From assembly GCA_907165135.1 (NCBI GenBank), contig OU015567.1, forward strand, positions 9,920,001 to 9,984,000: 64,000 nt of DNA, in the 5' to 3' direction. This stretch comes from Oikopleura dioica. Taxonomy: Eukaryota; Animalia; Chordata. Below are positions 1 through 64,000 of the stretch, one piece after another (position 1 is the stretch's first letter; each line of letters begins with the position of its first letter). Made by a program: the position numbers and the translations under genes. Below the pieces are notes generated by a model. It saw nothing but the letters and a program-made list of their open reading frames with translations, ran no database searches and had not been told where the DNA came from.

Positions 1-267
1 CGGAACTGATCTGATTCCATATTTATCTGCTCCGACGGGACACTAGAGTTTAAATATACCCCCAAAAACCCCTTGAAATCTAACCTTATCGATGTCAACT
101 TTTAAGAAAGTAAGATAAGGATATTGAACTGAAAGCTCATCGAATTTCGGAGCCATCTGGCGGCACGGAGCGCACCAGCTCGCTGTAAAGTCGACGACAA
201 ATTTGCGACTGGCATCTAAGGTCCGGCCGAAGAAAGAGTCCTCATCGCAGTCTATCACTCGGCTCAT
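1..267 (-). CDS. Thioredoxin-family protein (5' part; runs off window start)
   Basis: Exon 267-85 encodes VVDFTASWCAPCRQMAPKFDELS..TFLKVDID (WCxPC active site). 42 nt GT-AG intron 84-43, then exon from 42 CPVGADKYGIRSVP. Confidence 0.9.
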
Positions 268-631
268 TCTTCAAATTTAAGTATTCAAATTTGAAGGCTT
301 GAATGTTCATTATGATCATGATTTTGCGAGACAAGAAAAACAAGAAGCATGTCAGAATATTAAATATATTTGATAACAGTTATCGAAAATTGACATTTTT
401 GAAAAACAATCTGTATTGAAAAATTTCCAGTAGTAGGAATAAAATGAAAGCAAAAACGAGTTAACAGGCAGTGCGTTAAAATACAATATGTACATTTTCT
501 AAGATGCGTTAGTTCTTGAGTACTAGAAATATTGAATTTAACCGTATTACGAAGTGAACAAAAAAGGGCAAAATGATAGTTTTCAATGGAAAAAAATAAG
601 GAGATGAGTTATCGAAACAGTCTTTGAAAGT

Positions 632-2878
632 TTAAAGAGAGTCTCTGTCGGAGTCAGAATCGGGTCGTAGTTGTTGATTGAGGGCTTTGATTTTGTTCAA
701 ATTCTGGATTCTGGTAGTCGCCGCGTTCAACATCGGCTCTGGATAATCGACTCCGATGATGGTTCGTGCTTGTTGTTGGACGTCGTTTGGCGCTTTCCAC
801 GGACAATAAATGTATTGCGTCGGAAGATTTTTCAACTCGGGGCAGTAGCGGCGAATGAAGCTACCGTCCGTGTCCCATTTTCGAGCAATTTTGACTGGAT
901 CCATCGCGCGCAGAGGCACTTGATTCGAGAATGCGCTTCCCGTCACCCAGAGAAAGTTCCCAGCATTGAGAGCATAGTCTGCGTCCAGGAGGAATTCTTC
1001 GAAAAGCTGAATGAATTTTTAATCGTACTCACAATCGAGCTCATTTTTACCTGTTGCCCGATTTCCCAGCTGCACCACATTTGCCCAACGGTCAAAAAAG
1101 AAGCCAGGGAGAATCTGGAAATGTGTGTGATCCATCCTTCGCTCTTCATCTGTCGAACGGCAGCATCTATCCACGGGTAACCAGTCATCCCTTCTTTGAA
1201 TTTTTCAATCCACTCGGCTACTCGCTCGTTTTTCGGATCGCTCCACTTGATGTCTCGGCAGATTCGATTGCCTTCGATCTTCGTGAAGTTATTGACAGTG
1301 TAGGCTACGGTATAGAAGAATTCACGGTAAATCATTTGACCCTGGACAGTCGTTCGCATCTTTTCCGGCGCGCCCTGTGCTCCGTGCCAGAATGTTCGAG
1401 GGGACATCGAGCCGAGGTTTATGTAAGGGCTAGAAGTACAAATGTGAATCATGAGATATCTCGATACTTAGGAGAGATGATCAATAATTTAAATTCCTAC
1501 CTCAGGCCCGTTGTCTCCGGCTGTGTCTCGAACCACGGCTCGGTAGTCCCGGGGATTTCGTATTCGTGATCACCAGCTTTGGAAGTACTCGGTCCTTGGT
1601 CGAATTCGAAGAGATTTTTCCTCTCAAGTTTGAATCGCATTCTTTCTAACGCCACGGTCTCTCCCCCTGGCCAGCGAGTCAACGATCTGGGGCATTCGAG
1701 TCCAAGACTGGCCAAAGTAGGGACGCCGTAAATCGCCTGGTGGTTGTCCTCGATTGTAACTGCGCATGATTTGTACATTTCTCCCGTGATTGTCGGAGCC
1801 GGAGGAGCTGGAACGTCCATGTTTCCGACGACAGAGTAGAACTCGTCGAGAGAGAGGGGCACTTGACCATCGTTAGCGTCGATGACTTCTTGAGGATCGT
1901 AAAGTGTGTGTCCGTGGAAGGAGCGAGTGACAATTTCCCGTCGATTGACCTCTTCGAGGATTTCAGCTTCGAGTTGACGGTAAAAGACCTCGGCGTCACG
2001 CATGTAGGTCATTTGGGTGATTTCGTATTCTAGAGTTTTTGGGGTTAGGGCTGATCGTAAGAGACAGTTGCTTACCTCTGCAGAAAGTCTTGATAGCGGC
2101 TCTAGCATTGCCCTTGAGCACGAACAATCTCGTCCCAATTTTCCTCAAACTATCATCCAAATCTTTGAGACTCTCCAAAAGAAATCTAATTCTGTTGTTG
2201 CCGATCCGTTCATTCGCGCGCATCCATTCAAGATCCAAGCAGAAAACACAGTAGACTGCTTCCGAGCTCCGGATCGCTTCCAAGAGAGGTCGGTTGTCAT
2301 GAAGCCTAAAATAGACAGGTAAATAAGTCTCGTTTGAAAGTTCAGATGAGGTCGGTAACGCCCTAAAGCTTACAAGAATAAAAGATGAAAATAAGGGGAT
2401 CTAGTGTCTTAACGTAATCAAAAAAAGTAAGTGGTCCTCAAATTTCAAACTTAATTCTTTCTAAAAGCACTGAATGTTTTCTGATGCATTGTTTTCGCTA
2501 TAAGTTATAGCCTATAACAGACAAAGAAGAATCGATCGTAGATTGTATAATAATGACATGGGTTCGAAAGAAAAGAGTAAAATAAGTTCATGATACTCGA
2601 TTATATAATGTATTTTTTCCACGAGCTAAAATCGATTTTTTTCGCGCTAAACTTCAATTAGCTGACGGTAAAACAAGTTTCGATATGTAATAAAATAATA
2701 TAAGTTTCATATTTAAGGTGTTATGATTTAAAACAATTTATTCCTCTAAAAGATCACTTCTATTGATAACATTTCGGTATTTTCATCTTCAAAAACAGCC
2801 TTGAAATAAGCTTGCAACTCACCTCAATCCTTTTCGGAACCAGTGAAGAGTCCTATGTCTTGTAATGTTTCTCTCCAT
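632..2878 (-). CDS. cry: Cryptochrome/(6-4) photolyase-family protein, divergent (5 exons: 2878-2823, 2305-2076, 2029-1501, 1429-1051, 1006-632; 522 aa)
   Basis: Hand-spliced through GT-AG introns into one open frame (1569 nt): HWFRKGLRLHDN, WPGGETVAL, TGLSPY, YREFF, TGYPWIDA, LLDADYALNAGN, YPEP. All are hallmark motifs of the animal CRY/(6-4) clade. Confidence 0.93.
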
Positions 2879-3259
2879 TTTTCTTATTTTCTTTCTGTTT
2901 TACCGTTTTCAGCTTTTGTCACTTCTGAGCACTTTTTTCGCTCTAGCGCGGCCCACTTTTACGCGCTGGATTTTTTATTTGGTTTTTTGCTCACTTTTTT
3001 GATTGCTTAATTTTCTTAAAAATTTCGGCTTCGAACAGTTCTCGCGAATGGACATTTCAGGCCTGGTTTTATATTGCTCGTTTTTGAAAAATATTGGGTA
3101 AAGATTACATAAGTTCAGCGCAACCTCGGAGCCAATGAAAACGACGGTAGCGCTATATTGGTGATGTTGCGGCGTTAGGGGGGTTGCGAAAATTTCGCGA
3201 AAGCTGTCAGTCGGCTGGAGGTCCGCCAATTGACTCCTTGTCCGGCATTTTGACACCTT

Positions 3260-3269
3260 GTTACGTAAT
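3260..3269. promoter_or_regulatory. D-box / PAR-bZIP consensus site upstream of cry
   Basis: GTTACGTAAT fully matches RTTAYGTAAY, ~380 bp 5' of the cry ATG. A second TTATGTAA lies at 4068-4075. Confidence 0.45.
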
Positions 3270-3614
3270 TCTTATCACTTGATTTTTACTTATACGAAAG
3301 TTTCCATCCTTCGATATCGACTAGGATATTGATTCCATAGTCTGTGAACCATAGTCTATGGTTCATAGATCACTGTATCGAAAATTGAATGCTCATCTCG
3401 TCAAGGATAAACTTGTCCGCTGGAAAGTGGAAAAGTCTAAAATGTGAGGAAGTACTGTAGTAAGAGACGTCAATTCTTAAATTTACGTATTTCTTGGATA
3501 ATCTTATATCAGATTAATGTAAGCGGCTTAGCACTAATAATATGTAAGAGAATATCAAACCACTAGGGAATCGGGAATATACAAATTCTCGGTAATTCTA
3601 CTGATGTTCAACAG

Positions 3615-3870
3615 TCAGTGTTCCAGATAGGCATCGTCAAGTTCGCAGTAAGCATTTCTGGCGCACGAGGCATCCTTTTTGTTACCCCGTTTTAGCGTAA
3701 GAGTTACGCTACGATTGAGCCAAAAATAACGCTTGTTCAAGTTGGAAAAGGCTGGCTCCGGAAGTAAGAAACATTGTTCAACTCCACCATCATTTCTACC
3801 ATCAAAAACCTTCATTGCGGATTCGTAAGGATGCTCTTTTTCTTGTTTTTGCCCGGTAAACTGCTTGAAA
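3615..3870 (-). CDS. Possible terminal exon of an uncharacterised gene
   Basis: Open frame QFTGQKQEKEHPYESAMKVFDG...AYLEH* preceded by an acceptor-like TTTCAAGCAG. No recognisable domain. Confidence 0.25.
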
Positions 3871-4325
3871 TAATTATCAAAAGAATATTTACAGTAATGA
3901 TTCTCATATTCAATTGAAAGAAAAAGTTGAAATTTTCTGGCCAGACTTTCTATTCACAAGCGAGTGGCAGACCCTAGAAAAGTGATGTCCTTAGTGGACG
4001 AAACATGAGGTCGAATTTAGGTCAGAATTTTTTGTCAATCTTCGAGAGTGTCTATTTTCGCGTTTAGTTATGTAAGAACAGGTACTCCGATTATGCAACC
4101 GGCATATACTCGTATGATCCTATTTTCTGTCGACATCGTCGAATTTGAAAAATAGAAGATTCGAGGAAGAATGTTCTCAGTTGACCATCATTTTCGACTT
4201 TTTCGAGTTTATTGCGCTAGGTTTGGATAAGAGGTGAAGTAAGAAGAGCAGAAGCTGCAGAGAATGTCTATTTGAGTCTGTCGAAGGGTTGAAAATAAAG
4301 CTGCCCATCTTTTAATAATATAAGA

Positions 4326-4831
4326 CTATTCTAGTAATGCCGTTTCGACCCATATCCTGGTTGGAACATGCGTGATGATCGGTTTCGGCCGGGTTTTGAA
4401 AATGATCTTCTCCCGAATGATTGCCTCGACGTAATAGTCGCCCTTCTCATTTCTCTCTGATCCAAGAACTCCATAAGGAGGCGAGACCTTGGTGATCTTT
4501 CCCGTCATCGTGTGATGCCCCAGCACTAGAATCGGCGTTCCAGATTCGTCGAAATGAATGTCTCCGAATTTCTTTCCACCGAATCCTTCCTGATCAAAAA
4601 TTTTTAGAGATACTTTTCTAGTGAGCCTACGTTTGGTTTATTTTCGTCTTTTTTCGCTTCTTTATCTTCCCTTAGATTCAATTCTCCTTGAATTTCAATC
4701 ACCTTCCACTCTGGAATCGTTTCGAACGGTTTCGAGCATTTTACGTAGAACTTTTATGAGGATAATAAACAGTCGCTATTTAGAATATTTTTAATTGAAT
4801 AAATTTACTGAATTGCCTTTTCCTGAACCAT
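4326..4831 (-). CDS. CHTF8: Chromosome transmission fidelity protein 8 (Ctf18-RFC subunit); exons 4831-4823, 4750-4631, 4589-4326
   Basis: [61 protein letters not shown] closely parallels human CHTF8 (MVQ..[47 protein letters not shown]). Confidence 0.9.
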
Positions 4832-5003
4832 TTTTCAAAACAAAATTTCTCTAAAAACAAAATTTTCCTTCTCGGAATTCTTTCCGAATCTTCCCTCGCG
4901 CTCTGATTGGTCGATTTCCCACGAGAATCGAGGAGCATAGCGCGCACCATAAATGCTTGCCGCGACGGTCAAAATGGAGTTTTCGGCGGGCGCCGTGCAA
5001 CTC
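4832..5003. promoter_or_regulatory. Short bidirectional promoter region between CHTF8 and U1
   Basis: Only 172 bp separate the CHTF8 ATG and the U1 start. Contains CTGATTGGTCGA (CCAAT box) near 4904 and a PSE-like GCACCATAAATG about 60 bp upstream of U1. Confidence 0.5.
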
Positions 5004-5166
5004 ATACTTACCTGGGCGGAGGGTAACCTCGATCACGTAGGGGGTTCCCTTATGGCGAGGCCGTACCATTGCACACCGGCGCGGCTGACCTGTATCTCTT
5101 TGCCAAATCGGTGGAGTGTCCGTCACAATTTCTGATAGTGGGGTTCTGCGTTCGCGCGAACCCCTT
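5004..5166 (+). ncRNA. U1: U1 spliceosomal snRNA
   Basis: 5' ATACTTACCTGG, loop I GATCACGTAG, loop II ATTGCAC, Sm site AATTTCTG, terminal stem GGGGTTCTGCGTTCGCGCGAACCCC; ~163 nt. Confidence 0.97.
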
Positions 5167-5473
5167 CCAAACTTAAACCTTTCCTCTGGAGCACGACCGA
5201 AGCGAGTCCCTTAGCTGGCTACTTCGCCAAGGACCATGGTTACGTGAAAGTTGTGGTCGGTTTCATGCGTTTCGACTCCATGTATTTGTTTTTCATACTG
5301 CAAAAATGGCAAAAAGAAGGCTCCAGTTAACGATTTTACAAGCTGCTTTTCGTCGTGAACTTCGTAAAACCTTTCGTCCCAAGTGTAGTGTAGTCAGAAC
5401 GAAGTTGCATCGAGCGGAAAAATCTGACAACCTCCAAAGGTGAACAATGTCGGTGAACTTAACAAAGAGCTTT

Positions 5474-6215
5474 GGACGAAAAAAATATATTTTGGGCAGA
5501 AATACAAAAAATTTTTTTTTGTCTATATCTTATACTAGACTTATTAAGTAGCTTCTGGGGAGCATTTTGGTGTAGTTAAGGCCGCGCTTCACCAGGTGAT
5601 TTCGAAGAAATCTGAGAAAGAAAGTCAAATCTTCTGGCAATGATTTTGGCTAGTTTTTGTTGATGAAATTTCGATCTGAAACGCTCAAATGAAAGCCCAG
5701 AAGCAGTTCTAGGGGGATCCGAGAGATTTTTGAAATTTATCAAGAAATTTTTTTGAAAAAATTTTTTCGAAAATTTTTAAAATTTTTTTTTTCATGATTA
5801 AAAATACTGAATGCTGATTGGCTTCGTTCTAAAATCTGTCTCATTATCTGATGATTGGTCGATCATCAAACATAAGTATTTAAAATTATAAAATGGAGGC
5901 TCCTGATTGGTCGAAATCATTATTTGGCGGAAATTAACGAAAGCAGAGGGGTAAGGGTAGTTTTTTGCGAGGATTTTTTTAAAAGCATTCAAAATCACGA
6001 AATGGAGGCTCCTGATTGGTCGAAATCATTATTTGGCGGAAAAAATGAAAGCAGAGGGGTAAGGGTAGTTTTTAGCGAGGATTCTTTAAAAGCATTCAAA
6101 ATCAAAAAATGGAGGCTCCTGATTGGTCGAAATCATTATTTGGCGGAAATAAGTCAAAGCATTGGGGTAAGGTTAGTTTTTAACGAGGATTTTTTATTAA
6201 TATAATAGAGGCTCC
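5474..6215 (+). repeat. ~700 bp repeat, copy A (unique outer arm plus ~3 tandem ~108-110 bp units); inverted partner of 19490-20158
   Basis: About 9 mismatches in a 220 bp stretch compared by eye with the reverse complement of copy B. Tandem unit contains AATGGAGGCTCCTGATTGGTCGAAATCATTATTTGGCGG. Confidence 0.9.
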
Positions 6216-6529
6216 TTGTTTTAAGTTTTCGTATTTCTCAGAAAAATACAAGCATGTACTTTTTCTGTGGGAATTTTTATGATTTGATCAAGACGTTTGT
6301 AAAAATATAAAATTACATACTCTCGAGCTTTGGCGCGCGTTCAAAAGCGGGTGTTGTCACGCAGCCAAGTTGATTCTTAACGACTTGGGTCATTGCCAAG
6401 GTCAAGTTGTGTGGTTGCTGGCATAAATTGCTCTCATTCTCCAAAATGACGCGCCTCGAAATGGTGAAGCGAGCTTTTCTTTTCCTTTTTCTCTTCATTT
6501 TGTATCTTAATTGCAAAAATACAGTGAAG

Positions 6530-7077
6530 TATAAATATCGAGAGCTATGCACATTTTCCCCGGACATGTGCAAAAATCGACGAATACTCGAAAATAAAGA
6601 GAAAAACAGATAACGAGAGACAACTTGAATTATTATCAAAGGATGATTTGAACAAAGAAGAAAGTGTTGTGCTCCAACTTGATAAGGCATATGATGCTAA
6701 GGTTTGTATTTTTAATTATTTAATTAATTTTTGAGGCTGATTTTTTTCATTTATTTTTCAGATTTATCTTGACACTGATATGTTTGTCTTCAAGAAAAAA
6801 TTTCGACTCTCAGAGATTTATCTTGAATTCATGGCACCTGAGAACTTGGATCTTGGAAACCATGACAATTCTAACATCAACTTTTGTTTTGTTTTGGGTC
6901 TTAATTTCATCTAATAGAACTGCTTAGAATTTTAAAAAAATTATCTTATAAATGACCCTTAATCAGATCTTTATCGTGAACTTTTTATGGAGTCTTCAAG
7001 CTGGCCTCTCATCGCTACGTTCTTTTACATCACAGACAACTTAACCGTCGAAAAATGGAAGTTTGGAAATCCAAAGG
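6530..7077 (+). CDS. DxD-motif glycosyltransferase-like gene (fragment)
   Basis: Spliceable exons ..YAHFPRTCAKIDEY..LDKAYDAK | IYLDTDMFVFK.. | DLYRELF..GNPK with GT-AG junctions. IYLDTD is a typical GT-A motif. Start and end not resolved. Confidence 0.45.
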
Positions 7078-7102
7078 TAAGTTGTTTATATTTTATTAAT
7101 TA

Positions 7103-7680
7103 TGATCAACCCATTTCCCTTACTGCCCCAAAATGGTGAAGATACAAAAAATACATATAAAAATCCAAATTCCACGAACCTAGTCACACGAACCTAGTCA
7201 CACGAACCTAGTCTTCACGAACCTAGTCTTCACGAACCTAGTCACACGAACTTAGTCATCAACCCATTTCCCTTACTGCCCCAAAATTTTTACTCTTTAA
7301 AACTGACGAACCTAGTCACACGAACCTAGTCATCAACCCATTTCCCTTACTGCCCCAAAATTTTTACTCTTTAAAAACTGACGAACCTAGTCACACGAAC
7401 CTAGTCATCAACCCATTTCCTTTACTGCCCCAAAATTTTTACTATTTAAAATTTCACGAACCTAGTCACACGAACCTAGTCATCAACCCATTTCTTTGAA
7501 TGACCGAAAATGGTGAAGATACAAAAAAAACACATATAAAAATCCAAATTTCACGAACCTTCTCTCACGAACCTAGTCTCACGAACCAAGTCTACACGAA
7601 CCTAGTCCCACGACGCATTTTTCCCGACATGGCACCCAAGAACCTAGTCCCACGAACCTAGTCCTCACGAACCTGGTCAT
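7103..7680. repeat. Compound minisatellite: CACGAACCTAGT(C) 12-14 bp units within 74-75 bp higher-order units
   Basis: About 20 ACGAACCTAGT-like copies. TCAACCCATTT recurs at 7259, 7333, 7408 and 7483. Shares sequence with the interior of the MITE at 12602. Confidence 0.9.
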
Positions 7681-8121
7681 CGGTCTCGATTTTTTGTCGG
7701 AAATTTCCGGACTTGTGCGATTCGAGCTTTTTTCGCTCAGCCCAAAATCTCCGGAATTGTGCATTCCGGAATCGTGCGTAAGGACTGTTATTGATAAAAT
7801 CAAAATAATAGTCCTTTGAATTTGTCGTTAATTAAAGTTTTATTTTAGTTTGCCTATCTCTACAAAAAACTGACGTCAGACCTTGAAGATTGCATGGATA
7901 ATTACACAAACACCCTTCAAAAATTTCAATCTTATGACGAAGGTAAATAATTTAAAGCAACTTTTATTGGCTGCTTGGCAGGTGTTAGATTAAGGATCAG
8001 ATTATGTTATAAGTAAGGGGATCACTCCATCTATTGTGACCCGCTCGGGTTAAATTTACCGTAACACAGTGTTTTCGGAGTGATGCTGTCTGCTTGCACC
8101 GAAATTCACTGACGTGATCTT

Positions 8122-8589
8122 ATGTCTGACCAATTTAATTTGTTTTTAATAGATGACGGTGAATGCAACAACAAGTTGATGTCAGCATTTTTGGTGCTTT
8201 TTAACGGCGCCGAGCGTCATCATGTTAAATTTGGGCTTAATTTCCATGAAATAAGCTCCAAAATGCCGATGACAAATTCCGATTCTGGATTGTATGAAGT
8301 ATGGGTTGAATTTTTCAAAGAATTGCTGCACAAAACAAACGAAGAAAATGTTTTCCTCGACGCAATTGACGAAAAACACGCTCTCAACTCCGCGGATCAA
8401 AAATTCTGCAAGTCTGACGTCTATATTAACACAAGTCTCAACCTGATGTATATATCTTGGATAAAACAGGAGAGTTATCGAATCCGCAAAGACGAGTCTT
8501 CTCCAAATGCAAAGTGGACCAAAATGGATTCATTACGACTAAGCCGGCGGAATATTGTGGTCGAAGGTAATTTTGATTATATTGAATGA
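8122..8589 (+). CDS. Hypothetical protein (155 aa, intronless)
   Basis: Long ORF in very AT-rich DNA with protein-like composition. No domain recognised. Confidence 0.4.
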   Translation: MSDQFNLFLIDDGECNNKLMSAFLVLFNGAERHHVKFGLNFHEISSKMPMTNSDSGLYEVWVEFFKELLHKTNEENVFLDAIDEKHALNSADQKFCKSDVYINTSLNLMYISWIKQESYRIRKDESSPNAKWTKMDSLRLSRRNIVVEGNFDYIE

Positions 8590-10658
8590 TCAAAAAAAAA
8601 AATGAAAAATTGTTTTCGAAGAAGACCATGGCTTTAGATTTCGAGCCCTTCAAATTTCTCGCAATTTTTATCCGGTTAACCCGCAGATTTTTCAGCGTGT
8701 TACTCGAGCGGAGAGTCTTTACAGGGGCTTCTCGCGGTACTAGTTCTCTTCTTGCCGCCGAGTTGCTCGTGATTACCCGTAACCCTTTCTCTGAAGCCAA
8801 TCAAACGAGCGAAATATATTCTTTCGGGGCGGAATTTCAGCGCGAAGCTCGCGATTATCTTTTCCCTTTACTCGATCTACCCGCACGGATGTCCGCGCGA
8901 GTCATCCGTCGAAAAATCTGTGGGTTATCCGGAAAAAAATGCGAGTTATTTCAAAGAATTTGAAATCGACAATTATGAAGAAAACCCTGAATTATGTATA
9001 TTTAAAATAAATAATCTAGGATTCGTTAATTCTTTTTATTAGAGAGACTGTTGTTAACCGAAATTTATAGCCCTTGAAGAGCTTCAAATCTTGAATCTTG
9101 AGAAAAATATGGGCGACTTAATAACGAATATAAAGGCAACTGATAACGTTTTGTTTAAAAAACTAAATGTGACCACAATGGCGATTACCGAAATGAAAAA
9201 GGTTTATCTAAATTCGATGAATGATCATTTGTTAAATGTTTTTCAGAAAATTGATTTTCAAGCTGCTAATGATCACGTCACTTTTTTGATGAGGGCGAAA
9301 ACTAAATACGCAAGGTCAGAGTTCGATATCAAGCTGAATTTAACGGATCTTTAATAAAACTAACGCTTCAGGGGGTAGAACTAGGTTTTTTGAAAAAAAA
9401 TCAATTGACAGAGATACAGGTATAAAAATTGGCAAAGAAAAAGCAATAAAAACGGGCTAACGAACTCTACAAAGACTGTATTCGACTATTTCAACGTTTT
9501 TACATTGTATCGAGCAATTTCCTTCGTGCCGTAATCCACTTTCAGACTTGCGTAAGCAAATGGCGTAAGAGTTTAGCAGTAACGCATTCTTTATTAAATC
9601 ATACTTAAAAATGCTTCTTGGCGAAGCCAGTAATTATTTTCTAAACTCTTGAAAGTTGTTATATGCAAAACGATATCAAAACACCAAGGGAGCGATGACA
9701 CTCTTTGTGCGGATGTTGTTGATCATGGGTACATTAAAAACATATTATTTCTCTATTTTTTGTTTTATTAAGCTTGTTGTCGATCAGATCAACTGACTCG
9801 TTTATAGAAGGTCCGAGTTTAAATTAAACTTTCTGCTCTTAGCAGCATATGGCTAATTTGATGTCATTTCCTAAAGACAATTTATTTTAAAACTTGCTCA
9901 AGGACAAAACACACCGAAATTGAGAGTTCGGCTCGAAGTATCTATTCCTCTAGAAATGATTACACAAATATTCTATTTAATTATTTAAAAAAATAAATAC
10001 GTCAAAAATATTTGTGAATAATCTATGTGCAGAAATGAAAAAAGTAAAGAAGGTGAAACTGACAACTCTTCCAAGAATCGAAGAAATTGGGAACACAATG
10101 ATCATAAAGGTAATAATGAATCTGCGAGCGAGCAGAACTATGTTGTGTGATTCTTGTGTATTTTCGTCTTTTTTTTCTCAAATAACTCCATTTACAAGCG
10201 TATCTGCAATGAGCCAAGAACGGTTTTCATCGACGATGAACTCAATCTTTACAACGTTGACTAGGGGTCTAAATAATAGCCGACATCAAAGTGCTAAAGC
10301 GAACTTAATTTCGATCCCTTTTGTTTCGCAATAATGCAAATTTAGACCCTTGCATCGACTCAAAAGACTGCATTAATTCCTTGAGATCGACGCATTTTTG
10401 CCAATCAAGGGAAATTTCTACTGGTCTCTTCAAAGCTCAGCACCCGCTTGTCTGTTCATCAAGCTACGATGGAGAAATTGAATACTTCTATAGAGAAGGA
10501 ACGGTTAAAGTATACTATTTTTACAATAAAATTCTGAATCGGTTTTTCGGCTTTGACGGGCTAGGATTTAAGGTGTTTAAACCCGAGTCAGGGTCTTGAG
10601 GGCTTGAATAAACTGCCGCTAAACGGTTTTTTAGAGGTGTAAAAACCTGAGTCAGGGT

Positions 10659-11108
10659 GTGGAATGCTTAAACTTAATGCCGTTAAGCAGTATTTTTTTA
10701 AGGGTTGAAAACCTGAGTCTCTATAACGAAATATACAAATTAACCTTCGAAGATGAAATTTGCACGGCGACAACATTGGATTCTTACCGCGCCACTGGTG
10801 CAAGAGCGTTGTTAATTCCAAATCATTTTGGTCAAACATGTTTCAAAAGAGAAACAACACCTTATACTGTGGTAGTCGGAAAAGAAGAAAAATTCATCGA
10901 GGCACTGGAACGTGAGCAAGTGTTCATTCATCGGGACAACGTCATCGTAACAGAGCTTGGGGAGTATAACGACACGGTCTTGGAAACTTTGATTAGTTCT
11001 CTTGATCTCGACGAAAAGGAAAACGACCAAATCGAACAGTTGAAAAATTTCGAATTTCGAAATTTTGAAATTGTGAAGGGAGGGTTTTTATTGCGTGCTA
11101 GGCTTTAA
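10659..11108 (+). CDS. Hypothetical protein (intronless ORF)
   Basis: 149-codon ORF with globular composition. No domain recognised; start uncertain. Confidence 0.4.
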   Translation: MECLNLMPLSSIFLRVENLSLYNEIYKLTFEDEICTATTLDSYRATGARALLIPNHFGQTCFKRETTPYTVVVGKEEKFIEALEREQVFIHRDNVIVTELGEYNDTVLETLISSLDLDEKENDQIEQLKNFEFRNFEIVKGGFLLRARL

Positions 11109-11321
11109 AAGATCGATTTTGAGAGATTCGTCACCTCTATTCACAGCATATAAAACCTTTAAGGATTCAATCAAATTTGGAAAATTGTTCTTCCGATCCG
11201 CGACGATTATTCTTAAAAAAACAATATTTTACATGATTTTAATTGTTTTGGCTGTAGCATTTTTATATCTCTCTCTGAAAGTGATACTTAAAAAATTGTT
11301 CTTATAAAATTTTTTGACAAA

Positions 11322-14300
11322 TTGAAATTTAAGATGTTCTTAATCGACCTTTATTACCACGAAATTGCCACCATGATAGTCGTCGCTGTAATGTTCCTTT
11401 TGTGGTTTGAATTCAAGGTGCTATACAGAAGTAGGAGTGGGGGTGGTGGTGGCAGTCACACATTTCCCGTCGATATTATTGAAAAACCCTCATCAAATTA
11501 TAAACCGTGTCTTCGATGTGGAAGATACTTTGCAAAAAATCAATTAAAACGACATAAAGGTAAAATTTTTCGTCTGCAAGATTACAAATTTTTCATCAGA
11601 AACGAATTGCTCGAGATCCTGCGAAATTTGTTCAATGAATTTCATTGATATAACCGAGTTCAATAATCATCAGGTAAAATTTTTTTTTAAGGTTTAAAAA
11701 TTTAATTTTTTCGTAGTGCGTTAAACGAAAAACAGGAAGAATCTTCGAATTTTTCGATGCAGATTTGGTTATGCATAACGCAAAATTAAATTTCTCCAGG
11801 AAAGGCGCCATTAAACAAAATTAAATTTGGATTTCTCTATTCATGATTCGAAATAAATTTTTGCGTCACATAAATAGACAGAAAAAACTGAGTCGTAAAT
11901 GTGGATATTGCAGCATTGTTCTCCGAAAATCGGAAATGGAAATTCACAGTAAGACTTGCTGGTAGGATTTATCCTTTAAAAAGCATCTCTATTTCTTTTG
12001 TAGGGGAATTCCCTGCGGAAATTGCGGTCACAACTATCCAATCGAATTGATGACTGATCATCAGGAGCTGGGCTCGACATGATAAATCAAGTTTAAAAAT
12101 TGTAATCTTGTGATAATCTAGTTCTCAATTGCATGTTTTTGCGATTTTAAAAGTTCTCATGGACAAACTCGCTAGCCCAGATGAGAATAACTGTAAAGTA
12201 AATATTCAATTCGAAGAAGATGTAGCAGTTTCCCAACAAACGAATCTCGATGATTCAGATGACGATTGTGTATTCCATGAAAAATCATCGTCTAGTAACG
12301 ATTTGTCTGATGACGCTGATGATATTTCTCCTTTTTATGAAAATTTGACAAAAAAACAAGATAATCGTAAGTTCTCCAATAATCGAAAAATGTTTTTTTG
12401 AAATCTTTCATTTTTTTCTGAAATAGGACGCAAATCGTATGACAATGAGCTCTTCAAACGGTTAATCGATAAAACAACAGAAGAACTTATTCAGCATGTA
12501 CAACAAAAAACTGGGGAGTTTAGCAGTGAAGGCGGGGCTCCCATAAATTCAAACTATTTTGCCATAAAATTAAATTTATAAAAATACGTTTATCGGATTA
12601 AGGACCTCCCCGTCAACATTTTTTCTCAAAATCGAAAATTTCAAAACCGCCATATTTTCTTAGAAATTTTTCACGAACCTAGTCCCACGAACCTAGTCAT
12701 CAAATCCTTTCCGAGTTGATCTTAACTAACCGAAAATGTTGAAGATACAAAAAAAATACTTCTAAAAATCCGAATTCAACGAACCTAGTCCAACGAACCT
12801 AGTTCTTTGGTCAAAATTATGAAAAGCCGATTTTTGATTTTTCGAAGACTGATGACGGGGGCGTCCTTAAGAAGTGACTTTATAATCAAAATCAAAAAGC
12901 CCTATAAAAAGATAAAAAACAAATATTAAACAGGTAATGCTTTTTTTTAAAGAATAAGCGAAAATTTCCATAATTCAGTCTTGCACAAAAAATTCTGACA
13001 TTGACAACGACCGGATCCTTTTTCGCGAAAATAAATGGAGTGCCTGTCCAGTTTATTGAAGAAATCTTTGGTTCGATAAGATTTACATATGGTCAAGACA
13101 AGAATCGAAAATTTCACCATGATTTTTAAGGATGACGTCATTTTAGACGCTGGAATATTTTAAGCATTCTACGTGAAGGCTCCTTATTTCACCGTCAAAA
13201 AAACGACCGCTTATTCTATTTCGCAATCTCTATTTCATGGTTATATTTATTGATTCTTATGAAGAAATCATAAGAGTCGCTCTTTCTTCTTATGTCAGCA
13301 ATGAAATGATTGAAGAAAAGGATTATAAAAATTCTTAAAAAATTATTTAGAATAATTTTATTATTATTTTTATAAACCGATAAAAAGACAGACATCTTTA
13401 CAATAAAATGCTGAGAGAGAGTCTAAAAATGCACGCTGAATCCATCGAGTCAGCTTACAGAAACAGAAATCGACTTTTGGAAAACTTACCGCTAGATAGG
13501 AAGAAAAGAACACTAAAGCTTTCAGAAAATGCAGCTTGCCGTATCGCAAGAATCTTTTTGGAAAAGTCGATCCCTATAGGTAATCATAATTTTCTTCGAT
13601 AGCATTTTTGCTTCGTAAAATTTACGATTAACTGTCAGGTCAATCGTGCTCGCTTAAAAAAATTGGTCAACTAAACGGTAATTTAGTAAACTCAAAAATC
13701 ACCGTCGATGTTCACATGATAAACAAGCAGCTCGAAACATTCTATCAAACTTGCGGGCTGGAGATTGAATACAAAAAACTCAACGATTATTACAAACCAA
13801 TATACGTTAGCCCGAAGCATATCTTAGGTTTGATAATGTTGATGATCAAATAGTAATTATTTTAAATATTTTTAGCTGAACCGGAACAATGGCCACGGTT
13901 GCTACGAAAAATAATTAATATAAATTCCTTAAATAATTGAGTTTCTTTCTTTTAGAATTAAAAAATTTTTTCTTCTAACGATAAATTGAAGCGTAACGAC
14001 CTTGATTACAGATTTTTGATTTAATAAGAGAAGAAATGAGCAATGAAAACGATGATGAATTAAGCGACTACCTCATACAAAGTGCTCGGCCTTTTTTTAT
14101 TAAAACTGTCTCAGGAGAGATCTTAACAAACGAGTTAATTTTGATTAAAAGAAAATTTAAAATTTTTGTTTAAATCTCTACAGGAAAAGATCATTGGGCT
14201 CGTCAATGTCTTTGGCAGGATTTAAAAAAAATAAGAAAAAAGCTTGGTTATTAATTTCTTATAATATTTTTTTTAAATCCGTCAAAGTGACACATGTTAC

Positions 14301-15520
14301 AATTCAAATACCGCACTCGAAATTCTAAGCAAAGAAAACGGTTCAACCATCGACCCGATGCTGTTCTATGACAAGCTCACTTGTGGAAAAAGTATGTATT
14401 TAAAAGGGTAAAGTCATCGAATTAGGTCTTTAGAACCCCTTAACAATTTGCAACAAAATCTTTTTCGGAAATTGGAAAATTTGACTACGGAAATGGATTA
14501 TACGGATCATTCAACGATTTTGAGGCTTTCGGTCTATGTCTTTTCCGAAACCCTCAAAATCTCGTTTGAGAAGTGGACTTTTTGACGAAAAGCCGGAGGG
14601 TCCTTAAATATTTATCTAAGCGAAAAACTCGTAGGAATAGAATCGCTTTCAAGCCCATCTTGCCAAAAATTGCGATTTAAAGCCTCAAATTTCAAAAATT
14701 TAGAAATCAGAATAATTTTTAGCTTTGTTTGAAAGATATCATTGTTCTGAAGAAAAAAAATATAAGAAAAAATTCGAAAACTCTGCAACTGTAAATCATC
14801 AATGCATGGCGCTATCAGTCGAGGATGCTGTTTCTCAAATCCCTTTAAAAAACGAATATTACAGGTAGACTCAGCGTTTATTTTCCAAAATTTGCAAAAT
14901 TTAAGATTTTCGCATTTTACAAAAAATGAAGACAAAGAAAACGAGGATCAAAAAATAGGACCGGTTCTCAACAATAAGATTCAATAATGATCAAAATAGC
15001 GAACTGAAAGTAAATGAGTAAAAAACCGATTCAAAGATAAAAGGGGAAAAGCAATTTTTATCCCAAAAGGGAGCATCGATGGAAAAAAAACAAAAGTTGA
15101 AACTTACGATTTTATAATAAAGTCGATTTCCGAGGCCCTATTCCATCATTACGGTAAAATTGTAAGATAATATAAATAATAATAAATTATTTATTTAGAC
15201 AAAAGAGTCTTCAAACAATCTGGATTATCAATAACTGCGAAATCTCCAAACTTACCTCCGGGACATATTGTCATGGAGATTGATTTTGCTAGGTCCCAGA
15301 GAATTTTTATTTTATGAAATTTTAAATTATTTAATATAGATCAATTGGATTGCCACATTTCCGCAGCACTCACAGCTCCTTCCTACAGAATCGTTCAATC
15401 GGGTCGCTGACAATTAATGCCTATTTTTTCGACTTTGCGTCGATGGCTTGGAATCGAATGGTCGTTCATCACAGGATTGGAAATGGCGGGGGGAAGCGGA
15501 ATATCACTCGCGTAAGCCAG
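11322..15520 (+). CDS. Multi-exon gene with 3-4 C2HC-type zinc fingers, an acidic tract and a long uncharacterised (possibly transposase-like) region; may be degenerate
   Basis: Small GT-AG introns join CLRCGRYFAKNQLKRHK|ETNC, CEICSMNFIDITEFNNHQ|C, CGYCSIVLRKSEMEIHSKTC and CGNCGHNYPIELMTDHQ. Further in-phase exons follow around 12155-12520, 12980-13090, 13390-13830, 14280-14570 and 15200-15520. 3' extent uncertain. Confidence 0.5.
12602..12866. mobile_element. 265 bp non-autonomous TIR element (MITE) with TTAA target-site duplication, Kolobok-like termini
   Basis: TTAA|GGACCTCCCCGTCA ... TGACGGGGGCGTCC|TTAA: 14 bp TIR with 2 mismatches, GG..CC ends, TTAA on both sides. Confidence 0.8.
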
Positions 15521-17908
15521 AAAAATTGAGATCGCCACTTCACGTGATGGCGCCACAGAGATCCTGATAAACAAAATTTTCTGTGTCGCGCAAATGTGAA
15601 AAAATCCACAAAGTCTACCGCCATTTCTAACCCTGATTTATCTTTTTATGACGAAAAAAAATCGTCATTCAATTATCGAGGTAAAAAAAGCTGAAGGCAT
15701 TAAGTCATAATGCAATTAAAAATCACCAAAAAAAATCAAATTATTCGCATAATTACACATTATATGCGTTAATTGATCAAGAAGAAGATTAATCTCAATA
15801 AGATAATATTTTAAAGGCAGCTGAGACTGTGCTCGAGATTCTTGAATTGAAGAAGATCCTGCTTACTAATCGTTTGTTGACGATGGTTCTTGATAACTCA
15901 ATTTCCGTGCTAGGGTTAGCACCGTCCACCTTTTTCCGAGGTTAGCTTATTTAAATATCCAGAGTTAAAATCTTTTGAACTCTCTCGAGCGAAAAGACCC
16001 GTAAAGATATTATCTTAAAACGGAAAAATCGACCGAAATGAATTAAAAATATGGCTGATGGAAGTGTTTTGTAAAGAAGCGTCCCCTCCTTTTTCCCCCA
16101 AAAAATTAATATTTCAAAAGACACCATATTTTTGGTTCTTAATGCGATAGGTTTAATCTGCTTCAAGAACTTGATAAAAATGAAATTTGACCAAGAAAAA
16201 ATAATTTTTTTGCCAAAATTACGCGAATTTGTATTGGCAAAAGTCCAGCTTTAAAATACGACTATTTGAGTCAGAAAGTCGAGAAAGACCCCCGAAAAAT
16301 AAAGCATAAAAACAATTTTTTGGCCCGTTTTATCGACTCCCGAGGCTAAAATTATTAATCCGAAAATTCGATTTTTCGAAAAAAGCTGACAGGGGGTCTT
16401 AAAGACGGACTTAACGCCGGACCCGGTCTGAATAATCGGTGGTTGGTGCCGACCCTAGTTTCGAAAACAAAAACCGGTATGTTATTGGGTCGACCGCGGA
16501 TTTTCGTCTGCCAGTTAATCTTATATTCAAAACTCCGAAGTTTGGGTCGACAAATAAGTAAATGAAAAAAAAAGTAACTTTAATGCAGCTATAGAACAGA
16601 CGCCATTATTGAAATGAATAGTAAAATTGAATTTTTTTCTTCTATACATGTAGTATTTTTTGTCGACTCAAATTCACAGCATTCAAAATCCCTAGGAATT
16701 GTTCATGAATCTTTCTATGTTGATTTATTTCGAATTTTTAATCATGAAAAAACAGTTGACGGACTACATCGAATGCCGTCTTTTGTGGCTCAACTTCTGA
16801 GGGAGCATGAAGAATCGGCAATCGAGGTAGATTTTTAAATTTAATTATCAATACTAAGCATTTTGAAGTCTATCGATGATTTCGTAACGAGACTACAAGA
16901 ATACGAAGAGGAACATCAAAGTTCCACAGGTTGGGTCGGCATCGATCATCGTTTTTCGATTTTCGAGCAATCGAGTAAATATTTTTTATGAGAGACAACA
17001 AATTATCGATTTTCTGAAAAAGCTGTCTTTTGCTTGTTAGTGCCGACCCTTGTTTTAAGGTTTTAGAAGGTTAAAATAAGAAATAAGAATAGTTTTTAAT
17101 TGTTTTCTCGTAGGATTTTTATTAATCTCGACCGAAAGCCGCGACGCCAAAGATCAACTGCAATCGGAAATCTTGAATCCAATCGCATGAGGTCGGGATA
17201 CATATATATACTTAAGGGGGTGGTGGTCGAGACAAAGACTTTTTCAACCTAAAAACTCCAATTTTTTCAAAAATTTTTTTCTCGAATTGAAAATAAGTTA
17301 AAAAAGGTCCAATTTATGTGGGCGGCTATGTTTGAAAAAATATTTTTCGAAAAAATGGTGAAAAATTGCTTCAAACTATACCCATCTCTTGACCTAAAAA
17401 CTCGATCCCCTTATTATTTTTTCGAAATAAAACTTACCGAGAGGAAAGTTTAGACCCTTTAGCGTGTGGGCGGCTTAGTTTTAGAAAGTTCACCTTGTTA
17501 GAAAATAAAATAGTAATTGAATGAAAACATGGAGTTTACTGAAAAATCGTCATTTTTTTACGTTGCTCCTCTGTCTTCCCTTTTTCTTTCTCCTCTTTTT
17601 ACTACCGCAAAATCACTGAAGGAGATTTTATCCCGGGTCGAAAGAAAATTTAGAATTCTGCTACTGATACCATTAGTTTTAAATAAACTGTCTTTCCATA
17701 ACAGCAATTTGAGGCGAAGCATATAATTATTCATTCGAATTGAATTTTTTCAAAATTATTATTATTTTATCTATACCTCACGTAAGACAAGTGCATGCTG
17801 ATGGAAAAGCTATTGTCGCAGCTACAACTGTTTGTTTATGCATTTATTGGTAAGCTTTTTTCTAGGGACATACAGATTAATTTTAAGCTTGGACGGAAAA
17901 TTTGAATC

Positions 17909-19460
17909 TTGCGTCGAAGAAGAAAACAAAAATCAAGGTCAATTTCCCATGACAATTTGGGCGATCCATCGAATTCAACTCAAAGTCATAATAACTTCGA
18001 AACGACGAGCGAAACATCATTTTCAAGACAAAATATCTTAAAAGAGCGGAATAGAGTGGAAGAGCCGAAATCAAAGAGAGCAAGAGTCTCTTCAGAAGAA
18101 ACAACCATCAACGAAGACACACAATTTGATTACGATCAATTTAATTTTCAATTCGAGCCACAAGAATATCAAGGTATGTGATTTCTTTCTAATTTATTAA
18201 AATAATGGATATTTCAAATTATTTAAAAAATAAGGGCCGTATTTCGAAGAATTTGAGGAAGAGCCGCAGAGAGAAGAAAACGCAAGAAGAGTCTGCTTAC
18301 TCGAAAATGTGAATATTCCGACACGTGAATCAGCGGTTGACGCAGAATTGGAATATTCGAGACGTTATGGTTACGACTTGTTTCAAGAATTAAGCAATAG
18401 TTTTGATCCTGGGAATTACTATAAGTGAGTTTAATGTCTTTTTTATTTTAATCTCCTATTTAAAAATTAAGGCGCGACGTGCTAGACTCATTATTTAACA
18501 AACTCTACATGTGTCAAAAGCAAAAGAATCCATCAACAATACTTTTAAATTGTAATTTCGGCCGACAAAATCTTCCTCGAGTGCAAAATGGGGAGAAGAA
18601 CTTTTGAGAAGAGAAATTCTCGCTTTCAGAGATCTTGAAGAGCTGACGCAAACGAGGATAATTCAGCCGATTTTCCTCACAGAGGGAAATTATTTGGCAC
18701 GCAATTTCCATGATATTCCTTTCAGTTTTGTTACAGAAAATAAGAAATTTTTCTTAGTTATAACTTTTAATATTCTCATAATTGATGTTAAAATAAAAAA
18801 AAAATTAATCAATAAATTGTCTGTAAACAAAAAATAGTCATCGGGGCCATTTTTTCATTTTGGTATTGGATCGGGAGCTGCAATCAGCTATTGTCATTGA
18901 CCATTTACGTCCGACTGATTACCTGTAAGTCGCTTATAAAATTTCTCATTTTGCATAATGCAACTTGTAGTTGTAAAATTGGTTGATTAGTAGTTTTGGA
19001 TGCACATTTTCTAAATATTGAATTTAAGGCACTATGCCAGCGAGTGCTTCTTAAATTTCTACAGGAATATATGGCCAAACTCGAATCCCACACTTCGTCT
19101 CGCGAAAGTCCAAGCTCAAGGGACAAATAATTGTGCATGGGGTCGGCAACAAGCTCAGAACTTTGGAAAAGACTATTATTTTCTAGTCCGTTTTTTTAAT
19201 AACTTGAGTTCTTTTTGCCTACCCCAATTCAAGTGGTCCTCTTGCTTTAAGGTAATGAAGTTCACTCTTATTTATGAATTTTAATCTTATGATATAAGAA
19301 ACGCAGAGCTGCTGATGGGAGGATTTAGCTCGCTGTATTTTTTACAGTCGCTGAATCATTCAACATTCGAGACAAACCTTATAAGAAGAATCCATTATCA
19401 CATTGCAGTTCATGATCATCTCGACTTCCCAAATACTGTCACGATCGAGGAATAAATTTT
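17909..19460 (+). CDS. Uncharacterised multi-exon gene (acidic N-terminal part)
   Basis: Exons ..FEPQEYQ|GPYFEEFEEEPQREE..DPGNYYK| with GT-AG junctions and further open stretches to ~19460. No domain recognised. Confidence 0.35.
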
Positions 19461-19489
19461 AAGGTTGTCAAATGCTTTATCATTCATAT

Positions 19490-20158
19490 GCCAAATTATG
19501 ATTTCGACCAATCAGGAACCTCTTTTTTATAATATTGAATGCTCTTATAAAAATCCTCGTAAAAAACTACCCTTACCCCTATGCTTTTGTTTGTTTCTGC
19601 CAAATAATGATTTCGACCAATCAGGAGCCTCCATTTTATGATTTTGAATGCTTTCAAAAGAATCCTCGCAAAAAAACTACTCTTACCCCTCTGCTTTCGT
19701 TTATTTCCGCCAAATAATGATTTCGACCAATGAGGACCCTCCATTTTATGATTTTGAATGCTTTTAAAAGAATCCTCGCAAAAAACTACCCTTACCCCTC
19801 TGTAAGAAGCCTATCAGCATTCAGTATTCTGAATTATGAAAAAAAAATTTTTCAAAAACTTTCGAAAAAATTTTTTCAAAAAAATTTCTTGACAAATTTC
19901 AAAAATCTCTCGGATCCCCCTAGAACTGCTTCTGAGCTTTCATTTGAGCGTTTCAGATCGAAATTTCATCAACAAAAACTGCCCAAAATCATTGCCAGAA
20001 GATTTCACTTTCTTTTTCAGATTTCTTCGAAATCACCTGGTGAAGCGCGGCCTTAACTACACCAAAATGCTCCCCAGAAGCTACTTTATAAGTCTAGTAT
20101 AAAATTTAGACAAAAAAAAAATTTTTGTATTTCCGCCCAAAATATATTTTTTTCGTCC
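19490..20158 (-). repeat. ~670 bp repeat, copy B (inverted relative to 5474-6215)
   Basis: Reverse complement matches copy A from GGACGAAAAAAATATAT inward and carries the same ~108 bp tandem units. Confidence 0.9.
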
Positions 20159-20203
20159 TTTCTGTTCAAGTTAGACTTCCACGACACAGTCGGTTCTAGC
20201 TAG

Positions 20204-22314
20204 ATGAGAAAACAGGTGAAAATAATATTGGAAGAGATAGAAGATGCGAATGTTAACAAGCTGTATGAAAGACGAATTCAGGTTTGGGAATCGTCAGATA
20301 AGCATAATTTTCCCTCTAATAAGTGTTTGGATTGCGAATGCATGGGCGTCTTGAGACAGTCGAAGGGAAAGGTTTATTTATTTCCCGAAGAAATTCTCTC
20401 TTCCCGCAGCATCCACACTCAAAAACATCATTTGAAAGAACGAACTTACAAGTCAAAAATCGCTGAAAAACTGACCCCATCTATTCATGGCTTTTCCAAA
20501 TTCAAACAGAAGGTTTGGTACGTTGTGACTGGCTCTCTTTTTTGGATAACAGTTATGCTTCTAAGTAGGTTCTGTAATTTATGTACTGACCCTTTATTCA
20601 TTTTTAGCGAATGTAATTTCGCTCGAGAAATCTCGCGGCAAAACGACATATTTAACTTCGACCTGTCACCGAAATTATAAGAAATGCGTGCAGATGGACA
20701 CAATGGACTACTGCAGCAGTCTGATGAGGCGATGCCGAGAGACCAAGAAATTTATAATTCCAGTTCGTGTTTCAGAAATCGTCGAAATAAAAAAGAGTCC
20801 CGCCGAATATACAAAAGAAGATAACGAGCTGAATCTACGCCGTTGCCGAAAGAAAAAGTTCTACGATACAAAAATCTGCCGTCATCTTTGTTCGAGTACA
20901 CTTGTTTTGAAGACAGCAAAGACTAAATTGTTTTCACCCTGCGAGTCGATTTGCTTCGAGCTCACACGATCATTCGATTCCGCTGGTGAAGTCTGCCCCA
21001 CTGAAAAATACTGTAAAAAGGGATGTCCTTGTCCTTTCTACAAGTGCGAGAAGTTAATTAAAGCCCATCAGAAGTTGGTTCCAGTCTTTGATCTCCAAAA
21101 ATCAGAAACCCTCGAATTGGATGAAAAGAAAAATAATCAAACATCTGAAAATCTATCCGTGGACTTGATAACAAGACGTTGGGAAGGCCGTAATCGTAAA
21201 ATAAAGAAGTTTGCAATTATACTTTCTGATCTCACGGGGAGAGGCATGGAAAGTTCACTTAATGCTTCAGATTCATTTTCATCCTATGAACGGTTTGATT
21301 TACAGGTTTTTATGAAAATATGAATAAAAAAAAAACCTGATCAGTCAACAGGAGCAACCTTTCTGAATGGCGAGCACTATCTGGTCGATGCGTTTGGAAA
21401 TCTTATGAAGGTCAAAGAATCGGGCGATTCTCCTGTTTTTATTCCGAATCGAGAATATTTCAACAGAGGCTTTTTCCTTTTCCATTTTGGTTCTTCTATA
21501 AGCACTCATCAAATTGAGATTAGACGTAAAGACAATAACACGAAGGTTTTTCCCGTCGTTGTCATTTGAAAAAGGTCAAAATATTATTTGTGAAATTTTT
21601 TTTCTACCAACTTTTGATCTGTGAAAGCTCTCCTACTGGCAGATCAGACAAATGCTACTACTATGCTCTAGAGTACAACTTGAACCGTTTTGAAGAATCC
21701 CAGGGCTTCATCGCCAGCAACCATTTTAATGCTAAGACATCTTCTATAAGCTTCCGGGGAGTCTTTTATCTTATGAGTGTTAGACTCGGCGAACGCTGGA
21801 TCAAACTCTCAACAACGGTGGCTCTGAATAGAATACGCAAGAGTGAAGAAATGGAGAAGGGATGGCGGAAAAGTGAGATCAAGTTGCCCCCGGAATTTAG
21901 AGATCTTGATCCTGTTCACGTGTTTCCAATGAGCAGGCTAAAATCTTCTTTCTTATTGATTTCTTAATCTTTTTCAACCTGCTAAAGATTGATGTGGGAA
22001 AGCTCTTGCTTGTTTTGGTGACAAGAAGCATTGTGCTTTCCAATACTCTTTACTCCCTGCTATTAGAGGCTGAAGGAAAGTTCTTGACTCTCGAGAGTGA
22101 GTGGATAGGCTCTCTAATTAGATACGAACAAACGTCTGTGTGCTACTCGAGGTTGTTTTCTCAAGACGACCAATTCTATACAGACCAATTTGGAAACAAC
22201 AACGATGAATGCGAGTACTTCGTTAATGGAATTATCTACGACGAGAATATCAGTATTCAGAGCGTTGTCTTCGACGCTACCTTCAAGGTTGAATTCGATT
22301 TCGGAAATGATTAA
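20204..22314 (+). CDS. Membrane-anchored Cys-rich (CPT..C..GCPC..Y.C) protein with a downstream beta-propeller-like region
   Basis: ORFs 20204-20680 (TM segment VWYVVTGSLFWITVMLL) and 20688-21323 join via a GT-AG intron. CPTEKYCKKGCPCPFYKC module; further exons to 22314. Confidence 0.55.
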
Positions 22315-24938
22315 AACTAAAAGCTTTCTACATGATATCATATGTGTTGGAATTATAAATGTTTTATTCAAAATAAAAGAACGAATCGAGCTCGATTTCG
22401 TCCAACAAAATGCCGAAAGACAAATGCACGTGACTAGCAACCCATTTTTTGCGTTTCATGACGATGTATTCCCAGCATTTTCTAAAAATTCAGTTTCACA
22501 GCCGCGATTTTTCGAAACGGCAAAATCGATCTTCCCGCCTTACCCAAAAACAATAATTCCAAATAATCCCTTTTCTTCGCTACAAGAGTTTAAGCATATT
22601 TCGACTTTTGCTTTCAAATTCGACAGCGAACAAAGCTTTGAGTTCGAAATACGCCTGCAGGTAAGAAGAATTTATCAACGAATTCTTTCAAAATTTTGAT
22701 AAGGATGCAAGAGCAATGAAAATTTTCGAGTTCAACTTTTTCGATGGAAGTTCGTTTTTCAGCCTTGGAACTTTTGCAAATGGCTCGATTTGGATTGATT
22801 CTGATTATTTTAATAAAAGATCCGTTTCGGATTCGTATGCGAAAGACTTCAGAAAGTTTGATTTGAAGCTGAATTTAAATCGTTCTCATCAGACAACGTC
22901 AATCGAATTCATAGAGGAACAGTTTTCATCTTCATAAATTATGAATCATAATGTTATGCTTTTTGAATACGCGGAATATATAATAAACTGATAAGAAACC
23001 TGAGAACATAACTGTTGCGAAAAATTCTACAAAAGTACAGTTGCTTGGATTTAAAAATCAAAGTTACAAAAGAATACGACTTTTCAAGTTTGACAGAGTC
23101 GCTCAAATCAAAAACTTTATTCTTTCTTCAAAAACAGATTCGTCTCAGATCACTGTTTTAACTGGAAGACAATATTCATCGGACTGGAGTTCATGGATAA
23201 ATTTTTACGCATTACAAAATGATGGCTCGATCAACACCAATTTGTTGTTTCAACATTCGACTGACGATATCAATATCTCGAGATATCTATATGCAACGAG
23301 ACACGCGATTGTTTTTAACCAGCTTCATATTTTCGGAGGATATCATGATCCTCAACGAGTATGAAAACAAGTGTTTTATTAGTATTATTTTTATTTCCGA
23401 TAGATATCAAGACTAAATGGGTGCAAATTGATTGATCTTTCAATCAAGCTTATTGACGAGTTTCCTTATGCACATGCAGCTTTAACTCTTCAGGGAGGAA
23501 GTAAAGGTAGAATCACAATAGAGTAACCTATAAACAGGGGTCTAAATTTGGCTGATATTTAGACCCCTGCTCTAAATATACGTACAATTTCTAGTGATCA
23601 TTTGTTTCGATCATTATTCGTCGATTTTTATCATCATTTGCTCGACAGAAACTGCAACGAGTTCAATGGTTTGGTTGTTAGACGGATTAAGAGAACTAGT
23701 ATTAAACATCACTACGGCGAGCTTGGTCTGTACAACGGTATGCCAACCGCTGTAGGCGGAATGGATGTTGAAGGAGCGACAGAGACATTGACTGAAGCTG
23801 GTTGGATCTCAATTACTTCGACGCGCTTTTTTAAGGTTGGGCAAGTTATTTCACCCACTTCTTGATTTTAAACCCTGGAACACCATACATATTTGGAATC
23901 AGCAGGAAATTTTAAGAACTTTGACCGTTTTAGTTTCCGAAATTTCCACTTCCGGTCCGATTCTAGAGCCGGAAGTTGACGAAATTTTGAGTTTGGCCAA
24001 CTTGTGACCTATCAAATTGATGCTCAGAAAATTTTGAGTAAACTCATCTTAAAATCATCCAAAAAACCGTCCCAACCGCAGTCAAACCGACCGGCAAAAC
24101 TAGGAAAAAGGCACAAATTTCTGATTTTTCTTTCAGTTTTTAGCGGTTGATTTGACCGCGGTCGGCATTGATTCTTCTCTCAGATGATAGGAAATTTTCT
24201 GAGAATCAATTTGATAGGTCACAAGTTGGCCAAACTCAAAATTTCGTCAACTTCCGGCTCTAGAATCGGACCGGAAGTGGAAATTTTGGAAACTAAAACG
24301 GTCAAAGTTCTTAAAATTTCCTACTGATTCCAAATATGTATGGTGTTCCAGGGTCTAAAATAAAGAAGTGGGTGAAATAACTTGCCCAACCTTAAAAAAA
24401 GCGCGTCTTCGCATCCAAGGTAGCTCGTAAATATTTCAAATTTTTAGATAAAATCAAAATTCTAGAGCCATAAGAAGATTTTCTATCGTTGGGCTTTCAT
24501 CAGGAGCTTTGTTGACTATCGGGGGATACGATCAGACATATGCTAGTGTGAAAGAACTGGATGAGATTTGGCGACTTTCGAACAACAAGTGGTCATTGAT
24601 CGGATTTCTTAAGAATGTTGACTTCTGTTTAAAAGAAGTTTGCAAGTAAAACCGTTTTTCAGGCCCTTGAACTGACCTCAGCAGTTATGATAGATGATAT
24701 TATCTTCGTTTTTCCTGGGTTTTCGATTGAAGGGATATCTCCAATTCAACGCATAAATTTAGGGCCGGTCTTCAAAATTCAAATAACAGTGCAATGTGCA
24801 CAGTTTTCTCTATGTTTTTGAAAACATGAATGAGATGTCGACGATAATGTTGTCTCGACTGATGTTGTTACTGATCAAAGTATTGAAGTATTTAGTCCAA
24901 TTTCTTTCGTCACCCCTGTTAATTTCTGTACTCAATAA
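22307..24938 (+). CDS. Kelch-like beta-propeller gene interrupted by a foldback insertion (possible pseudogene)
   Basis: Kelch-type blades: FNQLHIFGG, GELGLYNGMPTAVGG..GWISITS^HPR|AIRRFSIVGLSSGALLTIGG..IWRLSNNKWSLIG; ends ..PVNFCTQ*. Confidence 0.6.
23535..23569. repeat. Perfect 13 bp-stem hairpin (intronic)
   Basis: CAGGGGTCTAAAT-ttggctgat-ATTTAGACCCCTG. Confidence 0.8.
23821..24406. mobile_element. 586 bp foldback/long-TIR element with 5 bp TSD (CTTCG)
   Basis: ~210 bp near-perfect inverted arms starting ACGCGCTTTT and ending AAAAGCGCGT. CTTCG at 23816-23820 and 24407-24411. Confidence 0.92.
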
Positions 24939-27900
24939 AAACATCTACATGATATTGAATTTTTCTTGTAGTTTCAGCAAGTATCTTACTCTTTGAGAAC
25001 ATAAATTATTTTCAATCCGCTTTCAAGAAGACCTCAAAATTGGACTTATTCTTGACTTGTTATAAACGTCAAGTTACTGTCTTTATAAAACAGGCACCAG
25101 GTGGCCAGTGAAAGCGAATAACCCTTAATTTAATCTGGCAAATCTTTGCTAGATTCAGGGCGAAGTAAAAATATTCCTAAATGTCAAGTGCCCGGGCACA
25201 ATGCCCGCCCTGAGCTTTTAAACCTTGAAGGCGTTTTTTTTTCTAAGTATGCGATTAATCTTAACTCGTGAAATTCGGTCTGTGACACTTTTAGAGTCCA
25301 TTTTTTGTTCAATCAAGTGCAGAAGCAATTTTTGATGGGCGGATGGAAGCTGCCAGAGAACACTTCCTGAACCAAATTTGATTTTCTTACGATTAAAATG
25401 AAATCGGAAGAAAATGATCTTTCTCGATTTCATAAGAGAGAGACAAAGTAAGAAAATGCAGTAAGAAATCAAGGAGGACCAGTGCAAACATAAAGGACCT
25501 TTTCAAGAAATTCAGAATTTAACAGACTCGAGATAAAGCAAACTCGTAGAGGTCTTTTATTGGCGATAGGCTTCCAGATAAACTTTCAAGGTCTGCATAA
25601 AAATGACACGATATTTTCAGAAGAGCAAACTCGCCGCTTTTTATTGAAATTTTGAGAACTCCAACTTTTTAGAGGGTCGTAGAATTTCAAAATGCTTGCT
25701 TCTATTCTACAGATTCATGGTTCTGAGTGATTTACTGCTGCCCGAGAGAAATGTATGTTTACATTCGCCGCTCATAAAGCATAAATGCCCGCTAAATGTA
25801 ACTTGGACCCAATTTTCTGAGCCCTCGACTATTTTTTCAGCAGAGAAAATTGGCTAATCTTCAAGATAGTTCACGTCTTACCGTTTTTTTTATTAATCGA
25901 TTAGGGTTTGAAAAGAGCGGTAAAACCGGATAAGCCAGCAGAGCAAAAAAACCACCTCTTCAGCAGAAATAGCAAAAATTATTCAAGAGAGACATTGCAT
26001 AATTTCCTCCTATGTACTTTGGCTGTGAAAATTTACCAGGTGAAACGTCTCCAAATCATGCCACTTCACATCCGCTTATTCGCGTCTTTGTATATTTATC
26101 ACTTCTAGCCGATCACGAGTACCGAAATTTTAAAGCCCAAATTAGAGATAGAAAACGATGTGGAATAGAGACGTTTGATCTTTAGAAGATTATCCGGCTC
26201 GTTAGAGCATTCTCACGGCGATATTTTTTGGTACGTCAACGAGTCAAAGAGATAAGTAGCTGATTTGAACTTTATTTGTTAGATGAGAGAAAGAAGGTGA
26301 TTTATTATTGACACTTGTTATAGCATTACTGAAACATACAGTCAGTAACTTGGGAGTGTTCTTTCAGAAGAATTTTTCCCATTACAGTGCTTTAGAAGCT
26401 TTTAAACTTGGCGTTAAACTATATCGAACCCATAATACCAATTTACGTCCATTTTAATAAACCATAAACACCCTTGACGGCGCCAAAAACAATCATTCAT
26501 TGAAAGCGCTATTGAAAGTTTGTGACCCGATACAAAAATATGCATTTCTGTCAATTCCCCTTTTCTGAAAATATTCGTTAAATTTGTGAAAAGGCCTTTA
26601 TTGTCTAACAACTTGTTCTATTCAGAGATCCTTACTATAGTCGATTATAAGGAGGTGAAAGTGGTGCTCGGCCACGCTCGAGAGAGAATAACGAAGGAAC
26701 ACCTAAAAGCTGCGAGAAAATTAAGAGAATAAGGCGATTATCGGAAGATGGCAACGAGGGTTCAATACCCAAGCGTTGGAAGGTATTCAATCGTAATTTT
26801 CCAAGGGTTAGGTTAACCTTGCGATTTTAGGCTCGTGAGACAAAGATCAGAAGGTGGTTTTGACCGTCGATGGTCAAGCAGAAACAAGGCCAGTTTTTAT
26901 AGTTAGTGTAATCGTTGTTTTTCTAATGCCTCACTCTGAATACTCGATATTCATTCAACATAAAGATAATGTTCTAAAATGGAAAAAACGCTCTCCAGGT
27001 TGTAAATCGAGGTTCGGCAAGTTGTTTGAAGTTCCGGCCTCTTGGGCTGTCAAAATTGTAGTGATCTATAACTGCAAAAGGGCACTGTCGACGTAAACTT
27101 TGAAGATCTTTCTCAACACTTTTAAACGATATATATTTTGACGCGGCAGCGTGTTATTAGACGCACAAAAACATGATAATTATTATTTGAAAAACTGCAT
27201 GAAGATTTCCGAATTTCCCAGAGGCCGAATTCGATCCGAAGATGACGACGTTTTTGTTGGTAAGTTCCTGACCTTTAGCCTCCATTCTCAGCGCTAAATC
27301 GGGCATTAACTCCCCCTGGAGGTCAGGGTCAAATCGGGCGGGGCTAAGCTCCGAGCCTCACGGACCAGGTGGCGAGTAGAGCCTTCCTGGTTTTCCGGGG
27401 GTTAACAAACCATAATTGCCTTTTTCATAGCCACTTGCGCCGTAAAATTTCTCATAAATCGGACAAAAGCTGCCCGCTTGCTGATCCAACGCCATATATT
27501 TTCATCTTTTTTCCCACTTGAGAACATAAATAACCATAAAAACAGCTACAATATAGAGATAAAAATCTAAGAAGACCGGAAAACATGACTAGAGTACTCA
27601 GACCGAAAACTATTTCTTTCAAATTAACAGGTGACAAATACATCCCAGGGAAAGGGAGAGAGAGAGAGAGAGACATTCAATTAAACAATCAAAGATAGAA
27701 AATATAGTGGGAGGGAAATGTAATAAGATCAAAGCGCTTATCAGGCCTGTTTTTCTTTCATCCTCTCAGAAGACATAGAAAACTTATTTTTAACAGAGAA
27801 ACAGAGAGATAAAAGCTTCTCCAATGCCAGAGAGACAGAGAAAATTGCCATTTTGGTTCTCCAAATTATAGTTTAAAATAAATCCAGTAACTTATCTATT

Positions 27901-30900
27901 TGGAACGTCACGCCAGAGTTAATCTGCTGAATGGAATCTTTTCACTTCCATTCAAGCCTGCCGTTTTAATAAAAGAATTACGTGCGTATCACTAAATACG
28001 GACGAAATCTTTACGAAATTTTGATACCCAGCCAAAATCAAGGCTTGGCAACCTTATTTATCGGAAACTCATGATTGGGTTGAAATTTTATTACTTTATT
28101 TTGGAGAACCAAATCAGTCAAAGTATAAAATCTTCAATGTCATAAATAATGAAATGAATGGTGATAGAGTGGTTCCTAGAAGGAAACGTAATTTTGAGGC
28201 CAACTTGAAAATGTTTGAAAATTTAAATCGCCAAAAAGGTAATCAAATTATGAAATTAAGTAAGAAAAAAAATTCTATCGCTTCTGATAGTCGCAAAAAT
28301 GGTCATAAATTTGAAAAATTAATTTTTATTATTGAGAACTTCTTCTTATTATAAAACAGTTTACTGAGTAAGGTTGTATTTCATGAACAAGTAAAGATAG
28401 TCTATTTTTACGATTGTTGATGTATTCGCGATCTGCCCCGATGCAATTATCTAATCGGCCTCAATGCTAATTGAAGTGGGTGACTTTATGTTTTATGGGA
28501 ATGCATTAGGTGTCTTCTTTTCCTTCCGCGCTTCGCACAAACATCAAAGAAATATCGTTACGTTGAGTTGTCGTTAAACTTTTCGCGTTTAATGAATCCT
28601 CCGTTACAGACCTTCTCAGACTCAAAACGGCCTAAAATCAAGGGCAATCTGCTCAAACGCAGCCTTTTCTTTATATTTTTCGTAAAACAATCAGACACCT
28701 GATACGACGGACAATTTCAGTCAAACCTCGAGAAAAGAAATTTGAGCGTTACGTCTTCATTTAAAAAAGAAATCGAGGACGTTTTTTAAGAAAAGAGAAC
28801 TGAGAAAAAATATGATAAAAAGCTTGGCAAGAAGAAGGTTGAGCGTTCCGGTTGTTTCTATCGCGGAAGAACCGGGGATCGGAAAGAGAGATTCTTATTT
28901 GAGACGGGGGTCTATTCCGAATCCAGAGCCAATTCCAGAACGTAAGTTTCAAACTCGATAAATATCATAAATACCCCTATGATATCATAGTCCCTGAGTT
29001 AGGCTTAGAGTTAGCCATAGCCCGACCGATGGTCCCCTCAAAAAAGACTCCCCAGAAAAGAATTGACTTTAGCGTTAACGGTTTGTGAACTGTTACTGGA
29101 GCAGTAACTGTGTGGTCGCGTGAAAATTAACCTGAGAGAAAGAATAACGTATAAATTTAAGGGTCATATAAATGTCTCTATTTCTATATTTGCCATTCTG
29201 AGTTCTTCTTTTTGTTTTCTGACATATTTTCGCACATAAAAGGCGATTAAAAGGCTTAGTGACTTCCGCCATAAATTCGTTGTTGATTCCTTCAACTTTG
29301 GAAACGTTCAAAAGTTCTGGAGGAAGATTTGATGTTCTGATTTTTTACGAATGGTGACGTAAGGGTGGTCCTGCGGCGTGTTCGTTTACTGAGTTAAATA
29401 TTAAAAATGATGGACGCAAAAGCATTTACCCGCTGCAGCGCAATCCGCACTGAATTGCGGATGTTTGATCGATCACCGACCATCCCAAAATTCTGATTTT
29501 TCTTTTCATAATTCAAGAGAGAGAAACATAAGAAGAAAATATTGCTAGAAACTGTTCGTTGATGAAAATATGACGGCTTTGGGGGTGAAACGAGCTTCGT
29601 TTAGACTCAATAAGCCGGATAGTAAGTTATTTCTTTTGTTGAAACTCTTTCTTTTCTTGAGCTGGAATTCGTGAGTCTTTCAAGGAATTTTCATTGTGCT
29701 CTGCTTTTTTGACGTAAACGCGGTAGATATTTATTATTTATAAAAATATGGTCGCGAATTCCGTATTTTATTGACACCCTTAAGAAAATCGCTAAATAAA
29801 GCCGCTCCCTGATTGAGGAATTCGTTCTCCACTTGCACAATACTTAAAAACTTGCCAAATTGGAATCGTGAATAGTTGAATGTCAAATAGCACAAGTTAG
29901 TTTGCTCAAATAGAATTTATTCTCATCCATGGATGATTCGCGGATTCGTGACTTCAAACAAGGTCAACGAACACTTTCCTCGCCTCGTGCGTAAATTCGT
30001 CTGTCAAAAAACTTGTCACACTATTTTTTACATTGTCAATATTGTTTTTCATATTTCAAAATATCCATCTGACTTCGTTCAGTCTGAAAATCTGATTTTC
30101 CTCCTTGATTTCGAAAAAAATCTTAGATGACAGATTTTGAGGCTGATTCAAAATTTTGCTTCTGGGAAAATGTTACAAGTTTTATCGCTGCATGGTCTCA
30201 AGAAACGCATTAACTCGACAAACAGATAGCGCTTTTTCGGATTCGCCCAGCTTGCTCAGCAGTTTCTACACAGCTTAATGGGCTGCTCTATGAAAAAGGC
30301 CAAATGAGTTTCGATTTTTGACTCTTCTGTCCCTTAAAATACTGAAGATACCCTTAATTTTCTATTTGAACTTGAAGCTCTGGAATTTATCTTTCAAATG
30401 AAGCGAATTTCCTTTGAATTTGAACATTTTTAAGGGTGTGAGGAGCCTATGATTTTGAAAACGTCGAAATGTGGACTAGGGACTCTCGTGGGTTAAAATT
30501 TTTAAGTAGCCAGACGTTGTTTTTGAGCATTTCCGCAGATAGCGTATTTATCAAACACAACTGTATTGGCGACGGTGCTACCGGGAGACAGTAATTGCGT
30601 CTGTATCAGCGAATTAGTGACGCCCGTAAAATAAAGTCCCCCCAGAATCGAAAGAGGCGAGTTTCCCACATTCGGGAAAAAATCGCGATTCTTTCAAAGA
30701 ACCACGCGGATCTTATCGATCTCCGTTCTGTTAAATTAAATACAGTCAAATACAGTTGTATTTGGCGGGAAAAGAATCTAACTGACGTTGCATAAAAATT
30801 CTCTTACAATCTGAAGGAGTTAAAATGTTCCTAGATAACCCGATTATCGCCAAATATTCTCATTGCCCAAAAGAGCAAATTTCAAAAGTACAAGTTAAAG

Positions 30901-31619
30901 TGGTTGGTGGAGAGCTTGCGCGTCACAGATTCCGCAAATTCTTACCGTAAAGACTTATTGACATTTTTGGGGGCGACATTAGGACCTACAGATTCTGTCG
31001 TACAGAAGTATCTGTTCTTAAGGAAAAGAACGGAAACGAACCAAACTGAATATTCGAAAAATTCAAAAGCTTCAAGTTCAAAATTCTCACGAACGTCAAA
31101 TCTGTCCTCAAATGACTCAGGAGGCGTTCTATCAGAAATATCTTCCGTGTTGCATAAATCCCCCCGTCTCAGGAGGATCACGCCAGGGCGGTGCTTTACC
31201 ACTTGCACAACACATCCCTTTCTAACTGCTAAAATTTCCTGTTTTGGAGAAGTGGGATTTCTTCAGAGAAAGAAAAGTAATCACTGACTGTTATTTTAAA
31301 TTCGTAACAGGAAGTTTGTTTTGCAAACAGAAGGAAAAAGGTTAGATGAGGTTCTTAGGCACTTACTTTAGTGACTGAAGTTCAGTCAAACTGTAAAGTC
31401 GCAGTTACGAAAGAAAAATTGACTAACAAAGCCGCTCGCGGCTTTCGCATATCAAAAAAAGGAGAAAAAGCCGCGCGCGGCTCTTATCATATTTTTCGAC
31501 TACAGGTAAAGCCACTAGTGGCTTCCAAGAAGAAATAACTTAAAGGAAAGCCAACATAATTTTGCGAAAAGCGAAGTGAATAATTTGCTCTTGGTAAAAA
31601 TTCAGGAGGTGGCAAATTC

Positions 31620-31850
31620 ACTGGGTGGTCGAGTAGTAACAGTGCTGAGTGTGAGAGTGGCCCTGCCTTGGGTGGGGGCTCAGCTGCTCGCTGCGTTCTG
31701 AGCGATTACTACGGCGCGGTGGTGGTGGAGCAGGGCGCTGGGCGGCGATTGGCGGAGGAGCGCGCGCAGCGCCGCCGATTGGCTGGCCGCAGCGGCCCAC
31801 GCGATTGGCCGAGCGCTGGCGACCACCGCGCCGCCGCCAGATTCAGTCGG
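31620..31850. promoter_or_regulatory. GC-rich island with three CCAAT boxes; probable promoter (likely of the MPRIP-like gene)
   Basis: Lines 31681 and 31741 are 67% and 80% GC by count against an AT-rich background. GATTGGC at 31747, 31777 and 31803. Confidence 0.55.
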
Positions 31851-34800
31851 CCTTACTTTCTCTTTCTCCTCTGAACATTTTCAACCAAAACAAAAAATAG
31901 CTCTTTTTTGAAAAAGAAGGGCGACCCGCGTTTTTTTGGAGAAAAAGTACTTAGAGAGAACACGAAGAAGAAATATTTACCGATTTGAAGCGAAACAATT
32001 TAGAGAAAGAAAAATGCGAATTTAGAAAAAAAAAAGAAGGAAAAAATATTTTCGGTAGGAAATTCAGTTTTTTTATTCAGCGTCAAAAGAGGTTGTCCCG
32101 AGAATTTTTCTTCGATAGAAAAAGAGATTTCTTGATTCAAAAGCCAGTCGGGATAGAAAAAGGCCTAATCTCTTTCTCAGCTGGTTGTCGAACAATTTTA
32201 CTTGTTGAAATCGGATCGATTTTTGCGTTATTTCGCGACGCGGACTTCTTTTATCATTATTAAACGGATTTCGCGTTTTATCGTGTTTTCTCCGTCGCTT
32301 ATCCGGTATTTACAGTAATTCCTATGCTTCTTATTTTTAAACTGTAAGAGAGGAATTTTCTTTTGAAGCAAAAGCCGCGAAATACTGCAGTTTTTAGGGG
32401 AAAATATTGAAAGCCGCAAGCGGCTTTTGCAAATTCACAGCTTACTCTAGTGGACTCTACTGACAATCAACAGATTTATCGATGCTTTCTATGGGGAATG
32501 GCTTTATTGATGTAAAAATATTACTGTAATAACGTCTCGTGGAATTTATTCATTCGAGGATTACAGTAGCGTGAGTTGACAAAATTTTAGCCGGTTCACA
32601 TTTGTCCAGTAGTTTTTACGCCTTCCTTTCTGCTGAGCACATACTTTTTTGAGTCTGCAGCTTGGGAAAGCAGGCGCCTGTATTAAATTTGTCGCAGTTT
32701 CCGGACGCTGAAAGTATTAAAAAACTGCTCAATAAAGCGCGAGAAAGAAATTGAGAAAGCTCCTGTTGATCCCAGTTGACGTGGAGCGTGACGTGAAAAA
32801 GCGCGAAATCAGTGATCTTGACTCGCGAAAAGTAGACCCGCAAAGTCTGGGAAGAGAATCGAGAAATCGAGCGCTAGAATTTTCGTCAGAGATTTACGCG
32901 AAAGAGAATCTGGGGAGAATTGTGAGTACTTTTGAGAATCAAGTTTATTTCATACAGAAGACATTCATTACAAGAACACCTTGAAAACGAAGCTTTTCCA
33001 TGTAGGATATTTAAAAACCATCGATTCCTACCGAGACGCCAGTCTGAGTCGGATTTCAATAACATTACGATTATTTCCTCCCGTCTTCTTGTTCTTCTTT
33101 TTCGAGTCTCTAGAACGGAGAATCCAAACCTCGTTTCATTACAAACTTGACAAATCCGCCTTTCATTAGCATCGTAATATTCGGATCGTGTATCATGGCC
33201 GCTCTCTCAGGTGACGGGTTTATATCAAAAATACAACTGCGTTGACATGATTTCGATGGCCTGTTGAATATCCGCCAGAAAAACGCTCAAGCTTTTAGGT
33301 TTTTCGTTTATTTTATTTATTAGTGTCTTGGCCATTAGGGAAGAGCGTTTTTGGACTGAACAAAGAAAAATTTAAAGAGATTTTATTTTAAAAAGCTATT
33401 TTTAAAGCATTTTTTTCGAGATGATAAAAATAATTCTGCGTCAAACCGTAAGCCGCAAAGCTACCCAGCTTATACTATTTTATATTCTTGAATAGGCAGA
33501 TCGCTCAATAACTATTTTCTTTTTTCTTCCTTTCAAAGAGTCAAAAACTCTGATCCGATTTTGTCCACCACGGGGGTAGCCAAATGCCTTTTTCGTTTTC
33601 CTCGGTCAAACTCACTACTCGCCAACGCGACAGAAAAAGAGATCATTCAGCCCTAATTGTCGCCAAATTGAAGTTTCCCCCTTCCTTTTTTTCTTCACGC
33701 CGAGGCTTTTTTTCTACATTCCGAGACTTTATTTTTATGACAGCTCATTATTCAGACATTGTTTTCGAATAATTTTCAGCGACATTTCTAATGTCGAAAA
33801 GAGGAATTATAATTGGAGAAAAAATTAACCGTTCTTGCAAAAGAAACCTAAGCTCGGGAACCTGAGTAGAAAACCTGAGTCAGGGCCGGAAACCCGCTTC
33901 GCCAGAATTTAAAAATAGATTGGAATGTAAAATTTGCGAATCCGCTTCGCGGCTTCGGGGACTTTTAAAGATTCTATATTTTGAATATGATATTCAAAAC
34001 TGTCTGTAGTTTTCATTTTATTTAGCTTGTTTATCATGTTATTTAGCGCTGAAAAAGACGTTCAGCGTAACTTGCCTTTCTGTTTCTGCATTTTTTCTTT
34101 GCACTTTGCGTCAACTGGGCAAATAACTTTGTACAGCAGAAAGCAAAATACGGCGCCACGACAAATTGAAGGGGTGAAGCGCGAGAGATAACTCTAATCC
34201 TCTGACGTGATTCCGGACAAAGGCTGCTCGGATTTCGCCAAAGCTCACGCCCCCGGGCTCTTTTCAATAATTCCTTTTAACTTTCTCGTGGAAGAGAAAA
34301 TACAGAATAGGAGATTTGACTTTCAAAATAATTCGTGGCCAATAAAGCTAAAGAAAAGGTTGATTGATCTGTTATATCTTTCTTTCCACTTTTCGCGCTA
34401 TTTGGCGCCTAAAAGCGGGCTCTTATCCGTACTTATAGAGATGTTCAAGTGTTTACATTGAATACTCATCCAAGAGGAGACCTGATATATTATCGTCTGA
34501 GCGACCTGGCGTATTCGGGCCAAACAGAAAAATACTCTTAATTTCGCGTTGCCCGTTTTTCTTTCTAAAATCGTTGACCTTTGTAAACATCCATCTTGGC
34601 CTCATCCTTAATTTGCCATTTCAGCCCCTGGTTTATTTTTACTAAAATTGAAATTTCAAATTTGTGATTCGAATGAGTAACTCTCTCCAAACACTTTCCC
34701 CGCGCGAATTTACATTGATCTTGACGGGGTAATCTTTGTCGAGCACTTTTGTCAATAAAGAGCGATTTTGTTGTTCCAGGTTGAATTTTGGGATTAATTT

Positions 34801-34862
34801 TGTGAAGTGTGCGCCAAACACGCACACCGCGTTATATATTATAATGTTTGATTTCAGATGAC

Positions 34863-37800
34863 ATGACGCACTCGGCATGCCTCCCGTCCTTCGGCACGTC
34901 CAATTGTCGCCAGTTTGCCGAGAACATCTTCGACAAGTCGAAATGCAAGAACTGCATGAAGCCACGCGAAGATCACGTCGGCCTGGGTAAGAATTACTGT
35001 CATTCGATGAAAAAATAGTTTTGTATCTATCAGGCACAACGAAATTTTCTATGACAAGTTGTCATGACAGCTTTTATAAAAAAATGATATCATGGAAGAG
35101 AAATTTCTTTTATTTTGTTACTGAGGGGGCATGCTATTAAACCATCGAACCATTTAAGCTACTATCATTAGAGACGTCAACGAGCTTCAAATTTTTGAAC
35201 GTTCAATCTTGTGGGAAATCTACCCGCCCTTATCTCTACATACAGGGCTGAGCTATTGTGAGAAACAATCATTAGGATAGGACCTAATTTATATGCAAAG
35301 CTTCTGCGCCCCTCCTTATGATGCTAATTTGAGCACTACCATCCCTAATTTTAAATTCCTCGCGTCCGTTAAATTTAGGCCTTGGTTTCGGCCTTAATTT
35401 GGGGGTAGTTGAAGGAAAAGTATCAGTATAAATAACATCAAGACTGCTTCCGGTGGTTATATGATAGTTTCCCACAACATGTGCATTCAATATTTTCCCT
35501 TCGACGTCAATTTGGCTACGGACCAGAGCCTCAGCTTTTGGACTTTCATGACTGTCCAGAAGCTCGCGCCAATATTTGCGAAATAATAGCCACCCCATTT
35601 GTGATGCAAATTATATTTTCTAAAGTGTCCCGCTTTCCCAGGTGTCTCAATGTGTTACTGACGTATAAAGACATCAAATGATATCGTATCGATGTCGATT
35701 AGCCATCATTGTTTCTTTTAGCGTCTGCTGTCGTAAGGGCTAAGCCGGTACATTATGGATGGTTAGGACTTGCTCCACCAGGGTGGAGTGTCGGCGCTGG
35801 TCGCCGATGGCAACGCAGGTTTTTCATCCTCTTCGATTTGGGCACACTTTCCTGGGCACTTGACGACAACGCGGGCACCGAACCAGCTGGATCCATTGAC
35901 TTGAACAAGCCGTTTTCAGTTGAGAAAGCGGAGAATCTCACGCAGCTTCCAAATACCATCTGTATGTTCAATTCTTGATCTACATATTTATCATTCGATA
36001 GGTATAACGTCCAAAGATGATGGCAGCCAGATCTTGGTCCGATCGGATAACAGTGAAGAGTTCATTTTCTGGTTCAAGAGCATGCAAAAAATGATTGCAG
36101 ATTGCGAGGAAAAGGCAAAGGAAGACAAGCGGAAGAAGAAGATGCTGGTAAGTGCGCTAATTAGTTGCTAAGAAAGATGAGTAAACAGTTTATTAACATC
36201 TTCTATCCATAGCAAAACGCCGAGGTAAGGCAGTTTTCGAGCTGAAATAAAACTGTGATTATTTCCGCAAATTGACGGGTCGCGCGCAGCTTCAAAATCT
36301 TCCCAGAGATTTTCAAGATGCGCTGCCTCTTTAGAAATTTGGATTTGTCAGAGATTTGTAATTTGAAAATTCCATTCTTGATTGCAACTGATTTTCATTA
36401 TTATCGAAGGATATTTTTGTAAGAAAAGAGCTTATCGGTTGTTTGGTACAATCGCCGATAAGGGCTTTTGATCTTGTTTCGTCTTTATAAGTACATTTTC
36501 GGGACTATGTCTGACTAGCGTGTATCCTTAGGCAAACAGACGACGACATCACACAGTTTCGGTGACTGCGACGAACAGTGCACTCGCTGAGGCCCGGACG
36601 AGTTTCAACCGCGAGCGGCGCCATCAAACCATGACAAACAGCTCCGTGAGTAGTGTTTGGACACAGGTAAATTTCATCTGGTGCACTTTCTTTGGTGATC
36701 CGGGTGATATTTACTGCTTTAACTTTTTCTCTCGACTGCCTTACTTTTTGATAAACTTGACCGCCTCGCGCTCGAGTTTGAAGGTCAATCAAATGCTTAT
36801 TTGGACAATTTATCAAAAGAAGGGCAGTTCTATTTTATTTTACGAACACTTGAAAGAATTTCAAATCTGTACTCTTTGTTGATTTCAATCGTAAAATAAA
36901 ATAAATTCATTCTGGTGAGTTGAAGAATATTGAAATTGGATGAACTTTGGCTCGCTTTTAACTGTTTTGAACGTTAACAATTTCATTTTTTCTTCCGCCC
37001 TAGAATTTTCCTTCGATAAATCGTTATTTCATTTTCCTAGGGCGGCCTCACAAAACGCGAAAGACCAACTTCCCTCGCCACTACCATTCCTGTTCAATCA
37101 TCCGCTCCTCCTACTCCTACAGGTAAGCCAACATGTGACCTACATGTTTCATGTAGTTACAGTTGTAGTTTACAGTCAATCCAGTAAATCAACGAAAGTT
37201 TTTCTGACAAATACACCTTCCTCCCGGCATTTTAAAGATAATAACCGGAAACTATTGCGGCTAATTTGGCCAGCTGTAGAATGTGATCCTTGTTGAAATT
37301 TCATTTCAGCGACGCTCAATCTAATTTGACTCCCTCGGATTTAAACTTTACTGTTTGGCTCGATTAGATACGCTCAGAGCAAACTCGTTCAAGGTCAAAT
37401 GGTTGCACCTTGCAATTCTTGCACGATTTCGCATTTAAACAGTTATCACTTGTGATAGCCTAATTAGGCCACCTAGTAAATAATTATCACCATTTCTCGA
37501 GGAATTTGATGTTTGTCAGAAAGTGAAGTTGATTTCTTTATCACTCGTACTCTGTTTGTATTTGAGCGAGTACGGTGGCAACGGTGATTAACCCAAAAAC
37601 GCACAATCGCAATGTCTGTAATCTCAATGTCACTACGCGTCGAGTTATCCTGACAGTATCTGTGGGATAACTCGACGCTGTCGAATCGATACCTTCTTCA
37701 AGCTAACAATATGCCAATTGAAATTTTGATACCTTCAACGATTCGCATTCATTTCTCGTGAACTTACGCAGCTACAGTTGACCTTCAAGCAAACTTTCGA

Positions 37801-40800
37801 TATCGTGAAAAATGCGGAAGTCGAAATGATTCCCATTTCGCATTTCAGCACATTTTCTTTTCCTTGGCCTTTGTGGCTTCGAGATGGTTTCGATTCAATC
37901 AACAGTTTTGTGATTTTTACCCACGCCCTGACACTGATTGTCTAGGGAGCGGACTAACACCAGCTTTATGTCGTCTTGTCTCTCCACAAGCTCTACCGAT
38001 TCTAGAAAATGACAAGCCAACGAGCCCGGATCACAAATCGACCAGTCCCACTGGTCTCACGCCTTCTGCGTCTTCAAGAGCTGAAGTCGACCGACTCGGG
38101 CGCAAAGATCGACGAATTCAAAGCTCGCGCATCGCAGAATCTTACAATCGTCCTTATACCTCTAGCACCTCCACATCTTCGTATTCTGGGCGTAGCGCGT
38201 CTGGTGAGTGAACTTCCTGTTCTTCGAATTCAGTAGCTCTTGAACGCGTTATTGATTCACCTTTTAGTTGATCGACGTGTGAACTACGGCGCAGAAGCTC
38301 GTGCCAGGACGGCATCTTCAGACGCCGCCAGCCCCTTGAAGGCATCCTGGCTGTCCCTCGTCAACGCAAGTGGCTTCGCCGAGGCGGCGTCGCAAGTCGA
38401 TACCTCCTCCTCGAATCGTATGTGGTTTACCTTGTTGCCCAGTCGCCTCATTGCCTACGCCAGCCCATCGAGTTCGTCTGTTCTCTTTGAACTCGAGCTG
38501 CGCAAGGCTACAGTGAAATCTTACGATGGAGAGAAGAACAAATACGCCTGTTTCATCGTTTCTTCGGCCGAGAAAGCGCTCACGATCGGCGCACTGACCG
38601 AAAAGATCCGACGAAATTGGATTGAAACACTCGAAGACGCAATCAACGCAAAGGGATCGAGATCGAGCTCGATTTCTAGCTCCAGTGATCAACCCGGAGC
38701 AGATATTACCAATCTGCCTCCAAAATCCGCCACCACCGAGTTCTTCTCGCGGCAGTTCCTCATCCATGACATCTTCCTCTTCAGTGGCGACCAGCGTGCT
38801 GAGCTCGTCCGCCTTTTCCGACCAAAACCGAGTGCCTCCAGTCTTTTCCGAAATTACACCGACCGCAGTAGTACGACCCCAAGAAGTCGTCAAGCCAACG
38901 AGTACGACGGAACCCGAAGTTACCGATCCGCTAGCGCTAAAAGTGACCTCCCGAGATTCTCCACCGCTCAGAAGAAGACGCAATCGAGATCGACGAGATC
39001 GTGGAGATCGGTCAAAGACTCTCGATCCTTCTGAGATCTCTCGGATCATCCAACGCAGGAATGTTTGCTCAATTGCATTTCATAATCTTTTTTACCAAGA
39101 TGGCTTGGTAATTAAAATCACTAGTTATTACTTGTTGATAAGATAAGGAAGCACGCGTTGGGACTTTTCTAGTGACATAAAAAAGAGAATGACGTTTCTT
39201 CTCTTCCGAAAGTAATAAATTTGAGAGAGTCTCGTTTACAGGACCAGCTAAAAATGATTGATGCAGTAATAAACAAGTTTTCTGTCCATATTCATCAAAT
39301 ATAAAATTTCTTGATCTTTTGAATCAGCGATATAACTTTCTTTAGCTGCGTAAAATCGATCATAATCGACGCTTTGTGGCTCATAAGAAAAGTTTAAGTT
39401 ACAGTAATTTAATCGATAACAAGGTCAATTTTACCGTGGACCTTCATAAATTCGCTAATAAAGAGACGCTGAGTTACAGCGTGTGAAATCAGAACACGCA
39501 ACTTTTGCATGTGTTGATTTGTAGCCTTTTTCGAAATAGAAAATCCTGTTCGATCATGTCTGTCCGGGCTGGTACGCTCTGGTAAAAGACGTTTCTAGTG
39601 TTCCTAATTTCATTAACAACTCAACGCTTGTTTGACGTAGCGAAGGTGCCAAAAAGTAATTTTCTTTAGTCAATTTTGCCATTTGATGCTATAGTGTTGA
39701 GATATTTTCGAGAAGTTGACTAAATCATCCTCAATCATACTCTTGTGGAAACCACCTGCTAACCACATGGCAAGAGGAAAAGCCCCAAGAACCCCTCTTG
39801 CCTCCCCTTGCGACGCATTCTTCCACCACAACTCGTAAATTTTAGTCCTTTAAACACCTCGTCAGAGGCGCGCTCCTCGGGTATATAACATTCATTGAGG
39901 CTCGTTAGGGTTTCAAATTGATAAAAATGGACTTGAAAAATTCGCGTTTGAAATCGTGCTGGAGACGGCAAGTTCTCCGGCGGCGTTTTGCCGAGGATGT
40001 TGACTTAGAGAAGCCCGTTTCCTCACGATTACTTGATCTGCGAGCTGCCAGAAAGGCTCGGTAAGAAAGCCCCTTCAAAACTTATTCGTAAACTTCCCTT
40101 TTTAAAGAGAAAACAACTCTTCCAACGTTTCTACGCCCGACAGCGGGTTTGGAGATGAGGACTACCAAAGACCTACCATAGAACAATCATTGAGCAAACC
40201 TGAAAGTGATTTTGAAAAGACTACAACGGAAAACAAGAGCTCTTCTCCAGTAACTGCGCCGGCTGTCGACATCTGGAAAATGATTCAGGAACGAAAGCCG
40301 GAGCATAAAACAGCGAAAATTGAGGTAAATGATTCCTCCTAGAGTTTCTTATCTAATCCAATAATTCAGAACGGAAAGGACAACTCGGAACAACTCAAAG
40401 GCTTGGAACAGGAAAATCACCGATTGAGGTACTTTCATTTAGATTTTTCTCAAACTAATTACTCTTCTAGGGACGAACTAGCTAACACATGTCCGAAAAG
40501 CGAACTCAACGAGCTGAGGCGAAAACTGGAAGCAGCTGAAAGCGAGATTACTGATCTAAAAGCGCACGCCTCTCGCCGCCCCGCGCTGAAAGGTTTGTTT
40601 TATACTTTCTAAGCTTATTCTTTGCATGCTGCATGATATCTCGATCGAGAATAGCCATATTTTTCACATAGTCCTTGTTGTATTCCCAAGCGCTCATTAT
40701 GATGATGCTATTGCGAATCATCTGAGCTCTTTCTAGCGACAATAGAAAAAGTTAGAACAATGCATGAATAATCTAAACCGCCGCATGTTTTCCTCTTTCA

Positions 40801-43720
40801 TTCGCAAGACTCCTTTACAATGCTCCACGGCCATCCCTTTCCCCTGAAAAGTAACCACCGCACACATTCATCACCGGGCGTTCGTTCTGCGCAACCCAAT
40901 CGCTTCATTAGTCATATTTTTCTCTCATCATTCATATTTTCTCTCACTCACACGCTCCAGTAGTAGATAGAAGCTTCTTTTCCATCCTCTTTCGCGCTGC
41001 AATTCATAAATCATCAGCTAACGAGTAATAACGGCGTAAATTATGTTTTTATTCCGCAGGAGCTCGGAGATCAGAGATCAGGAAATGTCGCTACAGTCCC
41101 AGTTGCGCGAGATTGAGAGAGAAATCGGCCAAAACCACACTCGCCTCGGGGCATTGCTTCAGCGACGACACTCGAACTCACATTCCTGCAGGTGCACCCT
41201 TTATTAAAAGACATAGAACAGACCCCAGTTGGTTCAAACTTGTAGAAATTCTTTATGAAAACAAATCAGTGTTCATGCTACTTGTCAGAGAGTTGCATCA
41301 ACAACTAACATAAATAACTGTAAATGACTGTATCTTTGGTAAACTTGACTCTCAGAGACGAATCGTCTGGAGACGGGGAAATCTTCTCGACGCCGCCGAG
41401 CAGTCCCCAACCAGTAACTAACTTGCCAGTTCAATCACAAGCGAGGTACAGTAGCTCATCACAATAACAACTTCACGTATTTCAATGTCTAACAACAGGA
41501 CCCAATAATAAGCTACCAAAACAGTATTTAAAGCGTTGAAACGAGCATAATTTTATGCCGGAAAGTGGCATTTAGTCGGAAGGCAGCGTAAAATTTCGCG
41601 ACCTTTGGCGGGGCCTCCTTCCTCGACGGGTATTTATGTATGCACGGGAGATTGGCACACGGTGTGGCTCGTTGGTCTAGGGGTATGATTCGCGCTTCGG
41701 GTGCGCGAGGTCCCGGGTTCAATTCCCGGACGAGCCCTGTCTTTTGCCTCTTTTATACTGTACTCTTACAGTACTGCAAGTACTAAGATCAAAGTCCCGA
41801 AAGTAGTTTCAGAGGATCATTTCCCATATTGAAACTTAGGTCCGTAAATTTTCAACTTTCTCATCCTCTTTTTGGCTATTCTCGACTATTTATCTTTTCA
41901 AAACTGTGTCATTGCAAGTTTAACACTCTTGTTTCAGTATTGACAGGAGCCGCTTGAAAGGGCTTGAATCTGACGTTGCGCGTCTTCAACTGGCCCTTGA
42001 CGATTCCGTCGCTGCTTCAAAAGAATCCGCCAAACAGTTCAAAGCCGACTTATCTGCTGGTAATTTGAAAACAAACTCCTCCTCTTCTTCAGCCCTTCCT
42101 CTGAAGCCGCGCTGGCGTCGATTGAGAAAACCTATTCCAATCCGCTACTCGTGCCACTAAGAGAATATTTATAAATAACACACTTCAAACACTCTTTCTA
42201 TCACACTCAACTAACACTAAATAAACCCGTCTTTTGGGTACTAGTAAATCTTTCTTCTATTCTTTCTTCTTTCATTTTCAACTTTTCGATTCAGATATAA
42301 ATAGGTGATAAGTTTCGAAAAATGTTTTCAGGCCAAAAAATCACTTTTTAACTGTTAGTGCCATCTTCACCGCCGTTTCAAACCGAGTCGAACGGTATAT
42401 GTATCTCTTGAAAATTCTAGAGTTTCGGGTACTTCCGGTCAAATTTACGAAATTCTAGTTTTCCACTGCCGTTTTTGATACAGAAATGGTACTATGGCAT
42501 ATAGCATGTCAAAATGACCGCTAAGAGGTGAGGAGTGCAGGGTCTCAAAAAATAAGTACTTTTGCAAAGAAAAGTACCTAAAAATAATTATTTTGAGATT
42601 TTTAGCACTAAAAATATCAATTATTAATTTTTCGGGCAGAAAGCAGATGGATAATCAAATTTTATCTCTTATAAATAAATCTACAAAGAAAACTACATTT
42701 AAATCGAAAATTTCTTGAAATTTGATATTTTTAGTGCTAAAAATCACAAAATAATTATTTTTAGGTACTCTTCTTTGCAAAAGTACTTGTTTTTTGAGAC
42801 CCCTGCACTCCTCACGTCTTAGCGGTCATTTTGACATGCTATATGCCATAGTACCATTTCTGTATCAAAAACGGCAGTGGAAAACTAGAATTTCGCAACT
42901 TGACCGGAAGTACCCGAAACTCTAGAATTTTCAAGAGATACATATACCGTTCGACTCGGTTTGAGACGGCGGTGAAGATGGCACTAACAGTTAAAAAGTG
43001 ATTTTTGGCATGAAAACATTTTCGAAACATATCAGGTTGATCAATGATTATTCAAAGAAATATGCAAATAACTAGCATTTTTGTTTATTCCAAAAACAAT
43101 CAATCGCGAAATAATTTGTTATTTTTCCAGATTCACGAAAATTGCTTCGCTCTGGTAAAATCACTCAATTGATCATTTTTCTGACATCTGTCAGATCTAT
43201 CCGCGTGACGGTTTCATTATATTTTTTCTCTTATTTTTCGTTTATTCATTTGCCAAAGAATCAGAAATGATATTTTCGATAGTATTTTCACTTCTTTTTG
43301 GCACAGTTACGCTTCGGCATGGAAAACAGGGTTGAACTTTTGTTTTCTTTGATTTTAAATTTTCCTTCAGAAAAATCTCGTCGACGAGAAGCAGAGGCAG
43401 AAAATGACGATTTGAAAAGACGGCTTCAAGCGTCCGAGGCGGAGCGAAAAGCACTTGAATCAGAGTTCAAATCAAAATCCGAGAGAAAAGACGATGAGCT
43501 TCAGAGGCTCAGGGCAGAACTTGACGGGCTCAAGAAACTTATGTCGGATGATCTTCAAGTCGCGGTCGACTCAATCGCCACCAGAGGACCTTATATAAAT
43601 ATAGACGTAAGTTGGAGCACCGATTTCCAATGGGCTAAAAAGCTGCTTCAGAGTCCACTTACCGATGTTGAAAGCCAAATTCTTCAAGCAATAAAGGTTC
43701 AATCGCGGCTGCACACCTAA
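34863..43720 (+). CDS. MPRIP: Myosin phosphatase Rho-interacting protein / TRIOBP / Outspread-like (two PH domains plus coiled coil)
   Basis: N-terminus CRQFAENIFDKSKCKNCMKPREDH; PH1 AKPVHYGWL.LAP..RRWQRRFFIL; PH2 ending IGALTEKIRRNWIETL; C-terminal coiled-coil exons at 40200-43720. Confidence 0.88.
41666..41737 (+). tRNA. tRNA-Pro (CGG), intronic in the MPRIP-like gene
   Basis: GGCTCGTTGGTCTAGGGGTATGATTCGCGCTTCGGGTGCGCGAGGTCCCGGGTTCAATTCCCGGACGAGCCC; 72 nt, followed by a TTTT run. Confidence 0.97.
42306..43034. mobile_element. ~730 bp foldback element (~310 bp inverted arms, ~100 bp spacer), intronic
   Basis: 42306-~42620 is the near-perfect reverse complement of ~42720-43034. TSD not clear (GG on both sides). 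Confidence 0.88.
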
Positions 43721-43849
43721 GAAGACTAGTGAGACCAACAATTCCAAAAACTTAAATTAAAATATTTCCTTTTTCCCACTCAAGAAAAACAACATGAACC
43801 CATCGCTCAAAATCCAAAAGAAAAAAACAAAACCGAGCACCACGATGGT

Positions 43850-44586
43850 GTGCCTTCTCTTCTGTATCTATCTATTTTTGGTCCTCCTAAAGACTCTTCT
43901 AACGTACTCAAAATCACCTCAAAAGCGACTCGAAGTCGACTTCTGTTCAAGTTAACATAATGCATTCTGGCTGTTCCTCTCCGCAGTATCCTCTATATAA
44001 TGTAATTAAAATCCGCTAAAGTATTATAAATACAATTTCAAAAGGATAAATCTCTCGAAACAGAGGCATATCTTTCAATTTTCCTTTGTTTAATTAGGTC
44101 TGTTACAGGGCAGGGAATGCAATAATAGCTTTCAAAGACGATCTCATTATGATCCTCCTCTCCATGCTCCTTTCTTTGGGCAGCGACCCGAATAAGATTA
44201 ATAATCCTGCGCACATTCCTCATGCTTGTCGATTATTAAATTTTGAACAGGGCGTGGTGACTGGCATGCAAGGCGCCCCTTTCACAGAGAAAGTGCCTCC
44301 AGAATTCCAGCAGCTTGTCCAATAGTACTGTTACACTGTCTAAGTGAGCTTTACGAGAGGGCTGAAAAGAGCGTAACGCCCCGGGCGAAATAAACTCACG
44401 ACTGATGGACTTGTAGTAAACGCTATCGACCGGTGAGGACCACAACGGAGGGGCTTGGGATGGCCTTAGGCCACGCCGATTACCGTCAGACCCTTCTGGT
44501 TTGTTAGCCGAGCGGGTGGTAACGAAAACGACCAAACAGTCTGCGCTAATAAATACGAACAAAGTAGGAAGGAAAAGGGTAGTCAT
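43850..44586 (-). CDS. Uncharacterised multi-exon protein
   Basis: Consecutive open exon-like stretches (44586-44255, 44223-44038, ~43990-43850) with globular composition. No family recognised. Confidence 0.4.
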
Positions 44587-45029
44587 GAGAGTCTTACATC
44601 GCAGGCGAGAGAATTTGAGAGCGTGAAATCAAGGAAGAAATGAAGGACTATGGTAAGTTTAATTCTCAAATAAACGATTGATCATTCAATCCCCCTAATT
44701 ATCATAGAGGTTCTATGATAGAACAAGCGTAGATTAAAATAAAGGATCAATACGAAAAGAATTTGAGTTGAATAATTTGAACGTGTAGAATATAATGTAG
44801 AAACAAGAAAATCTCATGTTCGACTACGGAATACATCAAGGATAGAATGCGCGCATATTTTTCGAAACCGAGAGTTTCTTACTTTTACAAGAAACCATGA
44901 AATAATATATGATAACGAAAATTTATTATGAAAGAATTCTCCTTGCCGGTAGATAAAGATAAATGCGCCCCCAATTAACAAACAAAGGAGATAAGCCTCA
45001 GAAGCCCCTTAATAAGTAAACATTTCAGA

Positions 45030-47170
45030 GCAATCGTGACAATGAACTCCTCTATAATTACATTCCGAACCGGAAGTACGGTCTTCCAAAGCGCTCTCAA
45101 GCAGATTCCGAAGAAAAACAATGGTCAGCAGTCGATATTTTCGTAAACGAGGACACTCCTCAAGAGTCGTACTCGCAAGGTTATCTGAATGACAATCCGT
45201 CCGAGCATTACGAAGACGAGAATTTCGACGAGTTCGATCATGAATACGTCTATTTCAACAAGTAAGGAATCATTTTAGGGCCTTTTCTGACTTCAAAGGA
45301 GTCCGCTGGAGCATATAAAACATGTACCGCTAATCTCCACAAGCATAAAGCGTTTTATATACACACCAGCGATGGGCTCCCAAGTAACACAGTAACAGTG
45401 AGATCATCCTTCTTTTGCAGATCGAACACACCATCTGGCGGGGACATCTATATTCGGCGGCAGAGTCGCGAGTGCGAGACGATCATGGAAGAGGACGAGC
45501 ACGAAATGGTCGAGTTCCTCTCGACAAGAACCTCCAACGTCGCCTCCTCCCTCGGCCATAATCGATCGCCGGAGATCAGCCCTGCCAACACAGCCGCCCG
45601 CTTCTTCTCAAGAAAACAACAGCACCAAAACAATCAACAAAACCAGAGCCCCTTCAGAGTTGTAGAAATGCATCCTGCGCAGAAGCTACCGGATGATATG
45701 AGCATAGGTAAAATAGAACATCTAGTTTGTAAATTATAATTACAGATTATCTGTTTATGCTTCATAAATTCGCGATTATTGGTTTCCGCCATTATTTTTC
45801 GATCAATCAACGAAATATTTTCAAATGATTTATTTACTAATGACTCTTCTTGTTCTTTTCTCTGTCGAATGCGCTGATAAGATGCGGGAGGTCCTGCCGA
45901 GAGGACGGGGCGGCGCGGCGTAAATGTTGTTATCTTTCAAACTCTTAGACCCCTTTGCATCATTTTCTTTGATCAACCTTGTTTTCGCCGCGCTTGTCCG
46001 TTGGCAGCGGGCTCCGTTGCGTATAATATTAAATATTTTGATTGGCAATTAAAGAATATTGGCACAGGTAGAATATTTACAGGGGATAAATCAACGCACG
46101 TGAGGAAATGTAATCTGATTCTTACTTCTTGAATTAAGTGGATTCGCAAACTGAGAAAACTCTTCGCGACTATCCCTTCTACAACCAAATCAAATCGCAG
46201 GTGATGCACCTGCCCATCGAGCTCACCAACTCGGACTGGTCCGACGAGGCGAAGTTCTGCGACGAGCTGCGCAATCACGGTGCTCAGGAACGGGAGAAAA
46301 CTGATTTTCAAAAATGAATATTTTTCTGAAAAATATTCTATGTTTTTTTATTTGTTGTGTTGAGGATATGACCGTCATATCTTCTCGTGGATTTTTGTTG
46401 GTTGAGTTTTAACCCGTTGAAGGACACCGGCCGGTTAACGTATCACGAAATGCTACTCGCGTTTCGCCGGAGTCAGGGGAGCCGAGGATCGCGCTCCTCG
46501 AGTCGGGCTGGCAGTCGCGGAATCCCTACCTCCAATTCCTCCCACTCCGCCACCTCCAACAGCCAATCCACCAAGCAAACACCAAACCACACTGATGACG
46601 AGTCATTCCATTTTGATTACCTCCCCAATCAGGCCGCCACAAATCAGAGCCCGCCCGAGCAAAGTCGCCGGAACGACTTTCAAAAACACAAAATCCAGCC
46701 CGCGGATATTTCTTACGAGCCTGAACCATCGGAAGATGATTTCGCCTTCCCGCCACCGCCAGAAAAAGATGAGCCTGTCTACATTCGTCCGAGCTTCCCG
46801 GAAAAGAGGAATTCTCGGACGAGAAGGGCTAGAAGGGACAAATACACGCCACAAATAGCTAAATTCAAAAATGAGTCGGGCAAAATTCAATACGAGAATA
46901 ACCAGACACCTCTTGCGACGAAACGGGCTTACGATCAATCTGCGTATGGGTAAGTCTTTTTACTTTTCTTGCGTCGTTTTCCTGATTTCTCGTAAAATAA
47001 CGTGGGTTTCAGGCAATTTACACGTTCCTCGCGGTACCAAAGCTTCCCCAACTATCCACGGTATCGGCAGCCGGCCCGTCGCTCCGCCAAAAGTCAACCA
47101 CCTCTCGCGACCTACTGGCTCCTCGCCTTCCTCCTGTTCATGCTTATGTTCATATCCCTCTTTCCACTGA
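45030..47170 (+). CDS. Uncharacterised, largely low-complexity multi-exon protein
   Basis: GC-richer open exons at 45030-45261, 45420-45706, 46201-46280 and 46439-46950 with splice signals. Weak EF-hand-like DTGRLTYHEMLLAF. Confidence 0.45.
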
Positions 47171-47871
47171 TGTTCATGTGACCAGTCGCTTTAATCGGAT
47201 CACATGACAAGTTTTCGACAACTTCTGTAACACTCGCTTTCTAACACTAATTTATTAACTCGGGTATCTTAATATTTGTAAAAGTGTATCTCCCGCGCTT
47301 GTAAAAATTTATGTCTCGCTTCGTTATTATTTTTTTCTAAAAATGTTTGTTCCTGAACGATATTCAATAGTGTTTAAAACAGTTCAAATCTAATCTAAAC
47401 ATATTCAAGCCTGGATAGATAAAACCCTTGTCCGGCTTCTTAGGAATTTCTTATTTATGCAGTGAAATGCACAAACCCTTTTTAACATAATTTCTTAACA
47501 GCATCTTATTTTGCCAATTTCAAATTACTCGTGAAAATTGGCCATCTTTCGCCACTGCTGCAGGTTGAAGATTGGCATTTCGCGAATAACAACAAATAAA
47601 TAAACTTGAAAAATCATCTTATTGAGTTCTCTCTTGCAGGATTAACCGGTAAACAATTATTTTTTGGGGGATTTCGAAAATTGAGAGCATCATTCAATGA
47701 CATTCGGGCGGAGAAAGAGAGACGTTTTTTGGAAAGCTGGTATTTTAGGGTGGGGCTTTTCTTCGGAAGTCGTTACTGAAAATTAATTCTGAAAGACCCT
47801 TTGAAGTAATTTTTCTTTACAAACTTTGCACAGCTTTTTTTGCCAAGAAGATAATAAAAGTCACAGTCCTT

Positions 47872-48475
47872 GTGTGCGTTCCAGCTCTTGAGTCCGAATT
47901 AGAAAACGACCACAAAATATCCCTGTCGAAATTCGAAGAAGAACACGTTATACTCGAGCCTCAGTACTTTTCAGTTGCGAAGGAAGCACTTTGTCAGGGA
48001 ACGGAAGCGAGAAAACTCATTCAAAATGCTAAGCACAGCTCTGGAACGAGTTTTCACTGGTTTGACTGGTTTGTTTGATAAATCAAAATTATAAACTCGA
48101 AATTACAGACATCATTATTTTGCAAAAAGTGACGGAATTTCTCGAATATGAAGTTTTGTTGCGAGAAGATTTCGACTTTAGCTGTCTTGGAGGATCTTTA
48201 CTCAGATCTTTTCATGAAGGAAATAGCGGTCAGTTATTTCAATATTTGTAAAAAATAAAAAAAAACAACCAATATTTAGAAATTAAATTCTGCCCGTCAT
48301 CCTTTGCCGCGCGTGGTGAATTAATCCCGGAAAGCTTTGAAGGGCTGGATTTGCATCAGCCTGTTGGAAAGCTACTTACTGGCATTCTGCGAGTCCGGGG
48401 CGATTCTACGATTGAGTTTTCAGCTGCTGACTTTGTCCGGGTTACTGTCAATGATGATTTCAAGGATCAGATCTA
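47872..48475 (+). CDS. Uncharacterised multi-exon protein
   Basis: Three short open exons separated by ~50-60 nt introns. No domain recognised. Confidence 0.35.
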
Positions 48476-48529
48476 AAACAAGACATTTTTAAAGACGAAA
48501 AAACATTTTTTGATCCGTTTTAGGCCGCA

Positions 48530-49363
48530 TTGTCGGAAATGGTCCCAAAGAAATTCTTACGTCCGTGGAGAGAAAGTGGCGTACAGCCAAGAAAGCTGCA
48601 GAAAAAAGATGATACGGAAGAAATGAAGCAAGATACCTTGGACTACATGTTTTTAATAACAACGGCGAGGGAGAACTTTGAACTTCGAGCATTCCAACGA
48701 AAAGTTCATTTTGAACTTGGCCTGGATAATTCCAGAATTCTTTTTCTGATCGGAAAAGGGCTTTATCGAGAAGATGAGCAAATAACTCGACGAATCGACG
48801 AAGAAAAACTGCTTTTTCAGGATATTGAAGAGTGGAACTTCATTGATTCTTACGAAACTCTCCCGACTAAGACCTTGTTTCGCTACCATAAAGCGAGTCA
48901 GAAACAAGCCAAATGGACAATCTTTCAAGACGATGATGTTTTTATCAACAGAGACAGCTTAGAAAGTGCTTTACTGAACAGAAACCCTAATTCAGAGGAA
49001 ATCTTCTGCCTGGATAAGTTGATCAAAAATGGAAGAGCTCATCGCGTTGGAAAAAATTCGCTGAGTCGAGATCAGTGGCCGGTTGGCTTTCTCTTTCCTC
49101 CTTTTTGCAGCGGTCCAGCATATGTTCTCCCTAGAAAAGCGAGACAGAAGATACTAGATGCAGCAGAGTTGAATAAAAATATGATCGATCACTTTCCTCT
49201 TGAAGATGTTCTTTTCACTGGATTGTTGAGGGAAGCTGCCCGAATAGAGGGAAAAGAGTTGAAACTTATTGAAGACGTAGCTTTTCATTTTGAGATGGAG
49301 AAGCAAATGAAGCTTTCCCAAAAACTTTTTCTCGCGCTTAGAAGGTATGAATATCATGACTAA
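48530..49363 (+). CDS. Beta-1,3-glycosyltransferase, GT31 (B3GALT/B3GNT) family
   Basis: FLITTARENFELR, FQDI..NFIDSYETLPTK, QDDDVFIN (DxD), CSGPAYVL, LEDVLFTG. Start may lie upstream. Confidence 0.88.
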   Translation: MSEMVPKKFLRPWRESGVQPRKLQKKDDTEEMKQDTLDYMFLITTARENFELRAFQRKVHFELGLDNSRILFLIGKGLYREDEQITRRIDEEKLLFQDIEEWNFIDSYETLPTKTLFRYHKASQKQAKWTIFQDDDVFINRDSLESALLNRNPNSEEIFCLDKLIKNGRAHRVGKNSLSRDQWPVGFLFPPFCSGPAYVLPRKARQKILDAAELNKNMIDHFPLEDVLFTGLLREAARIEGKELKLIEDVAFHFEMEKQMKLSQKLFLALRRYEYHD

Positions 49364-50623
49364 TATGTTTAGAGAACAACAATTTTTAAGAAAAGATAAG
49401 TCGACGACATTGAAAGAAGCGAGCGATCTCACTGGCTACATTGGATAATCATCTATAAAATCAGTACTGAATTCGAAGAAAATATATTGTTTCTAGATAA
49501 AATTTTGTTCATTGCTTATTTTGTTTCGGTGAAAATAGTTTCTTTCTCAAAAAAATATTCATTTATCTTCATTTGTCGCGATGGAAAGCAAGCGCTTTCG
49601 TGAGAGAGCTCAGCATAATGGCTGTAGAAATAGAGACGTGTTCTTCAAAAGGTCTTGGTTAAAAATATTATGGAAAGACGTTAATTGCTTCTATCAGACA
49701 ACAAGAATATTTATCCAAAGTAGAGTAACAAAAGAAGATGCTGTTAGACTATCCGATGGATACACAACTGGTGGAGGTTTTACAAGCGTTGATGAAGAAT
49801 ATGCGCAAATCAGAAGGTTATTTGAAATAACTTATTTCGAAGCTTCGATTCTAAAAGAAAGACTTGATCGTACCGTTATTTCAGGCCGCGGCGAGCACAT
49901 TCCCATTCCCCTCGAAAAAGTCGGCGCGTAGCCCCTTCTCCAAGCTCTCGGCAAAAATACGAGCAGCGACCAATGTCACCACTCGCACGACCTACTCGTT
50001 CACCTCCAAAACGAAGGCTTTACGAAAGCCAATGGCCGACGGACTTTGCAAGAGTCGTTCTTACTAGGTAAACTGTTAGCCACCTGCAACTCCTTGAAAT
50101 CAAGGAAGAATAGCATTTTTCTAAATTAATTTTAGGCTTTTTTTACTCATTGACATTGTCGAAAATCTCAATCGTCGTATTCGCATTCTTTCAGAGCATC
50201 CAAGTAAAATCACAGGTACATAAAACTCTTTCATCAAACTTTCAGATTAAATTCTAGCGAGGTTGTCAATCATGCGTCGGTTTTGCGGAGACAATGACGA
50301 TCTCGATCCCATGGAAAGACATCGTTACCAATTTTACGAATGGAGTCGGCTCCATCTATTTTCTGTGCTTGATAACTTTCTTTTTCGCTTTCTTTAACCT
50401 TTCATAACTTCAATTCCTCGTAAATAAATGTCCCTGCTTATTTCCTATAGTTTTCCCAGATCTTTGTTAGGCCTTTTTAACGGCAGGTGTTTTTACGACG
50501 ATTGGTGAGAGATTCCTTTTCTCTAGACTTGACTTTCAGTTTATTTCTTCCTCAAGGCAAATATTGGCGAAGCAATCCAAATAGTGAGTCGCCTTTTCGC
50601 ATCATTTGAAACTCTTCATAATT

Positions 50624-52141
50624 ATGGGACTCGACGCAGAGATTGATATTTCTCCGGAAAATGCATCAGAGATATTGAAGAATCTAAAAGATGAGATCTT
50701 CTGCTCTATTTGCCATTCGATATTAGAAAAACCTGTAAAACTTGACTGCTGTGAGGGTCATTTCTGCGAAAAATGCTTTTTGGAAGTTAAAGAAAAGCAG
50801 CTGTCGACGTGTCCTCTCTGCAGAGCAACAAATTTTAGCGGAAAACCATCTAGGAAGGTGTTTTACAAGATCAATCATTATCCGTTAGTCTTTAACAAGT
50901 TAATTCAATCAATAAGTCCCAGATGTAAACCCTATAACAAGACTCATGACAACCCTTTTGGACTCGATTCATTTAAAATGTCCGGCCCCTGAGTGTTCAG
51001 AAAGAATAGTTCATTCTGAGTTCGATTCCCACAAATCAATCTGTCCATTTCTCAACAAGAAGAAATGTCCTTCATGTTCTATAGAAATGAAAGCAGACGA
51101 GCATGAACGACATGTAGGCTGCAATGATCATCTTTACGCACAAGTTCAAAAATTGAAGACAAGAGTCCAAGAGTTGGAGAAGACAACGAAGACACAGACG
51201 ACTAAGATAGAAAACCAAAGAGAAAGTGTTGCTATTTTCCAAAGAAAATATAACGAGGCCACAGAAAAATCGAAGAAAAAAGACGCTGATATAAAACGAC
51301 TGAATAAAAAGATTGAATCCATCAGTATCGCAAAGGCAAAAGAAATAAATTTATTGAAGGAGAAATTGGGCATTCGAGAAGATGGTATTCAAAGTCTGAC
51401 GAAAGAATTAGCCGATAAAGAAAGCAGTCCTCGCGATCAACGACTTATCAGAAATCTTCAAGCTGAAATTCAAGAGCTGAAGAAAACGAACGACAATCAG
51501 GAAACTTGTGCAAAAGTTCAATTGAAAGAATATGAAAACTCCAACGCAAAATTAAGAGAAGAAATCAAAAGACTCAAAGAGCAATTGGAAGAATGCTCAA
51601 GGGCAGCTAAATATAAAGAAACAAACGCAAAACAGAAACAATCTGCTGTTGAAGATAAATTGAGAAAAGAAATTAAGGACTTGAAGCAATCGTATTCATT
51701 ATTGAAAGCTAGTCAAAATCAAATCAGCGCGCTCTGCTCATCTAAAACGAAGAAGATTGAAAATTTGGAGAAGTTTGCCAAAAGTATGCAGGAGGTACAT
51801 GGAGATGAAACTAAAAAGTTGCAGTCGAAATTCGAGGCAAAGCAACAGGAAAAGATCGAGTTAGAAAACAATCATTCAGCAGCAAAAGCTCAGATGAGCG
51901 CAGATATCTCAATAAAAACTCATCAACTCAACAAACTCAACAGTGAATTCGACAAGCAAGCATTGGAAATTCAGGAATTAAGGAAAAGGCTTCAAGAACA
52001 GAAGAAGGAGAATGAAACTCTTGCTGGTCTTTACGAGAGTGAGAGAAAGGTATGATAAATTAAAAGAAAGTATTCATCAATATTAAGGCCCGCGAAAAGA
52101 GGGAAACGTCTGGCTTTCTACTTGACTTCATTTGGGAATAA
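50624..52141 (+). CDS. RING-HC plus TRAF/SIAH-type zinc finger plus long coiled-coil protein (putative E3 ligase)
   Basis: CSICHSILEKPVKLDCCEGHFCEKC..CPLCR; LKCPAPEC..EFDSHKSICP; ~300 aa heptad-rich region; last exon 52088-52141. Confidence 0.85.
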
Positions 52142-52664
52142 ATTGATAAAACTGTGAATAAATAAAAACGAAATAAAATCTCTCGTAAATTTTTAATCAT
52201 TATTATAACATTATATATAACATTTTCTAGCTTCGGATGAAGAAAAAATGAATGCGCCTTTATCTTAGGATGACTGTCTATTGAAGATTATTTCAGTATT
52301 GAAAATTAGGATAAATAAACAATTCAAAAGCTTATTTCCTTGACTCGTCTTATTTTAAAAATCTTGTTCAATTGTACTCTAGCCCATTTTCCGTCGACTT
52401 TTTACATATCCGATATCGACGCATTCTAAAGCGATTTGCCGGAGGCATGTGCATTAAATGTGAGGGCGTGTAGATCGATCGGGCCTTGAACTCTAGCGTA
52501 GGTCGGCGCGCGGACCCAATGTCTTTGTCGTAAACGGTCGCACGTAGGTCAACATTGATTACTATCTTAATTCTTTACTCATCAAAGAAGACTCAAAACC
52601 AATGACGAGTCACTAGCCCAGGGCTGCTCTTTTTTTTCCTACATCAACAGAGATTACCACACAA

Positions 52665-54340
52665 ATGTCAAGACTCACGATATTGGCGATTATAATCGCA
52701 CTCATTCACACTTCCGATGCTTCAGGTGATCCCCCTTTTCACGAAAAAAAGATCCCTCATAAAATAGAAACTCACAACAAAAAACTAAGAAAGAGAGTAA
52801 CAATAAAAGATCCGTCCAACGTGGATTTTTGTAAAAGCAAATTTATTGAGCTTTTTGTTTCTTTGAATTAAAATTCTAAGGGTAATCATATTCTTGGGCA
52901 AGTATTCTCATAAGATGAAATTGATAAATATTGAATTTTAGAATCCTGACTGGTAAAACTAACCCTTTCTAGGAATTCTAACAATCATTTCAGCAGGAAG
53001 AAACCGATTCCAAATCTACAAGTCAAAATCTTCGCTCAACTTCTACGATGCCCAGAAACGCTGCCGTGTTAAAAACATGGAGCTAGCAAACAAGAATGAT
53101 TTATACGCGGAAGAAGACCACGTACGCCAGAACTTGAAGAAGGGAATCCACTACTGGTTCGACGATTGCTTCAAATTGTCGACAACGGGGTCGTTTCGAA
53201 AGGCCATCTGCGGAGAATCCGACGAGGCGACAAATGGCTACGTCTGTGAAATGCGCGCTATCGAGGTTGAAAAATTCGTCTCCGACAGTGGCTGGCCCAT
53301 TTTTCTAGACTGGAAGTCAGTGCTACAGGTAAAAACAAAAAAGCATTAGATAAATGATGAGGGTTGAAAGCGAACGTTTCATAAAAACGCGCATTTTATT
53401 AAAGCGACTGCTGGTCGCCAACATTTTTCTCTGGTCGACCGGCGAGTGTTTATTTTCATACCAAGAGGTTCAAATACGCTTGGAATTATAAAATAAGGCA
53501 AATGATTTTTTCAGCTAACGAGGGGCGAATCGTCTTGGCAAGGATGGTTGTCCGCGGTTACGATTATTATTTATATAACTTGGGGCATCGCTGGTTGCCT
53601 TGCAATCATCATTTTGGGATACCTCATTTTCGATCGTATCGATAATTCAGGAACCGGGTTTTATTTGATCATTTCCAATTGCCAATTCGAATTTGAAAGT
53701 GCTTGAATATGAAATGAAACCCGAGAAAAAGAAGAGCCCGTGCAGAGTGCGGTCGAAGACGTTCTGCTAAATGATAACTCGTTTTACAACGATTTGGAAC
53801 AGTTGCGCCTCGATATTGACGCGTATGTCGATCACACGTCGAAACGGATTAACTCAAAAAGGTTTGGAAGGCGCAGCAATAAGATTTCGATATTTAATTA
53901 GATCCTGCTTTCGGAAGTTTCAGTACGCACCGATAACAGATACAACGTATGATTTGCGGCTGATAAAAGCGATGACTCTCCAATTATCAAGAATAAACAC
54001 ACTGGTTGGGAACAAACAGGACGATTTCATTCAAGCAGTGATGGATAGAATCGCAGATATGGAACTGACGGAGCTCGCTGGTAGTCAAGAGATTGATGTC
54101 TGCGAGCTCGTTACTAAACTGAGTCAGTACTTGAAGGTATGCTTTCTGATAATCACGGGCTTACTGAATATTAAGTGAAACCATTAACTGCTTTTTTAAA
54201 CGCCTTGTTTATATTTTCATAAGATTGAGCCATCGATTCTGATACAATAACTTGTTCAACAATTGTAATAAGAATAGCTTCAATCTCATAAAACTCCCCA
54301 TAAAAATAAGCTGTACTTTAGCGACTGAACATGCAAAAGC
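52665..54340 (+). CDS. Type I membrane protein with a compact C-type-lectin-like ectodomain
   Basis: Signal peptide MSRLTILAIIIALIHTSDA; LNFYDAQKRC..MELA..YW..C..C..YVCE; TM IIIYITWGIAGCLAIIILGYLIF; cytoplasmic exons. End approximate. Confidence 0.55.
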
Positions 54341-54971
54341 GCCTGAAAGAAGAGTAACTTATCGAAGAGTCGAAATAATCGTCCTCTCTTCAGCCTGACA
54401 CGACCGCTGACTGGTGCTACAGTTACTGTACCTTTTACTAGTAATCTCATCTATTTATGGTCCCATTTGCAAAACATTAAACACAACAACGGTTTCCCTG
54501 CATAATAAAAACCGTCTCGCCATTCATAAAAATGCTCTGGATTATTTATTCAGGAAGAACTGTAGCAGCTGTGATTTGTACTAAAGTAGAAAAGTATCGA
54601 ACTTTTTTGCGGAACATGCATTTGCTTGAACATGATTTTACTGATTAGTATTTTGCGTTCATGACTGTTGAGCTTGTTTGGCTTTGTATTCGTCTGTTGT
54701 TTGATAGTGGAGAATTCGGCCGACCTGCATCGCTCCAGTTAGCCCGAGTGCGAGATTGACGGAAAATAAAACGTAGTTTTTCGGAATGATCACCATTGAG
54801 TAACGGCTCCAAATGAAGCCAGTGGCGGTGAGGGAAGCGGATTGATTCAGTGACAGTTTTTCAGCCGGTCTAAAAGGGTGTTATGAATAGTTCTTAAATT
54901 AAGAATTATATTAAAATTAAGAATTATATTAAATATAAAGCTTCAGCCACAGGTCGGTGAACTGTCTGGAA

Positions 54972-55041
54972 ACCTGAGTCAGGGTCTGAAATATCTTTTA
55001 TGAAAAATTCTGGCGAAGATCTTTCAGACCCTGACTCAGGT
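54972..55041. repeat. Perfect 20 bp inverted repeat built on the ACCTGAGTCAGGGT motif
   Basis: ACCTGAGTCAGGGTCTGAAA (54972-54991) pairs with TTTCAGACCCTGACTCAGGT (55022-55041). Confidence 0.85.
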
Positions 55042-56498
55042 ATTCTACTCAGCTTGCCGAACCCAGATCCAAGAATCACCTGAAATAATCACCAATTCCG
55101 GCAAAAACAAGGGCCCATTTCCACGCAGGCGCCCAGAAAAAGACTGTCTTTGGCCCAGCAGGATGATCTGAAACATCGACATAAAATCAACAACGAATCA
55201 GACACGCATGCTGCATACACACTCGTTGTATGTCTAGTTACTCAAATGATGAAAACGAGAAATTGTTGTTTAATGACTTTTCCAGTCTGACTTACCCAGC
55301 CATGCTTTTTGAGAGGCAGACAGAAACCTTCTCGTGGCGAAATTTGTGAACCGATTCCACATTCTTTTCTGAAAGAGAAAATCCTAACTTGAGAAAATTT
55401 TGATTTCATATTTTTTAAAAAAATAATGCTCTTAGATTTTCAGTAAGATCAATTGTAAGTGCAACATTTAAGATTTTAGAAAGAAGAATTTTTAAATACG
55501 ATCAATCTATGTCAATAAAAGTACAATTTTGAATGTCAATAACATTTTAAAGTAAGAAGAAGACAGAAATCTTCAGTAAATAAAGTTGATATCTTCTATG
55601 ATGATTATTCTCTTATTAAACTTGATCCGTTTCTTCCATCATTATCACGTAAAAATGATTTTTAGCAATTCCTAAATTAGCAATTTTGTAGAGTCTAGGG
55701 TGGTTGATTGGGCGCGCAGCAGTGAACCTACGCATTCCTCTGAAAATGGTCGAAAAAGAGAAATGAAAGAATGAAAAAGAAAACGAAAAACAACGAAAAT
55801 GGTCTTTTCCGCTTTGACGGTTTATTTTCGCGGCGCCCGAATCAACAATTTTCATCGGCGAAAATCGTCCAAAAACCGCTCATTTTGTTCGAAGTCGCGC
55901 TTTCAAATTCCCTTTTTTCCAAGAGGAGAAAATTAAGATCAACGCAGTATTCAAGTATTGATCCGGTTATCTGCCAAGGCCGAGGGGATGAGGATTCAAC
56001 CCAGCTATGAAAAAAATAAACAGTAGACAGAGATAGAGAGACAGAGAAATTTTATAGTTCCGTTTTTATCAGACTTTTACGACCGTTTTCATAAACCGCA
56101 AAACACAAAGCACTGAACAAATGACTTTTCAAGTGTGGCTTATTTTTGGCATTTTTGACAAATCGAAATCATTACTCAAAGTGAAATTTTCCAGAAAATC
56201 TTGTAACTTTCAACTCATGTATTTTGTGATTTCTTTATTGCTCAGAATTTCAATATTGACTTTTCCGAAGACTTTCAATATTTACGGTTATCGTAATTAT
56301 TCGCTGTTCATATTCGATTCTTGTAGGAATGAAATTCTGTTCAGAAAAAGTAAAACTTCTGTCTGTTTAGATGAACAGTCTGTGACGAGTGATATTGTTG
56401 AGCTGTTGTAGTCGAAATTGGAGAAAGAGAAAACAGAACTTCGATTAGATTGATTGGAAAGCGTCAGAGTCAGAGTCAATCAGAGGCACAAAACAACA

Positions 56499-58869
56499 AT
56501 GCAGGCGTCTGGGTTGCTCAGAAACGTCAGAAATGTCGTCCACAACTACACAGAAGTGGAGATCAAGGTCCGAGAGGCCACTAGTAATGATCCATGGGGA
56601 CCAAGGTACAGAGCTTTTATAATGGCAAATTTTCATTTATCCCAGTTCGTCGATCATGGCCGAAATCGCGGATTTAACGTACAATATGACCGCTTTTCCG
56701 GAAATAATGGGAATCATCTGGAAGCGGCTGTCGGACACGGGTAAAAACTGGAGACATGTTTACAAATCGTTAGTGCTGCTCGACTATCTCGTCAAAACCG
56801 GCGCCGAGCGAGTTCAAAATCAGTGCAAAGAAAATATTTATTCCATTCAAACTCTCAAAGATTTTCAATACGTCGACAAGTAAGGAAAGGTTTTATTCAT
56901 TTTCTTATAACATTCTTTCAGTCGGGATTACAAAGATCACGGAAAAAACGTCCGTGAACGAGCGACACAACTCGTCAGTTTGCTGAAAGACGAGGAAAGA
57001 CTGCGAAACGAGCGGGACAAGTCGCTCAAGAACAAGGAGCGTTTCTCGAAGCAAACAACTGCCATGGGCTCCCACACGGGTCACGTGACTGGCATGGGTT
57101 CTTCAGGGAGAATGCCTGATTCTAGCTACAGACCTGGAAACTCCGGCGAAGAAGAACTACAGCTTCAACTTGCTTTGGCTATGTCTAAAGAGGAAGCAGA
57201 AGCAAAGGTAGTAATTTCTTTTGGCGTGTCTTTTATATATTCTTGGTGTTTCCCGTATTTATTCGTATACTTGGTGTTTACTGTAAAAGCAAATGTGTTC
57301 ATAGGAGAAACAGGATCGCGAAGATCAGGTCCGAATAGAACTGGCAATCAAAGAGTCGCTCAAGAACGAGCAAGCAGCGGCTGGTCCTTCTCAATCTCAT
57401 CCGCCCCCGCAGCAGGTTCAAGCCCAAGCCCCGCAGTCAGCTGTCGATGACTTACTGAACCTCGATTTTGGAAACGAGCCGGCGCTGCCAGTGCAACAGA
57501 ACCCTTGGGGCCAAGGAGCGAGCGGCACTCCCTCTCCAAGGGATCCTTTTGGCGCTCCCGCAGCTGCCGATCCCTTTGGGGCCCCTCAATCAAACGTGAG
57601 ATTCATCCTCCCAACAAACCTAGAACAAAATCATTTTCAGGCACAAAGCACGCCCTTTGGAAACCCCGCTCTTCCCGCTTCCTCTGATCCTTTTGGAGCA
57701 TCAGATCCTTGGGGTTCTAAAGCTCCAGCAACGAGTCAGCCAGAGCCTCCAAAAGCAGCTGATCCGTTTGGTGATGCTTTTGGATCTAGTGCTGCTCCAG
57801 TTGCGGCTCCTGTTTCTTCCGCAGCGGATCCATTTGGTGCTCCTTCTTCATCCGATCCGTTTGGATCCGCAGCTCCGGCCGCTCAGCCCCCAGCAACGGC
57901 GACTGGATCTGATCCATTCGGCGCTTCAGATCCGTTTGGCTCACCGAGTAAGACGAAAAAGCGACTGTTATACGTTAAAACTTTAGTCGTTTATGATTTT
58001 CCTAGCGCGTACTTTGATATTTGTCCTCTTTGTGGTAAAACATTTATTCATTTACATCTTCAGTTATACTTCGGACTAAGTACCGTATTTCTAGCGCTAA
58101 CAAGATTTTCTAAGGCAATAACAACACACAGCCAAGTTCTGATCTTTTCTCCTTGCCATCCGCTGATACGAATGCAAATGCTTTCGACATGGGAGGCATG
58201 CAATCGTCCCTGGTAACAAACCATACCTATCACAGTTCGAAGGTTTTGTTTAGCCAAGCGAACAGGCCCCAAAGAAAACAGCTCAATCCTTCCTCGGTTC
58301 AGCTTCTGGCCTTGTCAACTTAGACGCCCTCGTCAGCCGACCAAAACAAGTGAACACGAATCCGTTCGGTAACACACCTTCAGGAAACGAGCTTCAAATT
58401 AAGTCTCAATGTTGTATTTTTCTTGTCGTAATTGAAATTTCTCAACCGTGATTTGTCATTTTAATTTTCGTCGGGTAAGGTGAAATTGATGTCATCGAAT
58501 AATTGTACATGTAATTTGAACTGTGTAAAAGGCAGTAATCCATTCCAAATCAATACTCCAGGTCCTTCAATGAATGAAATGCAGCGAAATGCCCAGCAAC
58601 AGTCCATGGGTCTTCAACAGGTTAATCAGGTTAACATAACAAGGAGTTATTTCTTCTTCCTAGCCAATGGCACCCTCTCCTGTTGGAGGAATGAACCCGA
58701 TGATGAGCCAGCCGCAAGCAGCCCCCGTTCAAAATATTTTTGGAGCTCCTGCCATGGCCAATCCCTGGGGACAGAGGTAATCAAAGCCAATATACTTGTT
58801 ATTCACTAATTTCCCTAATTCAGTATTGGTGGAAACGATCAGAAGCAATCAAACAACCCTTTCTTATAA
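56499..58869 (+). CDS. EPN: Epsin (ENTH domain, UIMs, DPF/DPW repeats, NPF motifs)
   Basis: NVVHNYTEVEIKVREATSNDPWGP, WKRLSDTGKNWRHVYKSL, UIM EEELQLQLALAMSKEEAE, many DPFG, terminal NNPFL*. Confidence 0.96.
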
Positions 58870-59356
58870 AAAACAAAAACTGAAAACAACGAACCGTATA
58901 AACTACTGTTTGTCCTGTAGCCTGATGTTCATGCATTCTATTCCCCCTATTCCTATTTCCGACTATCGGCAACTGAATTTCATTCAAGCTCGATAAAAAT
59001 CTCGTTCCGGCGCTTTTTTCTAAAATTCAACTTCGCGCCACTATTTTTATTTTCCTTCCCAGTTTCACTTTTTTTTTGAACACATGAAAAGATAAAAATA
59101 CATAAACGAATTTCTTCTTGTGCAATATAGCAACAGACTCAACATCTAAAAAGATCCTACTTTTTTTTTCTTTCTCCCTAAAAATGATATTCACCAATCA
59201 AAGTAACATGTGTTTATTATTTTGTTCTGTAAATAATAAAAGTTCAAAACATGTTTTCTTCAACTGGTAAATTTTGTCTTTTGGACATTTTTCGCTGCGA
59301 ACAAATCGCGCTTTTGAATAGCAGCATGCGAAACCGGTCAGTTTGGCTATTTCGCC

Positions 59357-61326
59357 ATGAGAGCAGAGACATTATTTTTATTCTTTTTTTGGGGGACTGT
59401 TGGAGTTCCAATTAATTATGACAAAACTACAGAGTGCTACAAGACTTGCGCCTTCTATTTCCCCACTGAATGGATTCCCTACTGTTTGACGGTAATGGTT
59501 GCTTTCACCGAAGATCTTTTAATTTATTTTTGAAGCACTTTTGCGAGGAAGAGTTGAATGATCATTTTGCTGACGAGAGTAGCTATCAGTATTCCTCTTA
59601 TGATTCCAGTTATGAAGGCTATTATCCGGAAACAACTACCAGCACATTCACGTCGACAACTACTTCCACGACTTCCACTTCCACGACCTCTACTTCTACG
59701 ACCTCTACATCTACGACAACAACCTCTGAGGACCTCTCCTACTACGATGGTTACAATTATCCATCTTACAACTTCGAAAATCGCGTTGAAAATAGCAACA
59801 GCTTCACCACTACTTCGACTTCTTCAACTACAACCTCCACAACTGAAAATTATGACGACATAATTTATGATATTTATGAGTACTACAACGATCCGAATTA
59901 CGAATCCTATTATCGAAACGCTGATAACGACTGGGATTGGTATTTTGATGGGTATTCTGACTCTTATTCGGACTGGTATTCGGACTGGTATTCTAACAGT
60001 CATTCGGACTGGTATGACGATTGGGAATCGAATTGGGAATACCCTACTTCTACGACCATATCAACAACTACCGGTGAACTAGAGGGATATGACGATTGCG
60101 ATTCGATAATAGGAACTGAAGAATGGTATGATTGCATCCGACCATCTGAAGCATCGACAACTACGGAAAGTCCCTTCGTAGCTTCTTTCGAATCTAATTT
60201 CAACTTTCATCAATGTGGCATTTCTACATCCCTTTTGGAACAAGCAGCAGGAGAGTCTGGAGGAGCACTGGTGAGCATTCACGACCCACCAAGTGGAATT
60301 GAAGTGATCGAAATCGGGAACGTCATCATCAACGGAAAGGACGTTGAAGATCCAACGATGTTTCCTTGGATGGCAGCTTTGAGAACCAACAGCGGTTTTC
60401 ACTTCTGTGGCGGGGCAATTATCGGCGCGCGTTGGATTCTAACTGCGGCGCACTGCCAGTTCGACAAGGATACGTCTGTTGTGGTAACAGGCACGCTGGA
60501 ACGATCGAACGATGGGTTAAAGACTGTTTCTGAAGCTGATGCTGTGTTTGATCATCCACAGGCAGATGTAAGATACATATGATTTCGAATAAAAGATCAC
60601 TCAAATTTAGACGACTCCGTATGGAACCTGGAAGCACGACATCACTCTTATCTACTTGAAGACGGAACTTGTCTTTTCTGACTTTGAGCAACCAGTCTGT
60701 CTTCCGAATCCTTACGAGAGCTTTGCCGGGCAAGCCTGTCATTTAGCCGGCTGGGCAGGGGTGGATAATTTGAAATCATTTCATTATTCCATTTTTTCCA
60801 GAGCAAAACTGGCTTGATGAATCAGTCTGAAATATTCAGGACTGATTCGAATATATAAAAGATGATAACATGCGAAATTTCAAGCCGATTCATCAAGCCA
60901 ATTTTGCTCTAGAATAAAATGGAATAATGGTTGATTTCAAAATATCCACCCCTGCGGCTGGGGCCGAACTGACAACACGCCTCCTGAATACACTGACCAG
61001 CTCCAGTACGCAACGATGCGAGGTGATAAGCTCTTCTCTCGTGTTCTTCCAATTTACATTTTTAAGTTGATAGTTACTGTGGCGCTTATCAATCTCTTCT
61101 GACTTACGATGAATCTTTCTGTGCTGGCTATCACCAGGATAATTCAGGCTGCAACGGCGACTCCGGAAGTGCGCTAGTGTGCCGTTCCGATGAGTCAAGT
61201 GAAAGCTTCGTCGTCGTTGGAGTGACAAGCTGGGCTTCGGGTGCGTGCCATGGTGAAGAACCGACAGGCTTCGCAAATGTTGCCTTTCACATGGACTGGA
61301 TTCGACAAGTCATCAGCGAAAAGTGA
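59357..61326 (+). CDS. Secreted S1 (trypsin-fold) serine protease with a Thr/Ser- and Asp/Trp/Tyr-rich N-terminal extension
   Basis: Signal peptide MRAETLFLFFFWGTVG; HFCGGAII..WILTAAHC; HDITLI; SGCNGDSGS; VVGVTSW. Catalytic triad complete. Confidence 0.92.
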
Positions 61327-61568
61327 AATCACCTTATTAGACCAGAACTCCTCTAGAATAATGTTTTCTATCTGTCAATGTCTGTTGTTTATTTTCGCCT
61401 GTTTCTGCAGTTGAAATATATAAATTATCATCAAATCATCGTCGTTTTACGTTCAGAAAGCAAAGTTGCGAAAACAGACAAAATGAGTAGATTCAGAAGC
61501 GTCCCAACGATGCTCAATCAAGTCAGATCTTTGAACATGGTAAAAGTTACCATATCTTCTCTACTATA

Positions 61569-61976
61569 CCGTCGTTTTCCATCTTAAGAGCGTTTTTCAG
61601 ATGACAAGGGTAGACCTAAACGCTCTTAAATTGGAAAATTTACGATCAAACTAGGATGACAGTGGGAAAAAAATGATGAATGAAAATGCATAAAATGAAC
61701 TTTTTCCAAAACTCTAAAAATGCATCTGAGGTCATTTTTACCTATTTATTATAAAAAAATTACGATCTTTGAATCAGAGGCTATGATTTCACCTGAAAAG
61801 AAGCGTAGAAAACAATTTTTTTCAATGATTTTTCAGGTTGAAATAAACGTTATTCTTATTATTAATTAAAAATTCCTAAAAACGCTCTAAAGTTGGGATT
61901 TTTTCAGATAACAAAATTTGGAAAATATTGGCAAAAACGCTCTTAAGTTGGGCGCTCTTAAGATGGAAAACCACGG
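61569..61976. mobile_element. 408 bp Tc1/mariner-pogo-type MITE with TA TSD
   Basis: TA|CCGTCGTTTTCCATCTTAAGAGCG ... CGCTCTTAAGATGGAAAACCACGG|TA: 24 bp TIR, 1 mismatch. Confidence 0.88.
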
Positions 61977-62763
61977 TAAATAAAATAATCTAGACCACTA
62001 CGCGCACAATCGTCCAAGACAAGAACAGTAGAAGTGCCTACGCTGGACTCGTCAAAATGTATGAAAATAGTCCTCGCCCGGTAATGAACATCCAAAGGAG
62101 CATGAAACTAGCGTTTTTTAGGCAAACAACCCTGCTTCGAAGAGCAAGGCGGTTGAACTGATGATTTCTTCGAGAAAACAAATGATCCTCCAAGCTCACT
62201 GCTCGAAAAAGACAGACTTTGCGCCCGCTCCTCTCACCTCGGACAAAATGTCCTTGATGAGCAATTCCGTAAAAATGGATAAAATTTTCGCTTCCTTCGA
62301 TTTAGAATCCGTCCAAGTAAGAGTCAACTTTGGTGCCACTGTCTGATTCCGCTCTTTTTAGGTTAGTTTTGTTGGCTTTATGGGAGACTTCGCGGTTTGG
62401 GCAGTTTTGGACCTTTCCACTGGCGATATTCAATTTGTCGTCGATGATAGTTAGGGCTCTGTTTCGTTTGAAAGGAAATTTATTCAAAGCAACGCTGAGC
62501 TGAGCTCAAGTGCGATTGTTGGGAGTCAAACTCTCTCTCTTTTATTCTTTCTCGAGCGAGACCCTCTTTTTTATTTTTTTGGACGCATTCAGAGCCTCCT
62601 CTAGTATGTGAGATTCAGAGCCTGAAAGATAATGAATAGTGTGCAGAGCCCCATCAAAGCTGGTGAAAAAACTCTCCACATTTCTTCAACAGTTATTAAA
62701 TTATATCTTAAACTTTCATTACGAGTTTCGGAAGATTTCAATCACTCATTTCTGTCCTTCAGA

Positions 62764-64000
62764 ATGTTAGGACAAATCCTGGTGTACTCGATGCCCGGCT
62801 GTCCGCACTGCACGGCGGCGAAAATGAGCTTGAACAAGCTGAATCTGCCATTTATTGAGATACAGCTCGATTTATACGACAAAAGTGTGAGAGAGGAATT
62901 GAAGAGCAAAACGAATAGATCCACTGGTATGAAAGTCAGCAACTGAAAAAGTACTGTAGAACAGAGAGGCTTCTCCCGGTAGCTACTAGCGGCGATCAAG
63001 ATCATATATGGTAAACTTTCGATTTATCATCAGTCACCAGAACCGTGTTAAACCTCACTAGAACTTACTAACACTTCACTTGCATGACATAACATCATTA
63101 CGTAACCCGGAACGAACATTAATTATCTCACTTATCTGATCTTCAAAAATATTAAAAATGCGCCGCGTATCCACCAATATTCCAAAATTTTTAAATTCAT
63201 CAAAAAAGCATCTTGAAAGAGTGCAGCCGAAAATTGAAATTTCTTCTTCAGTTCCTCAAATTTTCTTCAACGAGAAACACATCGGCGGAAGAGACGACTT
63301 TCATAAACTAGATAAAAAAGAGCTCGAAGAATTGATCAAGTACGTGCAGGAAAATGAACCACCAGAAGGATCGCCGTCGATTCCCGGATCCACCCTCCTC
63401 ATTGGCATTGGAGAAGATGATGGGCAGTCGCTCCGGTGCGAGTACGACACAGATGCAGACATTGCAAAGGCTCTCAAAGACTCGAACTTGCCAAAGAAGC
63501 GTTGGAACTGGCTCCAGCGGCATCACGGAGCATTTACTGGCAAACAGTTGAAAGAATGGCTCGATGGAACTGGTGAAGATGGCGAAGCAGCCGCAACTCG
63601 CCTACTCGCTGGAAATTTCATCGCTCCGATTGAGAAGAAAGTCGATGCTTTTCACCCGGATGGAACTCTCTACCAACTTGTCGAGCAAAAATCTATCGCT
63701 TCGCTCAACTCGGGCGTTACCGCTGAATGCAAGGTTCTTCATCCCTCTGAGCTCGGCGAGCAGATGAGGATACAAATTAAGAAGCTCTATGGCAAGTACT
63801 TGAATGATGATGGAACTTCTGTTGATTACGAAGGCATGCGTGACTCTGAAGAGTTTGGTGAATATGTCAAACTCACAGCTGTAAGTTCTATATTCACCGA
63901 TAGTTTCTCGAAATTTTTCTTAGCAATTACAGCGGGTAGATCTGTCCCAACTTTCAATCGATGGCCGCCTTGCTTTCTTCATCAACATCTACAACGCCCT
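62764..64000 (+). CDS. Glutaredoxin-DEP-DUF547 domain protein (partial, runs off window end)
   Basis: VYSMPGCPHCTAAK..RST|VPQIFFNEKHIGG (Grx); DEP-like FTGKQLKEWL; VDYEGM..QLQRVDL..RLAFFINIYNAL (DUF547). Confidence 0.85.

What the first reader, a model, noticed from the sequence alone, without database searches (positions are those of the whole stretch)
632..2878. Cryptochrome lacking the flavin-proximal Trp and a (6-4) catalytic His
Seen: AGNFLWVT replaces AG(S/N)WMWLS, so TrpA (mouse CRY1 W397, Drosophila W420) is Phe while TrpB, C and D equivalents (MWCSW, IKW) remain. WITHISRF replaces WIHHLARH, so the second catalytic His (H359 equivalent) is Phe. DADW is DADY, and LLWREF is MIYREF. The phosphate-binding loop has a ~15 aa acidic insertion and the protrusion loop is shortened, while the C-terminal CC-like helix is kept. 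Established: TrpA is needed for canonical FAD photoreduction and both His for (6-4) repair. Inference: neither a working (6-4) photolyase nor a standard photoreceptor CRY; perhaps a light-independent regulator or one using an alternative electron path.
Basis: partly seen in the sequence, partly recalled or inferred. Interest (0 to 1): 0.7.

Follow-up and report, generated by a model that had tools for sequence, protein, structure and literature searches.

The report
Larvacean cryptochrome without its flavin-proximal tryptophan
This Oikopleura gene encodes a conserved, expressed cryptochrome that still looks able to hold its flavin but has naturally lost the first tryptophan of the light-driven electron chain and two of three (6-4) repair residues, while a sister copy in the same genome keeps the tryptophan.

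Summary
A five-exon gene on the minus strand (632-2878, 522 codons) encodes a cryptochrome/photolyase-family protein.

- **Residues changed:** TrpA is Phe (TTT, 953-955). The second catalytic His is Phe (1111-1113). The catalytic Tyr is Met. The pocket Trp (LLW) is Tyr.
- **Residues kept:** TrpB, TrpC and TrpD, and the family-invariant flavin-site residues checked.
- **Not an error or pseudogene:** Phe at TrpA recurs in the Norwegian O. dioica orthologue, which metatranscriptome mRNA contigs encode intact, and in three more distant marine relatives. It occurs in none of 175 other relatives. Against the Norwegian copy, pN is 0.084 and pS is 0.78 (saturated).
- **Paralogue:** a sister copy (group B) in the same genome keeps TrpA but has also lost the His and the Tyr.
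- **Placement:** the two larvacean groups form one clade, sister to vertebrate CRY4 (support 97/92). The AU test does not reject a position next to mammalian-type CRY.
- **Experimental analogue:** the engineered TrpA-to-Phe mutant of robin CRY4a binds FAD but forms no lasting radical pair.

My reading: this is not a (6-4) photolyase, and canonical photoreduction is disabled. It is probably a light-independent or unconventionally light-driven regulator, but that function is inferred. It is a new natural variant of a known family, and I found the residue changes in neither Oikopleura paper I searched for them.

The parts
632..2878 (-). Whole coding gene, group A larvacean cryptochrome: 5 exons, 522 codons, stop TAA at 634-632
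   Evidence: Exon ends fall at residues 18/20, 95/97, 271/273 and 399/400 of the orthologue P0153, with no indel at any joint.
2823..2878 (-). Exon 1 (ATG at 2878-2876)
   Evidence: A metatranscriptome contig 95-99% alike joins 2823 to 2305, skipping 517 nt.
2076..2305 (-). Exon 2, N-terminal photolyase alpha/beta domain
   Evidence: PF00875, E 3e-19.
1501..2029 (-). Exon 3, end of the alpha/beta domain, linker and phosphate-binding loop
1512..1616 (-). Enlarged phosphate-binding loop: 35 residues against 20 in mouse CRY1, rich in Asp and Glu
   Evidence: The matching residues 240-266 of P0153 have pLDDT under 50. The loop sequence is not conserved in P0002, P0151 or P0152.
1051..1429 (-). Exon 4, first half of the FAD-binding domain. 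Holds GQMIYREF, IKW (TrpC), GWITHISRF and MWCSW (TrpD, TrpB).
   Evidence: PF03441, E 3e-25.
1327..1329 (-). Tyr (TAC) at the position of mouse CRY1 W292, Drosophila (6-4)PL W302 and robin CRY4a W290
   Evidence: Trp in 164 of 175 relatives, Tyr in none of them. W302 lines the lesion pocket. W290 lies 4 A from the adenine of FAD.
1111..1113 (-). Phe (TTC) at the second catalytic His (mouse CRY1 H359, Drosophila H369)
1123..1128 (-). Thr-His at the HH pair. H354 is Thr; H355 (Drosophila H365) is kept.
632..1006 (-). Exon 5, second half of the FAD-binding domain, C-terminal helix and a short acidic Ser/Asp tail
   Evidence: PF03441, E 4e-29.
953..955 (-). Phe (TTT) at TrpA (mouse CRY1 W397, CRY4 W395, Drosophila CRY W420)
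902..904 (-). Met (ATG) at the catalytic Tyr (Drosophila Y423, mouse CRY1 Y413)
635..727 (-). C-terminal coiled-coil-like helix plus about 10 tail residues. There is no long C-terminal extension.
   Evidence: Helix 494-512 in the model of P0153.

Best explanation
The gene encodes a functional cryptochrome restricted, as far as sampled, to larvacean-type sequences ('group A'). It belongs to the animal CRY/(6-4) photolyase radiation and is most likely sister to vertebrate CRY4.

Shown:
- It keeps the fold.
- It keeps the family-invariant residues of the flavin site: the TGLSPY loop, Q289, R358, D387, D389 and N393.
- It is under strong purifying selection.
- It is transcribed and spliced.

Inferred from residues:
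- It cannot repair (6-4) lesions at a useful rate. Only one of the three catalytic residues is left, and the lesion pocket is rebuilt.
- The normal first step of light activation, electron transfer from TrpA to excited FAD, is removed by Phe. The retained TrpB, TrpC and TrpD are therefore cut off from the flavin.

Inferred, less sure: it acts as a flavin-holding regulatory protein whose output does not depend on Trp-chain photoreduction. One candidate role is a clock or transcription regulator in an animal that has no canonical mammalian-type CRY. Its sister paralogue (group B) has all four Trp and is the likelier light sensor.
For: Family and fold:
- PF00875 and PF03441 are found.
- The AlphaFold model of orthologue P0153 has pLDDT 90.4. 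Foldseek gives TM 0.92-0.93 (normalised to the target) and rmsd 1.9-2.1 A to pigeon CRY4, and similar values to mouse CRY1/CRY2.

Residues:
- TrpA is Phe only in the window, P0153, P0002, P0151 and P0152, and in 0 of 175 other relatives.
- H359 is F or M, Y413 is M or L, W292 is Y.
- Q289, H355, R358, D387, D389, N393 and TrpB, TrpC, TrpD are kept.

Selection: 86.9% amino-acid and 76.4% nucleotide identity to the Norwegian-type coding sequence, with pN 0.084 against pS 0.78, which is saturated.

Expression:
- P0153 is encoded uninterrupted on two metatranscriptome contigs.
- A plankton RNA contig 95-99% alike shows intron 1 spliced out of this lineage's gene.

Phylogeny: the A+B clade has 100/100 support, and with CRY4 97/92.

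Paralogue: group B in the same genome reads AGCWMW and FIHHINRW.

Repertoire: apart from A and B, the PF03441 matches in this genome are one extremely divergent CRY-like gene and three class I CPD-like genes by their motifs. None is a canonical mammalian-type CRY or (6-4) photolyase.

Experimental analogues:
- Robin CRY4a with TrpA changed to Phe binds FAD, has no sub-ps transfer, and shows only a 12 ps side reaction that recombines in 100 ps (PMC10236492).
- In Drosophila (6-4) photolyase, H365N loses repair and H369M has strongly reduced repair. The Xenopus equivalents are inactive (bioRxiv 10.1101/2022.09.10.507404).
Against: - Nothing was measured on this protein: not FAD binding, not photochemistry, not partners.
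- From general knowledge, TrpA mutants of some cryptochromes keep in vivo activity, so loss of in vitro photoreduction need not mean loss of light response.
- Donors near the flavin remain: the W352 equivalent and the new Tyr at 292.
- TrpB, TrpC and TrpD are conserved in every full-length group A sequence. That could mean they still matter, although light-independent mammalian CRYs keep them too.
- Group A shares none of 6 mammalian-type-CRY-specific residues, so a repressor role cannot be read from sequence.
- No Period_C match was found in the genome, but that is a weak test.
- RNA cover of the critical codons in this exact lineage is too thin to count.
Confidence: 0.6

Rival explanations
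1. Group A is still a light sensor. It would use another route, such as electron donation from the W352 equivalent, the Tyr at 292 or a distant hop from TrpB. Alternatively its resting flavin is already reduced in the cell, so the Trp chain is not needed.
For: The checked flavin-site residues and TrpB, TrpC, TrpD are all conserved in group A. The robin TrpA-to-Phe mutant still forms a transient flavin-Trp radical pair through W290 or W350. From general knowledge, in vivo function of Trp-triad mutants has been reported for insect and plant CRYs.
Against: The side-path radical pair in the robin mutant recombines in about 100 ps. The nearer side donor, W290, is Tyr here. No new Trp or Tyr is specific to group A. 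The only two new conserved aromatics, at mouse CRY1 positions 41 and 422, are shared with group B.
Confidence: 0.25
2. It is still a DNA repair enzyme, with weak (6-4) activity or a changed substrate. It would work from FADH- kept reduced in vivo, where the Trp chain is dispensable.
For: H355 (Drosophila H365), the R421 equivalent and the W409 equivalent are kept. Drosophila H369M keeps some activity. The three distant group A orthologues carry exactly Met at that site.
Against: Y423 is Met or Leu, W302 is Tyr, and P292/P293 are replaced. In O. dioica H364 is Thr, and the FLTRGD motif is changed. The Xenopus equivalents of the His mutants are inactive. By their motifs the genome has three separate class I CPD-like photolyase genes.
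Confidence: 0.08
3. It is an artefact or a decaying gene: a sequencing or assembly error at the two codons, or a pseudogene.
For: None beyond thin RNA cover of the critical codons in this lineage.
Against: The same residues appear in independent data sets and lineages. The reading frames are intact and all introns are GT-AG. pN is far below pS. Phe to Trp needs two base changes.
Confidence: 0.01

Closest known systems
Vertebrate CRY4 (pigeon 6PU0, robin CRY4a)
   Same: Best non-larvacean sequence matches are fish CRY4 at 42-44% identity. It is the sister group in the careful tree, 97/92. It gives the lowest rmsd of the solved structures, 1.9-2.1 A. The checked flavin-site residues and TrpB, TrpC, TrpD are shared. 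Both have lost the catalytic Tyr (Phe in CRY4).
   Different: CRY4 keeps TrpA, both His, W290 and the terminal Tyr319. Here these are Phe, (His, Phe), Tyr and Ser. None of 10 vertebrate-CRY4-specific residues is shared. The AU test does not reject a position next to mammalian-type CRY (p 0.128). The stem branch is long, 0.90 changes per site.
Engineered robin CRY4a W395F (the 'WAF' mutant)
   Same: The same single change at the same site, in the nearest family. It binds FAD and blocks the first electron transfer (PMC10236492).
   Different: That is a laboratory mutant in an otherwise intact CRY4. Here the change is natural, fixed in the sampled group A sequences, and comes with loss of W290 and many other core changes.
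Animal (6-4) photolyase (Drosophila 3CVU, fish cry5)
   Same: Same fold and domain pair. H365, Q299, the R421 equivalent and W409 are kept.
   Different: H369 is Phe, Y423 is Met, W302 is Tyr and P293 is Arg. It lies outside the (6-4) photolyase clade.
Mammalian-type (type II) CRY1/CRY2
   Same: Similar structure, TM 0.92-0.94 normalised to the target. A C-terminal coiled-coil-like helix is present. These are light-independent regulators that keep flavin-site residues, which is the working model proposed here.
   Different: Mammalian CRYs keep TrpA and both His. Group A is not inside their clade, shares 0 of 6 of their specific residues, and has no long C-terminal tail.
Larvacean group B paralogue (P0155, O. 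dioica OKI2018_I69 PAR.g8536)
   Same: Sister clade, 48-50% identical. It shares the loss of H359 and Y413, W292 changed to Tyr, and the short tail.
   Different: It keeps TrpA (AGCWMW) and both residues of the HH pair in the O. dioica copy.

Membership tests
Cryptochrome/photolyase superfamily | N-terminal photolyase alpha/beta domain plus FAD-binding helical domain | tested here: met
   PF00875 on exons 2-3 and PF03441 on exons 4-5. The model of the orthologue matches solved CRY structures, TM 0.92-0.94 normalised to the target.
Cryptochrome/photolyase superfamily | Flavin-contact residues (TGLSPY loop, Q289, R358, D387, D389, N393 in mouse CRY1 numbering) | tested here: met
   All are present in the window and in all group A sequences. 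Actual FAD binding was not measured.
Animal (6-4) photolyase | Catalytic His365-His369-Tyr423 (Drosophila numbering) | tested here: not met
   The window reads His, Phe, Met.
Animal (6-4) photolyase | Placement inside the (6-4) photolyase clade | tested here: not met
   It falls in the CRY4 plus mammalian-type CRY clade (99/97), outside fish cry5 and the echinoderm sequences.
CRY4 | Orthology or sister position to vertebrate CRY4 | tested here: inconclusive
   Sister with 97/92 support. The AU test does not reject the alternative (p 0.128), and 0 of 10 CRY4-specific states are shared.
CRY4 | Complete Trp tetrad (W395, W372, W318, W369) with terminal Tyr319 | tested here: not met
   TrpA is Phe. 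TrpB, TrpC and TrpD are present. The Tyr319 position is Ser.
Mammalian-type (type II) CRY | Placement in the type II clade and its specific residues | tested here: not met
   Outside the clade. 0 of 6 specific states are shared.
Mammalian-type (type II) CRY | Light-independent repression of CLOCK:BMAL1 | not testable with these tools
   Needs a reporter assay.
Drosophila-type (type I) CRY | Cys at the flavin N5 position (C416) and a C-terminal tail docked in the pocket | tested here: not met
   Asn at that position. Only about 10 residues follow the last helix. Drosophila CRY scores lower than CRY4 and mouse CRY in both exon searches. No type I CRY sequence was in the tree.

The most novel reading that the evidence does not exclude
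After losing canonical mammalian-type CRY and (6-4) photolyase, larvaceans duplicated a CRY4-like gene and split its roles. Group B kept the full Trp tetrad as the light sensor. Group A fixed a natural TrpA-to-Phe change and became a light-blind flavoprotein regulator, or a sensor with a new electron route. That would be a natural counterpart of the laboratory mutants used to test the radical-pair model, found in a chordate.
Probability: 0.3. Interest if true: 0.75.

Novelty: new variant of a known kind. Interest (0 to 1): 0.55.

Why it matters
The role of the Trp chain in cryptochrome signalling is still argued, mostly from engineered mutants. Here evolution has made the key mutant itself. 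It is held under purifying selection between two deeply diverged O. dioica lineages and fixed in all the group A sequences sampled. A sister copy in the same animal keeps the tryptophan.

Comparing the two proteins would test what the first tryptophan is needed for in a natural setting. Useful comparisons are flavin binding, photoreduction, partners and diel expression.

It also revises the picture of the tunicate light and clock toolkit. One survey could not assign an O. dioica CRY/PL member to a subfamily (PMC9498864). Another work listed CRY2-type candidates (PMC9939569). The protein groups with CRY4 and is not a canonical member of any named class.

Tried and rejected
- **RNA check of the critical codons.** The only species-labelled raw RNA runs were under 90% alike, so from another lineage, and gave 2-7 reads each. 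That is too few. Only intron 1 and the 3' end were confirmed, by a metatranscriptome contig.
- **Searching for this lineage's own annotated protein.** With the orthologue as query, no protein 90% or more identical and of comparable length turned up. I therefore used P0153, 87% identical, as the full-length stand-in.
- **Joined protein.** The joined, spliced protein of the window was never sent to a search tool. Exons were searched one by one by reference, and scripts looked the window's residues up column by column.
- **Diagnostic-site analysis.** This was meant to decide between CRY4 and mammalian-type affinity. The larvacean proteins are too derived, with 'neither' at most sites.
- **AU test.** A clade with mammalian-type CRY was not rejected (p 0.128).
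- **Placing the very divergent chromosome-4 paralogue.** Its branch is 4.2 changes per site and the position is unresolved.
- **Period_C search.** No match in the genome, but the test is weak for a fast-evolving genome searched in six frames. The TIMELESS hits say nothing about a clock.
- **Compensating Trp or Tyr specific to group A.** None was found.
- **Repeats in the long first intron.** None.
- **Literature searches for the His mutants by residue name.** Most returned nothing. One preprint summarises the data.

Full report
**What is there**

Reading the minus strand of 560-3000 gives a five-exon gene with GT-AG introns:

| Exon | Window coordinates | Intron after it |
|---|---|---|
| 1 | 2878-2823 | 517 nt |
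| 2 | 2305-2076 | 46 nt |
| 3 | 2029-1501 | 71 nt |
| 4 | 1429-1051 | 44 nt |
| 5 | 1006-632 | (stop TAA at 634-632) |

The exon translations carry PF00875 (exons 2-3) and PF03441 (exons 4-5).

Exons were searched by reference one at a time. For full-length work I used the orthologue P0153.

The model is sound for two reasons. First, each exon aligns end to end with P0153, which metatranscriptome contigs encode uninterrupted. The joints fall at residues 18/20, 95/97, 271/273 and 399/400 without indels. Second, a plankton RNA contig 95-99% alike skips exactly intron 1.

**The observation**

HMMER alignments of exons 4 and 5 to solved structures are ungapped across the motifs.

| Position (mouse CRY1 numbering) | Other names | Residue here | Codon, window coordinates |
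|---|---|---|---|
| W397 | TrpA | Phe | TTT, 953-955 |
| H354 | | Thr | ACA, 1126-1128 |
| H355 | Drosophila H365 | His (kept) | CAC, 1123-1125 |
| H359 | Drosophila H369 | Phe | TTC, 1111-1113 |
| Y413 | Drosophila Y423 | Met | ATG, 902-904 |
| W292 | Drosophila W302, robin CRY4a W290 | Tyr | TAC, 1327-1329 |
| W374, W320, W371 | TrpB, TrpC, TrpD | Trp (kept) | |
| Q289, R358, D387, D389, N393, W399 | | kept | |

Residues come and codons.

In a MAFFT alignment of 175 other full-length relatives:
- W397 is Trp in 168 and never Phe. The seven exceptions are five gaps, one Pro and one Cys.
- H359 is His in 170.
- H354 is His in all 175.
- W292 is Trp in 164.

DADY is not special. Tyr or Phe occupy that site in 64 of the 175, and mouse CRY2 has Phe.

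The loop claims also hold:
- The phosphate-binding loop has 35 residues against 20. Its counterpart in the P0153 model has pLDDT under 50.
- The protrusion loop is 6 residues shorter.
- The C-terminal helix is there, followed by about 10 acidic and Ser residues.

**Whose genome, and is the gene alive**

The assembly has 64.3 Mb in 19 pieces. It carries the group B gene at 96-98% identity (over most of its length) to a protein named from O. dioica OKI2018_I69, on a contig of the same length as that record. So this is an Okinawa-type Oikopleura dioica.

The orthologue P0153 is an NCBI O. dioica protein from GCA_000209535.1. Against its mRNA-derived coding sequence the window's exons show:
- 86.9% amino-acid identity;
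- 76.4% nucleotide identity;
- pN 0.084;
- pS 0.78, which is saturated.

That means long divergence under strong purifying selection. P0153 carries the same WITHISRF, AGNFLW and MIYREF motifs.

**Relatives**

An exhaustive profile-free search with exon 4 and two word searches with full-length relatives found two larvacean-type groups.

- **Group A** all carry Phe at TrpA.
  - Full-length members are the window, P0153, and P0002, P0151 and P0152 from marine metatranscriptomes (53-54% identical to P0153).
  - The last three read WIHHLCRM, so His at 354 and Met at 359.
  - A fragment, P0001, has Phe at 359 but does not reach TrpA.
- **Group B** keep TrpA (AGCWMW). Members are P0155 from O. dioica, P0154 and P0156. 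They also lack H359 (Trp or Tyr) and Y413 (Leu), and have Tyr at 292.

The window's own genome has group B on contig 1. I read its FIHHINRW and AGCWMW exons directly.

The nearest proteins outside these groups are fish CRY4 at 42-44% identity.

**Tree**

I ran a careful IQ-TREE search (48 rows, 511 columns, LG+C20):

| Grouping | Support (bootstrap/SH-aLRT) |
|---|---|
| Groups A and B together | 100/100, stem length 0.90 |
| That clade with vertebrate CRY4 | 97/92 |
| Both together with mammalian-type CRY | 99/97 |

Fish cry5, the (6-4) photolyase gene as I recall it (named), and echinoderm sequences lie outside.

Two cautions apply. The AU test does not reject a clade with mammalian-type CRY (p 0.128). 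And the larvacean proteins share none of the residues specific to either vertebrate CRY4 or mammalian-type CRY. No type I (Drosophila-type) CRY sequence was in the tree.

I therefore call it CRY4-related, not a CRY4 member.

By parsimony, the loss of H359, Y413 and W292 predates the A/B duplication. The loss of TrpA is specific to group A.

**How it probably works**

*Flavin holding.* The family-invariant flavin-site residues I checked are intact. The predicted fold is confident (pLDDT 90.4) and superposes on pigeon CRY4 at about 2 A. Flavin binding is therefore likely, but this is inferred.

*(6-4) repair.* This is very unlikely. In Drosophila (6-4) photolyase H365N abolishes repair and H369M strongly reduces it. 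The Xenopus equivalents are inactive. Here the second His, the Tyr and two pocket-wall residues are all replaced.

*Photoreduction.* The closest experiment is robin CRY4a W395F. It binds FAD normally and loses the sub-picosecond transfer. It shows only a 12 ps side reaction, attributed to W290 or W350, that recombines within 100 ps. In this protein the W290 equivalent is Tyr, and no new aromatic residue is specific to group A.

So canonical light activation should be disabled. The retained TrpB, TrpC and TrpD would then serve structure, as they may in light-independent mammalian CRYs.

*Working model (inferred).* Group A is a regulator that does not need Trp-chain photoreduction, and group B is the light sensor.

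Apart from A and B, the PF03441 matches in this genome are one extremely divergent CRY-like gene and three genes that look like class I CPD photolyases by their motifs. None is a canonical mammalian-type CRY or (6-4) photolyase.

CLOCK and BMAL are reported as expressed in O. dioica. PER is uncertain.

**What is known already**

- PMC9498864 lists one O. dioica CRY/PL member that could not be assigned, placed between the Drosophila-type and animal-like CRY groups. A search of its text for the Trp triad or tetrad found nothing about this protein.
- PMC9939569 lists two CRY2-type candidates.
- A 2026 preprint mentions an O. dioica 'cry1' expressed from 3.5 hours post fertilisation. I cannot tell which paralogue that is.
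- PMC9498864 and PMC9939569 are the only papers that mention both Oikopleura and photolyase. Five papers mention Oikopleura and cryptochrome, and I read the relevant passages of three. I did not find the residue changes, the two-paralogue structure or the CRY4 affinity described in any of them.

**Verdict**

This is a new natural variant of a known family. It is of moderate to good interest to people working on cryptochrome photochemistry and on tunicate clocks.

Noticed in passing
G000:C1:548318-558361 (L014, L015, L018): The group B paralogue, which keeps TrpA, has about 8 kb between the exon ending near 549575 and the next one near 557592. That is far longer than usual introns here. An earlier first-reader note of this scan describes a transposon-like insert in a cryptochrome gene, which may be this one.
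   Followed up: partly
L003 (G000:C4:10425690-10429124), ORF 1318-3036 minus strand: A single-exon 572-residue CRY-like protein that has lost both catalytic His (WVAPTLRQ) and the DAD flavin motif. It has a long Ser/Glu-rich N-terminal extension. Its tree branch is 4.2 changes per site, and its place inside the CRY4 plus mammalian-type CRY clade is unresolved.
   Followed up: partly
L001 (G000:C2:10.667 Mb), L002 (G000:C2:9.798 Mb), L008 (G000:C1:15.743 Mb): Three intron-bearing genes resemble class I CPD photolyases (motifs such as DWRWG/DWRKG and NNTAGWG). A published survey suspected the O. dioica class I CPD photolyase of being contamination. Here the genes sit on the assembly's large contigs and their reading frames are split like intron-bearing genes.
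   Followed up: no
window 43-267, minus strand: A thioredoxin-like reading frame (WCAPC motif) lies just downstream of the cryptochrome. The Norwegian-type genome has a thioredoxin/DnaJ_C gene in the same position (L011), so local gene order is conserved.
   Followed up: partly
window 2306-2822: Intron 1 is 517 nt, about ten times the length of the other three introns. It has no internal direct or inverted repeats.
   Followed up: yes
window 632-2878: The word search found no protein of this lineage for this gene within the allowed length range, though the group B gene of the Okinawa annotation is there. The gene may be missing or mis-modelled in that annotation.
   Followed up: partly
window 600-2900: The species-labelled RNA runs of 2026 lie mostly under 90% identity to this gene, so they come from another cryptic lineage. 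Only a 2023 marine plankton metatranscriptome holds near-identical pieces.
   Followed up: yes
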